From Kiritimatiellia bacterium (GTDB taxonomy: Bacteria; Verrucomicrobiota; Kiritimatiellia; RFP12; UBA1067), in NCBI GenBank assembly GCA_051884805.1, contig JBJEWA010000135.1:7464-71463 (forward strand): a DNA stretch of 64,000 nucleotides, given 5' to 3'. Made by a program: the position numbers and the translations under genes. Below, piece by piece: positions 1 to 64,000 of the stretch (position 1 is its first letter; every line of letters begins with the position of its first letter). The notes under the pieces are model-generated. The model saw nothing but the letters and a program-made list of their open reading frames with translations, was not told the origin of the DNA and did no database searches.

Positions 1-752
1 GTCCGCACGGAAACCACACTACCATCCTGGGCGTGGGCCTCGGCACCGCGGTCGACGCGCTGCTGGCCGTGAAGGAGATCGTCTACGAACGGCGGGAGCT
101 GACGCTGGCCGGGCTGGGCGAAGCGATGGCGGCGGACTGGGCGGGCCACGAACCCCTGCGTCTGCGGATGCTGCGCTCGAAGCGCAAGTGGGGCAACAAC
201 GATCCCGAGGCCAACGCGCTCGGATGCGAGCTGATCCGAACCTTCTCCGGCGAAATCAACGGCAAACCCAATTCCCGAGGCGGGATCTTCCTCGCCGCGG
301 GACACTGCGCGCGCCAGTTCATCGAGCTGGGGGCGAAGACGGGCGCGACGCCGGACGGCCGCCGAAAAGGCGAAGAGATGTCCAAGAACCTCTCGCCGAC
401 CATGGGCATGGACACGGAGGGGGTGACGGCGCTCGTCCAGACGCTAAGCTCGGTCAGCGTGGAGGACCTGCCGGGCGACGTTCCGCTGGACGTGATGATG
501 CACCCGTCGGCCTGTTCCGGCGCGAAGGGCCGCGAGGCAATGAAGGCCGTGGTGCGGGTCTTTCATGCGAACGGCGGCAGCGTCGTCCAGTTCACGGTGT
601 TCAGCGCCGAGGAGCTGAAGGACGCGCAGCGGCACCCGGAGAAATACGAGGATCTGCAAGTCCGCGTGTGCGGATGGAACGTCCGCTGGAACGACCTGCC
701 CAAGTCCGAGCAGGACAAGTACATCACCCGGGCCGAGGCGATTCAGCGGTAG
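1..752 (+). CDS. glycyl radical enzyme (PFL-like), C-terminal ~250 aa; 5' end lies outside the window
   Basis: The frame is open to the window edge. The C-terminus ...LQVRVCGWNVRWNDL... fits the RVxG glycyl-radical loop, and the upstream ATPDGRRKGE segment is typical of GREs. Confidence 0.8.
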   Translation, partial: PHGNHTTILGVGLGTAVDALLAVKEIVYERRELTLAGLGEAMAADWAGHEPLRLRMLRSKRKWGNNDPEANALGCELIRTFSGEINGKPNSRGGIFLAAGHCARQFIELGAKTGATPDGRRKGEEMSKNLSPTMGMDTEGVTALVQTLSSVSVEDLPGDVPLDVMMHPSACSGAKGREAMKAVVRVFHANGGSVVQFTVFSAEELKDAQRHPEKYEDLQVRVCGWNVRWNDLPKSEQDKYITRAEAIQR

Positions 753-855
753 CGCCGCCGGCGGCGCGGCGGTGCGCTGCACCCGCCCCTTGTCGGCAAA
801 CGACCAAGCGGCGCGGGAGCGGACGAGGCCGAGGGAAGCCGGGCGGGGCCGTCGG

Positions 856-2130
856 TCATTCCTCGATTCGGTTCCGCTTGAATGTGAAGAAGAACGAAAT
901 CATCATCACCAGCGCGCCCAGCACGTAGGCGCCGCCCATCAGCGCAAAGCCGATCTCGAACCCGCGCACGCCGTACTGCTGCGAAAGCGCGCCCATCAGC
1001 ACACCGGAGAGGCCGCCCACGAAAAACGCAAAGACCGTGAAGATGCCGACGGCCGTCGAGCGGTAGCCGGGCGGAACGACGTCGAAGAGCGACGCGTGCG
1101 TATTCACCTCGAAAAAGCCGCGGCAGACGCCGTAGGCGGCCGTCATCGTCACCATCGCGATGGCCGAAGGCATCATGCCGATGAGCAGCAGGCACGGCGC
1201 CCCGCAGAGCAGGGCGAGGATCTGAAAGGCCAGGCGAAAGCGGGGCATCGTCTTCACGCAGCGATCCGTCACCACGCCGCCGACCAGAATCGCCGCAAAC
1301 GCGAAGAGGTGGTGGTAGAGCATCGTCTGCGTGCCGGCCGCGCCAACCGGCGTGCCGAACTTCATCGCCATGAACTTCGGCGCCCAGAAAAGATAGGCGT
1401 TGTTGACGAAGACGATCGCCACGAACCCCGCCATGGCGCAAATCGCCGACGGCGTCTTGAAGAAGAACAGGAAGCCGGACAAAAACGACGCGCGCGCCGC
1501 CGTCGGCGCCGCGCCCGCCGCGGCGTTTGCGCCCGCCGGCGCATCTCGCAACAGGAAGACGAAGCTCACCCCGAGCAGAAAGCCCGCGCCGCCGAAGACC
1601 ATGAACACATGGCGCCAGGTGCCGAGGAAGCCGAGCGCCCAGGCCGTCAGCACGCCCGAGGTCATCAGGCCGAAATACAACGCCCCCTGATGAATCGAAA
1701 GCGCCAGCGAACGCGTCTCCTTGTGGTAAGTGGAGATCAGCGGCGGATAGCACGGCCCGTAGAAGCTTTCGCCCACGCCCGTGGCGATCGAACGGAAGAA
1801 CATGACCACGAAATAGGCGGGAATGAAGATGCCCATGATGCGCCAGTCGCCGACAAACCCCATCATGAACGTCATCAGCGACCACGCCATCAGCGACAGC
1901 GTGATGATCCACTTGCGGGAGAACCGGTCGCCGACTGGCCCGGCGACGAAAGCCATGCCGGCCAAGGTCCAGCTCAAGACCGTGTTGATCCAGCCGATCT
2001 GGACGTCGCTCAGCCCCAGTTCCGCTTGAATCGGAATCGTCAGGAGTCCGAAAAGCGCCCGGTCCGCCTGATGAAAGAAAAACGCACAGCTGAGCAGCGC
2101 CAGCACAGCCCACTTGTAACCTTGCTTCAT
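856..2130 (-). CDS. MFS transporter (sugar/organic-anion type)
   Basis: 424 aa and hydrophobic throughout, about 12 TM segments by eye. The N-terminal FFHQADRALFGLL...PVGDRFSRKW resembles the MFS loop 2-3 motif. Confidence 0.85.
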   Translation of the reverse strand: MKQGYKWAVLALLSCAFFFHQADRALFGLLTIPIQAELGLSDVQIGWINTVLSWTLAGMAFVAGPVGDRFSRKWIITLSLMAWSLMTFMMGFVGDWRIMGIFIPAYFVVMFFRSIATGVGESFYGPCYPPLISTYHKETRSLALSIHQGALYFGLMTSGVLTAWALGFLGTWRHVFMVFGGAGFLLGVSFVFLLRDAPAGANAAAGAAPTAARASFLSGFLFFFKTPSAICAMAGFVAIVFVNNAYLFWAPKFMAMKFGTPVGAAGTQTMLYHHLFAFAAILVGGVVTDRCVKTMPRFRLAFQILALLCGAPCLLLIGMMPSAIAMVTMTAAYGVCRGFFEVNTHASLFDVVPPGYRSTAVGIFTVFAFFVGGLSGVLMGALSQQYGVRGFEIGFALMGGAYVLGALVMMISFFFTFKRNRIEE

Positions 2131-2137
2131 GGCATGA

Positions 2138-2146
2138 AGTTTATCA
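2138..2146 (-). promoter_or_regulatory. extended -10 box TGaTAAACT, 7 nt upstream of the MFS ATG (leaderless candidate)
   Basis: The minus strand reads TGATAAACT-tcatgcc-ATG(2130). Confidence 0.4.
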
Positions 2147-2219
2147 TATTACAGGTCGATTGTGGGCGAGTAAGTAATCTAGGGCCTCAACTGGGGTCTC
2201 CCCGGACGCCAGCGACGGA

Positions 2220-3356
2220 CTATTCCAATGCGCGTACGCAGAGGTTCTTGGCGCCCACGACGGGGAAGAACGACGTGCCGTCGCCCGGCCAACCCTGGTG
2301 GTGGACCACCCGCCCGCGGAAACGGCTTTCGGGATCGTAGACGCCATACTTCATCTGCGAAACCGCCGGATGCGTCCCGTGGCCGTGCTCATAGTCGATG
2401 CCGCCCACAATCACGTTGCAGATTCCCTTGCGGTGGCCGAAGAGATTCGTGCGCGTCGTCGCCAGAATCGTGCGGTTGTGCTGCGCCACCACGTGGTTGA
2501 TCATCGAGAGGTGCGTCGAATCGTGGAACACAATCCCCTCTTCGCAGTTGTGGACGTAAAGATAGCTCGCCACCGTATGTTCGCCGAGGACGAGTCCGTA
2601 GCGGAACCCCTGCACCGCCACGTTGTCGAGCACTTGATTGTCGTTCTGGTCGCCGCTCATCATCAGCCCCACCGTGTGGCAGGGATTAGGCTGGAGTTCC
2701 TTGCCGAGGAACGCATCGCCCACGCAATCGTCGAGACAGAACTGGCTGTCGCGCACGATGGCGCGGCTCACGTTCTGCAAGTTGACGCCGCTCTGGCGCG
2801 GATACATCTTCTCCTTGTCGAGCCGGACGCGGAATTCGAGATTGGCGACCGAAACGAGCGCCGCGCCGAACTTCCCGGCGCAGGACGTGCCTTCCGCTGC
2901 CGCCAGGATGGCCCAGGGCCGCGCCGTCGCGTTCGTCACCGCCGGCGGCAGCCAATCCGAAAAAAGACACGTATTGGACATGCCCATCCGGCCGAACGTC
3001 GTCGGACGGAAGGCGCCGCCCGGCGGGCGCACCATGTACGAATAGAGCAGCTTGCACGGCATCTCGCCTTCAAAGGCGAGGTTGAGCCCCGGTTGCGCCG
3101 GCAGGCAGAGCTGCGCACGGCACGGCCGCCCGCCGTACGTCTCGCGCCCGGGCGCGGACAGGCGGTAGCCTTTGGGCGTGTAGGGAAACGTGATTTTCCC
3201 GCCGCCGCGCGCCGCCACCGCGTCAATCGCCGCCTGAATGGCGGCCGTATCGTCCGTCACTCCGTCACCCTTGGCGCCGAATTCAGTCACCGACACCGCA
3301 CTCGCCGCGCCGCACCACAGGCCTGCGGCAAGCGCCAGAAGAAAACGCCAAGCCAT
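2220..3356 (-). CDS. secreted pectate-lyase-superfamily (Pectate_lyase_3 / GH55-like beta-helix) protein
   Basis: Start trimmed to MAWRFLLALAAGLWCG (signal peptide). The N-terminal VTEFGAKGDGVTDDTAAIQAAIDAVAARGGGKITFP is the hallmark of this fold. Its start codon shares one nt (TGATG) with the stop of the upstream gene. Confidence 0.7.
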   Translation of the reverse strand: MAWRFLLALAAGLWCGAASAVSVTEFGAKGDGVTDDTAAIQAAIDAVAARGGGKITFPYTPKGYRLSAPGRETYGGRPCRAQLCLPAQPGLNLAFEGEMPCKLLYSYMVRPPGGAFRPTTFGRMGMSNTCLFSDWLPPAVTNATARPWAILAAAEGTSCAGKFGAALVSVANLEFRVRLDKEKMYPRQSGVNLQNVSRAIVRDSQFCLDDCVGDAFLGKELQPNPCHTVGLMMSGDQNDNQVLDNVAVQGFRYGLVLGEHTVASYLYVHNCEEGIVFHDSTHLSMINHVVAQHNRTILATTRTNLFGHRKGICNVIVGGIDYEHGHGTHPAVSQMKYGVYDPESRFRGRVVHHQGWPGDGTSFFPVVGAKNLCVRALE

Positions 3357-5956
3357 CAGCGCACCAGGATGACCAGGCCTTCGGGACGGGTGACGACGAT
3401 GTTGTCGAAGAACGCGAGCCCAGGATCGTCGGGATCGGACGGGTCGATCGTGGCCACGCCGTAGGTCGATACGCCCAACGACGAAATCGCCTCGTCGACG
3501 CAGGTGAACGGCACCCCGCGCACGGATGCTACGCGCTCGGCCTGCGTCAGCCTGGTCGTCGGATCCGGATGCGCTACGCCCAGATCGAAGACGGCCAGAT
3601 CGTACGTCTTCCGGTCGAGATCGAGCGTGGCGCGGAAGCGATACCAATGGTCGCGCGCAATGGCGGCGTCGCAATAGCTGACACTTCCGCTCAGTTCCCC
3701 TTCGGTGCGGACCAGATAGCCGATTTTCACGTCATTCATGTTGCCGCAGACATCCTGGGTCTTCGTCGGACGCCCGAACCCGAAATGCAGCGCATGCGCA
3801 TAGATGCAAAGCAGACGGTTAACATCGTTCGTGCCCGAAACGCCCTGCAAATACGTATCGCCGCCGAGATGGATGCGCGCGGCGCCCGAGCTCTCCCAGG
3901 TCCAGTAACGCGGCGGGCGGATGTCCGCCTGAACGCGCAGACGCCCGTGCGGAATCGACGAGCCGAGCGCCTGGACGCCCACGGCGAAGTACTCCGGCGC
4001 CTCGCCCGCGAGCGCCGGATTCTCCCCTGCCGTCACAAACATCGGCGATGTACCACAGTGGCGGCGGATCCAGTGGTCTTGCCCGTTGTCAACCTGCGGC
4101 ACGCTGCCCATGATTCCGCCGCGCACGAGATTGAGCCGACGCGTCGACTGCTGGCCGGTGAACTCGTAGAAGGCCGTCGCCGATCCGTTGCGCCAGAACT
4201 TGACGCTGTCCCAGTACACCGTGCCGGGCGCCGTCGTGCCCGCCCCGTAAGTCCAGAGCGAAAACGAGCTGACCGGCCCCGTGAAACCGGGCGCGAAGGC
4301 GAGATTCGTCTGCTCGCACACGAGTTCCTCGTCCGTCGGCTCGTAGGTGGACGAACGGGAGGTCTCGCCGAACTGGTAGAGCTTGAAGCCGTATGTCCGT
4401 GCGTCGAGGTCGAGATTCACCGTCACGCGATACCAGGTATTCGAGACGAGCGCGCTGCCGCGCACGGATTTGTCGCTGCCATTCGACCAGGCCGCCTCGA
4501 ACTTCTTCTTGTCGTTGGAGGCGGGCATCATCGCGCCGATGCGGCAGGCGTAATAATCGCCCGTGCGCGTGGCATTGCTGCCCGTGTACAGCAAATCGCC
4601 GCCGATGATGAAGAAAAGCTGGTCGGTCGAAGAGCGGTACCACTGATCGGGCAGCCGGAAGTCGCACGTGCCCTTCAGCGTGCCACCCTCGCATTTCATG
4701 CCCAGCGTCTGGGACGCATTCGCGAATACGCTGCTGTCGTGGGTCACCGCGAGCTTGACGCCACCCGCGTCGCCCGTGTCGGCCGCCACCGGACGGATGA
4801 ATCCGCCGCCGACCTGATTGCACCGCCGCCAGCCGTCCATCCCCAACTGCTGCACCGTCTCGCTTGAGCCGTGCGGATCGGCGATAATCGGCTTGCCGAT
4901 CGCATAGGACGAGCAGGTGCGCGTCCAACTCGACGTCGTCACCGAATAGGCGTACGCCGTGGAACCTTCCGGCACGACCGTGCGGTAGCGGCGCACGTTG
5001 AAATCGTTCTCGTAGAAGCGCACGAACGTCTCGCTCCCCGGCTTCTGCCACTCGCAGACGAGATTGTCGAAGGCGATCGTGTCGGAATTCGAAATGCCGC
5101 TCATCACGACGGCCAGACCCTGGATTGGCCCGTTCGCCTCGCTCATGGGCGTGTAGAGATAGTAGCTGCCGGACTTTGTGGCGAGCGTCGCTTCCGTCTC
5201 GAGCGTCGGATGTGCCGTGCCGAGGTCGGCCCAGTAGAAGGTCAATTTACCTGTGGCCAAGTTGACCTCGCCGCGCACGCGGCACCAATGCCCGGCCGCC
5301 ACGACCGAGCTGCGCGCGACCTGCGCGCTTCCCCCTCCGGCGACGGTGCTGTAATAGAAAATCGTCGTCGTTTCATTGCTCTTCGAGTTCGCCTGCAACC
5401 CGAAGTTGAAGAGCGAACCCGTCTGGGACCAGTCCATGTTCGTCAGGTGCTTGCGCGCAACCGGCTGCAGCCGGAGGTAGGCCGTCGTACTGCCCCATTT
5501 GGACGGCACGCGCAGGTCGCCCTGCACGCGCAAGACGCCGTCCGTAATCGAGTTGTAGAACGGATGGACGATGCCCGTGCGCTTCTGGGCGGTCGCGCTG
5601 GAGGAAAGGAATTCGCCGAATTGGTTGCCCGCGTCGTCGCGGCAGTAGACGCCGAAGGTGAGGCTCTCGCCCGATGTCACCATGCGCCAGTTGTCCTGGG
5701 AATCGGCGAGATTGCCCGAGGAGTACGGCAGGTCGGGATTGTAGATGCCGCTGCCCAGGTTTTTCGCGAGCCGCTTGTCGGGCGCATACCCCAATTCATA
5801 CCACCGGCCCGTCTGCACGGGCCCGGCCGAGGTGCGCACCGCAAAATCGTTCGCGTAAAACGGCTGCGCCTCGCCGGAGGCGACCGACGCCAGCAGCAGC
5901 CCCGCCACGCCCACAATCCGGCGCACTCGCACGTCAACCCTCGTTCCTTTCACCAT
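3356..5956 (-). CDS. 866-aa secreted protein with three tandem ~280-aa beta-sandwich (ConA/LamG-like) modules; C-terminus ends GLVILVR
   Basis: Start set at MVKGTR..., which has a GAGGAGG SD 8 nt upstream and a signal peptide. The ORF-track ATG at 6028 lies upstream of the predicted -10 box. Modules begin FYANDF / FYENDF / FYEFTG and end FDNLVCEW / WDSVKFW / FFDNIVV. Confidence 0.7.
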   Translation of the reverse strand: MVKGTRVDVRVRRIVGVAGLLLASVASGEAQPFYANDFAVRTSAGPVQTGRWYELGYAPDKRLAKNLGSGIYNPDLPYSSGNLADSQDNWRMVTSGESLTFGVYCRDDAGNQFGEFLSSSATAQKRTGIVHPFYNSITDGVLRVQGDLRVPSKWGSTTAYLRLQPVARKHLTNMDWSQTGSLFNFGLQANSKSNETTTIFYYSTVAGGGSAQVARSSVVAAGHWCRVRGEVNLATGKLTFYWADLGTAHPTLETEATLATKSGSYYLYTPMSEANGPIQGLAVVMSGISNSDTIAFDNLVCEWQKPGSETFVRFYENDFNVRRYRTVVPEGSTAYAYSVTTSSWTRTCSSYAIGKPIIADPHGSSETVQQLGMDGWRRCNQVGGGFIRPVAADTGDAGGVKLAVTHDSSVFANASQTLGMKCEGGTLKGTCDFRLPDQWYRSSTDQLFFIIGGDLLYTGSNATRTGDYYACRIGAMMPASNDKKKFEAAWSNGSDKSVRGSALVSNTWYRVTVNLDLDARTYGFKLYQFGETSRSSTYEPTDEELVCEQTNLAFAPGFTGPVSSFSLWTYGAGTTAPGTVYWDSVKFWRNGSATAFYEFTGQQSTRRLNLVRGGIMGSVPQVDNGQDHWIRRHCGTSPMFVTAGENPALAGEAPEYFAVGVQALGSSIPHGRLRVQADIRPPRYWTWESSGAARIHLGGDTYLQGVSGTNDVNRLLCIYAHALHFGFGRPTKTQDVCGNMNDVKIGYLVRTEGELSGSVSYCDAAIARDHWYRFRATLDLDRKTYDLAVFDLGVAHPDPTTRLTQAERVASVRGVPFTCVDEAISSLGVSTYGVATIDPSDPDDPGLAFFDNIVVTRPEGLVILVR

Positions 5957-6003
5957 CGCACAAACCTCCTCATGAGAACGACCGACTTCCAGATTACGTC
6001 CGG

Positions 6004-6012
6004 AGTATACCA
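6004..6012 (-). promoter_or_regulatory. extended -10 box TGgTATACT for the 5956->2220 operon
   Basis: The minus strand reads TGGTATACT, followed by a ~40-nt leader containing GAGGAGG before ATG 5956. Confidence 0.4.
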
Positions 6013-6067
6013 CAGATGAATATTTCATGAAATGTCATAACGCGAAGAAATTAGTCCTCAAATCCGT

Positions 6068-6096
6068 TTGCGCCGAAAAAGGACGTGTGCTATAAT
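6068..6096 (+). promoter_or_regulatory. sigma70-like promoter TTGCGC-N17-(TGc)TATAAT, 6 nt upstream of ATG 6103 (leaderless candidate)
   Basis: Read directly: the -35 is at 6068-6073 and the -10 at 6091-6096, preceded by TGc. Confidence 0.45.
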
Positions 6097-6102
6097 GGCG
6101 GC

Positions 6103-7335
6103 ATGGAAGCTTCCCTTTCCCCGGCCGGCGCGCGGCGCGTGCTGCTGCTGTTCTGCCCGCTGCGCAAATCGTCGCGCGACCGTTTCGCCGGCGTCCTGCG
6201 CTACAACCTGCGCACGAACTGGGAACTGTCCGTCTTGCAGGCGAATTTCTCGGAGACGCCCGACAAGACGCTGCTGGCGGAACTGAAGCGCTTCCGTCCG
6301 CACGGCATCGTGCACATGGCCGGGGCGGGCGTGCGCATCGATGCGGCGCTCCGCCGCGCGCGACTTGCGGAGCGGCCCGTGCGCATCGCCTTTGAACACC
6401 GGCGCACCACCCCCGGATCCGCCCCGGACGGCAGCGTGTGCATCGACAACGAAAGCGTGGTGCGCGCGGCGCTCGAAACCTTTCGCCGCCGGGGGCTCGC
6501 GCACTTCGCCTACGCGAGCACACTCACGCGCATCAGCGATCCCCACGTGGCGGTGCGCCTGGAGGCGTTCAACCGCCTGGCGCATCCGCCCAAAGGCGTC
6601 GCGGCGACGCTCGTCGCGCCCGCGCGCGGTGCGCTGCCGGATGTCGCGCGCATCGCCCAGTGGCTCGCGCGCCTGCCCAAACCCTGCGGCGTCCTGCTGT
6701 TCAACGACCAGACGGCGCTGCCGGTCTACGCCGCCTGCCGCCAGGCCGGCCTCACAACGCCGGGACAGATCTTCCTCCTCGGCGTGGACAACGACACGAT
6801 GGTCTGCGACAACATGAATCCCGGGCTTTCCAGCATCCTGCCGGACTTCGAACGTTCGGGCTTTTTCGCCGCCAGCCTGCTCGACCGCTGCTTCCGCCAG
6901 GGCGACGCGCCGCGCGGGACGACGCGCATCGAATACGGCGTGGCGTCCGTCATCGAGCGCGCCTCCACGATGGACACGTCCGGGGCGTCGCGCTACGTGC
7001 TCCGCGCGCGCGAATACATCGAACACCATCCCGGCGAGCGCCTCACCGTCGGCGCCATCGCCCACGCGCTCAATCTCTCGCCGCGCCTCCTGGAGAAACA
7101 CTTCGCCGCCTGCGCCGGGCGGACGCTTCAAGCGGAACTGCTCGACCGCCGCTTTGCGCGCCTGCGCGAACTGCTCGTCACGACGGACCGGCCGGTCAGC
7201 GAACTCATCGACATGTGCGGCTGGAACTCGATCTCGAGCGCCAAGCGGATCTTCAAGGCGCGCTACGGCGAGACGATGCGCGCCTGGCGCGCCTCGGGCG
7301 GCGATTCCCGCCACGGCCCCGCGACATCCATCTGA
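6103..7335 (+). CDS. XylR-like transcriptional regulator (periplasmic-binding-protein-like sensor domain + C-terminal AraC-type HTH)
   Basis: The C-terminus ...HALNLSPRLLEKHFAACAGRTLQAELLDRRFARLRELLVTTDRPVSELIDMCGWNSISSAKRIFKARYGETMRAWR is an AraC dual HTH. It is a paralog of 37408..38571 and divergent from an exoprotein operon. Confidence 0.85.
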   Translation: MEASLSPAGARRVLLLFCPLRKSSRDRFAGVLRYNLRTNWELSVLQANFSETPDKTLLAELKRFRPHGIVHMAGAGVRIDAALRRARLAERPVRIAFEHRRTTPGSAPDGSVCIDNESVVRAALETFRRRGLAHFAYASTLTRISDPHVAVRLEAFNRLAHPPKGVAATLVAPARGALPDVARIAQWLARLPKPCGVLLFNDQTALPVYAACRQAGLTTPGQIFLLGVDNDTMVCDNMNPGLSSILPDFERSGFFAASLLDRCFRQGDAPRGTTRIEYGVASVIERASTMDTSGASRYVLRAREYIEHHPGERLTVGAIAHALNLSPRLLEKHFAACAGRTLQAELLDRRFARLRELLVTTDRPVSELIDMCGWNSISSAKRIFKARYGETMRAWRASGGDSRHGPATSI

Positions 7336-8483
7336 TCGAACGTGATGTTCCGGAACGGCCGCGCGGGCGTATCCGCCCACACGCCCGGCGCACGTACGCG
7401 GCCGCGGATGTCGCGGAAACGGATGCCGTCGAACACGCTCGCCGTGGCCGTGCGGTAGTAGAACTTGAACAGCATCTCGGCATCGACCCGACAATCCGTG
7501 AAAGCGACGTCGTAAATCGACACGCCCGGCTCGGGCTTGCGCGCCCACGACCCCACGGCATTGAAGGCTACGCGTGTCGTATCGATGCGCAATCCGCGGA
7601 AAACCGCGTTGGAAACGACGCCGTTGCCCACGCCCAGGCGCACGGCGTTGCACGCGCTCGAAAGCCGGCAGTCGCTCACGCGGATGCCGGTGCAATCCTG
7701 CGGATGGCGCAACCACCGCTCGCCCGAAGCGCGCAGCGTAATCGCATCGTCCTCGGTTTCGATGTCGCACGCCGTCACCGTCACATCGCGGCAGCGGTCG
7801 ATGTCGATGCCGTCGCCGTTCCAGGTCTTGAACGGTCGGCGCACGGTGCGCACCGTGCAGTTGCTCACGGTCACGGCGGTGCAATTGAGCAGGTAGCACG
7901 TCCAGTAGGGCGAATGCTCAAGCCGCACGTCGCGCACCGTGACGTCGCGGCAATCGACGAAATAGAGCATCTGTCCCGGGCGCCACGGGATGCCCCTTTT
8001 CCAGCCGGCCCAGTTGGTGCCCGTCGCGGGATCGACGAGAAAGGCCGCCGCGCGCCCATCGATGCGCCCCGGCCCGCGCACACCGACACCGGTCGCGTCG
8101 TGCGCGACGATCAAATGTCCGCCCGACGTATTGTCGCCGCTGCGGGGACTGGCGTAATTCTGGGGGAAGGCGTCGGCGGCGCAGTAATCCACGCGCGACG
8201 TGCTCGCTTCGAGCGTCGCGTCGGCGTCGAGCGCGAGCGTGACCTGGCTCTTGAGATAGAGCGTGCCGCTCACATACGTGCCGGCGCCGAGATGCACCGT
8301 GCCGCCGCCGGCCTGCGCGGCCGCGTCGATCGCCGCCTGCAAGGCCGTCGTTTCGACGGTACGCCCGTCTCCGCGCGCGCCGAACGCGGACGCCTCGAAC
8401 GTGCGCAAGGGTTCGCCCGCCCGCAGCGCGACGGCGGCGATTACGGCACCGAAGAAAAGAGGATGGCGTCGGGACATGGGCAT
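7263..8483 (-). CDS. glycoside hydrolase family 28 (polygalacturonase-like)
   Basis: Signal peptide, then FGARGDGRTVETTALQAAIDAAAQAGGGTVHL, plus the GH28-type WNGDGIDIDRCRDV...ETEDDAITL catalytic Asp clusters. Confidence 0.85.
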   Translation of the reverse strand: MPMSRRHPLFFGAVIAAVALRAGEPLRTFEASAFGARGDGRTVETTALQAAIDAAAQAGGGTVHLGAGTYVSGTLYLKSQVTLALDADATLEASTSRVDYCAADAFPQNYASPRSGDNTSGGHLIVAHDATGVGVRGPGRIDGRAAAFLVDPATGTNWAGWKRGIPWRPGQMLYFVDCRDVTVRDVRLEHSPYWTCYLLNCTAVTVSNCTVRTVRRPFKTWNGDGIDIDRCRDVTVTACDIETEDDAITLRASGERWLRHPQDCTGIRVSDCRLSSACNAVRLGVGNGVVSNAVFRGLRIDTTRVAFNAVGSWARKPEPGVSIYDVAFTDCRVDAEMLFKFYYRTATASVFDGIRFRDIRGRVRAPGVWADTPARPFRNITFDQMDVAGPWRESPPEARQARIVSP

Positions 8484-10513
8484 TCTCCTTGTGCGCGCGC
8501 GATCTCTTCGCGGCAGATCCGGCGGAAGGCTTCGAGCTTTTCACGGGAATAGACGCGCCCGACCGTGCCGGCGCCGATGACGCGCGCGCCGTCGCCGGGG
8601 GCGGTGGAAACGACGTAGGCATAACCCGCCAGCGCCGCCGCGCGGGCCGCGCGCGCCGCCGGCGTCTCGACGGGCGGCACTTCGAAGACGTCGTACGCCT
8701 GGCCGTGATCGACGCTCCAGGCGCGCACGAAGGCCGCCAAGAGCGCATCGGCCGGATTGCGCACGGCGCCCTCGCCCGTATCGCACGCGAGCGCGCGCAC
8801 CGTGTAGGGCCGCACGACCGCGAGGCGCGCGCGCCCCGCAACCGCCGACGGCGCGGCGCGGAAGGCGCGGTGCAATTCGGCCGCCTTTTCCCAGCTCGCC
8901 GGATTGCCGTCGGGGAACGTATAGGCGCAATGCGCGCGTTCGCCGCGCCCGTAGCCGAGATATATGATCGCCGCCGGCGCGAAGGCGGCGTGCTGGCGCC
9001 ACATCCGTTCGAGCTGTCCGGACGTCACGTGCCCGAGCCCGCAGGGACTGTAGGCATGCGCCTGCACCCACGGCACGAGCGGTTTGCCGTAGCGGCGCGC
9101 CAGCCCCGCAAGATACCCCATGTCGAACGGAATCGTCTCGGCGTTGTAGCCGTTGCGCACGGGATAAGGATCGCCGTGGATGAAATCGAAGACCCCCGCG
9201 AGCAGTTCCTGCCCCGACCCGTCGTGGTCGTTGCAGTAGCTCCACACCTCGCCGCGCGTCGTGTTGCGGAACACTTTCACGCCGGGCGCAATCTCCCGCG
9301 CCGCCGCCACCGCCGCCGCCGACAGCTCCGCCGCCGCACGGTGGTAATTGTAGAGAAAGAGGCCGTAAGCCTCCGCCCCGTACACTTCGGGATAACCCCA
9401 TGTACGCGGCATTTCGACCCCCGCCGGCGCCAGACCCGCGAACGCCGCGCGCGCGTCGGCGCTGTAGTCGAAGAGCGGATAGCTTGCCGCCGGCGAATCG
9501 AGCCAGCCGGTGACATTGAAGCATTCGTCGCCGAAACGCAGCGCGACGAATACGTCGGACGGGAAGGTGCCGCCGTTCGCGTCGCGCCAGCGGCGCAGCC
9601 GGAACGAGACGGTATGGACGGCCTCTGCACGCGTCGCGGGCGCAAAAACGCTCATCTGCCCGCGCCCATTGCGCCAGGCCGCGCTCGCGGGATCGCTCGA
9701 CCAGTAGACCGCAATCCCCACTTGGTCGAGACGCGCACCGGCATACGGCGTCAAATCGAAGCGCAACCGCACGAGCCGCCGGCGAGCCACCTCCGCGCTC
9801 GCGCACATCGCTCCGGTCGCGGTATCATTCTCGAGCGCCTGCCCGGGCGCTGGCGGTTCGATCGCGACGGGAATGATCTCCAGATGCTGCGCACCGTCGT
9901 ACAGTTTGAGCGGGACGATCACTTCCGCACGCACGGGACGGGATTGGCTGAAATAATGGCCGTGGCGCGTCACGCGCACGGTGCCGTTCGAATCGGCCGT
10001 GCGCCGCGTATAGGGTTGGCCGGACGCATAGACGGGCGGTTCGACGAGAATATCCTGCGGCTCGGGAGAAAAGGCATAGAGCGTGCGGTCGATGGCCCGG
10101 CCGCGGAAGCAGCCGCCGACGTATTCGGCGCAGGCGTACGGCTTGCCGCGCAGCGCCGGGCGCGATGAGCACGACGGCTCGTCCGTAAAACCGTACGCCT
10201 TGAGTCCGTGCGCCCGGCAAAGCGCCAGCGCCTGACGGCAGACCGCCTCGTTCCAGACGGGCACTTCCACCACCTCGATGCCGTGGGACGCCATGTCGGC
10301 GAACTGGGCTTCGAGATTGCCGCCCCAATTGAAACTCGTCCAGATCTTCGGCCATGCCCCCGCCTCGGCCGCCGGCGCGGCATCCGACGATGCGGCATCC
10401 GACGATGCGGCCAACGCCGGAATCGCGGCGTACCAAGCCGCCGCGATCGCGCATGCACACGCGAAGTGACAATCCGCGACCCGCCGGCACAGAGTATTGC
10501 GCCCAATTGACAT
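8441..10513 (-). CDS. 690-aa exported protein of unknown function (possible TIM-barrel glycosidase-like)
   Basis: Long ORF with strong G/C third-position bias. Start set at MSIGRN because a -10 box lies 8 nt upstream. I recognised no confident family motif. Confidence 0.6.
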   Translation of the reverse strand: MSIGRNTLCRRVADCHFACACAIAAAWYAAIPALAASSDAASSDAAPAAEAGAWPKIWTSFNWGGNLEAQFADMASHGIEVVEVPVWNEAVCRQALALCRAHGLKAYGFTDEPSCSSRPALRGKPYACAEYVGGCFRGRAIDRTLYAFSPEPQDILVEPPVYASGQPYTRRTADSNGTVRVTRHGHYFSQSRPVRAEVIVPLKLYDGAQHLEIIPVAIEPPAPGQALENDTATGAMCASAEVARRRLVRLRFDLTPYAGARLDQVGIAVYWSSDPASAAWRNGRGQMSVFAPATRAEAVHTVSFRLRRWRDANGGTFPSDVFVALRFGDECFNVTGWLDSPAASYPLFDYSADARAAFAGLAPAGVEMPRTWGYPEVYGAEAYGLFLYNYHRAAAELSAAAVAAAREIAPGVKVFRNTTRGEVWSYCNDHDGSGQELLAGVFDFIHGDPYPVRNGYNAETIPFDMGYLAGLARRYGKPLVPWVQAHAYSPCGLGHVTSGQLERMWRQHAAFAPAAIIYLGYGRGERAHCAYTFPDGNPASWEKAAELHRAFRAAPSAVAGRARLAVVRPYTVRALACDTGEGAVRNPADALLAAFVRAWSVDHGQAYDVFEVPPVETPAARAARAAALAGYAYVVSTAPGDGARVIGAGTVGRVYSREKLEAFRRICREEIARAQGECPCPDAILFSSVP

Positions 10514-10521
10514 TGTGTGAG

Positions 10522-10530
10522 AGTATAGCA
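10522..10530 (-). promoter_or_regulatory. extended -10 box TGcTATACT, 8 nt upstream of ATG 10513 (leaderless candidate)
   Basis: The minus strand reads TGCTATACT-ctcacaca-ATG. Confidence 0.4.
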
Positions 10531-10696
10531 CAGCGGTGCGCAAACGAAAATGTTTTTATGCGAATTCACACATCCTCAATTCCGCCGGAGGCTGCCAAAC
10601 CCTCGAATCGCTCGGCCGCCGACGACCAAGGTTTCACCGTCACAGAAAAGGCGCCCGGTTTCCCGCCCGCCGATAACCAAGAACTACGGGGAGGGG

Positions 10697-10730
10697 AAAA
10701 AAAAAAATAAACTCGGAAACCTCCGAGTTT
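10697..10730 (-). terminator. rho-independent terminator of the tRNA unit
   Basis: The minus strand has a 9-bp stem AAACTCGGA / TCCGAGTTT with a 4-nt loop, followed by A-T11 (read on the minus strand as ATTTTTTTTTTT). Confidence 0.7.
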
Positions 10731-10740
10731 GATTCTGCAA

Positions 10741-10814
10741 TGGTTGACCCGCAGGGATTCGAACCCCAACAAGCAGAATCAGAATCTGCTGTGCTACCGT
10801 TACACCACGGGTCA
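10741..10814 (-). tRNA. tRNA-Gln (anticodon CTG), CCA encoded
   Basis: Hand-folded cloverleaf: acceptor TGACCCG/CGGGTCA, anticodon stem GCAGA/TCTGC with loop TTCTGAT, T-loop TTCGAAT, 3' ACCA. Confidence 0.8.
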
Positions 10815-10835
10815 ATCCCGTAATCCCTTTCAGAT

Positions 10836-10912
10836 TGGCGGGGTCGACGGGGCTCGAACCCGCAACCCCCGGATCGACAGTCCAGTGCGCTAACCAATTG
10901 CGCCACAACCCC
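10836..10912 (-). tRNA. tRNA-Asp (anticodon GTC), CCA encoded
   Basis: Hand-folded cloverleaf: acceptor GGGGTTG/CGACCCC, D-stem GCGC/GCGC, anticodon stem CTGGA/TCCGG with loop CTGTCGA, T-arm GCGGG-TTCGAGC-CCCGT, 3' GCCA. Confidence 0.88.
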
Positions 10913-10933
10913 GTTGCTCCGAAAAGTGAATGT

Positions 10934-10942
10934 AGTATATCA
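10934..10942 (-). promoter_or_regulatory. extended -10 box TGaTATACT upstream of tRNA-Asp
   Basis: The minus strand reads TTGCGG-N18-(TGa)TATACT, 21 nt before the tRNA 5' end. Confidence 0.45.
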
Positions 10943-11015
10943 TATTCTCCGCCGAGTCCGCAAGGGGGTATTTCATGTATGCGACAGGCGGGTTTTCAGC
11001 GGGCAAGGCTGCGCA

Positions 11016-11720
11016 TCAGGGGAGCTCCCGGATGCGGATGTTGCGCCAGCGGACGTCGCTGCCGTGCCCGCACCAGTGGATGCGCCCCGATTGGTTGTGC
11101 AGGCCCGGACGCTTGACGCCGTCCTCCCGGCCGTCCGTCGAATACTGCGAGACGTCGTCGTCCACGACGGTCGCGCCGTTCAGGACAACCGTGATCCGCG
11201 ACCCGTCCGCCGTCACTTCGACGTCGTTCCATTCGCCGGGCGGATTCAGGTAGCTCCGCCCGTTGGTGCGAAGCGCCGGTCCGACGACGCCGTAGATGGC
11301 GCCCGTGTAATGGACGTTCGTCAGCTTCTTCGCCCCGTTGTAGGCGTCGCCGTAGTCGTCCAGCAGCTGAATCTCCATGCCTTCGCGCGAACACCAACCG
11401 CCCGGCGCCGTCCGAAGCCCCAGCCCGTTGTTCGCATTCCGGGGCAGGACGACCGAGAACCGGATGACGAAGTTGGTGTAGTCGCGCACCGTCCAGAGGT
11501 TGCGCAACGCCATTGAACCTTCGCCGCTCGCCGCCATAACGGCCAGTTCGCCCTGCGCCGTCACGCAGTAGTTGTTCGTGCCGCCCTCCCAGCCCGCGAG
11601 GTCGCGTCCGTTGAAAAGCGGGACAAAGCCGTCCTCGGCATCCGTCGTCAGGCACTGGCAGCCGTTCAGCGCCGCCAGGCAGGCCGACGCCGCAATCATC
11701 ATGACCGTCATCTTGTGCAT
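11016..11720 (-). CDS. DUF1080 (3-keto-disaccharide hydrolase-like) lipoprotein
   Basis: Lipobox ...AALNGC, then FVPLFNGRDLAGWEG... and the C-terminal HWCGHGSDVRWRNIRIRELP typical of DUF1080. A GAGGAAAG SD precedes MHKM. Confidence 0.85.
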   Translation of the reverse strand: MHKMTVMMIAASACLAALNGCQCLTTDAEDGFVPLFNGRDLAGWEGGTNNYCVTAQGELAVMAASGEGSMALRNLWTVRDYTNFVIRFSVVLPRNANNGLGLRTAPGGWCSREGMEIQLLDDYGDAYNGAKKLTNVHYTGAIYGVVGPALRTNGRSYLNPPGEWNDVEVTADGSRITVVLNGATVVDDDVSQYSTDGREDGVKRPGLHNQSGRIHWCGHGSDVRWRNIRIRELP

Positions 11721-12886
11721 AGCTTCTTTCCTCGTTGGGGTTGAGCTGGCAAATCCGGGGGCGCGTTCTGATGGCACGCGGCGGCAAACGTCTCGCCGAC
11801 CACATAGCGCGGCGCCAGCACGATGCGGTCGCCGCCCTTTTTCCGTCCCCGGACCAGAATGTCCTCGACGAGGTCGGCAACCTTCTCCCCCTCCGCAGCG
11901 GCATCAAACGAAAACCGCGTCAACGGCAGGTGGAAGACCGGTCCCAGCCCCACGTTCTCCCACGCGACGACCTTGACGTCGTCCGGAATCCGCACCCCGT
12001 GGTGCATCAAGGCCATCAGCGCGGCGTCCGCGACATGGTCGTCGGTGAAGTAAAGGAGATCCGGCAGCCAGCCGCGGCCCCTCGCCAGCCGCTGCTCGAA
12101 CAAGGCGTTGGCCCGGCGCTTCACCGTCCCGACGACGCCTCGCTCCGGATCGTGCGGATCGACGGCCCATTCCACCACGGCGATCCCGGCCTCGCGCAAG
12201 GCCTGCGACATCGACGCAAACCGTCGGCTGCGCCCGCAGAACACGGTGATGACGCGCCGGACGCCAGCCTGGACGCAGTGGCGGACAAAGACGTCCGTCA
12301 GCGCCCGGTCGTCAAAGCGGACCTCCCAGTCTCCCTTGCCCGAGAACGTCGCCTCCGTGCAGATCTCGACCGTCGGAATCCGGTGCCGACACAGCCGTTC
12401 GACGGCCTCGGCGGGCGGCGTGGCCATGACGGCCAGGTCGTAGTCCTGACGGAGCGCGCTCATGAGCTGCGCCAGCCCCGCGCCGTCCCGCGACTGCCAG
12501 GCCGGAACCGGGAAGAACTGGTAGCCGATGCCGAACAGGCGCGCGCGCAGGATGTCGCCGAGGACGTTGTAGACGTAGTTCTCGCTGCGTCCGCTCGTCA
12601 CGTAAAGCACCCGGCCCTTCCAGCGCGTCGCGCCCCGCGCCGAGACGACGTTGCCAAAGCCCCGCCGGGGGATGAGCAGCCCCTCCTCCCCCAGCCGCCG
12701 CAGGGCGATCTTCGTGATGATTTCGCTCACGCCCAGCGTCGCCGCCAGCGGACGGATCCCCGGAACGGCGTCGCCCGGACGGTACAGGCCCGCATCGATC
12801 GCCCGGCGCAAGCCGTCCTCGACTTGCTCCGTCAGGCTCCTGCCGTCGTTGCGGTCAATGCGAAACGGGATGTGACGGCGACTCAT
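11708..12886 (-). CDS. GntR-type wHTH + LacI/PBP1-like sugar-binding-domain transcriptional regulator
   Basis: The N-terminal RSLTEQVEDGLRRAIDAGLYRPGDAVPGIRPLAATLGVSEIITKIALRRLGEEGLL is a GntR HTH. It has an ATGA overlap with the upstream gene. Confidence 0.8.
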   Translation of the reverse strand: MSRRHIPFRIDRNDGRSLTEQVEDGLRRAIDAGLYRPGDAVPGIRPLAATLGVSEIITKIALRRLGEEGLLIPRRGFGNVVSARGATRWKGRVLYVTSGRSENYVYNVLGDILRARLFGIGYQFFPVPAWQSRDGAGLAQLMSALRQDYDLAVMATPPAEAVERLCRHRIPTVEICTEATFSGKGDWEVRFDDRALTDVFVRHCVQAGVRRVITVFCGRSRRFASMSQALREAGIAVVEWAVDPHDPERGVVGTVKRRANALFEQRLARGRGWLPDLLYFTDDHVADAALMALMHHGVRIPDDVKVVAWENVGLGPVFHLPLTRFSFDAAAEGEKVADLVEDILVRGRKKGGDRIVLAPRYVVGETFAAACHQNAPPDLPAQPQRGKKLCTR

Positions 12887-14682
12887 CGCAGCAAGACCGG
12901 AACGATGCGGTCGCGGCCGAGCCTGACCGACTTGCGGACGCAAGCCGTGCCGACGCGCGCCTCGATCTCGACCGTCAGGGGGCGGTCGGAATATTCGCTG
13001 ACGAACGCCAGCGAACCCCGGGGCGAATCGATGCGCTTGACGACGGCGTTCCCCGACCGGCAGCGGATCTCCCCGCCCGGACGCGCCGTGGCGATGATGT
13101 CCTCGTAGGGCGCGAGCAGGTTGATCGCCTCGGCCATCGCCTGCATGTCCTTCGCGTCGAACGGGCACTCGCCCCAGAAGCCAAAGCCCTTGCCGCCGGC
13201 GGAAACGGTCTCCAGGATGTTCCACTTGAGCATCTCGGCGTTCAGGTCGCAGTCGAAGGCCCGCTGGAACGGATAGCCGGCGCAGAGGATCGGCGCGACC
13301 GGAATCTCCCCGCCCACGATGCGGTCGAGGACGTAGGTGTCGCGCCACGGCAGGAGCATGTCGTAGGGGTTGTAGTTGGCATAGACGTCCACGTAGACCA
13401 TGGGCGCAAGGATGTCGAAGACGCCCTTGAAATAGACCGGGTCTTCGAGCGTGCCGCGATAGGAGTGGGACTGCCGGTAGTCGCGGTGGCCGGAAAAGCC
13501 GGCAAAGGACCGGTGATAGGCGTTGTAGATCATGAAGCGGAAGCGCCGTCCGTCGCCCTTCGCGCGCAAGTGGCCCTCCATGGCCTCGCGATACTCGCGG
13601 AAGAAATCGGCGTAGCGTCTGGCCGCGAAGTCGAAGCGGTCGCCGGACGGATGCGCCTGGCAATAGCGGGCGAACTCCGCCTTGCAGCGTTCGCAGTAGC
13701 AGATGGCCTCGCCGTTTTCGACGCCCGGCAGCAGGGTCTCCCCGTACATCTCCGGATCGACCGTATGGAAGCAGAGCCCCCGGTCGAGCAACGCCTTCCC
13801 CTGCTCGATCCACCGGCGGAAGTGCTCGCCGCGATAGGAGAGGCACAGGGCGGCGCGCGTCTTCTGCCCGTTCCTGAGCGTCGCCGCGCCCTCCTCGCTC
13901 TCACGCCCCCTGGTCCACCACCATTCGCGCACCCAGGCGATCGGATCAAGCCCGGGAATCTCCCGGCACTTGGCGATCGTCGCGTCGATCAGCGGCCACC
14001 CCCAGTCGTCCCCGGGCTCCACGTAGGTCCACATGTCGAGCAGGTTGAAGCCGCAGCGCTTCAGGCCGGCCAGGTCCGGATAGGTCGCGAAGAAATCGCT
14101 GGGCATCGAGAAGTAGGCCGGCAGGCGGCGGAACCCCTTCGCCTCGGGAACGCGCACGACCTCGACCGGCAGCGTCTTCGCCTCCTGCCGCTGCGCTCCG
14201 CCGTCCCACTCGCCCCAGTAGCGGACGGAGAACCGGGCGCCTTCGGGCATCGGCTTGCGGAGCCTCCAGTAGAACGTGTACTTGTCGGCGCGCGGCCCGG
14301 GAACGAAATGATAGACGTTGCCCTTGCGCTTCATCGTGAAATCCCTGAAGCCGCCGCAGAATTCGACGGACTCCGGCACTTCCACGAACAGCTGCGGACC
14401 CTTCGAGGCGTTGATCGGCTTGAAGTGGACGGTCGAGACCACGTCCGGGGACACGTAGGCCGTCTGCTCGATGTTGGACGTGAAGGCGAACCCCGACTTC
14501 TTGCGCGGCAAATACAGCAGCTTCTGGCTCGTCGTCAGCGCCGGGCGCGTCATGACGGCCCCCGGAGGGATCTCCGGGTTCCAGGCCACCGGGAAGGACA
14601 GCATGTCCTCCGGCGTCACCGCCGGGGCGACGCCGCACCACAGCGCCGCCGCCACCGCCGCCAGCCGCGCGCCTCCGGGCAT
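12883..14682 (-). CDS. 599-aa secreted protein of unknown function (glycosidase-like; contains CYCERCKAEF motif); ends ...IVPVLLR
   Basis: Start MPGGARLAAVAAALWCG (signal peptide). TGATG overlap with the upstream gene and strong coding bias. Confidence 0.65.
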   Translation of the reverse strand: MPGGARLAAVAAALWCGVAPAVTPEDMLSFPVAWNPEIPPGAVMTRPALTTSQKLLYLPRKKSGFAFTSNIEQTAYVSPDVVSTVHFKPINASKGPQLFVEVPESVEFCGGFRDFTMKRKGNVYHFVPGPRADKYTFYWRLRKPMPEGARFSVRYWGEWDGGAQRQEAKTLPVEVVRVPEAKGFRRLPAYFSMPSDFFATYPDLAGLKRCGFNLLDMWTYVEPGDDWGWPLIDATIAKCREIPGLDPIAWVREWWWTRGRESEEGAATLRNGQKTRAALCLSYRGEHFRRWIEQGKALLDRGLCFHTVDPEMYGETLLPGVENGEAICYCERCKAEFARYCQAHPSGDRFDFAARRYADFFREYREAMEGHLRAKGDGRRFRFMIYNAYHRSFAGFSGHRDYRQSHSYRGTLEDPVYFKGVFDILAPMVYVDVYANYNPYDMLLPWRDTYVLDRIVGGEIPVAPILCAGYPFQRAFDCDLNAEMLKWNILETVSAGGKGFGFWGECPFDAKDMQAMAEAINLLAPYEDIIATARPGGEIRCRSGNAVVKRIDSPRGSLAFVSEYSDRPLTVEIEARVGTACVRKSVRLGRDRIVPVLLR

Positions 14683-15311
14683 CACCTGACCTCCCGCACG
14701 TTCGTCACCTTCGGCGCCGCGCCCTCGAACTCGACCTCGATCAGCAGCTTGCCGCGGCCGGCGGGAGCGGAGACGGCGGCCGGCGCGTCCGCCGCGCCCT
14801 CCGGCACGCCTTCGTAGATCCGGAGGTTGTCGACGAACACCGTCGCGTTGCAGCGGAACATCGCCAGCATCGTCTGCCCCCGGTTCGCGCCGGCGGGACA
14901 GGTGAACGTCGCCCGGGCCTGATGCCACCGGCCGTCGCAGGGCACCAGGTCGCGAATGGGCCGCGAGAAGGTGCCGACGGTGGCGTTGCCGGCGCCCTTG
15001 AAGTTCACCGCGAAGGTGATGCGGGGGATCGGCGCCTTGTCGGCCTTGACGTCGAAGACGGCCGTGTAGGTCTTGCCCGGCTGGTAGGCCTGCCAGACGT
15101 AGGCGCAGAAGTTGTTGTCCGGCGTGAAGACAATCGAGGTCTTCCCCTCGGTCTTCTCCTCGTCGTCCAGCTCGATCGTGCAGTCGCCCGGCCAGGCCTG
15201 GATCTCCTTCTCGCTCTCGAACGGAATGACCTTCAGCAGCCGGGCTTCGCCGACCGCGACACCCGCCGTCATCAGGACGCCGACGGCAACAATCTTCTTC
15301 GTCAGAAACAT
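14682..15311 (-). CDS. secreted beta-sandwich / carbohydrate-binding-module-like protein
   Basis: Start MFLTKKIVAVGVLMTAGVAVGEA (signal peptide). About 200 aa with a strand-rich pattern. The family call is weak. Confidence 0.5.
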   Translation of the reverse strand: MFLTKKIVAVGVLMTAGVAVGEARLLKVIPFESEKEIQAWPGDCTIELDDEEKTEGKTSIVFTPDNNFCAYVWQAYQPGKTYTAVFDVKADKAPIPRITFAVNFKGAGNATVGTFSRPIRDLVPCDGRWHQARATFTCPAGANRGQTMLAMFRCNATVFVDNLRIYEGVPEGAADAPAAVSAPAGRGKLLIEVEFEGAAPKVTNVREVR

Positions 15312-15313
15312 CG

Positions 15314-16672
15314 TCACTCTCCTTTCAGGGTCAGGCACATCCGGAAGCCGCGACCGCAGGCCCCGGCGGTGCCATACGTCGCCGTGGCCGCGCTCCGCAG
15401 CCCGTAGCGGAGGTCAGTCGTGTCCCAAGCCCCGCCGCGGATGACCTTCGAGTTGATATTGGAGCCGTCCATGCCCCGCGGATCGACCTCCGGCGTCTCC
15501 TGCGTATTCTCCGGATAGCTCGTGTAGAAGTCAAGGCACCACTCCCCGACGTTCCCGATCATGTCGTAAAGCCCCCAGGCGTTCGGCGCGTAGCTGCCCA
15601 CCCGCGACGTCCCCTGCTCCGTCGTCGTCACCGCCGCACCGGCCGTCACGCCGTCGCCGGCCCCGCTGTTCATGTAATACCGGGCGATCGATTCGAGCGA
15701 CGGATCCGCCGCGACAAACGAATAGGCGATGCCGTCGAGCGCAACGCTCTCCGGCGCAATCTCGGCTCCGCAGGGCAACGCCGTTCCCGCGCCGGCCCGG
15801 CAGGCGAACTCCCATTGGGCCGAGGTCGGCAAGTCGAGGTAAAGGCCCAGGCCGCACAGCGCGCGCAGCTTGTAGACGAAGGTCGTCTCCGTCGTGACTG
15901 CATGCCCCGAAGCCTCGTCTTCGCCCGGCCAGTTGTTGTCGCGGATGCCCTTGTTGTACGCGCCGGACTCGATGAAATAGACCTTGTCGACCGGACGCGT
16001 CCCCCAGACCGACTCGTCCCCGCCCGTAAACTGCGAATGGTTCAGATTCGACCCGTAGACCAGCGCCCACTGCTTTTGGGTGCACTCGAAGACGCCGAGG
16101 TAGTAGTTGCACGTCAGCTTCACCCAATGCCGCCGTTCGTAGCCGCCCGACGTATTCCGCCCGACCTCGCCGTCAGGCGAGCCGCGCTGCCAGAGCACGT
16201 CCTTCGCCGGAATCTTCCGGAAGAGCATCTCCGTCGTCCGCCAGCGATCGGATCCGATCGGCTCGGGCAGGGCCGCCACCGACGGATAATAGCGGACCGT
16301 GTTCGAATTCTGCAGATCGACGGCCATGTAGTCCGGACCGTTGTTCGTCGGCCAGGCCGACACGGACACCCGGAGATCCGCAATCCGGAACTTCCGCTCG
16401 GCCAGGGACTTGCGCAGTTCCCAGACCACCGCATGCGTCCCCGCCGGCGTCAGCCGGTTGCCGCCGTCGGTCAGCGCGGCCATCGCCTCGCCCGTCAGCG
16501 GCTCGCCGGCGAGGGAGCCGGCCAGCGTCACGATCGCCGGCGCGTCGAGCGTGTAGCCGACCGTCAGGGCGCAGGCCTCGGCGTCATAAGCCAGCGTCAC
16601 GTCTGAAACCGTCGCCGCTGCGACCGGCAGGACGGAACCCAGGGCGGCAAGAACAACGATTGCAACCTTCAT
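15314..16672 (-). CDS. FGE/SUMF1 (formylglycine-generating-enzyme) domain protein with N-terminal Ig-like domain
   Basis: YYLGVFECTQKQWALVYG..., YAPNAWGLYDMIGNVGEWCLD, VIRGGAW...GFRMC match the FGE-sulfatase domain signature. Signal peptide present. Confidence 0.85.
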   Translation of the reverse strand: MKVAIVVLAALGSVLPVAAATVSDVTLAYDAEACALTVGYTLDAPAIVTLAGSLAGEPLTGEAMAALTDGGNRLTPAGTHAVVWELRKSLAERKFRIADLRVSVSAWPTNNGPDYMAVDLQNSNTVRYYPSVAALPEPIGSDRWRTTEMLFRKIPAKDVLWQRGSPDGEVGRNTSGGYERRHWVKLTCNYYLGVFECTQKQWALVYGSNLNHSQFTGGDESVWGTRPVDKVYFIESGAYNKGIRDNNWPGEDEASGHAVTTETTFVYKLRALCGLGLYLDLPTSAQWEFACRAGAGTALPCGAEIAPESVALDGIAYSFVAADPSLESIARYYMNSGAGDGVTAGAAVTTTEQGTSRVGSYAPNAWGLYDMIGNVGEWCLDFYTSYPENTQETPEVDPRGMDGSNINSKVIRGGAWDTTDLRYGLRSAATATYGTAGACGRGFRMCLTLKGE

Positions 16673-16681
16673 GCTACCTCC

Positions 16682-18184
16682 TCAGTCTGCGACCGTCAGC
16701 GCCAGGCGAAAGCCCTGGGACCCCGTGCCGCCCGCGGCCAGCGGATTTACCGACGTCTCGAACTTCGCCGCCGCATGCGCCGAACTCCGGCAGGCGACTT
16801 TCGCACTGCTCGACCGCCAGCTGCCGCCGGCCGCAACATGGCAGTTGTACGCCCCCGCACCGACGCTTTCCGCATTCCCCGAATACCCGACCGGGCCGCG
16901 CTCGTCCACCGTCGGCGTGTCCTCCGTGTTGGCGGCGAACGTTCCCCAATAGTCGAGGCAGAGTTCCGCCACGTTGCCGTACATGTCGTAAAGCCCCCAG
17001 GCGTTCGGCGCATAGCTGCCCACCCGCGCCGTCGCCAGCGCGCCGGTCGCGTCGGTCAAGTCGGGCGCAGCCGCCCCGCTGTTCGCGTAGTAGCGCGCAA
17101 TTCCCTCCAGCGCGGACTGCGCCTGCGTCAGGTCGTCGCTCGCCAGCTCCTCCCCGGTGTACAGCGCCGTCTCCGTCCCCGCCCGCGCGGCGTATTCCCA
17201 CTGCGAGTAGGTCGGCAGGTCCAGGTAGTCGCCAAGGCCGGTACGGGCGCGGAACTGGTAGATGAACGACGATTCGAGCGTGACCGCGTGGCCGGCCGCC
17301 TCGCTCTCGCCCGGCCAGGTGTCGGGGTCGCGCAGATGATGCTTCTGGGCGGCGTTCGCCGGATTGCCCCAATGCGTGAAGTGGACGTTCTCCACCGGTC
17401 GCGTCCCCCAGACCGACTCGTCGCCCTGCGAAACGGAGGACGGATTCGAGCCGAAGACGAGACTGTACTGCTTCTGCGTCACCTCGAAGACGCCGAGGTA
17501 GTAGTCGTGCGAGAACTTGACGTAGTGCACCAGCTCGGAATTGTCGCGCCGGCCGACCTGCCCGGCCGGCGCCCCGAGCTTCGCCGTCTTGCCAAAGGCC
17601 TGGATCTTGCGAAAGACCATCTTCGTGGTGCGATAGACGTCCGACCCGATGCCGCCGGGCAGTTCGGATTCCGCCGTATAGTAGGTGACGTTGGCGCCGG
17701 GCTCGGCCTCAAGATCGACGACCATGTACAGCGGATGCTTCAGCAGGCGCTGGCGCTCCGCCTCGGCGGCGGCCTCGGCGGCCATGCGCTCCCAGAACTC
17801 CGTGTTCGCCGCCCAGTGTTCCGCATTCGTCGGCCAGACGGTCAGGACGGCACGCGCCCCTTTCGTCTTGTGTTCGGGCCATGAGGCCCGCGCATCCCAG
17901 ACCAGGCGGTTCACGCCCGCGCTCATGACCAGCGTTCCGGCGTGCCCGACGAGGTTGGTGAAGTTCTCGGCGCCGATCGAGACCCAGCCCGGATCCGCCT
18001 GGTCCAGCGACCGGTTGGCGTTGGTCTGAATATCGACCGTCAGGATCACGGGCGCCTCCGACAACCGGTATTCGATCGTCGTGACGCGACGACCGTTCTG
18101 GCTCATCGTCACCTCCGACACCTCCGGCACGGCGAGCGCGGCGAACGACGACAGGATCGTCAGCAAGGGCAACAGGCGTTTCAT
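16682..18184 (-). CDS. FGE/SUMF1 domain protein, tandem paralog of 15314..16672
   Basis: Same motifs as its neighbour (YYLGVFEVTQKQYSLVFG, YAPNAWGLYDMYGNVAELCLD, GGSW...GFRL). Signal peptide MKRLLPLLTILSSFAALA. Confidence 0.85.
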   Translation of the reverse strand: MKRLLPLLTILSSFAALAVPEVSEVTMSQNGRRVTTIEYRLSEAPVILTVDIQTNANRSLDQADPGWVSIGAENFTNLVGHAGTLVMSAGVNRLVWDARASWPEHKTKGARAVLTVWPTNAEHWAANTEFWERMAAEAAAEAERQRLLKHPLYMVVDLEAEPGANVTYYTAESELPGGIGSDVYRTTKMVFRKIQAFGKTAKLGAPAGQVGRRDNSELVHYVKFSHDYYLGVFEVTQKQYSLVFGSNPSSVSQGDESVWGTRPVENVHFTHWGNPANAAQKHHLRDPDTWPGESEAAGHAVTLESSFIYQFRARTGLGDYLDLPTYSQWEYAARAGTETALYTGEELASDDLTQAQSALEGIARYYANSGAAAPDLTDATGALATARVGSYAPNAWGLYDMYGNVAELCLDYWGTFAANTEDTPTVDERGPVGYSGNAESVGAGAYNCHVAAGGSWRSSSAKVACRSSAHAAAKFETSVNPLAAGGTGSQGFRLALTVAD

Positions 18185-18197
18185 GGCAGCGGCTCCT

Positions 18198-18488
18198 TCA
18201 ACGTACGAGAATCACAAGTCCGCGATTCAATGTCGTGGCGAAGTCGCCGACGACGTTTGAAAACGCCCGGCTGAACGTTCGCAGATCCAACGTGCCGTCG
18301 GCGCCCTCGCCCGTGGCGGCGGCGGACTCAACCGTTGACACCTCGACGCCGACATGGCCGGAGGCATCCCAGAAACCGTCGGCCGCATCGGCCGGCAGAT
18401 ACGGACTCATGTCATTCCAGACAAACGACGCAACCGCCGTTGCCGACAACAGCATCATCGCCGCCAGAAGCATCCCCAGTCTTCGCAT
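18198..18488 (-). CDS. 96-aa secreted protein; C-terminus ends GLVILVR
   Basis: Start MRRLGMLLAAMMLLSATAVA, preceded by a GGAAAGGAGGGA SD. First gene of the 18488->11016 string. Confidence 0.55.
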   Translation of the reverse strand: MRRLGMLLAAMMLLSATAVASFVWNDMSPYLPADAADGFWDASGHVGVEVSTVESAAATGEGADGTLDLRTFSRAFSNVVGDFATTLNRGLVILVR

Positions 18489-18552
18489 CAACCGCCGTCC
18501 CTCCTTTCCGAAACCGCGCACCGCACGCGGCGCATTCCTCGCATTGCCCGCC

Positions 18553-18581
18553 ATTATACCATTTATACTCACCTCGCACAA
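18553..18581 (-). promoter_or_regulatory. sigma70-like promoter TTGTGC-N17-(TGg)TATAAT for the 7-gene string
   Basis: Read on the minus strand: -35 at 18581-18576 and -10 at 18558-18553. Confidence 0.45.
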
Positions 18582-18593
18582 GGGGTCCCCTTC

Positions 18594-18644
18594 CAAAAGA
18601 CAGCAGCCCTGCTCGCGGGCGTGACGGTCTTTTACGCGGGCTGC
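18594..18644 (-). terminator. possible terminator downstream of the Fic gene
   Basis: Minus-strand stem GCAGCCC...GGGCTGC with inner pairing, followed by TGTCTTTTGG. The hairpin is imperfect. Confidence 0.35.
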
Positions 18645-18716
18645 CGGGGCGCAGCCGGGGAATCAGCCTCCTGACTGCGGAAGTCGCGACGATACGCGAT
18701 GTCAAAGGGATGACAT

Positions 18717-19655
18717 TCACTCATTCCCGCCCAATGCCTCCGTCAAAACCGAAAGTCGCGCAGCTTCCGCCTCAACGAAGATACGAATCATCGGCACGGC
18801 ATTGGCATCCCGGTGATAGACGGTGAACGCATCATAGTAAGCGACTCGATTTTCATATTTGATGCTGATCGGAAGATATCCAGCGCGCATAAGGATGAAG
18901 TTGGCGAGAAGACGTCCCGTTCGACCGTTCCCGTCAATGAACGGATGGATTGCCTCAAAACTGATATGGAAAAGCGCAGCCGCCACGAGCGGATGAAGGT
19001 GTGTTGCGTTCAGATCGCGCACCCAGCCTTCCATTTGCGGCACAACGAGATAAGGTTGCGGCGGCGTATGCGCCGCGCCCGTAATGACCACCGGCATCCG
19101 GCGATACACCCCGCGGTCCTGCGGCTGGTCGGCCAACACGAGCGCATGCAGTTCCTTGACCAGACGCTCGCTCATCGCCTCGCCTCGACCGACCACTTCC
19201 GCCAGGAAGTTAAAGGCATCACGATGGCCAATGGCCTCCAGGTGATCCTTGAGCGGCTTCTGGCCGATGGTCACGCCCGCCAGGACGAGCGCGGTCTCAT
19301 TCAGTGTGAGCGTATTACCCTCAATGGCCGTCGAGTTATGGGTGTAGTCAACCATGAACGACTCTTGCCAGCGCTGCTTCTCACTCGGCGTGAGCGGACG
19401 CCGCCTCGACAACAACTCCTTCAGGGAATCGACCTTCAGCACCAATCCCATCAACTCCTTCGGGATTCCACCATAGCGCAACGAGCGCCCATCTACCGGG
19501 CGCGGACAATCGGAAGGAATGCGCCAATGCTTGCCTGCCAGTATTGCCCCCGCAATCTTTCCTTCCACGCACAACATCCGTACGCGGCGCGCTGAAATCT
19601 GCCATCTTTCAGCCGTTTCCCTAACAGAAACCAACTTTTCACCGATTGTTCCCAC
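18717..19655 (-). CDS. Fic-family AMPylase (class II, intramolecular inhibitory helix) with N-terminal excisionase/MerR-like HTH
   Basis: The Fic motif HPFIDGNGRTGR and the inhibitory motif STAIEGN ([ST]xxxE[GN]) lie upstream in the same chain. The N-terminus VSVRETAERWQISARRVRMLCVEGKI is an HTH. GTG start. Confidence 0.9.
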   Translation of the reverse strand: MGTIGEKLVSVRETAERWQISARRVRMLCVEGKIAGAILAGKHWRIPSDCPRPVDGRSLRYGGIPKELMGLVLKVDSLKELLSRRRPLTPSEKQRWQESFMVDYTHNSTAIEGNTLTLNETALVLAGVTIGQKPLKDHLEAIGHRDAFNFLAEVVGRGEAMSERLVKELHALVLADQPQDRGVYRRMPVVITGAAHTPPQPYLVVPQMEGWVRDLNATHLHPLVAAALFHISFEAIHPFIDGNGRTGRLLANFILMRAGYLPISIKYENRVAYYDAFTVYHRDANAVPMIRIFVEAEAARLSVLTEALGGNE

Positions 19656-19661
19656 GCGGAT

Positions 19662-19670
19662 AGTATAACA
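19662..19670 (-). promoter_or_regulatory. extended -10 box TGtTATACT, 6 nt upstream of the Fic GTG
   Basis: The minus strand reads TGTTATACT-atccgc-GTG(19655). Confidence 0.35.
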
Positions 19671-19867
19671 CAGTATCGGAAGGATAGCAACGGCAAAAAA
19701 TGAATATTCGCCTAACTATACTTCCGTTTCCAGAATGAAAGATACGGATGACGTGTGTTCAGTCCCATTCTCAACCAGACCAGACTTCGCCATGAGAAGC
19801 CAATCCTCAAATGCGGTTGTTTTGCTCGCGATCACACAACATTAGGCATGTAATTTGGATAGTCGAT

Positions 19868-19896
19868 TTGCATTGAGACGCAACACTTGCTATACT
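19868..19896 (+). promoter_or_regulatory. sigma70-like promoter TTGCAT-N17-(TGc)TATACT for the HTH/nuclease/methylase string
   Basis: Read directly. The ORF-track start at 19887 lies inside this promoter. Confidence 0.45.
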
Positions 19897-19931
19897 TCGC
19901 TTCGGAAACTAACGAAAGAACCATACAATGG

Positions 19932-20294
19932 TTGCCCGCTATAAAATTTTGGAAACTGCTGACAGACAAGGACATGACGAAAACCGGATTGCGCATGACA
20001 TCTGGCCTATCCTCTTCGACTATTGCAAGAATGGCGCGAGGTGGTTACATAAGGGCATCCGTCCTCGTGCGTCTCTGCGAAGTCCTCGGCTGTGGCATCA
20101 ACGAAATCTTCCAGACTCTCCCAGCCACCCAGTGCGCGACGCCAGACAACAGTCGTGAGAGTTGCGCCCACGTACCGAACAAGAAGCGGAAATTACGAGA
20201 CAGGTCAACGCGACAGGGAACATTATGGCACAGAAAGACCAAGTTGTTGCCGCACTGCAGAAGTGTGGTGGGTATGCCACGTTTTCCGAGCTGA
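19932..20294 (+). CDS. small XRE/Cro-type HTH protein (possible controller protein)
   Basis: IKFWKLLTDKDMTKTGLRMTSGLSSSTIARMARGGYIRASVLVRLCEVLGCGINEIFQ fits a YozG/Cro-like HTH. A TTG start is assumed. A basic ~60-aa tail overlaps the next gene by 70 nt, so the 3' end is uncertain. Confidence 0.5.
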   Translation: MPAIKFWKLLTDKDMTKTGLRMTSGLSSSTIARMARGGYIRASVLVRLCEVLGCGINEIFQTLPATQCATPDNSRESCAHVPNKKRKLRDRSTRQGTLWHRKTKLLPHCRSVVGMPRFPS

Positions 20295-20923
20295 ACCACC
20301 TTGTCGACTCCTCGTCGTGGGGTACTAAAACGGTAGCTGCGACCATCCGGCGGATCGTCCAACAAGATCCAAAGTTGTTTTATCGCATTATTCCGGGACA
20401 GTGGGGCTTGGTTTCGATGCGCAAATTCATCGAAAGCCAAGGTGCTACCGAGAGATCAGAGAGCTACACGCATGGGTATTATCAAGGACTTTTGGTTGAG
20501 CTTGGAAATGCCTGCCACTTCAAAACCTACGTTCCGCCACAAGACAAAAATCGTCCGTATGCACACAAAAGACTGTCCGACATCATTTCCCTTCCGGTGA
20601 TTTATGACTTCACTCACCAAAAAATCTTGCGCAAGGCCAAGACTGTCGATACGATTTGGTTTAACAGCCGAGAGATGCCAACCGCATTTTTTGAAGTCGA
20701 ACACACGACAGATATACAGAACTCTCTTGATAAATTCTACGAATTACAAGACTTCAATGCCAGATTCACCATCGTATCGGCAAGAAAGAATCGCGCTCGG
20801 TTTGATGACCTCCTGAGCTATTCCCGTTATGATTCCATTCGCAAGATGGTTTCGTTTTACGATTATGACAAGCTTGTCAAACTTCACGACTTGAAAATGG
20901 CCGAACTTGAAGTGGCGATGTGA
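20225..20923 (+). CDS. HARE-HTH-like N-terminal domain + restriction-endonuclease-like (D...EVE) C-terminal domain protein
   Basis: The N-terminus VVAALQKCGGYATFSELNHLV...IRRIVQQDPKLFYRIIPGQWGL resembles HARE-HTH. The C-terminus HGYYQGLLVELG...TVDTIWF...AFFEVEHTTDIQNSLDKF resembles a nuclease core. Call rests on pattern recall only. Confidence 0.55.
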   Translation: MAQKDQVVAALQKCGGYATFSELNHLVDSSSWGTKTVAATIRRIVQQDPKLFYRIIPGQWGLVSMRKFIESQGATERSESYTHGYYQGLLVELGNACHFKTYVPPQDKNRPYAHKRLSDIISLPVIYDFTHQKILRKAKTVDTIWFNSREMPTAFFEVEHTTDIQNSLDKFYELQDFNARFTIVSARKNRARFDDLLSYSRYDSIRKMVSFYDYDKLVKLHDLKMAELEVAM

Positions 20924-20941
20924 GATCTGATCAATGATAAA

Positions 20942-22087
20942 ATGGAGCAACCGATGTATTCTGATTCGTCAACAACAGCTTTCCATAACAGCAGTGATAT
21001 GCGGAGGCGCGATTTCTGCAAGGGCGTGGCGGCCACTGCCGTCTCACCAATACTACCACTACAAAGTGTTGGAGAGGAATCAGTACCGATTAGTACAGTT
21101 GGGCGCAACCGGGCAAAAACTGCCGTAGCAGATATTGACCACTTTGAGAAAGGTGATGTTCATTTATATTGCGGCAACAGCTTATCATTTTACGAAAAAT
21201 GGGCGGCTCCAACGGTAATCGTCTCCGATGGAGCATATGGGATTTTGGGATTCGAAGGTGACACATTCGATCACACCGGAGTTCCCGAATGGTATCGTGC
21301 ACACATTGAACAGTGGTCAAAGTTTGCACGGCCAAATACGACGCTTTGGTTTTGGAACTCCGAAATTGGTTGGGCGGCCGCGCATCCAGTTTTAGAAGCA
21401 AACGGATGGCGCTATCAAAACTGCAACATCTGGGATAAGGGATTAGCCCACATTGCCGGCAATGTCAATACCACTAAAATTAGACGTTTCCCGGTTGTCT
21501 CAGAGGTTTGCGTTCAATACGTACGAGAAAATAGAATCAATGGCGACCCGCTGAAGGTTTGGCTTAAAAAAGAATGGCAAAGAACGGGGTTGCCATTACG
21601 ATGCGCAAATGAAGCATGTGGCGTCAAGGACGCGGCAGTACGCAAATATCTTGACCAAGGGCATTTGTGGTATTTTCCACCAGCAGACATGTTTGAACGC
21701 TTGTCTTCCTTTGCCAATGAACGCGGCGAAAAATCCGGCAGACCTTATTTCTCATTAGATGGTAAACGACCCTTGACCGGTGATCAATGGTCTTTGATGC
21801 GCGCAAAATTTCATTGTCCGCATGGTTTTACCAATGTATGGAACCGTCCGCCAATCAGCGGCAAGGAACGCATAAAAAATGAAAACAACAAGGCACTTCA
21901 TCTAAATCAAAAGCCTCTCGACCTGATGGAAATGATTATCAAGGCTTCATCAGACGAGGGCGACGTGGTGTGGGAGCCGTTTGGTGGTTTGTTCTCAGCT
22001 TCACGGGCCGCAATTAACTTGAAGCGGAAAGCGTACGGCGGAGAGATAAACCCCTATTATTTTAATGCTGCCATATCCCGTTTTTGA
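20942..22087 (+). CDS. beta-class N6A/N4C DNA methyltransferase (PF01555-like) with an atypical motif IV
   Basis: The C-terminal HLNQKPLDLMEMIIKASSDEGDVVWEPFGGLFSASRAA is the AdoMet motif I region. Motif IV reads VIVSDGAYG in place of DPPY/SPPY. The true start may be downstream of 20942. Confidence 0.8.
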   Translation: MEQPMYSDSSTTAFHNSSDMRRRDFCKGVAATAVSPILPLQSVGEESVPISTVGRNRAKTAVADIDHFEKGDVHLYCGNSLSFYEKWAAPTVIVSDGAYGILGFEGDTFDHTGVPEWYRAHIEQWSKFARPNTTLWFWNSEIGWAAAHPVLEANGWRYQNCNIWDKGLAHIAGNVNTTKIRRFPVVSEVCVQYVRENRINGDPLKVWLKKEWQRTGLPLRCANEACGVKDAAVRKYLDQGHLWYFPPADMFERLSSFANERGEKSGRPYFSLDGKRPLTGDQWSLMRAKFHCPHGFTNVWNRPPISGKERIKNENNKALHLNQKPLDLMEMIIKASSDEGDVVWEPFGGLFSASRAAINLKRKAYGGEINPYYFNAAISRF

Positions 22088-22322
22088 TGTCTCAATCATC
22101 GTCAACACCGTACGGAGACATGAATGACCTAATCTAATTCCATTACCGCAGATCAACTGATCTGAACGCAAATCACTCTTGAAAACTACGACAAAAAAGA
22201 GCTACATGGGATTTGCAAGGCAATCCTCTTTGGATACGCCTTGTCATGTGTTTGTAGCGGCTGTCGTAGGCCTTCAAGGCATGTGGCAAGGCGTATCCTT
22301 TCCAATCACGAAGGGATACATT

Positions 22323-23201
22323 ATGGGTACACGTGAAATTCTTGAGTCTGCCAAAGAACACCTTTACGCTCTTAGGGGAGAGGTCTTTGATGTTTTGACT
22401 ATCACCCAGCCGACTTCCGTCGATGAAATTAGAAACCTCGCCAAGATCGTTTCAAAACTATCCCCGCTCATAGGCAACCTCATCGAGTTCAAAATAACCG
22501 AATTTTTAAATTCGAAGTTGAATAGTGACGACGGGAAATGGAAGCGACAAGACCCCGGGTTTCCCGATGTGATTTTTGACGGAAATCTCACCCCTGCTCC
22601 GGGTTTTGAAATAAAAGCTTGGTTCCCGTTTGCAACAGAAATCACCGGGCGATTCAAAGATTCAGAGGAGAGATTCAAAAATGACGAAGTTGATCTCGTA
22701 ATTCTGGCTTGGTTACCAGAGCATATCTTCTGGGGTAAACCTCGTATTATCGACGTCTGTGTCGTTTCTGGCAAATCTGTTGCCATTGCAAGAGATCTGC
22801 ATTATCACAAACCTCCTCACTATTTGGTTATTGAGCCAGAAAACACCTCGGATAGGACAGCAAACCTACAGCAGACAAACACAAACGGCTATGTGATACA
22901 AGACTCATCCGAGGCGGGATTAAAAGCGGCGAAGGCGATTGTTAAGTCATGGGGAAAGAATGGGGCCTGTTATAGCACATCGAAGCTGTACCAAGATAGG
23001 CTAAAAGGTCTAATGGGCAAGGTAGAATACCGTCTTGATACGAACTACGCAAAAATTGATCGTATTGAACATAAAGGCATAGAAGAATTCAAGCGCACGG
23101 TACTTGGGCGCGAGCTTGGCGGCGAAACTATCAAGTCATGGGGTTCCATAATCACCGATCTCCCACCCGACGTAGCAAAATCACTTTTGAATATTCAGTA
23201 A
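22323..23201 (+). CDS. PD-(D/E)xK nuclease, candidate type II restriction endonuclease
   Basis: GFPDVIFDGNLTPAPGFEIKAW gives PD...(13)...EIK. Start set at MGTREIL with a GAAGGGA SD. It lies immediately downstream of the methyltransferase. Confidence 0.6.
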   Translation: MGTREILESAKEHLYALRGEVFDVLTITQPTSVDEIRNLAKIVSKLSPLIGNLIEFKITEFLNSKLNSDDGKWKRQDPGFPDVIFDGNLTPAPGFEIKAWFPFATEITGRFKDSEERFKNDEVDLVILAWLPEHIFWGKPRIIDVCVVSGKSVAIARDLHYHKPPHYLVIEPENTSDRTANLQQTNTNGYVIQDSSEAGLKAAKAIVKSWGKNGACYSTSKLYQDRLKGLMGKVEYRLDTNYAKIDRIEHKGIEEFKRTVLGRELGGETIKSWGSIITDLPPDVAKSLLNIQ

Positions 23202-23402
23202 CTTGCTATGAGCGTCGAATCGTAAGTTGTCTTGGATTCAAGGAAAATTACCGGCGAAACGACACATTATGGAGCTTCATTCCCAGATATTGCACCTTAA
23301 AGCCGATAATGCCTCCAACAGACACAACACTTTATTGACGATTTCATATCGAGTGGGCTGCATGAGACGCTAATGCGGCGATAAACCGCCGACTCCTTTC
23401 TT

Positions 23403-24344
23403 ATGCTCATGCTCAAAGGCTGGATAGCCGCCGCTTTTACGCTCATTGTTTGGGGCGTCACATTCGTCAACACGCGCATGCTGCTGAGCGAGTTTTCCGC
23501 GCTCGAAATCCAGCTGCTGCGTTTTGCGCTGGCGTGGGGGACGTTGGCGCTCATCGGTTGGACGCGACGCAAGCGCTGCGGCTGGCAAGGACGCCGCGAA
23601 GCGCTGTTCGCCGCGATGGGACTGACCGGGGTTTTCGTCTATCAGTTTCTGGAGAACTGCGCCATCTACTACACCAACGCCAGCAATGTCGCCATTCTCG
23701 TTTCCTTCGGGCCGATCGTGACCGCGCTCATGGCGCGGCTCGCCCTCAATGACCGTTCACTGTCCCTTCGTCTTGTCCTCGGCTCACTCGTTTCAATCGC
23801 TGGCGTGGCACTCGTGGCGGTAAACGGCGTAGTCAACTTTCATCTGCGTCCGCTGGGGGATTTGATGGCGCTCGGCGCAATGGTCAGCTGGGGCGCGTAT
23901 TCGATTCTCATTGGCAAGGTCAACGCGCTGGACGTTCCGCCGCTCGTCGCCGCCCGTAAGTCCTTCGGATGGGCGCTGGCAATCATGCTGCCGTTGGCGA
24001 TATGGGGCGCGACCGAAAGCGGATATGTCGCTTTGGACGGCTCGTATTCGGTGACGCTGGATCTCGCCGCGAACGCGGAAAGGTTCCGTTCACCCGGAAA
24101 CGGACTAAACCTGCTCTTTCTCGGCATTCTTGCCTCGGCGGTCTGTTTCGTCCTCTGGAATATCGCCTGCAAAGCGCTCGGTGTCGTCCGCACGACCGTT
24201 TGCCTTTATCTGATTCCCGTCATTGGCGTTCTCTTCGCCTATTTCTGCTTGCACGAGCCGATTACATGGATGTCCGCCGCTGGCGGCGTCCTGATTCTCG
24301 TCGGCGTTGTCACCGCCACCATGAAGAGAGGCGTTCACAAATGA
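23403..24344 (+). CDS. DMT-superfamily (EamA) transporter
   Basis: About 10 TM segments arranged as a duplicated EamA pattern (…FLENCAIYYTNASNVAILVSFGPI… / …FVLWNIACKALGVVRTTVCLYLIPVIG…). Confidence 0.85.
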   Translation: MLMLKGWIAAAFTLIVWGVTFVNTRMLLSEFSALEIQLLRFALAWGTLALIGWTRRKRCGWQGRREALFAAMGLTGVFVYQFLENCAIYYTNASNVAILVSFGPIVTALMARLALNDRSLSLRLVLGSLVSIAGVALVAVNGVVNFHLRPLGDLMALGAMVSWGAYSILIGKVNALDVPPLVAARKSFGWALAIMLPLAIWGATESGYVALDGSYSVTLDLAANAERFRSPGNGLNLLFLGILASAVCFVLWNIACKALGVVRTTVCLYLIPVIGVLFAYFCLHEPITWMSAAGGVLILVGVVTATMKRGVHK

Positions 24345-24697
24345 GAATATCCGTTTTTCTCCTGACCATCGGATTAACCTCCCTTGTAGGCGCAGAACCG
24401 ACAGCGCCCACAATAGCCACAAACGCCATTGGAAGCGTCTGCACAAGCCGGCAATGCAATTCCGTGACCAAATCAGGGAATCGCTGTAAACGCAAGGCAG
24501 CTCCCTATCAGCTATATTGTAGACAACATGCCGCAGCCACAGCTGTCAAACCTCCCCCACCGTCATGCTGCTATCTGGACGATGCCGATATGCGATGCAA
24601 AACCAAAGCGCGTGACGGCAAGAGGTATTGCACCCAGCATCTGACCCCAGCCACCATGATAGAACCGCCGCCCACCGCCAAACCGCCGGCAAAATGA
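24341..24697 (+). CDS. 118-aa secreted Cys/His-rich protein with a duplicated C..RCK..YCxQH motif
   Basis: ATGA overlap with the EamA stop. Signal peptide MRISVFLLTIGLTSLVGA. Repeats are CTSRQCNSVTKSGNRCKRKAAPYQLYCRQH and CCYLDDADMRCKTKARDGKRYCTQH, followed by Pro-rich linkers. Confidence 0.55.
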   Translation: MRISVFLLTIGLTSLVGAEPTAPTIATNAIGSVCTSRQCNSVTKSGNRCKRKAAPYQLYCRQHAAATAVKPPPPSCCYLDDADMRCKTKARDGKRYCTQHLTPATMIEPPPTAKPPAK

Positions 24698-24737
24698 CCG
24701 CCGCATGAAACCGCAGATGCTTAGAAACACTGCGGAA

Positions 24738-24806
24738 TTCAGCGGGCAAGCGTGCATCAGGGGGAGTTCCCGGAGGCGGAAGTTGCACCAGCGGACGTCG
24801 CTGCCG
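24738..24806 (-). pseudogene. relic of the 3' end (+3' UTR) of a DUF1080 paralog
   Basis: About 70 nt align by eye at roughly 85% with 10996-11068 (…GSDVRW(C/R)N(F/I)R(L/I)RELP + ~20 nt past the stop). One extra G puts the TGA out of frame. The relic abuts the fucokinase stop codon. Confidence 0.55.
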
Positions 24807-24808
24807 CC

Positions 24809-26905
24809 TCAGGACGGCAGGCGCTCCAGCGTCATGCCGACGGAATCGACGGCGAAATCGTAGAAGCGCGAGTACGGCGAGGGCGGGTTCTGCTCCAGGA
24901 ACCGCCGCACTTTCCGCGCGTCCGCCGGCGTCTTGGCGAGAATGTACATGAAACCGCCGCCGCCGGCACCGGCCAGCGACACCGCCGACACGTACGGGCG
25001 GATCACATCGATGATGTCGTCGACGTGCTCGTTCGTCGAGCCGGCGTCCAGCAGCTTCTTGTCGCGCCAGTACGCGTTGACGCACGCCGCGAACGTGTCC
25101 AGGTCGCCGCGTCGGACGGCCTTCGCCGCCTTCTCCGCGTCCCTCTTGACCGAATCGATCAGGATTTTCCCGAAGTTGTGCGGATTGTCCGCATAGAACC
25201 CGAGCACGCGCCGCAGGACGTTTCGCGCCATCCGCTTCTGCCCGGTGAAGTAGAGCAGCGACCGCTGGCCGAGCGCCTTCTGGAATCCGGCGGGCGCCTC
25301 AATCCGGCTGATGGCAACCGCCTGCTCCTTGCCCGGCTTCGACCGCAGGAGCTTGATGCCCGCCGTCATGCCCGCGAACTGGTCCTCCCAGCCGCCGCCC
25401 GTCCGCATTTCCTGTTCAAGCTTCAGCGTCAGCGCACCGACCCTGGCAACGTCGACGTCGCCGATCAGCGCGGCAATCGTCGCCGCGCCGAGAATGGACG
25501 AGGTGCCCATGCCGCTGCCTTTCGGCAGGTTGGCCGAAATCGTGATGTCGAGTCCGCGCGAACCGAACTTGAAGCCGGTCACGGCCAAGGCGCTCTTGAC
25601 CAGGCAGCACCAGTCGTGCGGATCGTGGTGATCGGCGATCTCGGCCGCCGACTTCAGGGTCGTCCGCATGCCGAGATCCTTCGACACGACGCGAACCAGG
25701 GCGTCCTTGCGCGGCGCGACCGTCACTTCAATCGGGCGCACCCCGTCCAGGGTCACCGCCGCCGCCAGCACCGTGCCGCCCTCGGCATAGCAGATTGGCG
25801 GCGTGTCGCTCCAGCCGCCGGCGAAGTCGATGCGGACGGGGGCGGTGACGCGCACCGCCCGGCCGTCGGGCTGCCCGGCCGGCCGCCCGGAGGCGGCGCG
25901 AAGCGCGAGCAGCCGCGCGTGGTTCACCCGTTTCATCTTGTCCCCGAGGCCGTGCTGCTCCCACCGGCCGTCGGCCTTGAAGTTGTCGTCGATATGATAC
26001 CGGAGGTGGTACCACGCCGACTTGCCGAGCGGCAGGGAGGTCAGGCACTCGCCCTTCCCGAGGCTGACCGTGCCGTAGGAGGCGGGCACGTTGGTGACGA
26101 TGTTGTCACCGCCGAGCCTGCCGACCGGCGCCGCACAGGCGTCCACCAGCGCCGCGTTTCGTCCGCCGAGATTCTGCAACAGCTCACGCGACGAGCCGAC
26201 ATGGAAGAAATCGCACGTCGGCACGACCGCGACGCGAAACGGGGCGAAGCCGGCCAGCAGCAGCTGCGGGAACTCCTCGTAGATGTCGCCGGAAATCGGC
26301 AGCTTCGTCATCTTCTGCGCCGTCGCCCAGTCGAAATGCAAAATGCCGGTGTCGATCAGGAACTTGCCGCGCGCGACCTGCGGCTTCTGCAGGAAGTCCG
26401 AGACTTTCCGCACGTCTTTCCCGGCGTCCGCCCCTCGTTCCGCGACATAGACGCCGTGGCGCCGCGCCTGCCACGGCCCGTCGGGATAGGCGACGCCGGT
26501 CACGCCGGACGCGGCAAAGGCGACCTGGTCGCAGTCGAGATAGGGAATCACGTCGCCGCAGCAGACCGTCACGCCGCTCCGCCCCGGCAACTTCGCCATC
26601 GCCTCGACGATATGGTCGAACATCGGCCGCCCGTCGCGCATCGGCACGAACGCCTTGCCCATCGCCGCGTAGCCCGGCGTGCGCCGGGCGTCTCCGCCGG
26701 AGTGGCAGATGAGGAGGTTGCGGGGGCGAGCGGCCGCGGAGTTGAGGACTTTCCGCAGGACGTTCACCGTCGCGCCGAGGGAACCGACGCGCCGGTCGCC
26801 GGGATCGGGCACCACGAGGCAGTGCCTCCGCCCCTCCAGCTGTGCGCGATAGCCCCTGGCCTGCGCCTTGTTCGCCGCCGTCACCACAATCAGGTCGAAC
26901 GTCAC
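24809..26905 (-). CDS. fkp: bifunctional-type L-fucokinase / fucose-1-P guanylyltransferase-like protein (GHMP kinase C-terminal domain)
   Basis: GHMP motif ANLPKGSGMGTSSILGAA, plus GGWSDTPP and GGGWEDQ. The N-terminal nucleotidyltransferase-like half starts FDLIVVTAAN. GTG start with an AGGAGA SD 5 nt upstream. Confidence 0.75.
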   Translation of the reverse strand: MTFDLIVVTAANKAQARGYRAQLEGRRHCLVVPDPGDRRVGSLGATVNVLRKVLNSAAARPRNLLICHSGGDARRTPGYAAMGKAFVPMRDGRPMFDHIVEAMAKLPGRSGVTVCCGDVIPYLDCDQVAFAASGVTGVAYPDGPWQARRHGVYVAERGADAGKDVRKVSDFLQKPQVARGKFLIDTGILHFDWATAQKMTKLPISGDIYEEFPQLLLAGFAPFRVAVVPTCDFFHVGSSRELLQNLGGRNAALVDACAAPVGRLGGDNIVTNVPASYGTVSLGKGECLTSLPLGKSAWYHLRYHIDDNFKADGRWEQHGLGDKMKRVNHARLLALRAASGRPAGQPDGRAVRVTAPVRIDFAGGWSDTPPICYAEGGTVLAAAVTLDGVRPIEVTVAPRKDALVRVVSKDLGMRTTLKSAAEIADHHDPHDWCCLVKSALAVTGFKFGSRGLDITISANLPKGSGMGTSSILGAATIAALIGDVDVARVGALTLKLEQEMRTGGGWEDQFAGMTAGIKLLRSKPGKEQAVAISRIEAPAGFQKALGQRSLLYFTGQKRMARNVLRRVLGFYADNPHNFGKILIDSVKRDAEKAAKAVRRGDLDTFAACVNAYWRDKKLLDAGSTNEHVDDIIDVIRPYVSAVSLAGAGGGGFMYILAKTPADARKVRRFLEQNPPSPYSRFYDFAVDSVGMTLERLPS

Positions 26906-26931
26906 GCCATTCTCCTTTCGTCCCCTTGTCC

Positions 26932-28314
26932 TTAAACCCCGCCCTGTCCGCGGCCGTACGCGGGGGTCGAGAACGGCGGCACGTCCGTCCTGCCCTCGCG
27001 CCAGTCGCGCACGGCCTGCAGTCGCGCCTTCATGTTCGCCTCGCGCCCGAGCCCGGCCGGCGTATAGTACCGGCGGTCCTTGATCGCCTCGGGCAGGCAC
27101 GACATGCGGGCGATCTTCTCGTCCGTAGCGTGCGCGTAGGTGTAGCCCTTGCCGTAGTCCAGCGCCTTCATCAGCCGCGTCGGCGCGTTGCGGATGTTCA
27201 GCGGCACCGGCTCGGCCATCCGGTTCTGCGCGTCCGCCGCCGCCCGCAGATACGCCTCCTCCATCGCGTTCGACTTCGGCGCCAGCGCCAGATAGACGAC
27301 GGCCTGCGTCAGATGCACGTTGCACTCCGGCACGCCCAGGTTGTGGCAGGCGTCCCAGACCGCGTTCGCGAGCAGGAGCGCGTTCGGGTCGGCCAGCCCC
27401 ACGTCCTCGGACGCGAAGCGCACGCAACGCCGCGCGATGTAGAGCGGATCTTCGCCGCCCTCCAGCATCCGCGCCAGCCAGTATACGGCGGCGTCAGGAT
27501 CGGAGTTGCGCATCGACTTGTGCAGGGCCGAAATGAGGTTGTAGTGCTCCTCGCCGTGCTTGTCGTACAGGAGCGCCTTGCGGCTCATGACCTGCGCCAG
27601 CGTCTCTTCGGTGACCGACAGCCGGCCGTCCGCCCCCGGCTCGCAGTTGGCGACAGCCGTCTCCAGCGTGCCGAGCGCATGGCGCGCATCGCCGTTCGAG
27701 AAGACCGCGATCTTGCGCAGGAGCTCGTCGGAGCACGCGACCTCCAGCTTGCCGAACCCGCGTTCGCTCGTCAGCGCGTGGCGCAGGAGCTTCACGAGCT
27801 CGTCTTCCGTCAAGCCCTTCAGGACGAAGACCTTGCAGCGGGAGAGCAACGCCGAATTGACCTCGAAGGACGGATTCTCGGTCGTCGCGCCGATGAGGAT
27901 GATCGACCCCTGCTCGACATACGGCAGGAACGCGTCCTGCTGCGCCTTGTTGAAGCGATGGATCTCGTCCACGAACAGGACGGTGCGCACGCCCAGCCGC
28001 CGCCCCTGCTCGGCCCGCGCCATGATCTCCTTGATCTCCTTGATGCCGCTGGTCACGGCCGAGTAGTTGACGAACTCGGCCTTGGTCGCGTTGGCGACCA
28101 CGTTGGCGAGCGTGGTCTTACCGACGCCGGGCGGCCCCCACAGGATCATCGAGGGGATCTGGTCGCGCTCGATCATCTGCCGGAGCAGCTTGCCCTCGCC
28201 GACAAGATGCTCCTGCCCGACGAATTCGGACAGGTCGCGCGGTCGCATCCGAGAGGCGAGCGGCTGCGACGCGGCCGCCAAGTCGGACCCCTCTATGAGC
28301 GACATCTGCCTCAT
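26932..28314 (-). CDS. rarA: replication-associated recombination protein A (AAA+ ATPase)
   Basis: LASRMRPRDLSEFVGQEHLVG..., Walker A GPPGVGKTT, VLFVDEIHRFNKAQQDAFLPYVEQGSIILIGATTENPSFEVNSALLSRC closely track RarA/MgsA. Confidence 0.9.
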   Translation of the reverse strand: MRQMSLIEGSDLAAASQPLASRMRPRDLSEFVGQEHLVGEGKLLRQMIERDQIPSMILWGPPGVGKTTLANVVANATKAEFVNYSAVTSGIKEIKEIMARAEQGRRLGVRTVLFVDEIHRFNKAQQDAFLPYVEQGSIILIGATTENPSFEVNSALLSRCKVFVLKGLTEDELVKLLRHALTSERGFGKLEVACSDELLRKIAVFSNGDARHALGTLETAVANCEPGADGRLSVTEETLAQVMSRKALLYDKHGEEHYNLISALHKSMRNSDPDAAVYWLARMLEGGEDPLYIARRCVRFASEDVGLADPNALLLANAVWDACHNLGVPECNVHLTQAVVYLALAPKSNAMEEAYLRAAADAQNRMAEPVPLNIRNAPTRLMKALDYGKGYTYAHATDEKIARMSCLPEAIKDRRYYTPAGLGREANMKARLQAVRDWREGRTDVPPFSTPAYGRGQGGV

Positions 28315-28321
28315 GCCGGGG

Positions 28322-28330
28322 ATTATACCA
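28322..28330 (-). promoter_or_regulatory. extended -10 box TGgTATAAT, 7 nt upstream of the rarA ATG (leaderless candidate)
   Basis: The minus strand reads TGGTATAAT-ccccggc-ATG(28314). Confidence 0.4.
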
Positions 28331-28568
28331 AAACCGCCGCTGGACGAGCCAGCGTTCAAGCCGAATCATTCACTTTGTCGTTCGAGCTTGTTGCATTGAA
28401 TCGGCCGACGACGACGCAACGCACATCCGCCCCCGGTCTTCCTCCCGCTACGGCGGTGAAGGCACTTTGGGCTGCCATCGGCGTTGATTCGCCCGGAAAA
28501 AGCCCGCGTTCAATCCCATGCAGATCATCAGGAAAACGTCAATCCAGGTGGAACTGCGCGCGACGAAA

Positions 28569-28593
28569 GGGCTTCACCCATCGGGTGAAGCCC
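28569..28593 (-). terminator. perfect 11-bp hairpin (GGGCTTCACCC-atc-GGGTGAAGCCC), possible terminator of the 37291->28695 operon
   Basis: Read directly. It is followed on the minus strand only by a weak TTTCG tract. Confidence 0.35.
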
Positions 28594-28694
28594 CCATCTT
28601 CGGCTAAAGCCAATGTTTAAGCGGACGACATTGACAAAGCACGATTCCTCCTGTCCCTTATCGGTTCAACCTCGGGCCGGCAAACAGCGCAGGT

Positions 28695-29741
28695 TCACTC
28701 AAGGGCTCGCGATGTGGCGAGCGCTATGACGCGGCCTTGATTGCCGACCGCACAGTAGAAATGATAAACGACGCCCTGATGCTTGATTACCCACGGCTTG
28801 TGGGCGTGACTGCTGTCGAAATCCGCCCCCGGCGCAACGAGCGGATCTCCCGTCCATTTCGTCCAATGGACGAGGTCCTTCGAGGCGGCGAAGGTCTCAT
28901 AAGCCGGCGTGTCCTTTTTCGGATAAAAGGCCGAGAAATAAAACATGACGTAGAGATCGCCGATCTTCGTCAGCATCGGGTCGCCGGCGAGTCCGATGCC
29001 GCGCTCGGACGGAATCGGTTCGCCATTGTCAAGCACCGCACTGTCCCCATACCGACGCCATTTCTTCATATCGTCGGAAACGGCCATGCCGATCGCCTCC
29101 CCGCGATCCGACTTTCGCTTCGCATTATAGTACATGACGAACTCCGAGCCGAGGGTTCGTTGCCGATCGCGGATGACGAAACTGCGAAACAGCTCGTAGT
29201 CTTCAAACGTCCGCGCATCATCGTCCCCCGGCCCGAGCACAGGATCGGGCAGTGCCCGCGTCCACGGCGCGGCCGCCGCATTGTCGCGCGTCGTGGCGAC
29301 GCCAATCGAGAGCGGCGCCGTCTCATACCCGGTCTTGGCGCCACCGATATAGGTCATCCAGTAGCGGCAATGATAGCGCTCCATCCGGTTCTCGCCGCCC
29401 CACACCGTCGAAAACAGAGCAGGCCCTCCGTCCGCCTGCGCCGAGTCCCAGGCCCCCGCAGGCGCACGCGACAGCACGACGCCGGTATCCGACCAGTGCA
29501 GAAGATCTTCCGAAGCCGCCAGATGCGTTTCGTACCCCGTCCCGTCGTACACGATATACATCATCCGCCAACCGTCGTCAACCTTGTAGACACACGGATT
29601 GTCGATCATCTGGCCTGCTTTCGGACGCATCACCACACCGTATTTGCAAGGCGTCTTGACCTCCTGATAAACGGAATCCATCTCCTCCTGGGTTACGGCA
29701 GCACTCAGCACCGTCGCAAAAAGCCATGTCAAAGCGTACAT
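28695..29741 (-). CDS. secreted five-bladed beta-propeller glycosidase-like protein (GH43/GH130/GH117-type fold)
   Basis: Signal peptide. Repeated W/Y-rich blade pattern (…DNPCVYKVDDGWRMMYIVYDG…, …YWMTYIGG…, …FVMYYNAK…, …LYVMFYFS…, …VVYHFYCAV…). The exact family is not resolved. Confidence 0.65.
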   Translation of the reverse strand: MYALTWLFATVLSAAVTQEEMDSVYQEVKTPCKYGVVMRPKAGQMIDNPCVYKVDDGWRMMYIVYDGTGYETHLAASEDLLHWSDTGVVLSRAPAGAWDSAQADGGPALFSTVWGGENRMERYHCRYWMTYIGGAKTGYETAPLSIGVATTRDNAAAAPWTRALPDPVLGPGDDDARTFEDYELFRSFVIRDRQRTLGSEFVMYYNAKRKSDRGEAIGMAVSDDMKKWRRYGDSAVLDNGEPIPSERGIGLAGDPMLTKIGDLYVMFYFSAFYPKKDTPAYETFAASKDLVHWTKWTGDPLVAPGADFDSSHAHKPWVIKHQGVVYHFYCAVGNQGRVIALATSRALE

Positions 29742-29753
29742 TGTCCAACCTCC

Positions 29754-32700
29754 TCAGCGAATCCACATGACGAAACTATGCGCGACAAGCGTCGCCGACA
29801 TACCGCTCCCATTGAATCTGTACTTCACCTTCCATCCCTTGGGGACGTTCTCCATGACGATGGCGTTCGCATCGCCGTCAAACTTGTCCACCTCGAGTAT
29901 CTTCCCAGCCTCCTTAAGGCCGTTCAGCTCGACCGTAAGACCGCCGTTGGCCGCCAATTCGAGGCAACCGATCCGACATCCCCGACCAAGCGTCACGCGC
30001 GATCCATCGCAAACGCGAACCGCGCCTGGCAGCTCCTGGACGCCGAGATAGGAATCGCCGCCAGACGCAAACACCAGCTCCGCGCCCTCCTTCACCACCA
30101 GGCGACCGCAGCACTCGACGGACCTCACCGCCACGACGCCGGATTCGACGGCGAACGCCGCATCTTCCGCCACCTCGACAACAGGCTTCGGGGCGTCTCC
30201 GCCGGACTCTCCCGCCAGATAGCTGCTTCGGACGTCTTCAGCGCTCAATGCCGTGCGATAGACCGCGAAGTCCCCAATGTACCCCTTGAACGGGCGATCC
30301 GTTCCCGTCGCCAAAGCCGCGCCCAGGTTGATTGTTCCAATCGCCACATTCAGGTCATCCGCCAGAGTGTCGCTTCCCTTGAGGACGCCATCGACATAGA
30401 TCGACCGGACGCGCGCAACCGACTCATAGGTGACGACGATCTGATGCCAGGTCGACTTGTCGCCTGAAAAGACCGCATCGTCCGGACTGGTACTGATCGA
30501 ATTGTCCGCCGACCAAGCATAGTGCTGATACCCGGGGGCGCCCGACAACTGTCCCGAAAGGTCATTGAAGAAGGTGAATGCGTTCATCGCACGTACCGTA
30601 CGAGGGGTTCCCCAGCTCCAAACGCCCAAATAGGCATTCGCGCCCATCTGAGTGATCTGATCGGGAATCACCCACGCAACGACGGTAAAGGCGTCATTCC
30701 CTTGGGGAAAGGCGTCCACATCACCCTCCTTTATACGCAGATAACTCGATCCGTCGAACCTCATCGCCCCAGGGACATCCGAGGCAAGATCCGCTACGTC
30801 GCCGGATGTCGGCGCAAAGCGGAACCCCCTGCCGTCGTCATCAGCCAGCGGGTCGCCGCCTTCAAAAGACCAATGCGCGACCAGCTCGCTGGCGTATGCG
30901 GGCGAGTTCGCGACAACGAGAGTTCCCTGATCGACGACAACCTCGGAAGGCAGCTGCGACGCATCCGAAACAACGACGACGCCCGGCCCTTTCTTCACGG
31001 CAGCGCCGTCGCCGAGCAATCGACCCACCGCCATGCCGCCCTCGCCGAACACGACCTGGGCGCCGCCGGCAATCTGCACTGCGCCGGGGAAGTTGCCGTC
31101 CGACACGAGGGACAGGCAGCCGTCCCGGACGGCAATCGTGCCGTTGCCGGAAAGCCCGGAAACGTCGATCGACGAAGTTCCGCCCAGCGACAACGTGCCC
31201 TCGACGCAAACGGCGCCGTCCGCGACAACCGATGCCGCAGGCACAGTCTTCCCGGAGGCAACGGACAGGGTCGCCGATTCCTCGACGACCAGATCAGCCT
31301 GGCCTTGAAGCGCCGACGAAATCCCGCCTGTCGCCAGCAAAGGAATCTGCTCTGGCGCAACCGCGCAATCCAGAATCATGAAGTCGTCGATCGCGCCCTT
31401 CCAATAACTGTGACTCTCCCCGGACCCCTTGCTCATGCCAATGGCGAAATCGGACAGGGCTACCGACATATTGCCCGGAGCATCTTCGGCCAGGAGCATG
31501 CCGTCTGCGTAGATCCTTCTGCGCGGGAGCTGCGGATCGTAGGTCACCACCACATGATGCCATTGATCGTCCCAGACGTTGTCATAGACGGACGCATCGT
31601 TCACGAAATACGAATCGTAGGCGACCAGATCATTGCCCCAGTTGTAATGGATATAGCCGAATTCCTCACTGGAGGAATCGGTGCCGGACGTCCTCAATGC
31701 GTTGATCTGACCGCTCGCGGCAACACCCCATGAGTAGATGCCGCACTTCTGACGCTTCTGGCCGGGATCGGGCTTCACTCTGACCGAGACCGAAAAGGCC
31801 GCATTGCCCGACGGAAAATCCGTATGATCCGACGCGGCAAACCGCTTGGACGCAAAAGGATTCAGGACCAGGGTATTGACATCGGTCGCACCGGCAAACG
31901 TCACGGCATCGGGATTGGCGCTCACCAGTTCCGTCCACGAATCCTCGCCTTTCGAAGGAATCAGACGATAGCCGTTCCCCGAACTGTCGCGCCCCGGATC
32001 TTCCGAATCAAACGTCCAGTGTGCCACCACGTGCCGCGAAAGATCGACCGCGCCCCCGACTTCCAATTCGCCCTCTTTCACGCAAACCCGGCCCGACTGA
32101 AGGCTGCCGACCGTCAGCTTTCCCGATCCCGTCTTCTCGACCGTGCCGACACCGCGCAAGGCAAGACCGGTCTCCGCCGGAGACGAAATGTCAAAGTGCG
32201 TCTTCGCTCCAGCGGCGGTTTCAACGGTTCCATTCCCCGTCACGGCGGCGATCGTCTGGCGTGAAAGCTCATTGACGAGAACACCCGTATCGGCAACGGA
32301 CACGGTTGCCGTCGCCGGGATGAAGTCCTCGCCTGTCGGCATCCCCGCGGCCAAGACCGAAGCCTGCGCGGCGGTCAGCGCACACGAATAGATCCGCAGG
32401 TCGTCGATCCGACCCTTGAAGTTCCGATCGCCCGCCGCCAGGACATTTCCGATATACAGCGAATTGTCCGGCGACAAGTTCAGATTAGGCGTGAAATCCG
32501 GATCGTCATACGCCGCGAGCGCCCCGTTCAGATAAACCTGCCGCTTATGACCGGTCGCTGCGGACGGATCCCATACACAAAGGCAATGAACCCACTCGCT
32601 CCCCGAGAAGTCCGCCGGCCATTTGAACTTGAAGTCAGAACCGTAGAAAAAGAAATTGCCGTTGCCGCTCTGCAGGCCAAATCCGGCGCATTGACCGCTC

Positions 32701-33140
32701 GCCCGCTGTCCCCAACTGCAAACTCCGCCGCTTTCTCCGCCGGCTTCAGGACAAAGCCAAACCGAAATCGAAAAAGGAGTGTTTCCGGCGGGCAACCCCA
32801 GACATCTCGTCTGAAAACGTGTCGCTCCGTCAAATCGAAGCGCTCCGCCGAATTTCCCCGTTGCCGCGACAATGCCTTCAACGGGAATCTTCAAGTCGCG
32901 ATTCAGGCTGCCGCTGTTCCGCCCCATCGCCTGGCGATCGTCAAAGGAGTAACTGACCAACGGCATTGGAAGCGCCGATTCATAGGCCGCGGCGCCCTTC
33001 GGAATCGAAATGGACGTGAGATCGGCCCACACAGAGTCAACATGGGCCTTCCCGGACACCACGACCTCCGACCCCATGCAGACGGAGGCCAATGCGGCTT
33101 GAAATGACAGCATCGACAGCTTGCTTGCTTTCATACTCAT
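29754..33140 (-). CDS. 1128-aa secreted protein with three LamG (Laminin_G_3/ConA-like) domains and autotransporter-type beta-strand repeats; C-terminus ends SFVMWIR
   Basis: LRFDGATRFQT...FSISVWLCPE...FKGRIDDLRIYSCALTAAQ and two further copies (…YWKGAIDDFMILDCAV…, …FKGYIGDFAVYRTALSAED…). ATGA overlap with the upstream gene. Confidence 0.8.
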   Translation of the reverse strand: MSMKASKLSMLSFQAALASVCMGSEVVVSGKAHVDSVWADLTSISIPKGAAAYESALPMPLVSYSFDDRQAMGRNSGSLNRDLKIPVEGIVAATGKFGGALRFDGATRFQTRCLGLPAGNTPFSISVWLCPEAGGESGGVCSWGQRASGQCAGFGLQSGNGNFFFYGSDFKFKWPADFSGSEWVHCLCVWDPSAATGHKRQVYLNGALAAYDDPDFTPNLNLSPDNSLYIGNVLAAGDRNFKGRIDDLRIYSCALTAAQASVLAAGMPTGEDFIPATATVSVADTGVLVNELSRQTIAAVTGNGTVETAAGAKTHFDISSPAETGLALRGVGTVEKTGSGKLTVGSLQSGRVCVKEGELEVGGAVDLSRHVVAHWTFDSEDPGRDSSGNGYRLIPSKGEDSWTELVSANPDAVTFAGATDVNTLVLNPFASKRFAASDHTDFPSGNAAFSVSVRVKPDPGQKRQKCGIYSWGVAASGQINALRTSGTDSSSEEFGYIHYNWGNDLVAYDSYFVNDASVYDNVWDDQWHHVVVTYDPQLPRRRIYADGMLLAEDAPGNMSVALSDFAIGMSKGSGESHSYWKGAIDDFMILDCAVAPEQIPLLATGGISSALQGQADLVVEESATLSVASGKTVPAASVVADGAVCVEGTLSLGGTSSIDVSGLSGNGTIAVRDGCLSLVSDGNFPGAVQIAGGAQVVFGEGGMAVGRLLGDGAAVKKGPGVVVVSDASQLPSEVVVDQGTLVVANSPAYASELVAHWSFEGGDPLADDDGRGFRFAPTSGDVADLASDVPGAMRFDGSSYLRIKEGDVDAFPQGNDAFTVVAWVIPDQITQMGANAYLGVWSWGTPRTVRAMNAFTFFNDLSGQLSGAPGYQHYAWSADNSISTSPDDAVFSGDKSTWHQIVVTYESVARVRSIYVDGVLKGSDTLADDLNVAIGTINLGAALATGTDRPFKGYIGDFAVYRTALSAEDVRSSYLAGESGGDAPKPVVEVAEDAAFAVESGVVAVRSVECCGRLVVKEGAELVFASGGDSYLGVQELPGAVRVCDGSRVTLGRGCRIGCLELAANGGLTVELNGLKEAGKILEVDKFDGDANAIVMENVPKGWKVKYRFNGSGMSATLVAHSFVMWIR

Positions 33141-36100
33141 GACCTTTCTTGCCAGAGAATGCGAACCGGCCCCTTAAGCCCAGACGGCAAGGGCGAATCC
33201 GTGGGCTTCCAGGGGTTGTGGTTTGTGCTTGTAATTCTCTCCGAAGACGGCAAGCCCGCATCAAGCATCAGCCGATTGGGCCAGAGGTTCGTCACCTTGA
33301 CGACAAGCCTGTTCCCTTTCGCCTTGAGCGCTCCCTTGCACGCAAGCCGATAGGGCGACGTCCAGGCGACGCCTGCATTCCAGCCGTTGATCTGCACTTC
33401 CGCAACGTCATGCACTTGTCCAAGGTCAATGGAAGCCGAGCGATCGGGCGTCCATCCGTCCGGCATGTCAAAGCCAATCTCGTAAGTTGCAGTCCCCGAA
33501 TAATGACGAATCCCGGCCGCCTCAAAAGACGTCCAGTCCTTCAACTCCGTCATGACGACCGGCTTCTCCGGACCACCCAAGGCACGATCAAAACTCACCG
33601 TCCACGCTCCGCCTACGGTCAGCGAGCGTTCGGACAACCTGTCGCAAGGCCGACTCGGACGATCCGAAAGCACGACAAACGCCGATCCATACGGCGCCAG
33701 CGAAAGCTCAACTTCAACGCCGCCGTTGCGCCTCGCACTCGGCAGTGCGGTCTTTTGTCCGTCAACTGCATTCCAAAGCTCGGCATGGGGATGAGCGGAC
33801 CTCAACACTGCGCGAAGCGGCCTCGCCTCCGACGACGCATTGGCGAGGAAGTAAACATCTTCATCCGGCAAGATGCGATGGATCCAACCGATCCCCCTCG
33901 CCCCGTCACCAACCGCCGCAAAGTCCGGCGACAGCTCCGCCCTGACGGGGCCGACCTCCTCCATCACGCGCCCGCAACCAACGGTCCGGACGCCATCGGC
34001 TTTACGTGCGGTCCCCCACAAGGCATCGATTGTCGGCGAAAGGCCTTCGGGGCGCTCGCCGATCACTGTCGCGCCGGCCATGACGAGTTCGTGCAATTTC
34101 CGCAAGGCCTTCTCGCCAATGCGATGACGAACGAACGGATACGTCTTGATCGTCCGCTTCCCCGGCTCAAGATTTCGCCGAGACTCCGGATTCCGCCGGG
34201 AAAGGACAATCACCTTGTAACGCATGCCGCACGGCAGGACAACCTCACCATCCTCGACATGCGCCTGCAGCAACAGTTCCGTCGGACAGTAATCGTAATC
34301 ATAGCCCTCTCCCAGCCCTTCCCGAGGATCCTTCGTGCCCACAAACAAGCCGACCGCGTCACCTGCATATACCAGGGCGTCGGCCGCGAAGCGCCCTCGG
34401 GACAGCATCCACGAACATCTGGCGAGATAATCGTTGAAGGCCTTTGACTGTTCGAACCAGGTCAATTGGGGATTGTAGTGGATGCCGACGTCGCGAACCT
34501 TTCCCGGCTTGTCTTCAAGGGAAGGCGAAAGCATCATTCCATGATAGCAGACCCGCGTCATCCCGTCGCAGAAAGCGCGATCGGCACACGGCTTCAAATG
34601 CGCCGGCGATTCAGTCCAATAGGTGCCGATGGTCGTAAAGGCTTCGGCCAGCGTTTCTCCCAGACCGTAGACGTGCGCCGCATTCGCCGCATCCCGCACC
34701 ATGAAGCGCTGCGTCTCGGCGGGCCGATGTGCGCACGGCATCCAGCATTCGCCCATGGCAACGTCGCATCGTCCCTGCATCTGCCGGACGTCCCCATGCC
34801 GTTGATGCGGCCCGGCCGCCTCTGCAATGGAAACGAGTCCATGCCGATTCGCGACTTCCTTCTGGTAGCCGTAGTGATTGTCGGCAATGAGCTCGCCGAT
34901 CGTCAGATCAAAATCCCGCTCAAACCGAAGCCGCTGTTCGGCATCTCCGACTGCGACCCCCGCCTTGACCGCCAACCACGGAACGACTTCGTACCCGCGT
35001 CTTTGCCGAAACTCTTCGGCAAAGGACTTCGTCCAGCTCACCGTCCCCGCCTCCCAACTGTCACACATCACCCCCTTCAAGGCCGCACGCTCGTTTCCCT
35101 TCAGGACGGCCAGCAACGGATCCATCACACGTTTCCAGTGTGCATCGAAAGCCTCCTTGCTCATGTGATCGATATAGCATCCGGTCCACCCGAACTTCTT
35201 GGGCACGGCTCCCACGCGCACAATCGTCCACACGCCGTCAGGTGCGTCCCAGACAAGTTCATCGGTTTCGCGCTCCATGCAGGCCGAGACATCGACGACC
35301 TGAGCGACCGACACCGGGGAACCGCCTGCCGGAACGGCCAGTACGGCAACGTCCCAATACTTGACGGGAACGCCGTTTTCGTCCGTCGGAGTTTCCTTGA
35401 CGCCCCTTTTCGGAAGGCGGACGCGCACTTTGCTGCCACCGGCGATCCGCGCCTGCGTAAAGACCAGGTCTTTTTGCGCATTCGACAAATCGGTGTCGCG
35501 ATGTCCGCACCCGGCCGCCCCGATGCAGATCACCGCCTGGAGGCCAAGACGGCCGGCCTCCGCAAGCGCCCGCTTCACCTTCTTGACCCACGCGGGATTC
35601 GTCGCACTGCCTCCGTAAATGTGAAATTCCGCAACCCCGACCCGCGCCAGTCCCTCCAGGTCTCGCGTAATCGCGGCATCGGACGCCGACGGATCAAACC
35701 ACCACCAGACGGCAGGGCGATTGGCGGCAGGAGGCGAAGCAAACAGATCCGCCTCCGAGTCGCTCGCCCGGATCACCGTCTTGAAACCATTGATGGAGAC
35801 GTTCCGCTCGTCGCAATTCGCGAAACGATTGCGCCGGAAGACAATTCGACCATGAATCTTCGGCGTTCTCGCGTCGCCGTAAGTCCATCGGTTGACGCCG
35901 GAGCGGAAGGGATGGCGCACGCTGTCGAACAGATTGTCCTCGACGATGATTTCGCCGATGCGTCCGAACTCGTACCAGTAGTCGATGAGATCCGTAGCCA
36001 GGATCCCTCCTGTCAGCTTCCTGAAAACGTTGTCCTTGATCACGATCCTGCCCCGACCGGACAAGCGGATATGCGGCACGTTGTCGAACACGTTCCCGCG

Positions 36101-37291
36101 CAGCGTCACGTTCGGCGATTGGGTCGTATTCTCCACGAGCATGCCGACGACGGCCGGCGAAAGCTTCCGATCGAGTTCGACGACACACCACTGGCCTTCT
36201 TCGTCCCTTGAGACAAACTCGACGGCCCTGGCGGAGCAAAGTATCGAGCAATCGTTCGTGTTGACGACATCAAGCGCGTCCCCGGGACGATAGGGAAAGA
36301 ATCCCCGCTGCCCGACGTGCATCACGTCAAGCCTGACCTGATTTCCGCAAACCGATGCGATCCGGTGGTAATTGCCATGGACATTGCAGCCGTCATCCTG
36401 CGAGTCCCGGAACGAGCAATTCTCCACCAGCACCTCGCCTTCGCAATTCGTAAACATGACATCGTCAGCCGTCGTGGTCACACGGTCCTCCCCATACGGC
36501 TTGGTGGAACAGGCGCACACCACCATATTGCTGCAAAGCTGTGCCGCGATTCCCATTCCGACAAAGCGCGAAATCGTCACGTTTTCCACTCTGACATTCC
36601 GGCAGTTTTCGAAAAAAAGGCCGACGCACTCACGACTCGCGCCCAAGGCAAAGTTAACCGTCTCGCCGACGTCGAAGGCGCAATTCTCGCTCTTCGGATG
36701 AGCGTCCGGACGGTAATCGAACCGAATGAGCCCTTTCTTGATCTCTTTCGCGCTCACGGCCATAAACTTGGCCGCCAGCGCATCCTTGTCTCCTTTTGCC
36801 GAGTCGGTGAACACATAGCGAATCCGCATTCTATCCAACGAATGGAAAGAGAGTACGCGGACGCCATTCCACGTGCCGTCCGGCCGCCGAAAGTCAACAT
36901 CTCCATCCGCGACTCGGTACGCGACATCGCTTTCAAGCCGAATCGAAAAGCCGCGTTCGTCCTTGTCCGCAATTTTGAACTGGACCAAACCCGGATGCAC
37001 ATTGCGAATTGAGAAATTCTTGAGCGTGACATTCGTGCAGCCCCTGACCAGAAAGGGAAAGACGCCGTTCTCAAAAACATACTCTTCTCCACCTCCGTCA
37101 AACACGTAGTCTTTTTCACCGACAATCGGAAACGCAACGTGCCGCATTCCCCGCGTATTGTTGCTGGCCTCTACGAGCATCTGCCTGGTCTCGCGGAGCG
37201 AGACCGTCTTCGCTCCGAATGCCGCGATCGCCGGCAGGGCAAAAACAAGCGACAAAAACCCCTTCCTCATGATTTTCACTCTTCTTGGCAT
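33137..37291 (-). CDS. 1384-aa secreted chimera: N-terminal right-handed beta-helix domain + C-terminal large glycoside-hydrolase module (GH106/GH2-like with galactose-binding-like tail)
   Basis: Beta-helix repeats occur in the first ~470 aa. These are followed by …PPAANRPAVWWWFDP…, a TIM-like core, and the C-terminal …VAEVQINGWNAGVAWTSPYRLAC…NRLVVKVTNLWPNRLMLD. The start could instead be MRKGF (37270). Confidence 0.75.
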   Translation of the reverse strand: MPRRVKIMRKGFLSLVFALPAIAAFGAKTVSLRETRQMLVEASNNTRGMRHVAFPIVGEKDYVFDGGGEEYVFENGVFPFLVRGCTNVTLKNFSIRNVHPGLVQFKIADKDERGFSIRLESDVAYRVADGDVDFRRPDGTWNGVRVLSFHSLDRMRIRYVFTDSAKGDKDALAAKFMAVSAKEIKKGLIRFDYRPDAHPKSENCAFDVGETVNFALGASRECVGLFFENCRNVRVENVTISRFVGMGIAAQLCSNMVVCACSTKPYGEDRVTTTADDVMFTNCEGEVLVENCSFRDSQDDGCNVHGNYHRIASVCGNQVRLDVMHVGQRGFFPYRPGDALDVVNTNDCSILCSARAVEFVSRDEEGQWCVVELDRKLSPAVVGMLVENTTQSPNVTLRGNVFDNVPHIRLSGRGRIVIKDNVFRKLTGGILATDLIDYWYEFGRIGEIIVEDNLFDSVRHPFRSGVNRWTYGDARTPKIHGRIVFRRNRFANCDERNVSINGFKTVIRASDSEADLFASPPAANRPAVWWWFDPSASDAAITRDLEGLARVGVAEFHIYGGSATNPAWVKKVKRALAEAGRLGLQAVICIGAAGCGHRDTDLSNAQKDLVFTQARIAGGSKVRVRLPKRGVKETPTDENGVPVKYWDVAVLAVPAGGSPVSVAQVVDVSACMERETDELVWDAPDGVWTIVRVGAVPKKFGWTGCYIDHMSKEAFDAHWKRVMDPLLAVLKGNERAALKGVMCDSWEAGTVSWTKSFAEEFRQRRGYEVVPWLAVKAGVAVGDAEQRLRFERDFDLTIGELIADNHYGYQKEVANRHGLVSIAEAAGPHQRHGDVRQMQGRCDVAMGECWMPCAHRPAETQRFMVRDAANAAHVYGLGETLAEAFTTIGTYWTESPAHLKPCADRAFCDGMTRVCYHGMMLSPSLEDKPGKVRDVGIHYNPQLTWFEQSKAFNDYLARCSWMLSRGRFAADALVYAGDAVGLFVGTKDPREGLGEGYDYDYCPTELLLQAHVEDGEVVLPCGMRYKVIVLSRRNPESRRNLEPGKRTIKTYPFVRHRIGEKALRKLHELVMAGATVIGERPEGLSPTIDALWGTARKADGVRTVGCGRVMEEVGPVRAELSPDFAAVGDGARGIGWIHRILPDEDVYFLANASSEARPLRAVLRSAHPHAELWNAVDGQKTALPSARRNGGVEVELSLAPYGSAFVVLSDRPSRPCDRLSERSLTVGGAWTVSFDRALGGPEKPVVMTELKDWTSFEAAGIRHYSGTATYEIGFDMPDGWTPDRSASIDLGQVHDVAEVQINGWNAGVAWTSPYRLACKGALKAKGNRLVVKVTNLWPNRLMLDAGLPSSERITSTNHNPWKPTDSPLPSGLKGPVRILWQERS

Positions 37292-37312
37292 GGCAAATCA
37301 AACTACGGTGCA

Positions 37313-37321
37313 AGTATAGCA
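37313..37321 (-). promoter_or_regulatory. extended -10 box TGcTATACT for the 37291->28695 operon
   Basis: The minus strand reads TGCTATACT, 21 nt upstream of ATG 37291. Confidence 0.4.
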
Positions 37322-37370
37322 AATCAAACCTATCAAATTGCGAAATAAAACCTTTCACAAAAAGAACACT

Positions 37371-37400
37371 TTGTGATGCACCCGACTTTTGTGGTATACT
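37371..37400 (+). promoter_or_regulatory. sigma70-like promoter TTGTGA-N18-(TGg)TATACT, 7 nt upstream of ATG 37408 (leaderless candidate)
   Basis: Read directly. Confidence 0.45.
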
Positions 37401-37407
37401 CGTCATC

Positions 37408-38571
37408 ATGAGCGAATCACGACGCGTTCTTGTCGCCCTCGACTGGAGGTTTCGGTCGGTGAGGGAAATCACCACCGGCATTCTTGACTACGCCTCGCGC
37501 AAGACGAACTGGGATGTTCGGATCTTCGGCAACGATCCCGAGAGTTCGTTCTCCGTCTTCAACCCCGGATGGCGGCCCGACGGAATCATCGGCAACCCCG
37601 ACCATCTCGATTCCGAATACCAGCGCCCGCGCATCACGGCGCGTCACAATCTGTACTTCAGCACGCGGACAAAACTGCGGAACACCAAGTCCGCCCGTTG
37701 GGTCCTGGCCGACAACACGACCATCGGACGGATGGCGGCAGAGTTCTTCCTTAAGCGCCGATTCATCCATTTCGCCTTCGTGGGATCGCTCAACGGCGAA
37801 GCATGGTCGGAAGAGCGCTTCACCGCCTTCTCCGAAACGCTGGCCGACAAGCACTTCGTTCCGTTCCGCTACCGACCGGAGATCGGCCCGCCGACGGACT
37901 GGCATGTCGAACGCGATTCGCTCGGCAAATGGCTCGGTACGCTGCCGCATCCCTGCGCCTTGTTCGCCGCCTGCGATGCGCGCGCCCGACACGTCCTTGA
38001 GACCTGTCGCTTTCTCCAGATTGCCATTCCCGAACAGATTGCCGTCCTCGGGGCGGACAATGACGAAATCCTCTGCGAACTCTCGAATCCGACGTTGTCC
38101 TCAATCGAACTTGGGTTTGCCGAGGGAGGAAGAATCGGCGCCGAAATCCTCGACCGCATGATGAGCGGCGAGACCGCGTCCGTTCCGCTCGTTTCGCGCT
38201 ACGGCGCACGCCACATCGTCGAACGCATTTCAACCGCCGACAATCATGGATCGCAACGCGCGGTCGTACTCGTCCAAGAGATCATCCGCCGACGGATTAA
38301 GGATCCGGCACTCAACGTTGACACCATCGCCGAGGCCATCAACTGCTCCACACGCCATCTCCAGAAATGCTTCCGCTCAGTCCGAGGCTCGACGGTTCTC
38401 CAGGAGATTCACAACGCCCGTCTTGAACAAGTTCGTCACCTACTCAGGGAAACGCGCATCCCGATTGATGAAATCCACGCTCGTTGCGGATTCTCCAGCA
38501 GCCAGACGCTGAAACGAATCTTCAAGAAGCGCTTCCATCAAACGATGAGCGCCTATCGCAACAGCCATTGA
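37408..38571 (+). CDS. XylR-like transcriptional regulator (sensor domain + AraC HTH), paralog of 6103..7335
   Basis: Same architecture as its paralog. The C-terminus is INCSTRHLQKCFRSVRGSTVLQEIHNARLEQVRHLLRETRIPIDEIHARCGFSSSQTLKRIFKKRFHQTMSAYR. Confidence 0.85.
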   Translation: MSESRRVLVALDWRFRSVREITTGILDYASRKTNWDVRIFGNDPESSFSVFNPGWRPDGIIGNPDHLDSEYQRPRITARHNLYFSTRTKLRNTKSARWVLADNTTIGRMAAEFFLKRRFIHFAFVGSLNGEAWSEERFTAFSETLADKHFVPFRYRPEIGPPTDWHVERDSLGKWLGTLPHPCALFAACDARARHVLETCRFLQIAIPEQIAVLGADNDEILCELSNPTLSSIELGFAEGGRIGAEILDRMMSGETASVPLVSRYGARHIVERISTADNHGSQRAVVLVQEIIRRRIKDPALNVDTIAEAINCSTRHLQKCFRSVRGSTVLQEIHNARLEQVRHLLRETRIPIDEIHARCGFSSSQTLKRIFKKRFHQTMSAYRNSH

Positions 38572-38615
38572 CGCCGCATACGCGAATCTTGAAATGTTCA
38601 AAAGCCAATGTCGCG

Positions 38616-38675
38616 GACAAGCCCTGCGGCATAAGGACAAGTCCTGCGGCATAAGAACAAGTCCTGCAGCATAAA
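38616..38675. repeat. 3 x 20-bp tandem direct repeat (GACAAGyCCTGCrGCATAAG)
   Basis: Units at 38616-35 gacaagccctgcggcataag, 38636-55 gacaagtcctgcggcataag and 38656-75 aacaagtcctgcagcataaa. Confidence 0.85.
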
Positions 38676-38807
38676 GGGATGCGACGGCCCCATCAGCGGA
38701 CGAAACCGATAATCGGCAATATTCATCCGTTATCCGCCAATTTCCAGCACCCCGCCGAGGGCCTGTCCCTCCACAGCCTTTCGCCAAGCGTAAGTTTTGT
38801 GTTGCGG

Positions 38808-39644
38808 CTAGAGATTGAACTCGCACTGGCGAGCGGAAATTCTCGGAAACGGCGCGATGCCGATAATCGTCCACGGGTTAGGCATATGCCGACGCTGAAA
38901 CTGCAGCATGGTTCCCATGTAGAGATGAAGGTCGATCTTATCTGCATTCAGGAATTCGATGCCGTACTTCTCCTTCACCGACTCCCTCGCCTGCTCTTCG
39001 GATCCTAGCCTCTTCTTCTCTCCGATGAAAAGCGTCCCCAGCTCCCAGTCGAGTATCTTGTGCGTTGACTTCTCTCCGTCGGCATCAGTAATCTCGTACT
39101 TGAAGTCGTAGGGTATTCTTTCGACACGTCGAAACTCCAACCGCCATTCTTCGGCGTGGAATAAATCCAGCTGCCTTATCTCTTCCGTAACCGTCTCCGG
39201 TTTTTCATCATCGGCCTTAGCTGTTTCACACCGCAGCCGAACTGAAGTCGGTCGAAAGATGGCGAGACTGCCTGAATTCTTCTCGACGAGTTCCCGAAGA
39301 TCTGCGAACCGCGTATAGACGGCGGCCTTGTCGAGTATCGCCCGTCGCCGCTGTTCCCTCTTGTTCTCGGTCCCGATCCTGTCCCTGGGATAGATTCGCT
39401 GGTCACGATCAATGTGTCGACTTTCTGGACGGGGATCGTTCGCCTTGTAGGTCTCGCACTCGATCCACTGGTATTTGCAGAACTTCTGATCGTCGCTATA
39501 AAGGCGGAAGGATATCGGAAATATTCTGACCCACGATCCGTCGGCGCGGATTCCTGCCGTACAGACCGTCTCGATATATTTCCTTGAAGCGCAGGGATAA
39601 GTCTTGACGAGAATCAGCACCCTGTCCTGTTTCAGATCTTCCAT
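38808..39644 (-). CDS. 278-aa hypothetical protein (no family recognised)
   Basis: Start MEDLKQDRVLILVKTYP..., 11 nt after the upstream stop, with an AAGG SD. Cys-containing N-terminal region and a highly charged middle. Confidence 0.6.
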   Translation of the reverse strand: MEDLKQDRVLILVKTYPCASRKYIETVCTAGIRADGSWVRIFPISFRLYSDDQKFCKYQWIECETYKANDPRPESRHIDRDQRIYPRDRIGTENKREQRRRAILDKAAVYTRFADLRELVEKNSGSLAIFRPTSVRLRCETAKADDEKPETVTEEIRQLDLFHAEEWRLEFRRVERIPYDFKYEITDADGEKSTHKILDWELGTLFIGEKKRLGSEEQARESVKEKYGIEFLNADKIDLHLYMGTMLQFQRRHMPNPWTIIGIAPFPRISARQCEFNL

Positions 39645-39655
39645 GGATTGAGCCT

Positions 39656-40567
39656 TCAGATTAGTTCGCCCTCGACACCCGTGCGTTCTGCGATAGCGTT
39701 CAGAACCCGCGTTCGGTGGCACTGCGCGGGATTCGCTTCGAAGCACGTGAGGGCGATGTGCCGCCCGCCCTCGACGAGCCGCGCCAGGACATCCACCGTA
39801 TCACCGACACGCGGCAGCACGGTCTTCTCATAACGTGCAAAGAGTTCATCGTAGTCAGACTGATACCTGAGATCGGTCCGCTCGAAACTCGGTATTCCCA
39901 GTTCGGGGAAATGGCGGTACTCGATGCCAAGCCCCTCGCAGGCATTCTGCAGCGTCGATTTTGAGAATCCGTACTTGCGGCTGATCGGATTCCTGCGTAC
40001 GTCACAGAGAACCTCCACGCCGTTGCGTATGAGCGCATTCAGGTAGTTCTCGAAGGAACGCCCCTCATAACCGATGGACGCCAGGGAAACGCTCTTCGTC
40101 GGGCGTGCCGCCTCGATGGCGGCCATGGCCGCCGTGTCGTCCTTCAGCACAATGTCCCTGATCTCGCTGTTGATCGCCCAGTAGGGGAACTTCCGATAGA
40201 CGTCGGCAATGAGATCTTTTCCGCGCAGCGGATAGTCTTTGCGGAATCGCATGAAGCGTGTGGCCGTCGCACGCTTCGACCAGACGCAGATCTCACCTTC
40301 CTCCGTCAGCATCCATGTCTTGTGGTCTGAATCGCACGGATTGCGCGCCTTGAGCAGACCCTTTTGGGCGAGCCGGTGGACATCCTGCGAAAGGGTGGGA
40401 GAATAGCAGCCTTGCCGATAAGGGATGAAGTCGTAGGACGGAACATCCTCCTCAAGCCGCGTGTACATGAACATGAGCTTCTGAATCTCAATCGGCCTCA
40501 GTCCATCGGACTCCGTCCCGATGAGCGCCAGGATGTGACTCTCCTGTGCAGCAGTCATTTCAGACAT
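39656..40567 (-). CDS. fusion protein: N-terminal wHTH/Panacea(DUF4065)-like domain + C-terminal DUF488 domain
   Basis: The C-terminal half SIGYEGRSFENYLNALIRNGVEVLCDVRRNPISRKYGFSKSTL...GIEYRHFPELG...ALTCFEANPAQCHR matches DUF488. The N-terminus IEIQKLMFMY...YDFIPYRQGCYSPTLSQDVHRLAQKGLL is the basis of a weak Panacea-like call. Confidence 0.65.
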   Translation of the reverse strand: MSEMTAAQESHILALIGTESDGLRPIEIQKLMFMYTRLEEDVPSYDFIPYRQGCYSPTLSQDVHRLAQKGLLKARNPCDSDHKTWMLTEEGEICVWSKRATATRFMRFRKDYPLRGKDLIADVYRKFPYWAINSEIRDIVLKDDTAAMAAIEAARPTKSVSLASIGYEGRSFENYLNALIRNGVEVLCDVRRNPISRKYGFSKSTLQNACEGLGIEYRHFPELGIPSFERTDLRYQSDYDELFARYEKTVLPRVGDTVDVLARLVEGGRHIALTCFEANPAQCHRTRVLNAIAERTGVEGELI

Positions 40568-40609
40568 TCCCCCAGCCGACAGATATGGGTAGCGTTGCTC
40601 ATTCTTTGC

Positions 40610-40618
40610 AGTGTAGCA
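40610..40618 (-). promoter_or_regulatory. extended -10 box TGcTACACT, 7 nt upstream of a 15-codon uORF ATG (40602)
   Basis: The minus strand reads TGCTACACT-gcaaaga-ATG. The uORF stop (40557-40555) forms ATGA with the in-frame ATG at 40558. Confidence 0.35.
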
Positions 40619-40735
40619 CAACCGAAGGCCGACGTCAACGGGTCTCAGTGCGCATTCGAAACGATGGAAAGTGTAATATCTAATGGAACACTTTTCTATG
40701 ATGGAGTACCAAAATTGACTTCTCCGCGAACGCGG

Positions 40736-41101
40736 TCAGAATACGGACGGGAGATCCCGGCACGGGGCGTCCTGCCAGTTCAGGAGCGCTTCGCCCGCCG
40801 AGGTCCCATCTCCGCCGCCGCAGAGATCGAGCCCGTCGAGTTCGCACAGGACGGCAATCACCCCCTCAACATCCGATTCGGCCACGCCCCCGGGCAGTCC
40901 GCGCGACACCGGCAGCAGAACGGCCGCTGCCAGCATGGCCGCCGCCAGCCCCGCCCCCCGCCGCAGACAACGCGCACGGCGACGGCGACAGGCCTCCCGC
41001 GACGCCAGGGCCATGATGGCCGGCAGCCCGCAGCCCGCAGGCGAGACGGACTCTTCCAACGCCCTGCGGACGCGCTCCGCCAGTTCCACGTCTTCGGTCA
41101 T
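40736..41101 (-). CDS. anti-sigma factor (single TM)
   Basis: ATGA overlap with the ECF sigma stop. Short cytoplasmic N-terminus, RRRR + TM segment GAGLAAAMLAAAVLLPV, then a small C-terminal domain. Confidence 0.6.
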   Translation of the reverse strand: MTEDVELAERVRRALEESVSPAGCGLPAIMALASREACRRRRARCLRRGAGLAAAMLAAAVLLPVSRGLPGGVAESDVEGVIAVLCELDGLDLCGGGDGTSAGEALLNWQDAPCRDLPSVF

Positions 41102-41658
41102 GACTTCCCTCCCAACGACTTTCGCAGGCGAACGGTCGCCACATGCATCCACGTCAGCGCCGTTCCCAATGGTATGCCCAACTCCTCGGCGATCTCCCGG
41201 AAGGAAAGCTCGCCCTCAATGCGCATCAAAAGCACCGTTCGCGGCCCCTCCGGCAACGTCCGCACGGCGCGGCGCACCTCCTCCGCCGTTCCGCGCAGCT
41301 CCAGCACCGCACTCGGCGAAGGCGCCCCGTCAACCAGCGTCTCCGCTAGGCTCACGCCGTTTTCACCGACGGCATCGAGACTGCACGTCGGCCGGCCATT
41401 TCGCCGGAAACGGTCGATCACGACCGTACGCGCGATCCGCGCCAGATACGCCCGAACCGAGCCGCCGCGAAACGACCGGCACCCCTTGATCACCCGCACC
41501 CAGACCTCCTGAAACGCATCCTCGGCCTCGACGTCGGAAGCCGTCAGACCGCGCAGAAACGCCTTCAGCCAGGTCGTGTTGCGGACAACCAGCGCCGAGA
41601 GCGACATGACGTCGCCCCGACGCGCATAGGCGAGCAGCTGCTGCCCGTCTTCGGTCAT
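41098..41658 (-). CDS. ECF (sigma-70 family group 4) RNA polymerase sigma factor
   Basis: Region 2 is EDAFQEVWVRV...YLARIARTVVIDRFRR. Region 4 is LPEGPRTVLLMRIEGELSFREIAEELGIPLGTALTWMHVATVRLRKSL. Confidence 0.9.
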   Translation of the reverse strand: MTEDGQQLLAYARRGDVMSLSALVVRNTTWLKAFLRGLTASDVEAEDAFQEVWVRVIKGCRSFRGGSVRAYLARIARTVVIDRFRRNGRPTCSLDAVGENGVSLAETLVDGAPSPSAVLELRGTAEEVRRAVRTLPEGPRTVLLMRIEGELSFREIAEELGIPLGTALTWMHVATVRLRKSLGGKS

Positions 41659-42197
41659 TGCTGCTCGGCCGGCTGCTCGGGCGCGGCGGCGGGAGCGCCC
41701 TCAGGAGCCGGCCGGGGCCGCTTCGCGCGTGGCGTACGGGCGGCACGCGCACCGGCCAGCTCCTGCGCCTGCTTGATCTGCTCGGGCGTGAGGATCGCCT
41801 TCGCGGCAATCAGGCGCCCGGTCTGCTCCTTCGCAATCGCCTTGCGCGCCTCGAAGACCGCGTCAATCGCCGCCATGACGGCCGCCTCGTCGATCTTCTC
41901 GGCCTTCAGGAGCTCGGTCTGACGCTCCATGCCCTTGCGGATCTGCTCATGCAGCGACCGCATACGCCCCTGGTCTTCGCGCAGGGCCTTGAGCTTCGCC
42001 GCCTGCGCTTCGGAAAGCCCGAGCTTCTCGGCGAGCTTGGGATTCAGCGCCGCCCGCATCACCGGATCCGCCGACGGCGCTCCCATCATGGCCCGAGGCG
42101 GACGCGCCCGCATTTCACGCGTGGCCTTCTCGGCCGGTTCTTCGGCAAACGCCGCCAACGCCAGCGCGGCGGCGGCAACAGTCATCAGACACTTCAT
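41655..42197 (-). CDS. periplasmic Spy/CpxP-like (LTXXQ-motif) protein
   Basis: Signal peptide MKCLMTVAAAALALAAFA. Helical, with LSEAQ and LTPEQ motifs. ATGA overlap with the sigma factor start. GAAAGGAAGGG SD. Confidence 0.6.
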   Translation of the reverse strand: MKCLMTVAAAALALAAFAEEPAEKATREMRARPPRAMMGAPSADPVMRAALNPKLAEKLGLSEAQAAKLKALREDQGRMRSLHEQIRKGMERQTELLKAEKIDEAAVMAAIDAVFEARKAIAKEQTGRLIAAKAILTPEQIKQAQELAGARAARTPRAKRPRPAPEGAPAAAPEQPAEQQ

Positions 42198-42287
42198 TGG
42201 CACCCTTCCTTTCTTGTTACGGACCGGCACGACGCCGGCCACAGGAATAGAGACGCAACAAAGCGCAAGAATATTTTGAACTGTTTT

Positions 42288-43988
42288 TCAGGCCGGCTTG
42301 TAGCCGTCCTTCAGCGAACACGTGCGGTTGAAGACGAGCTGCCGGTCGCAGACGAAGTAGCCGGTGCGCTCGAACTGGAAGCGCTCGCCCGCCTTCGCCT
42401 CGCCGAGCGTCGGCTCGACATAGCCGGTCACGACTTTCAGCGAATCGGGATTCAGGTACTTCAGGAAGTTCTCGCTGCCGTCCTTCAGCGGATTCTGCTC
42501 CAGAAACAGCCGGTCGTAGAGACGAACCTCGGCCTTGAGCCCCGTCGCGCAATCGACCCAGTGAATCGTGCCCTTGACCTTGCGGCCGTCCGCGGCGTTG
42601 CCGCCCCAGCTCGCGGGATCCCACGTGCCGTGAATCTCGACAACTTTCCCGTCCGCATCCTTCATGCAGCCCGTGCACTTGAAGATGCAGGCGCCGCGCA
42701 GCCGGACCTCCTGGCCGGGAGCCATGCGGAAGAACTTCTTCTCGGGCACCTCCATGAAGTCCGCCCGGTCGATCCAGATCTCCCGCCCGAACGGAATCTG
42801 GCGCTCGCCCGCCGCTGCGTCCAGCGGATTGTTCGGCAGGGACACGAGCCGCGGGGACGCGGCGTCCCAGTTGTCGATGACGACCTTCACCGGATCCAGA
42901 ACCGCCATGCGCCGCGTCGCCGTGCGGTTCAGGTCCTCGCGGACGCACCATTCAAGCAGCGCGGGATCCGACTCGGACTCGACCTTGGAGACGCCGATGC
43001 GCTCGCAGAACTCGCGAATCGCCCCCGGCGTGTAGCCGCGGCGGCGCATGCCGCAGACGGTCGGCATGCGGGGGTCGTCCCAGCCGTCCACGACCTTCTC
43101 GTTCACCATCTGCAGCAGCAGCCGCTTCGACATGACGGTATGGGTCAGGTTGAGCCGCGCGAACTCGCGCTGCTGCGGACGAATCTTGACGCCGTTGCGC
43201 ACGGGGAGCAGCCCCTGCTCGTCCATGCGGTCGACGACCCAGTCGTAAAGCGGACGGTGCACCTCGAACTCCAGCGTGCACATCGAGTGCGTGACGCCTT
43301 CGAGCGCGTCTTCGATCGGATGCGCGAAGTCGTACATCGGATAGACGCACCACTTGTCGCCGAGATGGTAGTGGGCGACGTGGCGAATGCGGTAGATGAC
43401 GGGGTCGCGGAAGTGGATGTTCGGCGACGCCATGTCGATCTTGGCGCGCACGCACCACTCGCCGTCGGCGTACTTGCCGTCGCGCATCTCGTGGAAGATC
43501 TTCAGGTTGCGCTCGGGGTCGGTGTCGCGCGAGGGCGAGGGCAGGCCCGGCCGCTCGGGAACGCCGCGATACCGCTTCCACTCCTCCTGCCCGAGGTTGC
43601 AGCAGTAGGCCTGGCCGCGGCGGATCAGCTCCTCGGCGATGCGGAACATCGTATCGAACATGTTCGACGCGTTGTAGAAGCCGGCCTCGCCCGCATCGCC
43701 CTCGCCGGACCACTGGAAGCCGAGCCAGTTGATGTCCTTCTTGATGTTCTCGGCGTACTCGTCCGACTCCTTGGTCGGATTCGTGTCGTCGAGCCGGAGA
43801 TGACATTCGCCGCCGAAAAGCTCGGCCATGCCGAAATCGACGCAGACGGCCTTGGCGTGCCCGATGTGGATGTACCCGTTCGGCTCCGGCGGAAAACGCG
43901 TGACGACCTTGCCGCCGGTCTTGCCGTCGGCAACGTCCTTTTCGATCCACTGACGGAGGAAATGGCGAGAAGTGTCCGATTCGCTCAT
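42288..43988 (-). CDS. glnS: glutamine--tRNA ligase
   Basis: RFPPEPNGYIHIGHAKA (HIGH), VMSKR (KMSKS) and full-length class I GlnRS-like sequence. Confidence 0.95.
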   Translation of the reverse strand: MSESDTSRHFLRQWIEKDVADGKTGGKVVTRFPPEPNGYIHIGHAKAVCVDFGMAELFGGECHLRLDDTNPTKESDEYAENIKKDINWLGFQWSGEGDAGEAGFYNASNMFDTMFRIAEELIRRGQAYCCNLGQEEWKRYRGVPERPGLPSPSRDTDPERNLKIFHEMRDGKYADGEWCVRAKIDMASPNIHFRDPVIYRIRHVAHYHLGDKWCVYPMYDFAHPIEDALEGVTHSMCTLEFEVHRPLYDWVVDRMDEQGLLPVRNGVKIRPQQREFARLNLTHTVMSKRLLLQMVNEKVVDGWDDPRMPTVCGMRRRGYTPGAIREFCERIGVSKVESESDPALLEWCVREDLNRTATRRMAVLDPVKVVIDNWDAASPRLVSLPNNPLDAAAGERQIPFGREIWIDRADFMEVPEKKFFRMAPGQEVRLRGACIFKCTGCMKDADGKVVEIHGTWDPASWGGNAADGRKVKGTIHWVDCATGLKAEVRLYDRLFLEQNPLKDGSENFLKYLNPDSLKVVTGYVEPTLGEAKAGERFQFERTGYFVCDRQLVFNRTCSLKDGYKPA

Positions 43989-43999
43989 AGGTGGGCGGT

Positions 44000-44008
44000 A
44001 TTATAGCA
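44000..44008 (-). promoter_or_regulatory. extended -10 box TGcTATAAT, 11 nt upstream of the glnS ATG
   Basis: The minus strand reads TGCTATAAT-accgcccacct-ATG(43988). Confidence 0.4.
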
Positions 44009-44018
44009 AAAGCCCGGC

Positions 44019-47000
44019 CTACCTGACGATCAGCATCACGCCCGGCGTCGCCGGCCCGACCGCGCCGTAGGTCACGAAGGCGGGGTCGATCGCCGTCAGA
44101 TACTCGGCCTTCACCCAGGCGGCGCCGTCATTGCCGCGCCGGAGGCGCAGTTCGTCGAAGGCGCCGAAGAACGAGGCTTCGTTATGGTCGGCGTCGCAGC
44201 CGAAGACGAGCGGCAGCCCGTTGTCCATGCCGAGGCCCACGGATGCCGTGGCCACCGCCTCGCCATTGGCGTAGATGGTCAGATCGTTGGCGCGTTCGCC
44301 GTTGCGCGTGTACTGGAACGCGAGATGCGTCCATCCCGCCGACAAATCGGGGACCGTCGTCGCCCCGACGCTGGCGGCGCTGTTGCCGCGGGCGTTCAGG
44401 CTGGTGTACGAGCCGCCCAGCTCGACCTCCCAGCCGCTGATGGCGTCGTAATAGGTTTTGCGCGAAACGAGCCGCGGGTAGCCGGAGATCTTGTCGCCGC
44501 CCTTGAACCAGCCGGAGAAGAGAAAGACGTTGCCGACGGCCTGACTGTCGTAATTCGGCACCTCGTACCAGTTACGTCCGAAATCGGTGTGCACGGCCGG
44601 CTGATTCCAGCGGGCGCGTCCGACTTGTCCGCCGCCTTCGTAGTCTTTCGAGCCGCTGAGGTAATGCGTCGCGCCAGGCACGGCGTCGAGTCCGTTGCCG
44701 GAGCAGTCGCGCGCCGGCACGGAATGGGCGTTCTCGTTGAAGTGCCAGACGCCGACATAATTCTTCCACGGACGGCCGACGTCCGCGCCGGCGATGTCAT
44801 CGGCAGAGCCGTAGAAAAGGCGGAGCTGCGTGTCGCGCCGCAGTTCGGGCACGCAGACCCAGACCAGCGACGTGCCGTCCGCATGCCATTCGTCGACCGA
44901 ATGCGGCACGGCGACGAACGCCCGGTCGGCGAAAATCATGTCCGAGCCGTCCTCCGTCCTGAAGTCCGCATAGTCAAACCCCTCGATCGCCGGCGAGAGC
45001 CGCACGAGAACCGGGAAATTGCGTAGGACCTCGTCCTCTCCCAGGAAGTCGGCCGGAATCGTCAGGTCGAGACGCTTGGCGAAATTCCGCTTGGACGGCG
45101 GCGGCAGCTTGCGGATGGTCATCTCGGCCGTGTCGGACTCGCCGGCCAGATAGGCGCCGGACGTCAACGTCACAATCAACGTCTTGTCGCCGTCCGACGC
45201 CGCGTCGACGAGCGGGCGAACCGCGACGTCGACGGAGGCCGCTCCTGCGGGGATTTCAGCCGACCCCGTCGCCGCGCCCGCGTAATTGACGCCGGCGACG
45301 GCCGTTCCCAAGAACGCATAGCTGACCTTGAGCGCGTAACGCGTCGCCGCCGGCGTGTCCGCGCGCGAAATCCGGAAGACGCCCACCGCGGTGTGCATCT
45401 CGTCCGCATCCTCGACCTTTTCAACCGACAGGGAACCCGTGTAGAACGGCTCCGTCGCGAACCGATACTCCGCGCCCGCGACGCTCGTGCCGATGACCGT
45501 GCAGCGGCTGCTCTCGTTCGCCGGCAAGACGGAAATCGGAAACGTTTTCTCCCCCGGATCGGACGTGACGTCCGGGAGCGGCTGAATCACCTCGCCGTCA
45601 TACGATGCGACAAAGGTCCCGCCGCCCGACTTGAGCGTGAACACGCCCTCAAGGCCGCCGGAAGCCGCGCGGCGAACGACGGGAGTGGCGCAGGTGATCG
45701 GCGCCGGGTCGGCCGCCTGGGAGGGGCCGGCCACAAGGAAGTCCGGACGCATCACCGTCGCATAGTCCGCCGCGATGGCCGCCGCGCTCGGGATCCCGCG
45801 CGCAATGCGAATCTCGTCGTAGTTGCCGTAAAGCGACCAGTCGTTGATCGCCGCAGTATTGCCGAACGCGATGGCCGCCCCATTGTCGGTCGGCGCACTG
45901 CCAAGCTTCGCCTCGGCGACAAACTCGCCGTTCGCGTAGACGGCGCACGTCTTGTCGTCATAGCAAATCGTGAGGTAGACCCACTGCTTCTCCGGAGTGG
46001 GGATCGTGACCGCCTCGCCGTCGCCGGCGCCGTAGACATTCAACTTGGTCACGTCGTTCCAGGTCAGTTCCTGTCCCCAACCGCCCGCATCCGACCGGCG
46101 GGACACGAAGCGATACCAGCCGCCACCCGCCGTAACCTGGAAAAAGCCGCTGACCGTGAACTGCGACCCGAGCGCCAGATCGGTGGTTGTGGTCAGCGAC
46201 AGGCCCGCCCGGCAGCTCTCGGCAGGATCACCGTTGCCGCCGTTCTGCCTGGCCTTGCCGACCACCCCCTCGACGCCGACGTTGTATTCGGCGCGCGGGC
46301 CCATGGGCGTGCCGTGGTAGGCGTTGGTTCCGGAGTCGTAGGCCGTGCCGCCATCCTCCCGGAAGTGCCAGACACCGACGTAGTCCTTCCATGTCTCGGC
46401 GGTCGCCGCGCTCTCATGCCCGCTCTTGCCGTAGCAAAGGCGGAAGACCTGGCCCGGGCGACAGGCGTCGAGCCTTACCCAGACAAGGGACTCGCCGTCG
46501 ATGTTCCAGGTGTCGATTTCGTGCTTCAGTTCACGTCCCTCATCATCCGTAAAGACCATGTCCGCGCCCGTCGCATCCGTGAAGTCGGCATAGTCGAAGC
46601 CCGCGATCGCCGACGAGAGCCGCACGAGCACGACTTGCGGGACGTCGACGTCCGGTGCCGACTCGCCGACCGTGAAGCTCACGGACTTCGCAAAGCCCGA
46701 GACGTCGACCGGGAGTTCGTCCACCGCGCGAACGGCTGCATAGGTGAAGAACGAACGGTCGGCCACCGTCCGATACGCGGCAGCGACCTCGTCTGCGCTC
46801 AAGGCGCCGGATTTCAGCCGCAGCTCGTCGATCCACCCGTAGAAGCCCGCCTCCGTGCAGTCGGCGTTCACGCCAAGCCCGAGGCCGCCGCCCTGCGGCC
46901 ACTGCACGGCGGGGAGCGAATCGACGGTGGCCGAGAGACAGCCGTTCGTATAGCAGGCCGCCTTCGTTCCGTCTACAACGAGCGTCAGGTTCACCCAGTC

Positions 47001-47816
47001 GACGCCGGCGACATTCGGGCAATCCGCCAGGAAGTCGTCGTCTCCCTGCGTCCGGAAGAAGACCTTGCGCGGATCGTCCTCAAACTCCAGTTCCCATCCC
47101 GCAGCGGAGCCGGGGGCGGACTTGCAGGACAGCAGCCGCATCCAGCCGACGACGTACTTGGCCTTGAACCACCCGGAAACGGTAAACGCCGAGCTGTCCG
47201 CGAGTGCGGACGCCCAGCCGGACGGTACGATGTGTCCGCCGATGTAGCTTCTGCCGGCATAGTACGTGCAGTTGTTCTGGCCCGCGCGCGAGACGCCCAC
47301 CGCACCGTCCGCACACGCGACCATCTGGTCGGTCGCATGGCCCGAAGGAACCGCCGAATGGCCGTTCCCGGTCGCGTCAGTCAAGTCGCCGGAGGCGTCG
47401 GAACAATGCCAGACCGCCGCATAGCCGCGCCAGACGTCGGCTGGCGCCTGCTGCGTCGTCTTGTCGCTGCCGAAGTAAACCGTCAGCCGAAGGTCTTTCG
47501 CCAGGCGCGGAATCCTGACCCAGACCAGCGACTCGCCGGACGGATCCCACGTGTCGATCTCGTAGGCCAGCTCGGTGCCGTCATTGTCCACAATGGCCAA
47601 ATCCGAGCCGTCCGGCTGTTGGAAGTCAGCATACGAAAAGCCGCTGATGTCGGTCGACAGCCGCAGGAGGGCGGGAAAGTCCGTCACCTCGCCCGAAGCC
47701 GGAACCGAGTCCGGCGAAAGTCCGATCTCCAGGCTCCTGGCGTAATCGCCAGGCGTCAACGCCAGCAGGCTGGCTGCCGGCAGCAAGCAGGCCATCGCGG
47801 CCATCGTCGTCTTCAT
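44019..47816 (-). CDS. 1265-aa secreted protein: three [DUF2341 + LamG] modules plus a Calx-beta-like domain; C-terminus ends GVMLIVR
   Basis: Three copies of FP.L(L/V)RLS..I.GF.YADF...G.D(L/M).F.D......E.D.W......LVWV... (DUF2341), each followed by a LamG pattern (…FTVSGWFK…WIDELRLK…). Calx-beta-like …VNYAG…DKTLIVTLTSG. AAGGAG SD. Confidence 0.8.
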   Translation of the reverse strand: MKTTMAAMACLLPAASLLALTPGDYARSLEIGLSPDSVPASGEVTDFPALLRLSTDISGFSYADFQQPDGSDLAIVDNDGTELAYEIDTWDPSGESLVWVRIPRLAKDLRLTVYFGSDKTTQQAPADVWRGYAAVWHCSDASGDLTDATGNGHSAVPSGHATDQMVACADGAVGVSRAGQNNCTYYAGRSYIGGHIVPSGWASALADSSAFTVSGWFKAKYVVGWMRLLSCKSAPGSAAGWELEFEDDPRKVFFRTQGDDDFLADCPNVAGVDWVNLTLVVDGTKAACYTNGCLSATVDSLPAVQWPQGGGLGLGVNADCTEAGFYGWIDELRLKSGALSADEVAAAYRTVADRSFFTYAAVRAVDELPVDVSGFAKSVSFTVGESAPDVDVPQVVLVRLSSAIAGFDYADFTDATGADMVFTDDEGRELKHEIDTWNIDGESLVWVRLDACRPGQVFRLCYGKSGHESAATAETWKDYVGVWHFREDGGTAYDSGTNAYHGTPMGPRAEYNVGVEGVVGKARQNGGNGDPAESCRAGLSLTTTTDLALGSQFTVSGFFQVTAGGGWYRFVSRRSDAGGWGQELTWNDVTKLNVYGAGDGEAVTIPTPEKQWVYLTICYDDKTCAVYANGEFVAEAKLGSAPTDNGAAIAFGNTAAINDWSLYGNYDEIRIARGIPSAAAIAADYATVMRPDFLVAGPSQAADPAPITCATPVVRRAASGGLEGVFTLKSGGGTFVASYDGEVIQPLPDVTSDPGEKTFPISVLPANESSRCTVIGTSVAGAEYRFATEPFYTGSLSVEKVEDADEMHTAVGVFRISRADTPAATRYALKVSYAFLGTAVAGVNYAGAATGSAEIPAGAASVDVAVRPLVDAASDGDKTLIVTLTSGAYLAGESDTAEMTIRKLPPPSKRNFAKRLDLTIPADFLGEDEVLRNFPVLVRLSPAIEGFDYADFRTEDGSDMIFADRAFVAVPHSVDEWHADGTSLVWVCVPELRRDTQLRLFYGSADDIAGADVGRPWKNYVGVWHFNENAHSVPARDCSGNGLDAVPGATHYLSGSKDYEGGGQVGRARWNQPAVHTDFGRNWYEVPNYDSQAVGNVFLFSGWFKGGDKISGYPRLVSRKTYYDAISGWEVELGGSYTSLNARGNSAASVGATTVPDLSAGWTHLAFQYTRNGERANDLTIYANGEAVATASVGLGMDNGLPLVFGCDADHNEASFFGAFDELRLRRGNDGAAWVKAEYLTAIDPAFVTYGAVGPATPGVMLIVR

Positions 47817-47895
47817 GATCGCTCCTTGTCTTTTCGCCGGGCCGGGGGCGGGGCGCCCGGCAGCACGGCAGCCGGCCGGATTCTGCAGCCAGCCG

Positions 47896-48759
47896 TCATT
47901 TTGCCAACTTCATCCAGCTGCCGACATGATGGACGGCAACGCCCTTGCCCTTCAACGTCGGTATCTTAGCCAGTTCGGCGCGAAGCTTGCCGAGTTCGCC
48001 GAGCATGAAGGCGGAGCCCTCTTCGGCGAAGCTCACGAAGTCCCCTTCGCCGGTCTCGCCGGTTTCCGCGCCGAAGGCAACGCGGCAATTGTATTTCCCG
48101 GCCAGCTCCAGCTCCATCCGCCCGAGCTCAAGAATCGCCTCCGCCTTGTCACGATAGGACATCAGGGTCACGCCGTCGGAAAGGCCCATCACCACCTCCA
48201 GCAGCGGCACCTCGGTGCGGTGGTCGTAGTCAACCTTCAGGTTGTCGAGCCAGAAGGGAATGTCCCATTCGATCTTCTCCCCCGCCCGGTGCACGAGCGC
48301 GGCCGCGCGGCAGACGAAGTCGGCGTAAAGCTGCCACTTGCGCGCATCCGAGAGCTTCGCGTCCTGATGCGGCTCGACGTCGAGGTGCAGGGCGTCGAAC
48401 TTCGCGTCCGCCGGCGCCTTGCGCTGGTAGCGGACGAAGCGGCGGCAGACTTCGTCGAAGCCGAGCGCTCCCGGCCAGATCCAGGAGACGTCGCCCGACA
48501 GCCATTGCACCGTGATTCCGCGCTGGCGCACGGTGCGCACAAACGCCATGACCGTCGCGTCGCTCGTCTTGGAATCGACCCCGAAGTAGATTTCGGTCAC
48601 GCCGTTGGCGACCAGGAAGTCCAGCTTGGGCGTGTAGGCCGCCGGGTCCGCCGCATCCTGCCCATGCCACCACCACGACGCCAGCGGAACCGCGCTCGCC
48701 CAAGTGAACGACGAACAGGCCGCCGCAACGGCGCCAACGAGCATCTTGCGCATCGCCAT
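47896..48759 (-). CDS. 287-aa secreted hypothetical protein (possible glycosidase-like barrel)
   Basis: Start MAMRKMLVGAVAAACSSFTWA with an AAGGGAGAG SD. No family recognised. Confidence 0.55.
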   Translation of the reverse strand: MAMRKMLVGAVAAACSSFTWASAVPLASWWWHGQDAADPAAYTPKLDFLVANGVTEIYFGVDSKTSDATVMAFVRTVRQRGITVQWLSGDVSWIWPGALGFDEVCRRFVRYQRKAPADAKFDALHLDVEPHQDAKLSDARKWQLYADFVCRAAALVHRAGEKIEWDIPFWLDNLKVDYDHRTEVPLLEVVMGLSDGVTLMSYRDKAEAILELGRMELELAGKYNCRVAFGAETGETGEGDFVSFAEEGSAFMLGELGKLRAELAKIPTLKGKGVAVHHVGSWMKLAK

Positions 48760-48795
48760 TTCCGACTCTCCCTTCCCTTTCCGACGGACGGCAGA

Positions 48796-48804
48796 AGTAT
48801 ACCA
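48796..48804 (-). promoter_or_regulatory. extended -10 box TGgTATACT upstream of 48759
   Basis: The minus strand reads TGGTATACT, followed by a ~30-nt leader with an SD. Confidence 0.4.
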
Positions 48805-48869
48805 GTTTCCAGGCCGGTCGCGCAAGTGCGGCCCCCCGTCGCCCGCAGCCGACTCTATCCGCACGGTGC

Positions 48870-49517
48870 CTATCCGTCCCGAAGCGCCAGTTCGACGGCC
48901 TCCAGCAGCGTCGAGCCCGTCCGGGCGACCTTCCGGAGCCGCCAGCCGGCGTGGCTGCCCTGGGCGCAGAGGACGCAGCGGGCGCCGATGGCGTCCGCCA
49001 CCTCCTTGTCGTGGAGCGAGTCGCCGATCATCGTCACGCGCAGCGGTTCCGCGCCGGCGAAGTCCCTGTCCAGCCGCGCCACCAGCGCGACCGCCCGGTC
49101 GAGCTTCGACGAACCGTCGAGGTTGTCCGTCCCGCAAATGCAGTCCATGAACGGCGCCACGCCGCAGTCCGCCGTGGCCGCGTCGAGGAGATCCTGCCGC
49201 AGGGCCGAGATGATCGACTGCCCGACGCCGGCCGCCCGGACCCTTGCCAACGCGGCGATGGCCTCCGGATTGAGCCGCTTGGGCCGGGCCGCGTAGAGGT
49301 CGTGGTATTCGCGGGCCAGGGCGTTCCAGTCCTCGCCCGCGGGGTCGATGCCGATCGCTTCGTAGAACGGCCTGACCGGGAAGGCGAAGCGGTCGCGGTA
49401 GAAGTCCATGCCGATAGGCGGCCGGCCGCGGCGGGCCAGCATGACGTTCAGCGCGTCCAGGGAGGCCTGCGTGTCGTCCAGCAGCGTTCCGTTCCAGTCC
49501 CAGAGAACGTATGGCAC
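48870..49517 (-). CDS. HAD-superfamily hydrolase (phosphoglycolate-phosphatase-like)
   Basis: Motif I reads VLWDWNGTLLDD and motif IV MIGDSLHDKE. A GTG start is assumed 14 nt after the upstream stop. Confidence 0.65.
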   Translation of the reverse strand: MPYVLWDWNGTLLDDTQASLDALNVMLARRGRPPIGMDFYRDRFAFPVRPFYEAIGIDPAGEDWNALAREYHDLYAARPKRLNPEAIAALARVRAAGVGQSIISALRQDLLDAATADCGVAPFMDCICGTDNLDGSSKLDRAVALVARLDRDFAGAEPLRVTMIGDSLHDKEVADAIGARCVLCAQGSHAGWRLRKVARTGSTLLEAVELALRDG

Positions 49518-49531
49518 GGGATGGTTCCGGT

Positions 49532-50671
49532 CTATTTCAGGCCAAGGGCCTGCTTCACCGCCCCGGCGAAGGCGTCCTTCATCGACTGCATGCCGAGGTC
49601 GTTCGGATGCACGCCGTCGACCGTGCCCTCGAAGTCGCCCGTGTACATCGCGTCCTTGGGCAGATAGACGAGGTTCTTCCACCCTTCGGCCGCCAGCTGC
49701 TCGTAGAGGGACTTCACGTAGGCGTCCTTGGCATTCGGCTTGCCCATGTAGACGTCGCACTGCCCGGCCATCACGATCGGCACGCCCGGACGCTTCGCGC
49801 GAAGGTTGCGGATGAACGGCTCGTAGTTGCGCTCGACCGAACGCCCGTTCGCGGCCGTGCTGTCGGAGCACATGTTCCAGAGGCAGTCCAGCACATAGCA
49901 GCTCGCGTCGATCCGGGCCAGGTGTTCGCTCATCTCGTACTCCATCACGCCGGAGCCGGAGAAGCCGAGGCCGACGACCGGCACGTCCAGGTCGCGGCCG
50001 ACCCAGTTGACGAAGGCGAGACCCGGACGCGAACAGCAGCCGCCGTGCGTGATCGAAGTGCCGTAGAAGACGACGGGTTTGTCGACGCCGCTCTTGCGCG
50101 GCGGCAGCGCGCTGACCGTCGCCGTCGCGTCGATGCCCAGCGTGAATTCGCGAATGCCGTTGTAGAGCGGCAGGTTGACGAGGCACGGCGTGCCCGGCGT
50201 CCAGCCGAGATCCAGCGAACCGCCCTTGTCCGCATTCCAGATGCGCCCGGTCTTGACGTAAAGCCAGCGGCCCCGCTGCGCGTCGAAGCGGTAGACGTCG
50301 ATGCCGCTCACGCCCGTCGAGGGCATATGGTCCATCGCCAGCCCCTTCCCGTAGGGCTTCCAGCGGAACTTCAGCGTCTTCGAATCCGTCGAGAAGCGGA
50401 ACTGCATGCCGGACGTGTGGTGCTTCATCGACCGGACGCCGCCGTTGACGTTCGTCGTGACGCCCGACGGCAGCCGGTCGTACCAGTCGTCCACGTCGGC
50501 GAAGGCGCGGCCCTCGATCGGCAGGTGCCTGCCGTCGATCCACTTCACGCCGTTCGTATCGACCACGGCGAACTTCTGCGCCATGTTCGGATCCCACTTC
50601 GCGATCTCCGCCTGGTCGGCGACCGCCGCAACCGACAGGAGACAACCCAAGGCGACCATCAACCTGTTCAT
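49532..50671 (-). CDS. secreted SGNH/GDSL-family hydrolase (carbohydrate esterase-like) with N-terminal beta-sandwich domain
   Basis: VVFYGTSITHGG (block I) and DGVHPNDLG (block V, DxxH). Signal peptide MNRLMVALGCLLSVAAVA. ATGA overlap with the cca stop. Confidence 0.8.
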   Translation of the reverse strand: MNRLMVALGCLLSVAAVADQAEIAKWDPNMAQKFAVVDTNGVKWIDGRHLPIEGRAFADVDDWYDRLPSGVTTNVNGGVRSMKHHTSGMQFRFSTDSKTLKFRWKPYGKGLAMDHMPSTGVSGIDVYRFDAQRGRWLYVKTGRIWNADKGGSLDLGWTPGTPCLVNLPLYNGIREFTLGIDATATVSALPPRKSGVDKPVVFYGTSITHGGCCSRPGLAFVNWVGRDLDVPVVGLGFSGSGVMEYEMSEHLARIDASCYVLDCLWNMCSDSTAANGRSVERNYEPFIRNLRAKRPGVPIVMAGQCDVYMGKPNAKDAYVKSLYEQLAAEGWKNLVYLPKDAMYTGDFEGTVDGVHPNDLGMQSMKDAFAGAVKQALGLK

Positions 50672-52071
50672 CTTTCCGTTCCTCTCGCTTTCACGAATTC
50701 GATGCCCTGTGCCAAAGTGAAGAAGGCGCCGTCCAGCTGCGCCTCGTAGGCGGCCTTCAGGATCTCGCCGAAGCGCGGACCCGGCTTCATCCCGAGGGCG
50801 ATGAGGTCGCGCCCCTGCACGAGCGGCTTCGGCGCCGAATCGGCGATCCGCAGGCGCTCGGCCTGCTCCGCCAGCCAGCGCAGCGGCTCGGGGTCTCGCG
50901 GGAACGGCGGCCGCCCCGCGTCGTCCGCCGCCGCCACGCGGAGCAGGCGGTCGATCCGGCCGACCTGCGCCGCCAGCCGCCGGATGGCGCCGTCCGACGC
51001 GCGGCTCTTCCACATCGCGAACGGACGCATGTGCAGGCGCACCAGCGGCGGCACTTCCCGGAGCAGCCGTTCCTCGTTCGTCAGCCGCCGCAGAAACGCC
51101 TCCGTCGGCGCGACGCCGGCCTCGTCATGGCCCAGCGAACGGATGCGCCTGCGGACCGGATCGTACGCCGTGCAGGCGGGCTTCCCGAAGTCGTGGCAGA
51201 GGACCGCCAGCCCGACGACGAGATCCTCGCCCGCGCGCCCTTCGGCCGTCGCCCGCCGCTCGTCCCGCTCCCGCGCAAAGGCGTCGAGACAGCAGAGGGT
51301 GTGATTCCAGACGTCGCCCTCCGGATGCCATTCGGGATCCTGCCGGCAGCCGATGAGCCGCTCCAGCTCCGGATAGTACCGCACCCAGCCGACGGCCCGC
51401 AGAAACGCGAGTCCCTGCGAAATCTTCACGCCCTGCGTCAGCAGCTTCGACCATTCGCCCATCAGCCGTTCGGGGGCCAGGCCCTCGGGCGTCATCTCGC
51501 GGCAGATCGCCACCGTCTCCGGCGCCGGGGTGAGTTCGAAGCGGGCCACGAACTGCATCCCCCGGAGGACGCGCAGCGGATCTTCGCGGAAATGCGGCGA
51601 GACGTGGCGCAGGATGCGCTTCGCGAGATCGTCCCGTCCGTGCCACGGATCGAGAATCTCGCCCGTCAGCGGATCCTCGTAAATCGCATTGACGGTGAAA
51701 TCGCGCCGGGCGGAGGCTTCGGCAACCGTCAGCGTCGGATCGTGCTCCATCTCGAAGGCACGGTGGCCGAGGCCCAGCTTCGTCTCCCGCCGCGGCAGAG
51801 CGACGTCGATGTCGAGGCGGTGCAGCTTGAGGACGCCGAAGGAAAGCCCGACGAGGTCGAGGTCGAAACGCTCGCCCAGGATTCGCCGCAAGACGGCGCC
51901 GGAGACGCCGAAGCACTCAAGGTCGAAGTCCTTCGGCTCCCGGCCCAGCAGCTTGTCGCGGACGCAGCCGCCGACCAGCAGGGCGCGGCCACCCGCCTGC
52001 CGCACCAGTTCCGCGATCTCCCTGACGGCAGCCGCCGTTCCTGCCGCCAGCCCGGACTCAGGTGGTGCCAT
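50668..52071 (-). CDS. cca: CCA tRNA nucleotidyltransferase with HD domain
   Basis: LVGGCVRDKLLGREPKDFDLE (pol-beta head), RRDFTVNA, EDPLRVLRGMQF and the HD region LCHDFGKP. Confidence 0.85.
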   Translation of the reverse strand: MAPPESGLAAGTAAAVREIAELVRQAGGRALLVGGCVRDKLLGREPKDFDLECFGVSGAVLRRILGERFDLDLVGLSFGVLKLHRLDIDVALPRRETKLGLGHRAFEMEHDPTLTVAEASARRDFTVNAIYEDPLTGEILDPWHGRDDLAKRILRHVSPHFREDPLRVLRGMQFVARFELTPAPETVAICREMTPEGLAPERLMGEWSKLLTQGVKISQGLAFLRAVGWVRYYPELERLIGCRQDPEWHPEGDVWNHTLCCLDAFARERDERRATAEGRAGEDLVVGLAVLCHDFGKPACTAYDPVRRRIRSLGHDEAGVAPTEAFLRRLTNEERLLREVPPLVRLHMRPFAMWKSRASDGAIRRLAAQVGRIDRLLRVAAADDAGRPPFPRDPEPLRWLAEQAERLRIADSAPKPLVQGRDLIALGMKPGPRFGEILKAAYEAQLDGAFFTLAQGIEFVKARGTER

Positions 52072-52849
52072 CGGCCCGCTCCCGGATCCGCAGGGTCTCG
52101 ATCGCCGCCGCCCGCCTCGTCGCCGGATCGAAGTCTATTACCGCGCCTTCGAGGACGCAGGGACCGGTCGCCACCTCGAAGCGCGACGGTATGCCGGTGA
52201 GGAACTTCCTGGTGACCGGCTTCAGGTCGCGGCCGATGGACGAGACGTAGGGGCCGGTCATGCCGAGGTCGGTGAGATAGGCCGTGCCCTTCGGCAGCAC
52301 CTGCGCGTCGGACGTCTGCACGTGCGTGTGCGTGCCGACGAGAGCGGTGACGCGCCCGTCGAGATAGTAGCCGAGCGCGACTTTCTCGCTCGTCGCCTCC
52401 GCATGGAAATCGACGAACACGGGAACGTCCTTCGGAATCTCGTTCAGGACCCGGTCCGCCGCCCTGAACGGACAGTCCACCGGACTCATGAAGACGCGTC
52501 CCTGCACGTTGACGACGGCGAAGCGGAACGTCGGCATCGTGACGAGACACCAGCCGCGGCCGGGACATTCCGACGGATAGTTGGCGGGACGCACCAGCCG
52601 GTCGATGCCGCCGATCTGCCCGGCGAACTCCTTCTGCCCCCAGGTGTGGTCGCCGAGCGTGATCGCATCGGCCCCCGCGTCGAAGATCTCCTTCGCGAGC
52701 GCCGCGGTGATGCCCGAACCGGCCGCACAGTTCTCCGCATTGACGACGACGGCGGCCAGCCCCCGCTCGGCCCTCAGCCGCTTCAGCTCGCGGCGCAGCA
52801 GGTTGCGGCCGGGACTGCCGACCACGTCACCGATCATCAGAATCTTCAT
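52058..52849 (-). CDS. ymdB: YmdB-like metallophosphoesterase (TIGR00282 family)
   Basis: MKILMIGDVVGSPGR..., VVNAENCAAGSGIT, DFHAEATSEK and GTHTHVQTSD are the canonical YmdB motifs. Confidence 0.85.
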   Translation of the reverse strand: MKILMIGDVVGSPGRNLLRRELKRLRAERGLAAVVVNAENCAAGSGITAALAKEIFDAGADAITLGDHTWGQKEFAGQIGGIDRLVRPANYPSECPGRGWCLVTMPTFRFAVVNVQGRVFMSPVDCPFRAADRVLNEIPKDVPVFVDFHAEATSEKVALGYYLDGRVTALVGTHTHVQTSDAQVLPKGTAYLTDLGMTGPYVSSIGRDLKPVTRKFLTGIPSRFEVATGPCVLEGAVIDFDPATRRAAAIETLRIRERADGTT

Positions 52850-53604
52850 TTTCGCTCCCTCAGCCATTTCGCCGCCGCCTCGTCCCCGCGCGCGGCCCGG
52901 CCGCGCATCGCCCACAGGAGCGAAAGCTCCGCGTTCCGCTCGACGCCGTGTCCGAACTGATAGCAGGCAGAGACGTTGTCCATCCCCTCCGGATGCCCGG
53001 CGTCCGCCGCCGCCTTGAAGCAGACGAACGCCAGGCCCATGTCGCGCTTGCAGCCGAAGCCGCGCAGATAGCACGTCCCGAGATTGATGAACCCGTTCGG
53101 ATCGCGCTTGATCGCCGCCTGCCGGAAATACCCGTAACTCTTGCGCAGGAGAGCCTCCAGGGCATTCGACGAAATCTGGCTACGCGCCAGCGCCTCCTGC
53201 GTGACGATGGCGCCGAGTGCGTTCAGCGCCTGCACGTTCCCGCCGTCGGCAGCCTTCTTCAGGCAGGTGAAGTCGTTCTTCTCCAAGGAAAGCAGATACC
53301 ACGCCAGCGGATTGCCGTTCTTCTCCGCCAGCTGGCGGATGCGCTCGCGAGAGGCGTCGAGATACTGCGCGGCAAGTTCCCCGTCCGTGGTCACGCCGAG
53401 CACGAACTGCTGCAGCGGCTTGCCCGCCCGCGCGTCGCGCGCGACGATTTCCCGCGCGGCCTCGAACTTCCGCACGCCGACGGCGTTGCGCGAGTTGAGC
53501 AGGGTCGCGACGGCCTCAGCGGACGACATCTCCGCCGGCAGCCCCCGGACCGCGCACAGGACGCAGAGCACGAGGCACGAAATACGCGGCAGGAGAGACG
53601 TCAT
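52846..53604 (-). CDS. Sel1-like (SLR/TPR) repeat protein, exported
   Basis: Repeats such as GNVQALNALGAI, NGFINLGTCYLRGFGCKRDMGLAFVCFKAAADAGHPEGMDNVSACYQFGHGVERN. Signal/anchor MTSLLPRISCLVLCVLCAV. Confidence 0.75.
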   Translation of the reverse strand: MTSLLPRISCLVLCVLCAVRGLPAEMSSAEAVATLLNSRNAVGVRKFEAAREIVARDARAGKPLQQFVLGVTTDGELAAQYLDASRERIRQLAEKNGNPLAWYLLSLEKNDFTCLKKAADGGNVQALNALGAIVTQEALARSQISSNALEALLRKSYGYFRQAAIKRDPNGFINLGTCYLRGFGCKRDMGLAFVCFKAAADAGHPEGMDNVSACYQFGHGVERNAELSLLWAMRGRAARGDEAAAKWLRERK

Positions 53605-54032
53605 AGGTACGGGCGGTAGGTGTTGGTCAGCGCCTTCCAGTTCTTCTTCCGCGCGCAAATCGTCAGGGTCCGGCCACGACAGCCGAACAGCCACCACGGC
53701 GGACGCTCCACGTCCACGATGTCGAATCCGTAGCGGACGGTCTTGTAGATGTCGGGCAGCGCAAAGCCCTCCTGCTTGCCCGTCTTCTCCGGCACGACGA
53801 AAAACAGATGCCCTTCCGGGCGCAGCACGCGATGCGCCTCCCTGATCGTCACGGGCGAGACTACGGCACCGTCCATCATGACCACGTTGAACTGCGCATC
53901 CTCGTAGGGAAACTCCGGCATGGCCGCAATCGAACGCGCGTCCCGGCCGCGATAGCCCGCAAAGGCCTTCGGGAGCCCGCCTTCGGGGAACCCGACCTCA
54001 AGGCTCGTGCGAATGTCGGTCAGCGGAGGCAT
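53601..54032 (-). CDS. 143-aa protein resembling only the C-terminal half of a class I SAM methyltransferase
   Basis: FPYEDAQFNVVMMDGAVV...IREAHRVLRPEGHLFFVVPEK resembles MTase post-I motifs, but no GxGxG motif is present in frame. ATGA overlap with the downstream gene. Confidence 0.5.
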   Translation of the reverse strand: MPPLTDIRTSLEVGFPEGGLPKAFAGYRGRDARSIAAMPEFPYEDAQFNVVMMDGAVVSPVTIREAHRVLRPEGHLFFVVPEKTGKQEGFALPDIYKTVRYGFDIVDVERPPWWLFGCRGRTLTICARKKNWKALTNTYRPYL

Positions 54033-55252
54033 AGCTCCTGCTCTTCGCGGGTCTCCATGTCCTTCATCCGCGCAACGCCCCGCTCGACGTCGTCCGGACC
54101 GAGAAACACCGCCCGGGCCGCACAGGACTGGTCGGCGTGGGAAAAGAACTTCTTCGGCTTCTGCGCCCTGAGCGCCAGATCGACCCGCTCCCCCTCCGCC
54201 CGCAGCCGGGCCGCGAGCCGCAGCGCCGCGTCGCGCTGCTCCGGGAACATGAACCCGACCGCCACGCCCCGCTTCGCCCGAACGGCGTCCGCGCCCAGCC
54301 GAGCCTTCAGCAGTTCGGTGACGACGACGTCGCCGAAGCCCAGCCCCACGGCCGTCGCAGGCTCGCCGCCGATCGTCGTCAGCAGGTTGTCGTAGCGGCC
54401 GCCGCCGAAGATGGCGCGGAACTCGCCGGCCGTGTCGAAGCATTCGAAGACGATGCCCGTATAATAGCTCAAGCCGCGGATGACCGAAATGTCGAACTGG
54501 AGCGCGTCGGCAAAGCCGGCGATCTCCGCCAGGCGGAAGAGCTCCACCAGCTCGGCGCTGCCCTCGTAGGACCGGGTGTCCATGATCCGGAACGTCGCCT
54601 CGACGTCGGCGTCGGAGAGGCCCCCGTCCTTCAGCATCGCAGCGATCTCGTCATCGGGCATCTTGCCGCGCTTGTCGAGCGCAAGGAAGACCTGCGCGTG
54701 CTTGTCGGCGGCGATGCCGCTCTTCGCCAGCAGTTCGCCGAGGAAGCGGCGGGACGAGACGCGCACCTTGAAGTCCTGCGTCGACAGGCCCATCCGGCGG
54801 AGCGCGTCGACGGCCGCGCCGATGACCTCGACCTCGGCGAGGACAGACTCCTCGCCGATGATGTCGACGTTCCACTGGTAGTGTTCGCGCTTGCGGCCCT
54901 TGGTCATGCGCTCGTAGCGGAAGCACTGCGCGATGGTCGTCCACTTGAGCGGGAACGACAGCTCCTTCTGGCGCTGCGCCACCATGCGCGCCAAGGTCGG
55001 CGTCATCTCCGCACGCAGCGCGAGATGGCGGTCGGACTTGTCCTGGAAATGGTAGATCTGCTCGCCGACTTCCTCGCCGGCCTTGCGCGCCAGCAGCTCG
55101 TAGCTCTCCACCACGCACGCATCGTACGGCTCGAAGCCGGCGGCTTCGCCCGCCGCCCGGAAAGCGTCGAACACGCGATTGCGCCACACCATGTCCCCGG
55201 GATAGAAATCCCGCATGCCGCGCGGCGCCTCAAAGCTCAATTTCCCTGCCAT
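54020..55252 (-). CDS. hisS: histidine--tRNA ligase
   Basis: PRGMRDFYP, LALRAEMTPTLARM, CFRYERMTKGRKREHYQWNVDIIG and GGGRYDNL are class II HisRS motifs. Confidence 0.95.
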   Translation of the reverse strand: MAGKLSFEAPRGMRDFYPGDMVWRNRVFDAFRAAGEAAGFEPYDACVVESYELLARKAGEEVGEQIYHFQDKSDRHLALRAEMTPTLARMVAQRQKELSFPLKWTTIAQCFRYERMTKGRKREHYQWNVDIIGEESVLAEVEVIGAAVDALRRMGLSTQDFKVRVSSRRFLGELLAKSGIAADKHAQVFLALDKRGKMPDDEIAAMLKDGGLSDADVEATFRIMDTRSYEGSAELVELFRLAEIAGFADALQFDISVIRGLSYYTGIVFECFDTAGEFRAIFGGGRYDNLLTTIGGEPATAVGLGFGDVVVTELLKARLGADAVRAKRGVAVGFMFPEQRDAALRLAARLRAEGERVDLALRAQKPKKFFSHADQSCAARAVFLGPDDVERGVARMKDMETREEQELCLR

Positions 55253-55262
55253 AACGGTTCAC

Positions 55263-55271
55263 ATTATAACA
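55263..55271 (-). promoter_or_regulatory. extended -10 box TGtTATAAT, 10 nt upstream of the hisS ATG
   Basis: The minus strand reads TGTTATAAT-gtgaaccgtt-ATG(55252). Confidence 0.4.
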
Positions 55272-55294
55272 CAATGCGCCCCTGACGGCTACAA

Positions 55295-55690
55295 GCCAAG
55301 TACCCAGTGGCTGTTACCTCGCCCCGCAGCGAGGGCGCTGCGGGTACTCTGCTGGCCAACCCAACCCGCGCCCAGCATAGTACCCGGCGTGACCTCACGC
55401 CGTGGCGTTGCCAAGCCCAGCGAAGCCCACTGTTACCACGCCACGCAGCGAGGGCGCTGCGGGTACTCTGCTGGCCAGCCCCACTCTCACAGCATAGTAC
55501 CCGGCGTGACCTCACGCCTGGGCGGGGCCAAGCATAGTACCCGGCGTGACCCCACGCCGGGGCGCTGCCAAGCCCAGCGAAGCCCACTGTTACCGCGCCC
55601 CGCAGCGAGGGCGCTGCGGGTACTCTGCTGACCAGCCTAACCCGCGCCCAGCCCAGTACCCGGCGTGACCTCACGCCGGGGCGTTGCCAA
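55295..55690. repeat. REP/BIME-like mosaic: 3 copies of hairpin unit A (~48 bp) and 4 copies of hairpin unit B (~24 bp) in a ~118-156-bp super-repeat
   Basis: Unit A (CTGTTACCnCGCCnCGCAGCGAGGGCGCTGCGGGTACTCTGCTGrCCA) is at 55311-58, 55430-77 and 55587-634. Unit B (AGTACCCGGCGTGACCyCACGCCG) is at 55379-402, 55496-518, 55536-560 and 55655-679. Confidence 0.85.
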
Positions 55691-55742
55691 ACGAATCCCC
55701 CGTTACCGCAGAACCCCGTTGCCGCGCCACTCGCGGGGTGCG

Positions 55743-58079
55743 CTACAACACGCGCACAGTCGTGCCTTCGGGGGCGCCCTTCAGCGCACGCGCCGTCTCG
55801 CTCCACTCGAGCTTCGTGGTCGTGAAGACCCCCTGCTCGTAATCGTAGGTTTCGCCGTCGTCATCGTAGACGGTGAACGCGCAATCGTCGCCCGGAGCGA
55901 CGACGACTTCCAGCGGCAGCCCGCGCTGGGCGGCGGAGTACTGCACGACGGGACCCCTGACGACGATGGAGCCGGCCCGCTGGAAGACGGGAATCGAATC
56001 AAGCGGCGCGGGGGCGTCGACAGTCGTACCCGCCGCATGCTTCGCACCCGTGCGCGTGTCGTACCAGACGCCGTTCGCGCCGTTCGGAAGCGTAAATTTC
56101 GGCAAGTACACGCGGCGGCTCGAAACGCCAGGATCGGTCACGGGCGCGACGAGCAGCGCGGGGCCAAACATATATTCGTCCTTGACGTCGCGTGCGGCAA
56201 GATCGTCCGGGAAGTCGAACGCCAGCAGCCGCGCCATCGTGTAGTGCTCGCGCGTGACCATCGCCGCCACCGAGTAGATGTACGGGAGCAGTTCGTAGCG
56301 CCCGCGGATCGCCTTTTCGATCGCATCGAAATACGGCGTGCCGCGCTCGCCGAAGTGCCAGATCTCGCGCGGCGTGTCGGTGCCGTGGCTGCGCATCATC
56401 GGCAGATACGCCGCCCACTGGAGCATACGCGTGTAGTATTCGCGATACGCGGGATCCTTGACGCCGTCCTTGAACTTGCCCTGCCAGAACCACTGCTTGC
56501 GCTCGCCCACGAAGAAGCAGCCCGCGTCCACGGTCCAGTAGGGGCAGCCGGTCGCCATGAAGTTGAGGCCAGAGGGAATCTGCCGCTTGAACGACGCCCA
56601 GTCCGCCGCCGTGTCGCCGTTCCAGGTAAACGTCGAATACCGCTGCTGCCCGGCGTAGCTCGACCGCGTCAGGTTGAGGACGCGCTTGCGGTCCGTCGCC
56701 GCCCGCTGGTGTTCGTAGATGCCTTGGGCGTGATAGAGCGAGTAGAGCGAGCTGCGCTCGACGCCGAGCGTGTCCGCAAGCAGTTCGGAATTCTGCTCCC
56801 AGCGCTCCTTTGCGGAGTCCATGCCATAGCCCTTGGGCATATCCTTCCAGTCCGCGTCGTTGGGCTCGGAGCAATCGCACCACCACGCGTCGAAGCCGTT
56901 GGCGAAGAACTCGTCGTTCGCGTACTTCCAGTAGAGGCTGCGCGCATCGGGATTGAAGGCGTTGTAGAAGTCGAACGGCAGCATCCAGCCGCGCCGGCGG
57001 AAATCGTCCGCCTCGGGGCATTTCTGCGGATTCGGCCAGATGCTGACCATGAGCTTCGCGTTCAGGTCGTGCACGCCCCGGGCGAGCGCGGCGCAGTCGG
57101 GATAGCGCTTGGGATTCATCTTCATGTAGCCCCAGCCCTGCGGCCAGTAGTTCCAGTCCTGCACAATCACGTCGAGCGGCACCCCGAGCTCGCGGTAGCG
57201 CTTCAGGGTCTTCAGGATGTCGTCGCTGGAGCGATAGCGCTCCTTCGACTGCACGTAGCCGAACGCATAGCGCGGCATCATCGGACACGCCCCCGTCAGC
57301 TCGCGGTACTTCGCGATCACGCCGTCGAGGTTCCCGCCGTAGAGGAAGTAGTAGTCGAGCTCCTTCGCGGCCGAGACCTCGAAGAGGCCCGCGCCGTCGC
57401 GGTCGTCGAAGCGCATCGCCGAACCCGCGTCGAAGAGCAGCCCGTAGCCGGCGGTCGAGACGAGCACCGGCACCATTGCCTTCAGGTTGTGCTGCGTCAG
57501 GAACTGCTCCTTGCCGCGCAGGTCGAGGTAGTCCTCGATGTGCTGCCCGAGCCCGTACAGCGCCTCGCCCTGCTGCCAGTCGAAACGGACCTGATAGCGC
57601 GTCGATTTCTCGCCCGGCTTGCGCGACTTGACGTCCTTGACGATCACGTCGCCGTTCGCCGTATGGACGGTGCGCGCCGACTGCTCGTCGTAGACGATCT
57701 TCTCGGTGGTGATCGGCTCGCCGGCGTGCGGCGCCGTCGCCGACTCCGCGAGCAAGACGCGGCCCGAAGCGGCCTCGGAGAAGACGACGCGCCCCGTGGC
57801 CGCGTCAATCGTGACCGTGAGTCCGCCGCCGGAAAGCACGACGGTCGTGCCCTTGCGCCCGGTCGTGACCGCATCCGACCGGTCGGCGCCACGGCGCGAG
57901 GGCAACACCACCCCCGTCGCGTTGTCCTGCAACTTGTCGCCCAGCGCGAACTGGACGCGGACGATGCCGTCGGCGACAAAGTCGCAGGCAAGGCGGTTGC
58001 CGTTTACCGAACCTTCCCAGGCGAAGGCGGACAGGAAGGAGGCGGCGGACAGGACAAGGAGAGAATGCTTCAGTTTCAT
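55743..58079 (-). CDS. glycoside hydrolase family 31 (alpha-xylosidase/alpha-glucosidase type), secreted
   Basis: …MMPRYAFGYVQSKERY…GVPLDVIVQDWNYW…GFDAWWCDCSEP… match GH31. Start reset to MKLKHSLLVLSAASFLSAFA because TATAAT overlaps the ORF-track ATG at 58088. Confidence 0.88.
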   Translation of the reverse strand: MKLKHSLLVLSAASFLSAFAWEGSVNGNRLACDFVADGIVRVQFALGDKLQDNATGVVLPSRRGADRSDAVTTGRKGTTVVLSGGGLTVTIDAATGRVVFSEAASGRVLLAESATAPHAGEPITTEKIVYDEQSARTVHTANGDVIVKDVKSRKPGEKSTRYQVRFDWQQGEALYGLGQHIEDYLDLRGKEQFLTQHNLKAMVPVLVSTAGYGLLFDAGSAMRFDDRDGAGLFEVSAAKELDYYFLYGGNLDGVIAKYRELTGACPMMPRYAFGYVQSKERYRSSDDILKTLKRYRELGVPLDVIVQDWNYWPQGWGYMKMNPKRYPDCAALARGVHDLNAKLMVSIWPNPQKCPEADDFRRRGWMLPFDFYNAFNPDARSLYWKYANDEFFANGFDAWWCDCSEPNDADWKDMPKGYGMDSAKERWEQNSELLADTLGVERSSLYSLYHAQGIYEHQRAATDRKRVLNLTRSSYAGQQRYSTFTWNGDTAADWASFKRQIPSGLNFMATGCPYWTVDAGCFFVGERKQWFWQGKFKDGVKDPAYREYYTRMLQWAAYLPMMRSHGTDTPREIWHFGERGTPYFDAIEKAIRGRYELLPYIYSVAAMVTREHYTMARLLAFDFPDDLAARDVKDEYMFGPALLVAPVTDPGVSSRRVYLPKFTLPNGANGVWYDTRTGAKHAAGTTVDAPAPLDSIPVFQRAGSIVVRGPVVQYSAAQRGLPLEVVVAPGDDCAFTVYDDDGETYDYEQGVFTTTKLEWSETARALKGAPEGTTVRVL

Positions 58080-58086
58080 TGGCGGC

Positions 58087-58095
58087 ATTATAACA
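58087..58095 (-). promoter_or_regulatory. extended -10 box TGtTATAAT, 7 nt upstream of ATG 58079 (leaderless candidate)
   Basis: The minus strand reads TGTTATAAT-gccgcca-ATG(58079). Confidence 0.4.
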
Positions 58096-58156
58096 AGAAG
58101 CCGCCGCCCAAGTCATGCCCCTAATGTGTGAGAGGCGCCGCCCCGGCGCGGGGGCG

Positions 58157-58978
58157 CTACTTCGCCCGCCGCTCAAGCTCGGCGTAGAACTCGGCGTACT
58201 TCCTCTTGTCACGCGGGAAGGACTTGAAGTGGAGGCCGAGGAAGTGGTAGGCGCGCTTGCCGTCGATGTCCGCCAAGGTACGGACGGCGCCCATCATCCG
58301 CGCCATGCCGCGGCCCATGGCATCGAGAATCTGCTGGGCCTCTGCGGCCCGCTCCTGGGCGGCGGCGTCCGCAGTCGCCCGGCGGCCGGCCGCGGCGTCC
58401 TTCGCCAGCTGGGCTTCGAGCTGCGCCAGATTCCGGCCATAGACCAGCTGCTCCCTGAGCGTCCGGTAATGGACGAAGGTCACGCCCTCCGTCAGGCTCG
58501 GCGGCTCGCCGACGCGAGCGAGCGTCGCGGCGAGCGCCTGTTCGAGATCGCGCTGCGAGGCCGCATCGCGCGACTGCCAGATCTGGCGTCCGTACTCGTC
58601 GAGAAAGTACATCGCGTTCGCCGGCTTGCCGTAGGTGTACGGTACGCTCTCGCCCCCGTATACGGGGAAGGTGAGCTTATGCCGGCGCAGCAGCTCCACG
58701 TCGCACGTCCGGTCGAGGCTCGCGCCGACAACCGCGAACTTCGTCCGGTCATTGGCTTCGAGCAGCTCCTGCGCACGGGCGAGGTGCGAGACGTCGCGCT
58801 CCTGCGCCGACAGGCAGCAGACAAGCACGACCTTGCCGATCAGGTCGCGTTCGCGGACGGCATCGCCGGCCAGCGGACCCGATTCCTTGTCGAGGCCCTG
58901 CCAGATCCAGGCGTTGGCCGCGGGCGCGGCAAGCGCGAGGAGCAGCGCGACGCCAGGCTGCAGCCAACGCCTCCTCAT
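58157..58978 (-). CDS. 273-aa exported hypothetical protein
   Basis: Start MRRRWLQPGVALLLALAAPAANA. ATGA overlap with the upstream gene. No family recognised. Confidence 0.55.
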   Translation of the reverse strand: MRRRWLQPGVALLLALAAPAANAWIWQGLDKESGPLAGDAVRERDLIGKVVLVCCLSAQERDVSHLARAQELLEANDRTKFAVVGASLDRTCDVELLRRHKLTFPVYGGESVPYTYGKPANAMYFLDEYGRQIWQSRDAASQRDLEQALAATLARVGEPPSLTEGVTFVHYRTLREQLVYGRNLAQLEAQLAKDAAAGRRATADAAAQERAAEAQQILDAMGRGMARMMGAVRTLADIDGKRAYHFLGLHFKSFPRDKRKYAEFYAELERRAK

Positions 58979-60684
58979 TGCGGCACCTTCATCCATTCGA
59001 GGTCGAGCTGCCTGCCCTTCGTGCGGAACTCCAGGCGGATCAGATGGCGGTCCGGCGGGTTCGCAAGGCTGAACTTCAGCTCCTGCCACTGGCGGCCGGT
59101 CGCCGGCAGGCGCACCTTCTCGACGTAGATGCGCTTCGTGCACGTCTCGGGATCGAACCATTCCGTGTCATAGTCGGACGGATTGATGACCGCCATGGCG
59201 CTCGGCCCGTCCGCGCGGTAGCGGAGGACAGACTGGCCGGCGGCCGGGAGCGGCTTGCGGAACGGCAGGAACATCGGGAAGACGAAGGCCTTGACCGTCG
59301 AGGAAAGATACCGCCTGCCCGTCGTCTTGTCTTCCGCAACCGTCAGCCCGTCGATCTTCGGCTGGATAAATTCGGCGAAGCGGTTGACGAAGTCCCTGCC
59401 CGCGTCGGGACGCTCCAGCGAGACCTTGCCCGCCGCCTCCTGCGGCAGCCAGAGGAACGCGTGCACATAGTCGAAGCCGCGCTGCTCCATGGCATAACCG
59501 TAGTAGCGCGTGTCTTCCGACTTGGCGAAATCCAGCTGGCGCTTCCACTTGTAGTACAGGTAGGCCATGTCGATTTCGCTGGAGGTGCGGCCGCGTCCGC
59601 CGCCCCAGTTCGCGGGACGCGTCCAGTATTCGCAGCGCTTGCGGTTGATGGCGATAGGCGTCCAGTCGATGTCGAAGCCAAGATTGTACTTCACGATCTG
59701 ATTGATTCCGCGCAAGTACCGGTGGCGCAGGAACTCGATCGGATTGATCGCGTCCTTTTTGTCCGACACCTCCCCCGTCACGGGATCGATCCGCGTCTGC
59801 TGGGACCACAGGATCGTCAGGTTCTCGCCCAGCTGTCCCGCGCCCGGCATGGGATGCCCGATGTCCCGCCCCATCTCGGTGAACTGGATGTGGGGGGTGA
59901 CCTTGGCGCCCGTCACCTCGTTCGTCGTGACGAGTCGGCACATCTCGCGAATCGAGCCGTTGCACTCGCCCACGGGACCGGCCTTGTTGGCGGTCAGGAT
60001 CTCGACCATCTCGCAGTACAGGTCCCAGTCGTCATGCCAGATCGCGCGCGCCAGCGGTCCGCCCAGCGTGAACTGCAGCTGATTGAGAAAGGTGCCGCGG
60101 CCCCACCAGAAGTCCTTGCCGATTTCGATGAACCGGTTGACGCCGTCCGTATCCGCCTGCGTCCAGGCGAGCGGTCCCGTCTTCGGTCCCGTATAGCGCA
60201 AAAGCTCCGCCGCGCGCAGATACCAGCCCTCGGCGTGCGGCCAGCGGAACTGCGAATCCCAGTGACGGTGTCCGTCCTTGATGTGGGTGTAGAACCAGCG
60301 GACGTAGTCGAGCGCGCGCTCGCGATACCCGGCCTCGCCGGTGATTTCGTACATGATGCCCTGAATGTAGGCCGTCTGCGAGTCCCACGCGCAGCGGTTA
60401 TCGAAGTCGGGGCTGTCAATGGTGGTGATGCCCTCGTTCCGCCGCGCGAAGATGCGCGGCTGCTGGGAGAACCGGTGATTGTGACTGGTCAGGTCGGCGT
60501 AGAGCGTCTTCCAGGGTTCCACGCCGCGCTTTACGTTCGTCCGGAGCTGGTCGAGCTGTTCGCGGTTGAGCCCGATGCCAGGATGCAGGAAGCGGCCGGC
60601 CAAGAGCGGCAACGGAAGGAGCGCGAGGAGTAGAAGCAGTACCCGGCGCGCCGGGGAGTTGGCTCTGGCTTTACTCAAAGACAT
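58975..60684 (-). CDS. 569-aa secreted (alpha/alpha)-toroid polysaccharide-lyase-like protein (alginate-lyase/heparinase-type N-terminus)
   Basis: The signal peptide is followed by HPGIGLNREQLDQLRTNVKRGVEPWKTLYADL, which resembles alginate_lyase-family N-termini. The family call is tentative. Confidence 0.5.
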   Translation of the reverse strand: MSLSKARANSPARRVLLLLLALLPLPLLAGRFLHPGIGLNREQLDQLRTNVKRGVEPWKTLYADLTSHNHRFSQQPRIFARRNEGITTIDSPDFDNRCAWDSQTAYIQGIMYEITGEAGYRERALDYVRWFYTHIKDGHRHWDSQFRWPHAEGWYLRAAELLRYTGPKTGPLAWTQADTDGVNRFIEIGKDFWWGRGTFLNQLQFTLGGPLARAIWHDDWDLYCEMVEILTANKAGPVGECNGSIREMCRLVTTNEVTGAKVTPHIQFTEMGRDIGHPMPGAGQLGENLTILWSQQTRIDPVTGEVSDKKDAINPIEFLRHRYLRGINQIVKYNLGFDIDWTPIAINRKRCEYWTRPANWGGGRGRTSSEIDMAYLYYKWKRQLDFAKSEDTRYYGYAMEQRGFDYVHAFLWLPQEAAGKVSLERPDAGRDFVNRFAEFIQPKIDGLTVAEDKTTGRRYLSSTVKAFVFPMFLPFRKPLPAAGQSVLRYRADGPSAMAVINPSDYDTEWFDPETCTKRIYVEKVRLPATGRQWQELKFSLANPPDRHLIRLEFRTKGRQLDLEWMKVPQ

Positions 60685-63538
60685 GGACCAGCGGAAAATC
60701 CTTGTAGGCGGGGAAGGTCTTGACGAGCTTCAGGCCCTGCGCCACGAGGGCGGGACAGATCGGCGCCTGGCCGTCCGGCGCGATTTCGATCGCATAGACG
60801 CGCCTGCCGTCGCGGGCCTTGAGGTAGCGGACGTCCTCCTTGACCGGCGCCTTGATGCGGCTCTCGTTGAAGCCCTGGGCGCTGATCGGCGGCGCATGGC
60901 GGAGCTGCGGTCCCTCGCCGGCGATTGCATACGGATCGGAATCGAAGATGGCCGCCCGGCTGATCGCCATCCAGGACGCGATGTCCTCGCAGATCCTGCG
61001 CTCGTCGGCGTCAATCGTCCCGTCGCGGCGAATCGGAATCGAAAGGCAGAGATTGCCGTTCTTCGAAACAATGTCCACCAGCATCCGCATCACGTCGCGC
61101 GCGGACTTGTAGCGACAGTGCTGCGCATAGTGCCACGAGCCGATGCAGGTGTCGGTCTGCCACTTCGGGTACATCGGCGCCGACGGCGTGCCGCGCTCGA
61201 CGTCCCAGGTGATCCACTGGCGCTGCGTTTCGTCGAGGCACTTGCCCGTTACCACGGCCTCGGGATTCAGCGCATAGAAGTCGGAGACGATGCGGAAGCC
61301 CTCCTCGGCGATCGGCCAGAACGCGACGACCGTGTCGTCGTAGTAGATCAGGTCGGGACGGTACTTCTCGATCGCGTCCATCGTGCGGAGGCGGAAGTTC
61401 TCGCGGAAGGCCTCGCTCGGGAGCGTCGCGCCGTTGCCCCAGTTCCACTGGCGGTGGATGGCGCCCTTGTCCCGGTACGACCGGTTCGGCTCGTGGTCGC
61501 GCTGCCAGTAGAGGTCCTGCGGATCGTAGCCTTCCCACCACTTGCCCTTGCCGTCCTTCCGCGTGAGGAGGCCGTCGAAGTCGCGCGAAGGCTCCATCCA
61601 GGCGGATGCGTGCGCGGCATGGAAGCTCGCGCCGAAGCGCAGGCCGTGCTTGCGGGCGGCGGCGGCCCAGCCGCCGAGGATGTCGCGCTTCGGACCCATG
61701 TTCACGGCGTTCCACGGCTGGTACTTCGAATCCCACAGGTCGAAGTTGTCATGGTGGTTCGCCATCGCGAGCACGAACGTCGCGCCCATGCGCCGGTAGA
61801 GCGCGCACAGCTCGTCCGGATTCCAGTTCTCGGCCCGCCAATGTCCCGCGAGATCCTTGAAGCCGTATTCCTTCGGGTCGCCGAAGTGGCGCACATGGTG
61901 CCGGTGCTTCCCGTCGCCGGGGAAGTACATGAGGCGCGCGTACCAGTCGCCGGCCTCGGCGGCGCACTGCGGCCCCCAGTGGCAGAAGATGCCGAAGCGC
62001 GCGTTCCGGTACCACTCCGGCGTCGGGCGGTGCGGCATGAACGTCACTTCGCCGCCCTCGCGTCCCGTCGCATAGCTGAAGAGTCCCACGCGGTCGCCGC
62101 GATAGCGTCCCCACGCGAGCCGGAAGCCGACGCCCGCGTCCGTAAAGGAGTTGCCGTCGAACGAGTAGGCGAAGCGGGCGGAGCCGTCTCCGGTCCAGAC
62201 GGTCCGAAGCACGACGTGACGCGGCGCATTCGTCGCGACGATCATCGGCTCCCGCCCGTTCTGCCGGTAGTAGAGACAGCGGCCCCGCTCGCGGCCGAGC
62301 CACGTCACGCCCAGCTCGAACGCATCGCCGCCGAGGTGGCAGAGTCCGGCGCGTCCGCCCTCCTCCTGCCGCGCCGCGTCGAGGGCGACGGTGAACGACG
62401 CCGTGCCGTCCGCGGCCTGCGGGCGCAGACGGAAGACGCGCCGGGTGAACACGTTGCCGACGGTGAAGAAGTCGTTTGTGTCGAGGGGCCGGAACGCGAC
62501 CAGCCGGAGGCGGCCGTCCGTCAGCTCGTACCGGTCTGCGCGCGGCGCATGGTTCCACGCCCATTCGGGATTGAGGAAGCCCCTGCGGTTCTCGTTCCGG
62601 GGACCGGCGGCGACGCGAGCGGTGTCCGGAGCCGCGACGGTCGGCGCCGCCGCCGTCCACACCATGGTGCCGATGCCGTTTTCGTCGGGCCGGCCGACGA
62701 CCGGCCAGCCGTCGATCCAGGTGACGGGCAGCAGGCTCGCCGCGCGGCCATACCACCGGCCGCGGCCGTGATGGGTGAAGAAGTACCACTTGCCCGCGTC
62801 ATCGGTCAGGAAGCCGCCCTGGTTGGGCTCATCCGCCTCCCGCTGCGGATGCGAGAGGACGCGGCGCTCCGCGTACGGACCCAGCGCGTTCTTGGCGCGG
62901 GCCATCATCAGCCGACGCCCGCCGTCCGCGACCTCGCTGTAAAGATGATAATAGGTGTCGTGCCACTTGTAGAGCTTGTTGGCCTCGCGGCCCTTGCCCT
63001 CGTTGATGAGGGTCTTGGTCTCGGGCACGACCTCAAGCCCGTCGGCCGTCAGCTCGAAAGCGTAGGTCCTGTAGCCTGCGCCGAACTCGGTCACCGCGAG
63101 ATAGGCCTTGTCGCCGTTGAACAGGACGCCCGGATCGTCCCAGCCGCCGCCGAAGCCGGCCATTTTGTGCGGCGCAGACCAGGGTCCGGACGCCACCTCG
63201 GCCGTGCAGACGAAGACTCCCTCGTCGGGCGTCGCGAAATAGCAGTAGAGCCTGCCCTGCCGTTCGCGGAGGCAGCCGGCCCAGATGCCGCGCCCGTAGC
63301 GGCGCAGGCGCGCCCAGGTCCAGTCCGGGCCGAAGACGGAAGTGTCGGGGACGACATGACCCGTCACCCGCCAGTTGATCAGGTCGGCCGACTCCAGGAC
63401 GTCCATGCCCGGCGAACAGTGCAGCGTGCTGGAAATCGCATAGTAGCGGCCGTCCCGCCGAATGCAGTCGAGGTCGCTGAAGTCGGCCGGCAGCACGGGA
63501 TTGGCGAACGTCGCCGCCAGCAGGATGCCGCCGAACAT
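60671..63538 (-). CDS. fusion glycosidase: N-terminal GH43 beta-propeller + beta-sandwich + C-terminal GH29 alpha-L-fucosidase
   Basis: GH43: NPVLPADFSDLDCIRRDGRYYAISS…; GH29: YRNARFGIFCHWGPQ…FVLAMANHHDNFDLWDSKYQPWN…. Start MFGGILL shares one nt (TGATG) with the upstream stop. Confidence 0.85.
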   Translation of the reverse strand: MFGGILLAATFANPVLPADFSDLDCIRRDGRYYAISSTLHCSPGMDVLESADLINWRVTGHVVPDTSVFGPDWTWARLRRYGRGIWAGCLRERQGRLYCYFATPDEGVFVCTAEVASGPWSAPHKMAGFGGGWDDPGVLFNGDKAYLAVTEFGAGYRTYAFELTADGLEVVPETKTLINEGKGREANKLYKWHDTYYHLYSEVADGGRRLMMARAKNALGPYAERRVLSHPQREADEPNQGGFLTDDAGKWYFFTHHGRGRWYGRAASLLPVTWIDGWPVVGRPDENGIGTMVWTAAAPTVAAPDTARVAAGPRNENRRGFLNPEWAWNHAPRADRYELTDGRLRLVAFRPLDTNDFFTVGNVFTRRVFRLRPQAADGTASFTVALDAARQEEGGRAGLCHLGGDAFELGVTWLGRERGRCLYYRQNGREPMIVATNAPRHVVLRTVWTGDGSARFAYSFDGNSFTDAGVGFRLAWGRYRGDRVGLFSYATGREGGEVTFMPHRPTPEWYRNARFGIFCHWGPQCAAEAGDWYARLMYFPGDGKHRHHVRHFGDPKEYGFKDLAGHWRAENWNPDELCALYRRMGATFVLAMANHHDNFDLWDSKYQPWNAVNMGPKRDILGGWAAAARKHGLRFGASFHAAHASAWMEPSRDFDGLLTRKDGKGKWWEGYDPQDLYWQRDHEPNRSYRDKGAIHRQWNWGNGATLPSEAFRENFRLRTMDAIEKYRPDLIYYDDTVVAFWPIAEEGFRIVSDFYALNPEAVVTGKCLDETQRQWITWDVERGTPSAPMYPKWQTDTCIGSWHYAQHCRYKSARDVMRMLVDIVSKNGNLCLSIPIRRDGTIDADERRICEDIASWMAISRAAIFDSDPYAIAGEGPQLRHAPPISAQGFNESRIKAPVKEDVRYLKARDGRRVYAIEIAPDGQAPICPALVAQGLKLVKTFPAYKDFPLVHVFE

Positions 63539-64000
63539 CACCTGGCCTCCACCATCGCCGCCCAGCCGCCGTTCGCGGCCGCCGTGACTTCGAGCGCGTC
63601 GGCGGCCGTGAGCGAAAGTTCCTCGACGGCCACGGGCGCGAGCTTCTGCCCGTTCGCCGGCTCGGCATCGCGAAAGAGCCGCACGCGGAGCGGCGCCGCC
63701 GGAACGTTCGCCCCGGCGGCGAACGACAACGGCACCTTGAAGGCGCGCACCTCGCCGGCGTTCAGGCAGCCGACGAACCACTGCTCGCCGGCGTGGCGCG
63801 CGACGACGGCGAATTCGCCGATCTTGCCCTGCAGATGGCGAACCTCGTCGAACACCGTCGGAATCTCCCGCCAGAACGCGAGCGCCGGCTCCCGGTCGTC
63901 GATCTGGTCGGGGCGGGAATACCAGAAGAGGAACTGCCAGCCGCTCGTGTAGACCGCCGGCATCGCGAGCTGATGGGCGAGCGTGTTCTTCACGCGGCCG
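63538..64000 (-). CDS. glycoside hydrolase family 97, C-terminal ~150 aa (5' end outside the window)
   Basis: …TLAHQLAMPAVYTSGWQFLFWYSRP…FWREIPTVFDEVRHLQGKIGEFAVVARHAGEQWFVGCLN… matches the GH97 C-terminal domain. The frame is open to the window edge. Confidence 0.75.
   Translation of the reverse strand, partial: GRVKNTLAHQLAMPAVYTSGWQFLFWYSRPDQIDDREPALAFWREIPTVFDEVRHLQGKIGEFAVVARHAGEQWFVGCLNAGEVRAFKVPLSFAAGANVPAAPLRVRLFRDAEPANGQKLAPVAVEELSLTAADALEVTAAANGGWAAMVEAR

Follow-up and report, generated by a model that had tools for sequence, protein, structure and literature searches.

The described system closest to the locus analysed here is PDC-M19, a phage defence candidate listed in PADLOC-DB v2 as cassette CAS_00089, with the gene order FAM_02799>>FAM_02993 (Payne, Hughes, Fineran & Jackson 2024, bioRxiv 10.1101/2024.01.29.577857, supplementary file 8). 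PDC-M19 is one of 145 computational defence candidates and was proposed by "guilt-by-embedding", that is, from its position within other defence systems (BREX, DISARM and type I restriction-modification (RM)) (10.1101/2024.01.29.577857). In one study, phage protection was obtained with four of eight randomly picked PADLOC candidate systems; for PDC-M19 itself we found no experimental report in the searchable literature. The PADLOC model of PDC-M19 does not demand that the cassette be embedded in a defence system.

DUF488 is a large family whose function has, to our knowledge, never been demonstrated, and it is common as single-domain proteins (4,445 matches). A sequence search for a solved DUF488 structure found none. 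Members of the rhodanese and cysteine-phosphatase superfamily are Rossmann-like: a catalytic cysteine terminates a strand, a phosphate-binding loop follows, and an arginine lies at the N-terminus of a helix. The classification of Burroughs & Aravind (2023) is said to make DUF488 phosphatase-like, predicting a resemblance to dual-specificity phosphatases and to diphthine-synthase-like methylases.

The window, which is the whole 64,000-nucleotide stretch analysed here, carries two tightly linked genes on the minus strand: gene A (39656..40558, 300 aa) and, downstream of it, gene B (38808..39644, 278 aa, starting MEDLKQDRVL). The initial annotation placed them 11 nt apart, which the spacer at 39645-39655 confirms, and the peptide strings it quoted are present in the translations. 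Gene A matches the PADLOC model PDC-M19A (PDLC04505) with an E-value of 6.7e-89, residues 28-317 of a 321-aa open reading frame aligning to positions 6-288 of 294, and gene B matches PDC-M19B (PDLC04508) with an E-value of 1.7e-74, residues 5-264 aligning to positions 2-258 of 269. Gene order and adjacency, A then B on the same strand, are also those of the PDC-M19 listing. Because both proteins match, over their full length, models that are already listed, the pair is, on sequence grounds, an ordinary further member of PDC-M19 and not the undescribed system it had been taken for. The best choice of start for gene A is ATG 40558, since a near-identical NCBI protein from a Kiritimatiellia MAG (99% identity) is 300 aa long, homologues are mostly 299-300 aa, and a Shine-Dalgarno-like GGGGGA run, read from the sequence, lies upstream (40568..40573, minus strand, ending 9 nt before the ATG).

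Gene A fuses an N-terminal winged helix and helical linker (residues 1-150, 40109..40558, minus strand) to a DUF488 domain (residues 170-286, 39701..40051, minus strand), and its AF2 model has a pLDDT of 93.9. A profile of the N-terminal domain, which contains the motif IEIQKLMF...DFIPY..GCYS, matches 1tbx with an E-value of 6.3e-5, and Foldseek on the model also found 1tbx, together with MarR-family proteins, at probabilities of up to 1.0. Profile and predicted structure thus both identify the domain as a winged-helix fold, similar to MarR and SSV1 F-93. The initial annotation had wavered between a winged helix and the Panacea/SocA (DUF4065) fold, and only the former is supported. Pfam DUF4065 (PF13274) had no match at E<=10 with four N-terminal domains and none among 25 full-length members, and we therefore rejected Panacea membership. 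At most, gene A has a loosely similar motif of the form QKL(L/M)(F/Y)...(Y)G.(Y/V), which the Panacea consensus resembles.

A further likeness is to the C-terminal domain of DarG, the domain that binds DarT. It shares EIQKLM(F/Y)...DF.P..YG.YS with gene A, in a weak match over about 50 residues (7yk3_B, E 0.04), and the PADLOC DarG model matches three gene A homologues with E-values of 5e-4 to 2e-3. As in DarTG, gene A is a two-part protein with an enzyme domain and a helical or winged-helix domain, and its partner is predicted to be nucleic-acid-directed. However, Pfam and PADLOC searches of the pair gave neither a macrodomain nor a DarT-type ADP-ribosyltransferase, and the order of the domains is reversed. 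The N-terminal domain had also been called promiscuous. In a profile search it matched many 140-200-aa proteins consisting of this domain only, the other matches listed being DUF488 fusions. All three of the N-domain-only proteins inspected lie in fragmented loci, two of them beside DUF488 fragments and pieces of gene B, which would fit fusions frameshifted in draft assemblies. Since at every inspected locus the domain is either joined to DUF488 or beside DUF488 fragments, nothing points to promiscuous partners.

The DUF488 assignment itself is secure (Pfam PF04343, E 5.9e-25 to 6.5e-25; score 88.5 bits, gathering cut-off 22.2), as the initial annotation had recognised. The invariant residues, in gene A numbering, are D186-V-R188-x-N190-P191-x-S193-R194, C272-x-E274, P277 and C280-H281-R282. 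According to the AF2 model, the invariant C272 closes a strand (268-272) and C280-H281-R282 opens a helix (282-293); the cysteine-to-arginine spacing is CX9R, whereas classical rhodanese and cysteine-phosphatase members have CX5R. Foldseek returned weak matches (E ~1e-2, TM 0.2-0.35) to dual-specificity phosphatases (DUSP1, laforin) and to CbiL/CysG-type methylases. The model therefore weakly suggests a resemblance to cysteine phosphatases, and these weak matches agree with the classes of Burroughs & Aravind, dual-specificity phosphatases and diphthine-synthase-like methylases alike. The Pfam family DUF488-N3a (PF22751) scores 18.6 bits (E 0.0024) against gene A, under its 27-bit gathering cut-off, and all 25 of 25 homologues of gene A likewise match below threshold, with a best E-value of 6e-6. 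A short plasmid-borne DUF488 partner passes the same cut-off (37.4 vs 27 bits).

The second protein, in which the initial annotation recognised no match and which it treated as an orphan, belongs to a family with 2,734 clusters at 50% identity. Its AF2 model (pLDDT 82.4, pTM 0.81) predicts two OB folds in one chain, OB1 at about residues 4-90 and OB2 at about residues 125-268, the latter with a disordered insert at 146-172. Foldseek matched the model to the HIN domains of p204/IFI16, to RPA70, Teb1 and RecO, and to baculovirus LEF-3, which is the best viral structural match. RPA70, Teb1, the HIN-200 proteins (p204/IFI16/AIM2) and LEF-3 likewise have two OB barrels, but with TM-scores of about 0.3 and identities of 7-14% this is a generic likeness of fold and not membership in a family. 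The family alignment has 49 invariant columns, with conserved aromatic and basic residues in the OB barrels.

Among Pfam families, DuOB (PF22557) is a recurring match, though not the only one, of diverse and distant gene B homologues. Against gene B it scores 13.7 bits, below its 27-bit gathering cut-off, and against relatives of gene B at most 23.7 bits (E 5.6e-5), which is also sub-threshold. We dropped a direct DuOB assignment for this reason, and regard gene B as distantly related to DuOB by sequence. Neither the DUF488-N3a nor the DuOB model captures the fused winged-helix architecture or the sub-family to which the present gene B belongs.

A sigma-70-like promoter candidate lies upstream of gene A (40610..40638, minus strand), with TTGACG and TACACT boxes separated by a 17-nt spacer and a TG preceding the -10 box. 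The region contains three promoter-like sites against 1.4 expected from shuffles, so the position of this candidate is the only real argument for it; in relatives, a TATAAT box occupies a similar position. The candidate ends 7 nt ahead of a 15-codon uORF (40555..40602, minus strand, ATG 40602, TGA 40555) that encodes MSNATHICRLGECLK and overlaps ATG 40558 of gene A in an ATGA. The initial annotation described this uORF and its overlap correctly, and took them as a sign of coupled translation. None of the five homologous loci checked (L091-L097, with gene A at 72-74% protein identity) has the uORF, and an equivalent uORF terminated by ATGA arises in 10-18% of shuffled leaders. As it is neither conserved nor above chance level, we reject it as a regulator and consider it probably fortuitous.

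Between gene B and a convergent gene for an AraC-type regulator is a structured intergenic region (38572..38807, minus strand), a doubtful part of the module, with three 20-nt tandem repeats at 38615-38674 and an RNA fold z-score of -3.5. Rfam gave no match anywhere in the locus, this region included, and NCBIfam returned nothing significant. The pair had been described as an AT-rich, island-like insert. Its GC content is indeed lower than the mean of the window (55.1% vs 63.7%), but only in relative terms: among windows of equal size it ranks at the 7th percentile, and the adjoining GH106 and AraC-type genes are themselves at about 59%. The truly low-GC island of the window lies at 18-23 kb and not at the pair.

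The copy in the window is a solo one. Its neighbours encode a GH106 rhamnosidase, the AraC-type regulator, an ECF sigma factor, an LTXXQ protein and GlnS, with no defence gene, tRNA or integrase next to the pair, and it is not embedded in BREX, DISARM or type I RM. Exact-protein look-ups with the flanking sigma factor and regulator found no empty site, only contigs identical to the window that are broken either at the pair or within it. About three in four homologous loci likewise have ordinary metabolic or housekeeping neighbours. Of 80 homologous loci, 16 have the pair inside a type I RM operon, flanked by RM subunits on both sides (12 loci) or on one side (four loci). Embedded copies are found co-directionally between hsdS and hsdR, as in PrrC/EcoprrI and other type I RM cassettes; in contrast to those cassettes, the copy in the window has no RM partner, and the pair is unrelated to the PrrC anticodon nuclease in sequence or fold. 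Other neighbours of homologues are of DISARM type, namely DrmD (E 1.5e-188) and DrmA (E 4.5e-139), and one solo gene A adjoins RhuM and a type II RM-like cluster. The homologue census thus reproduces the type I RM embedding from which PDC-M19 was proposed and includes DISARM-type neighbours as well.

The initial annotation had suggested a census of genome neighbourhoods, and the co-occurrence of the two families elsewhere proved almost obligatory. Every informative species genome (78 of 78, spread over many phyla) has a full-length gene A homologue directly upstream of the gene B homologue, and at 70 of 79 homologous loci the distance from the A stop to the B start falls between -4 and +21 nt (mode 12). 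The distribution of the pair is patchy, with at least 563 matching stretches confirmed in a family search of 185,579 species genomes. On plasmids, a short DUF488 gene adjoins the B homologue in at least 15 of 23 cases, either convergently or co-directionally on either side. In seven Gordonia phages a DUF488 gene lies beside the B homologue in the lysogeny module; gp44 is an HTH repressor, and the DUF488 protein is gp42, which is encoded on the other strand and carries a wrong HipA-like annotation. In these phages the pair is beside the immunity repressor, where the defence genes of phage CarolAnn sit (PMC6426606). The DUF488 partner of plasmid and phage variants has no winged-helix domain, and the two genes are often convergent. 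The partnership of DUF488 with a dual-OB protein is therefore kept across phyla and across three gene arrangements.

There is also evidence for mobility. Eleven of the 23 plasmids with B homologues are conjugative, with KfrA and toprim/DUF3991 genes adjoining, and B homologues occur in IMG/VR contigs in addition to the temperate Gordonia phages. A near-identical cassette (98.7-99% nucleotide identity) is found in at least three different flanking contexts. Some lineages have gene A and no gene B, which shows that joint action is not the rule everywhere, and distant B homologues on a Sulfolobus plasmid have no DUF488 partner.

On balance, and with moderate confidence, we hypothesize that the locus is a solo chromosomal copy of PDC-M19, a horizontally mobile accessory module whose role most likely lies in conflict with phages or other mobile elements. 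The type I RM embedding, the DISARM-type neighbours, and the plasmid and prophage copies keep a defence or toxin-antitoxin role, which the initial annotation had put forward, as the leading reading. The module is most likely a defence system, possibly toxin-antitoxin-like, that would act on nucleic acids. Gene B may bind single-stranded DNA or DNA ends formed in the course of infection or transfer, and could serve as a sensor, a targeting subunit, or possibly an effector that arrests growth. Gene A would be its obligate partner. The DUF488 domain of gene A, with its predicted Rossmann-like fold of phosphatase or rhodanese type, its invariant Cys...Cys-His-Arg loop and an arginine-rich pocket, might carry out phosphoryl transfer or end-processing on nucleic-acid termini. 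The winged helix could tether gene A to DNA for autoregulation, or dock onto gene B as the C-terminal domain of DarG does onto DarT. We propose only tentatively, and with some doubt, that PDC-M19 is truly an immune or toxin-antitoxin-like system and that its mechanism is a novel one. A tandem-OB protein of RPA/HIN type would then sense or attack single-stranded DNA or DNA ends under the control of a DarG-style partner, in which a winged helix related to the DarG C-terminal domain is combined with a cysteine-dependent, phosphatase-like DUF488 enzyme that would chemically process nucleic-acid termini.

Several other roles would account for parts of these data. The pair could be a toxin-antitoxin system, possibly acting by abortive infection, with gene B as a nucleic-acid-binding toxin and gene A as a two-part antitoxin in the manner of DarG, its winged helix binding gene B and repressing the operon while its DUF488 domain reverses or prevents the damage. 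The antitoxin-first order and tight coupling of the genes would fit such a system, as would the repeated, weak similarity of the gene A N-terminal domain to DarG and the many invariant charged residues of gene B, which go beyond the needs of a plain single-stranded-DNA-binding protein. An asymmetry of the kind that toxin-antitoxin logic predicts is also present, in that bacterial gene B is almost never without a DUF488 partner and gene A can be solo. However, both proteins are large for a type II pair, gene B has no known toxin fold, and Panacea is not matched. The plasmid and phage variants lack the winged helix and, where the genes are convergent, as they often are, do not form one autoregulated operon, and the Sulfolobus plasmid homologues lack the presumed antitoxin altogether. 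We regard this specific assignment as unlikely. A toxin-antitoxin role and a defence role are mutually compatible.

A role outside conflict seems to us less probable still. Were the OB protein to recruit DUF488 as a phosphoesterase in a maintenance function, for example to repair damaged DNA or RNA or to process its ends, and the pair to spread by ordinary horizontal transfer, one could understand why most loci, including the one in the window, lie among housekeeping or metabolic genes and why DUF488 is so widespread as a single-domain protein; the tandem-OB proteins RPA and RecO are, moreover, classic repair factors. Such maintenance would hardly lead one to expect so patchy a distribution, the strong over-representation of the pair inside RM and DISARM operons, its presence on conjugative plasmids and in the lysogeny modules of prophages, or near-identical cassettes in differing contexts. 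We hold it just as improbable that the beneficiary is the mobile element and not the host, with the pair shielding or processing single-stranded DNA as it enters by conjugation or infection (as in anti-restriction or establishment), or stabilising plasmids. The plasmid-borne B homologues beside KfrA and toprim/DUF3991 genes, those of the temperate phages and viral contigs, and the structural match to LEF-3, a single-stranded-DNA-binding protein, all speak for it, but the majority of copies are on chromosomes and have no element genes in their surroundings, and a co-directional position between the hsdS and hsdR of the host is hard to square with anti-restriction.

The copy in the window is in itself merely one more member of PDC-M19, in a Kiritimatiellia genome. 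The analysis as a whole adds independent support, drawn from phyla that are mostly uncultured, that the partnership of DUF488 with a dual-OB protein is obligate and mobile and has a tie to restriction systems, and it defines the residues and domains that are now worth mutating. If PDC-M19 is the immune or toxin-antitoxin-like system we tentatively propose, DUF488 would gain its first biochemical function. If the module is a defence or toxin-antitoxin system that acts on nucleic-acid ends, it would represent a new enzymatic principle in bacterial immunity.

The two minus-strand ORFs at this place in the window form a tightly spaced, predicted co-transcribed pair encoding a winged-helix-DUF488 protein (gene A) and a tandem-OB protein (gene B), and the copy here is an unremarkable solo representative of a known family of phage defence candidates. 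Against PADLOC-DB, both products match the models of candidate PDC-M19 over their full length (gene A, PDC-M19A, E 6.7e-89; gene B, PDC-M19B, E 1.7e-74). The system is thus not undescribed, as the initial annotation had supposed, although the defence or toxin-antitoxin role suggested there is still the leading hypothesis. The PDCs are 145 "phage defence candidates" (Payne et al., bioRxiv 10.1101/2024.01.29.577857) drawn from gene cassettes that were found inside BREX, DISARM and type I restriction-modification (RM) systems, and the supplementary table of that work marks the cassette FAM_02799>>FAM_02993 for assignment as candidate PDC-M19. Searchable paper texts yielded no mention of PDC-M19 by name. 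An independent study picked eight PADLOC candidates at random and saw four of them protect E. coli; PDC-M19 was outside that set.

The longest ORF of gene A runs from a TTG at 40621 to 39656. Its start is likely the in-frame ATG at 40558 instead, because this gives 300 aa, as in most homologues and in an NCBI protein 99% identical to it ("DUF488 family protein [Kiritimatiellia bacterium]"); a GGGGGA run precedes this ATG, ending 9 nt ahead of it, and a promoter-like site (TTGACG-17-TACACT) lies at 40638..40610 on the same strand. Gene B (39644..38808, minus strand, 278 aa) begins 11 nt past the stop codon of gene A. The 15-codon uORF proposed earlier (40602..40555, with an ATGA overlap) is present in the sequence but is not conserved and occurs at chance level: an equivalent is missing upstream of all five homologous loci checked (gene A 72-74% identical at the protein level), and 10-18% of shuffled leaders contain the same kind of uORF. 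We therefore treat it as fortuitous.

The description of the locus as an AT-rich insert was overstated, since the pair has 55.1% GC (7th percentile; window 63.7%) and the genes around it themselves have about 59%. Those neighbours encode a GH106 rhamnosidase, a convergent AraC/Peripla_BP_3 regulator, an ECF sigma factor whose putative anti-sigma partner matches no family, an LTXXQ protein and GlnS; no tRNA, integrase or defence gene was found adjoining the pair in the window. Two independent metagenome contigs, 100% identical to the window, stop at 40681-40683, about 45 nt upstream of the -35 box, and three other identical contigs stop within or just past gene B, which could reflect strain heterogeneity at a cassette border or simply low coverage. 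The intergenic region 38572-38807, which separates gene B from the AraC-type regulator, carries three tandem 20-nt repeats (GGACAAGyCCTGCGGCATAA, 38615-38674); its 236-nt RNA folds more stably than shuffles (z = -3.5) and has no Rfam match. The window's true low-GC island lies at 18,000-23,300 (minimum 45.6% GC) and holds four ORFs whose combination resembles an RM-type or defence islet: a Fic/DOC-type ORF (18717..19655, minus strand, motif HPFIDGNGRTGR), a 381-aa N4/N6 DNA methyltransferase-like ORF (20942..22087), and ORFs of 253 aa (20162..20923) and 340 aa (22179..23201) with no family named.

The DUF488 domain of gene A is clear (PF04343, 88.5 bits), and the AF2 model is confident (pLDDT 93.9). 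Residues 1-150 comprise a winged helix and a helical linker. The earlier winged-helix reading is borne out by a profile match to SSV1 F-93 (1tbx, E 6.3e-5) and by many MarR-family regulators among the Foldseek matches; the Panacea assignment is unsupported, as DUF4065 gave no match to this domain even at E<=10. The DUF488 half contains the invariant series D186-V-R188-x-N190-P191-x-S193-R194, an invariant C272 closing a strand, invariant E274 and P277, and an invariant C280-H281-R282 opening the next helix; its Foldseek matches are all weak, to dual-specificity phosphatases (DUSP1, laforin) and CbiL/CysG-type methylases. Many database proteins of 140-200 aa appear to consist of the N-terminal domain only. 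They probably reflect assembly indels or pseudogenes, and a separate architecture of this kind is unlikely: the three inspected (L131-L133; assembly contigs of ENA samples ERZ25039471, ERZ25039489 and ERZ25039533) sit in fragmented loci, and in two of them separate DUF488 pieces and further short ORFs come after.

Gene B has no Pfam family above threshold, and DuOB ("dual OB-containing domain") recurs below threshold in diverse homologues. Its AF2 model (pLDDT 82.4, pTM 0.81) is a tandem OB fold, with best PDB matches to p204/IFI16 HIN domains, RPA70, Teb1 and RecO and, among viral models, to the baculovirus ssDNA-binding protein LEF-3. Constraint is strong, with 49 invariant columns, many aromatic or charged, across 25 sequences 41-71% identical to the window protein.

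The gene B family counts 2,734 clusters when grouped at 50% identity (E<=1e-3), and scanning a single genome for each species confirmed no fewer than 563 stretches that code for a relative, spanning Verrucomicrobiota, Chloroflexota, Myxococcota, Acidobacteriota, Nitrospirota, Proteobacteria, Actinomycetota and others. The association with gene A is conserved, and the pair is repeatedly lodged in restriction operons and mobile elements. Among the best 80 loci, a full-length gene A homologue lies directly upstream on the same strand in all 78 with enough upstream DNA, and of 79 distances from A stop to B start, 70 fall between -4 and +21 nt. HsdM, HsdS and HsdR alone recur among the neighbours: 12 of these loci have the pair flanked on both sides by RM genes, between hsdS and hsdR, and four, all truncated, have RM genes on one side. 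The remaining neighbours include strong DISARM matches (DrmD, E 1.5e-188; DrmA, E 4.5e-139). This census reproduces the guilt-by-embedding signal in mostly uncultured genomes. Several RM-embedded loci hold extra unrelated genes between hsdS and the pair (L033 1748-4995; L004 1355-4657; L076 1024-2787), for example one for a 587-aa protein with a P-loop (GQNDHGKSS), so that these RM operons carry several embedded cassettes.

In seven temperate Gordonia phages and on plasmids (23 records, of which 11 are conjugative and at least 15 show the pairing), the partner of the gene B homologue is a short DUF488 protein (140-160 aa) without the winged helix, lying on either side of B, convergent or co-directional. 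These varied arrangements are strong evidence of a functional link, as the partnership outlasts domain fusion or fission and gene inversion. The phage pair lies within the lysogeny module, beside the immunity repressor, a position occupied by proven defence genes in Gordonia phage CarolAnn (PMC6426606). BatStarr gp42 (L086 6813-7265), annotated "HipA-like toxin" or "HipA toxin", is such a short DUF488 protein (E 2.5e-28 to this family's DUF488 profile), convergent with the dual-OB homologue gp43 beside the immunity repressor; the same gene occurs in Nymphadora, Herod, TimTam and Eviarto. Elsewhere, at least 24 contigs carry one A protein with 74% identity to that of the window, and the same cassette, of about 2.0-2.2 kb, is found at 98.7-99% nucleotide identity in at least three flanking contexts (L093, about 404-2640; L095; L097). 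In L095 it is flanked by direct repeats that span about 60-80 nt and consist of short GC-rich hairpin units (325-410, 2730-2786), and the same element lies upstream in L097; this is possibly a REP-like substrate for recombination or insertion.

With modest confidence, we hypothesize that the pair is a defence or conflict module. A compatible but rather doubtful variant is a DarTG-like toxin-antitoxin or abortive-infection system with B as the harmful component. We keep it alive because in bacterial loci B almost never occurs without a DUF488 partner whereas A can stand alone, because the gene order is antitoxin-first, and because the N-terminal domain of A weakly resembles the C-terminal domain of the antitoxin DarG. 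About 50 residues (...IEIQKLMF...DFIPY..GCYS...) align with that domain weakly but repeatedly (structure 7yk3_B, E 0.04), and three gene A homologues are hit by the PADLOC DarG model at E 5e-4 to 2e-3. Gene A lacks B in five IMG/VR contigs and in L091 and L092, where RhuM and a type II RM-like cluster adjoin it; on Sulfolobus plasmid pSOG2, a distant B homologue stands without DUF488 beside it. In L091 (6920-15414; L092 is alike), the solo homologue, 72% identical to gene A, lies between the RhuM gene and a cluster encoding an N6/N4 methyltransferase, a 740-aa GHKL-type ATPase, a 410-aa unknown and a C5 methyltransferase, an arrangement resembling a defence island with another set of partners. 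We consider housekeeping repair an improbable role for the pair, and a role benefiting the mobile element equally so.

As a defence module, the gene B product would bind ssDNA or DNA ends arising during infection or transfer, and the gene A product may process a phosphate-bearing nucleic-acid terminus, the specific chemistry being speculative, at a putative Cys/His/Arg site in a Rossmann-type, phosphatase-like fold, with conserved arginines lining it. The winged helix might tether A to DNA for autoregulation or dock it onto B. The PDC-M19 family is a worthwhile experimental target because it could give DUF488 a function.
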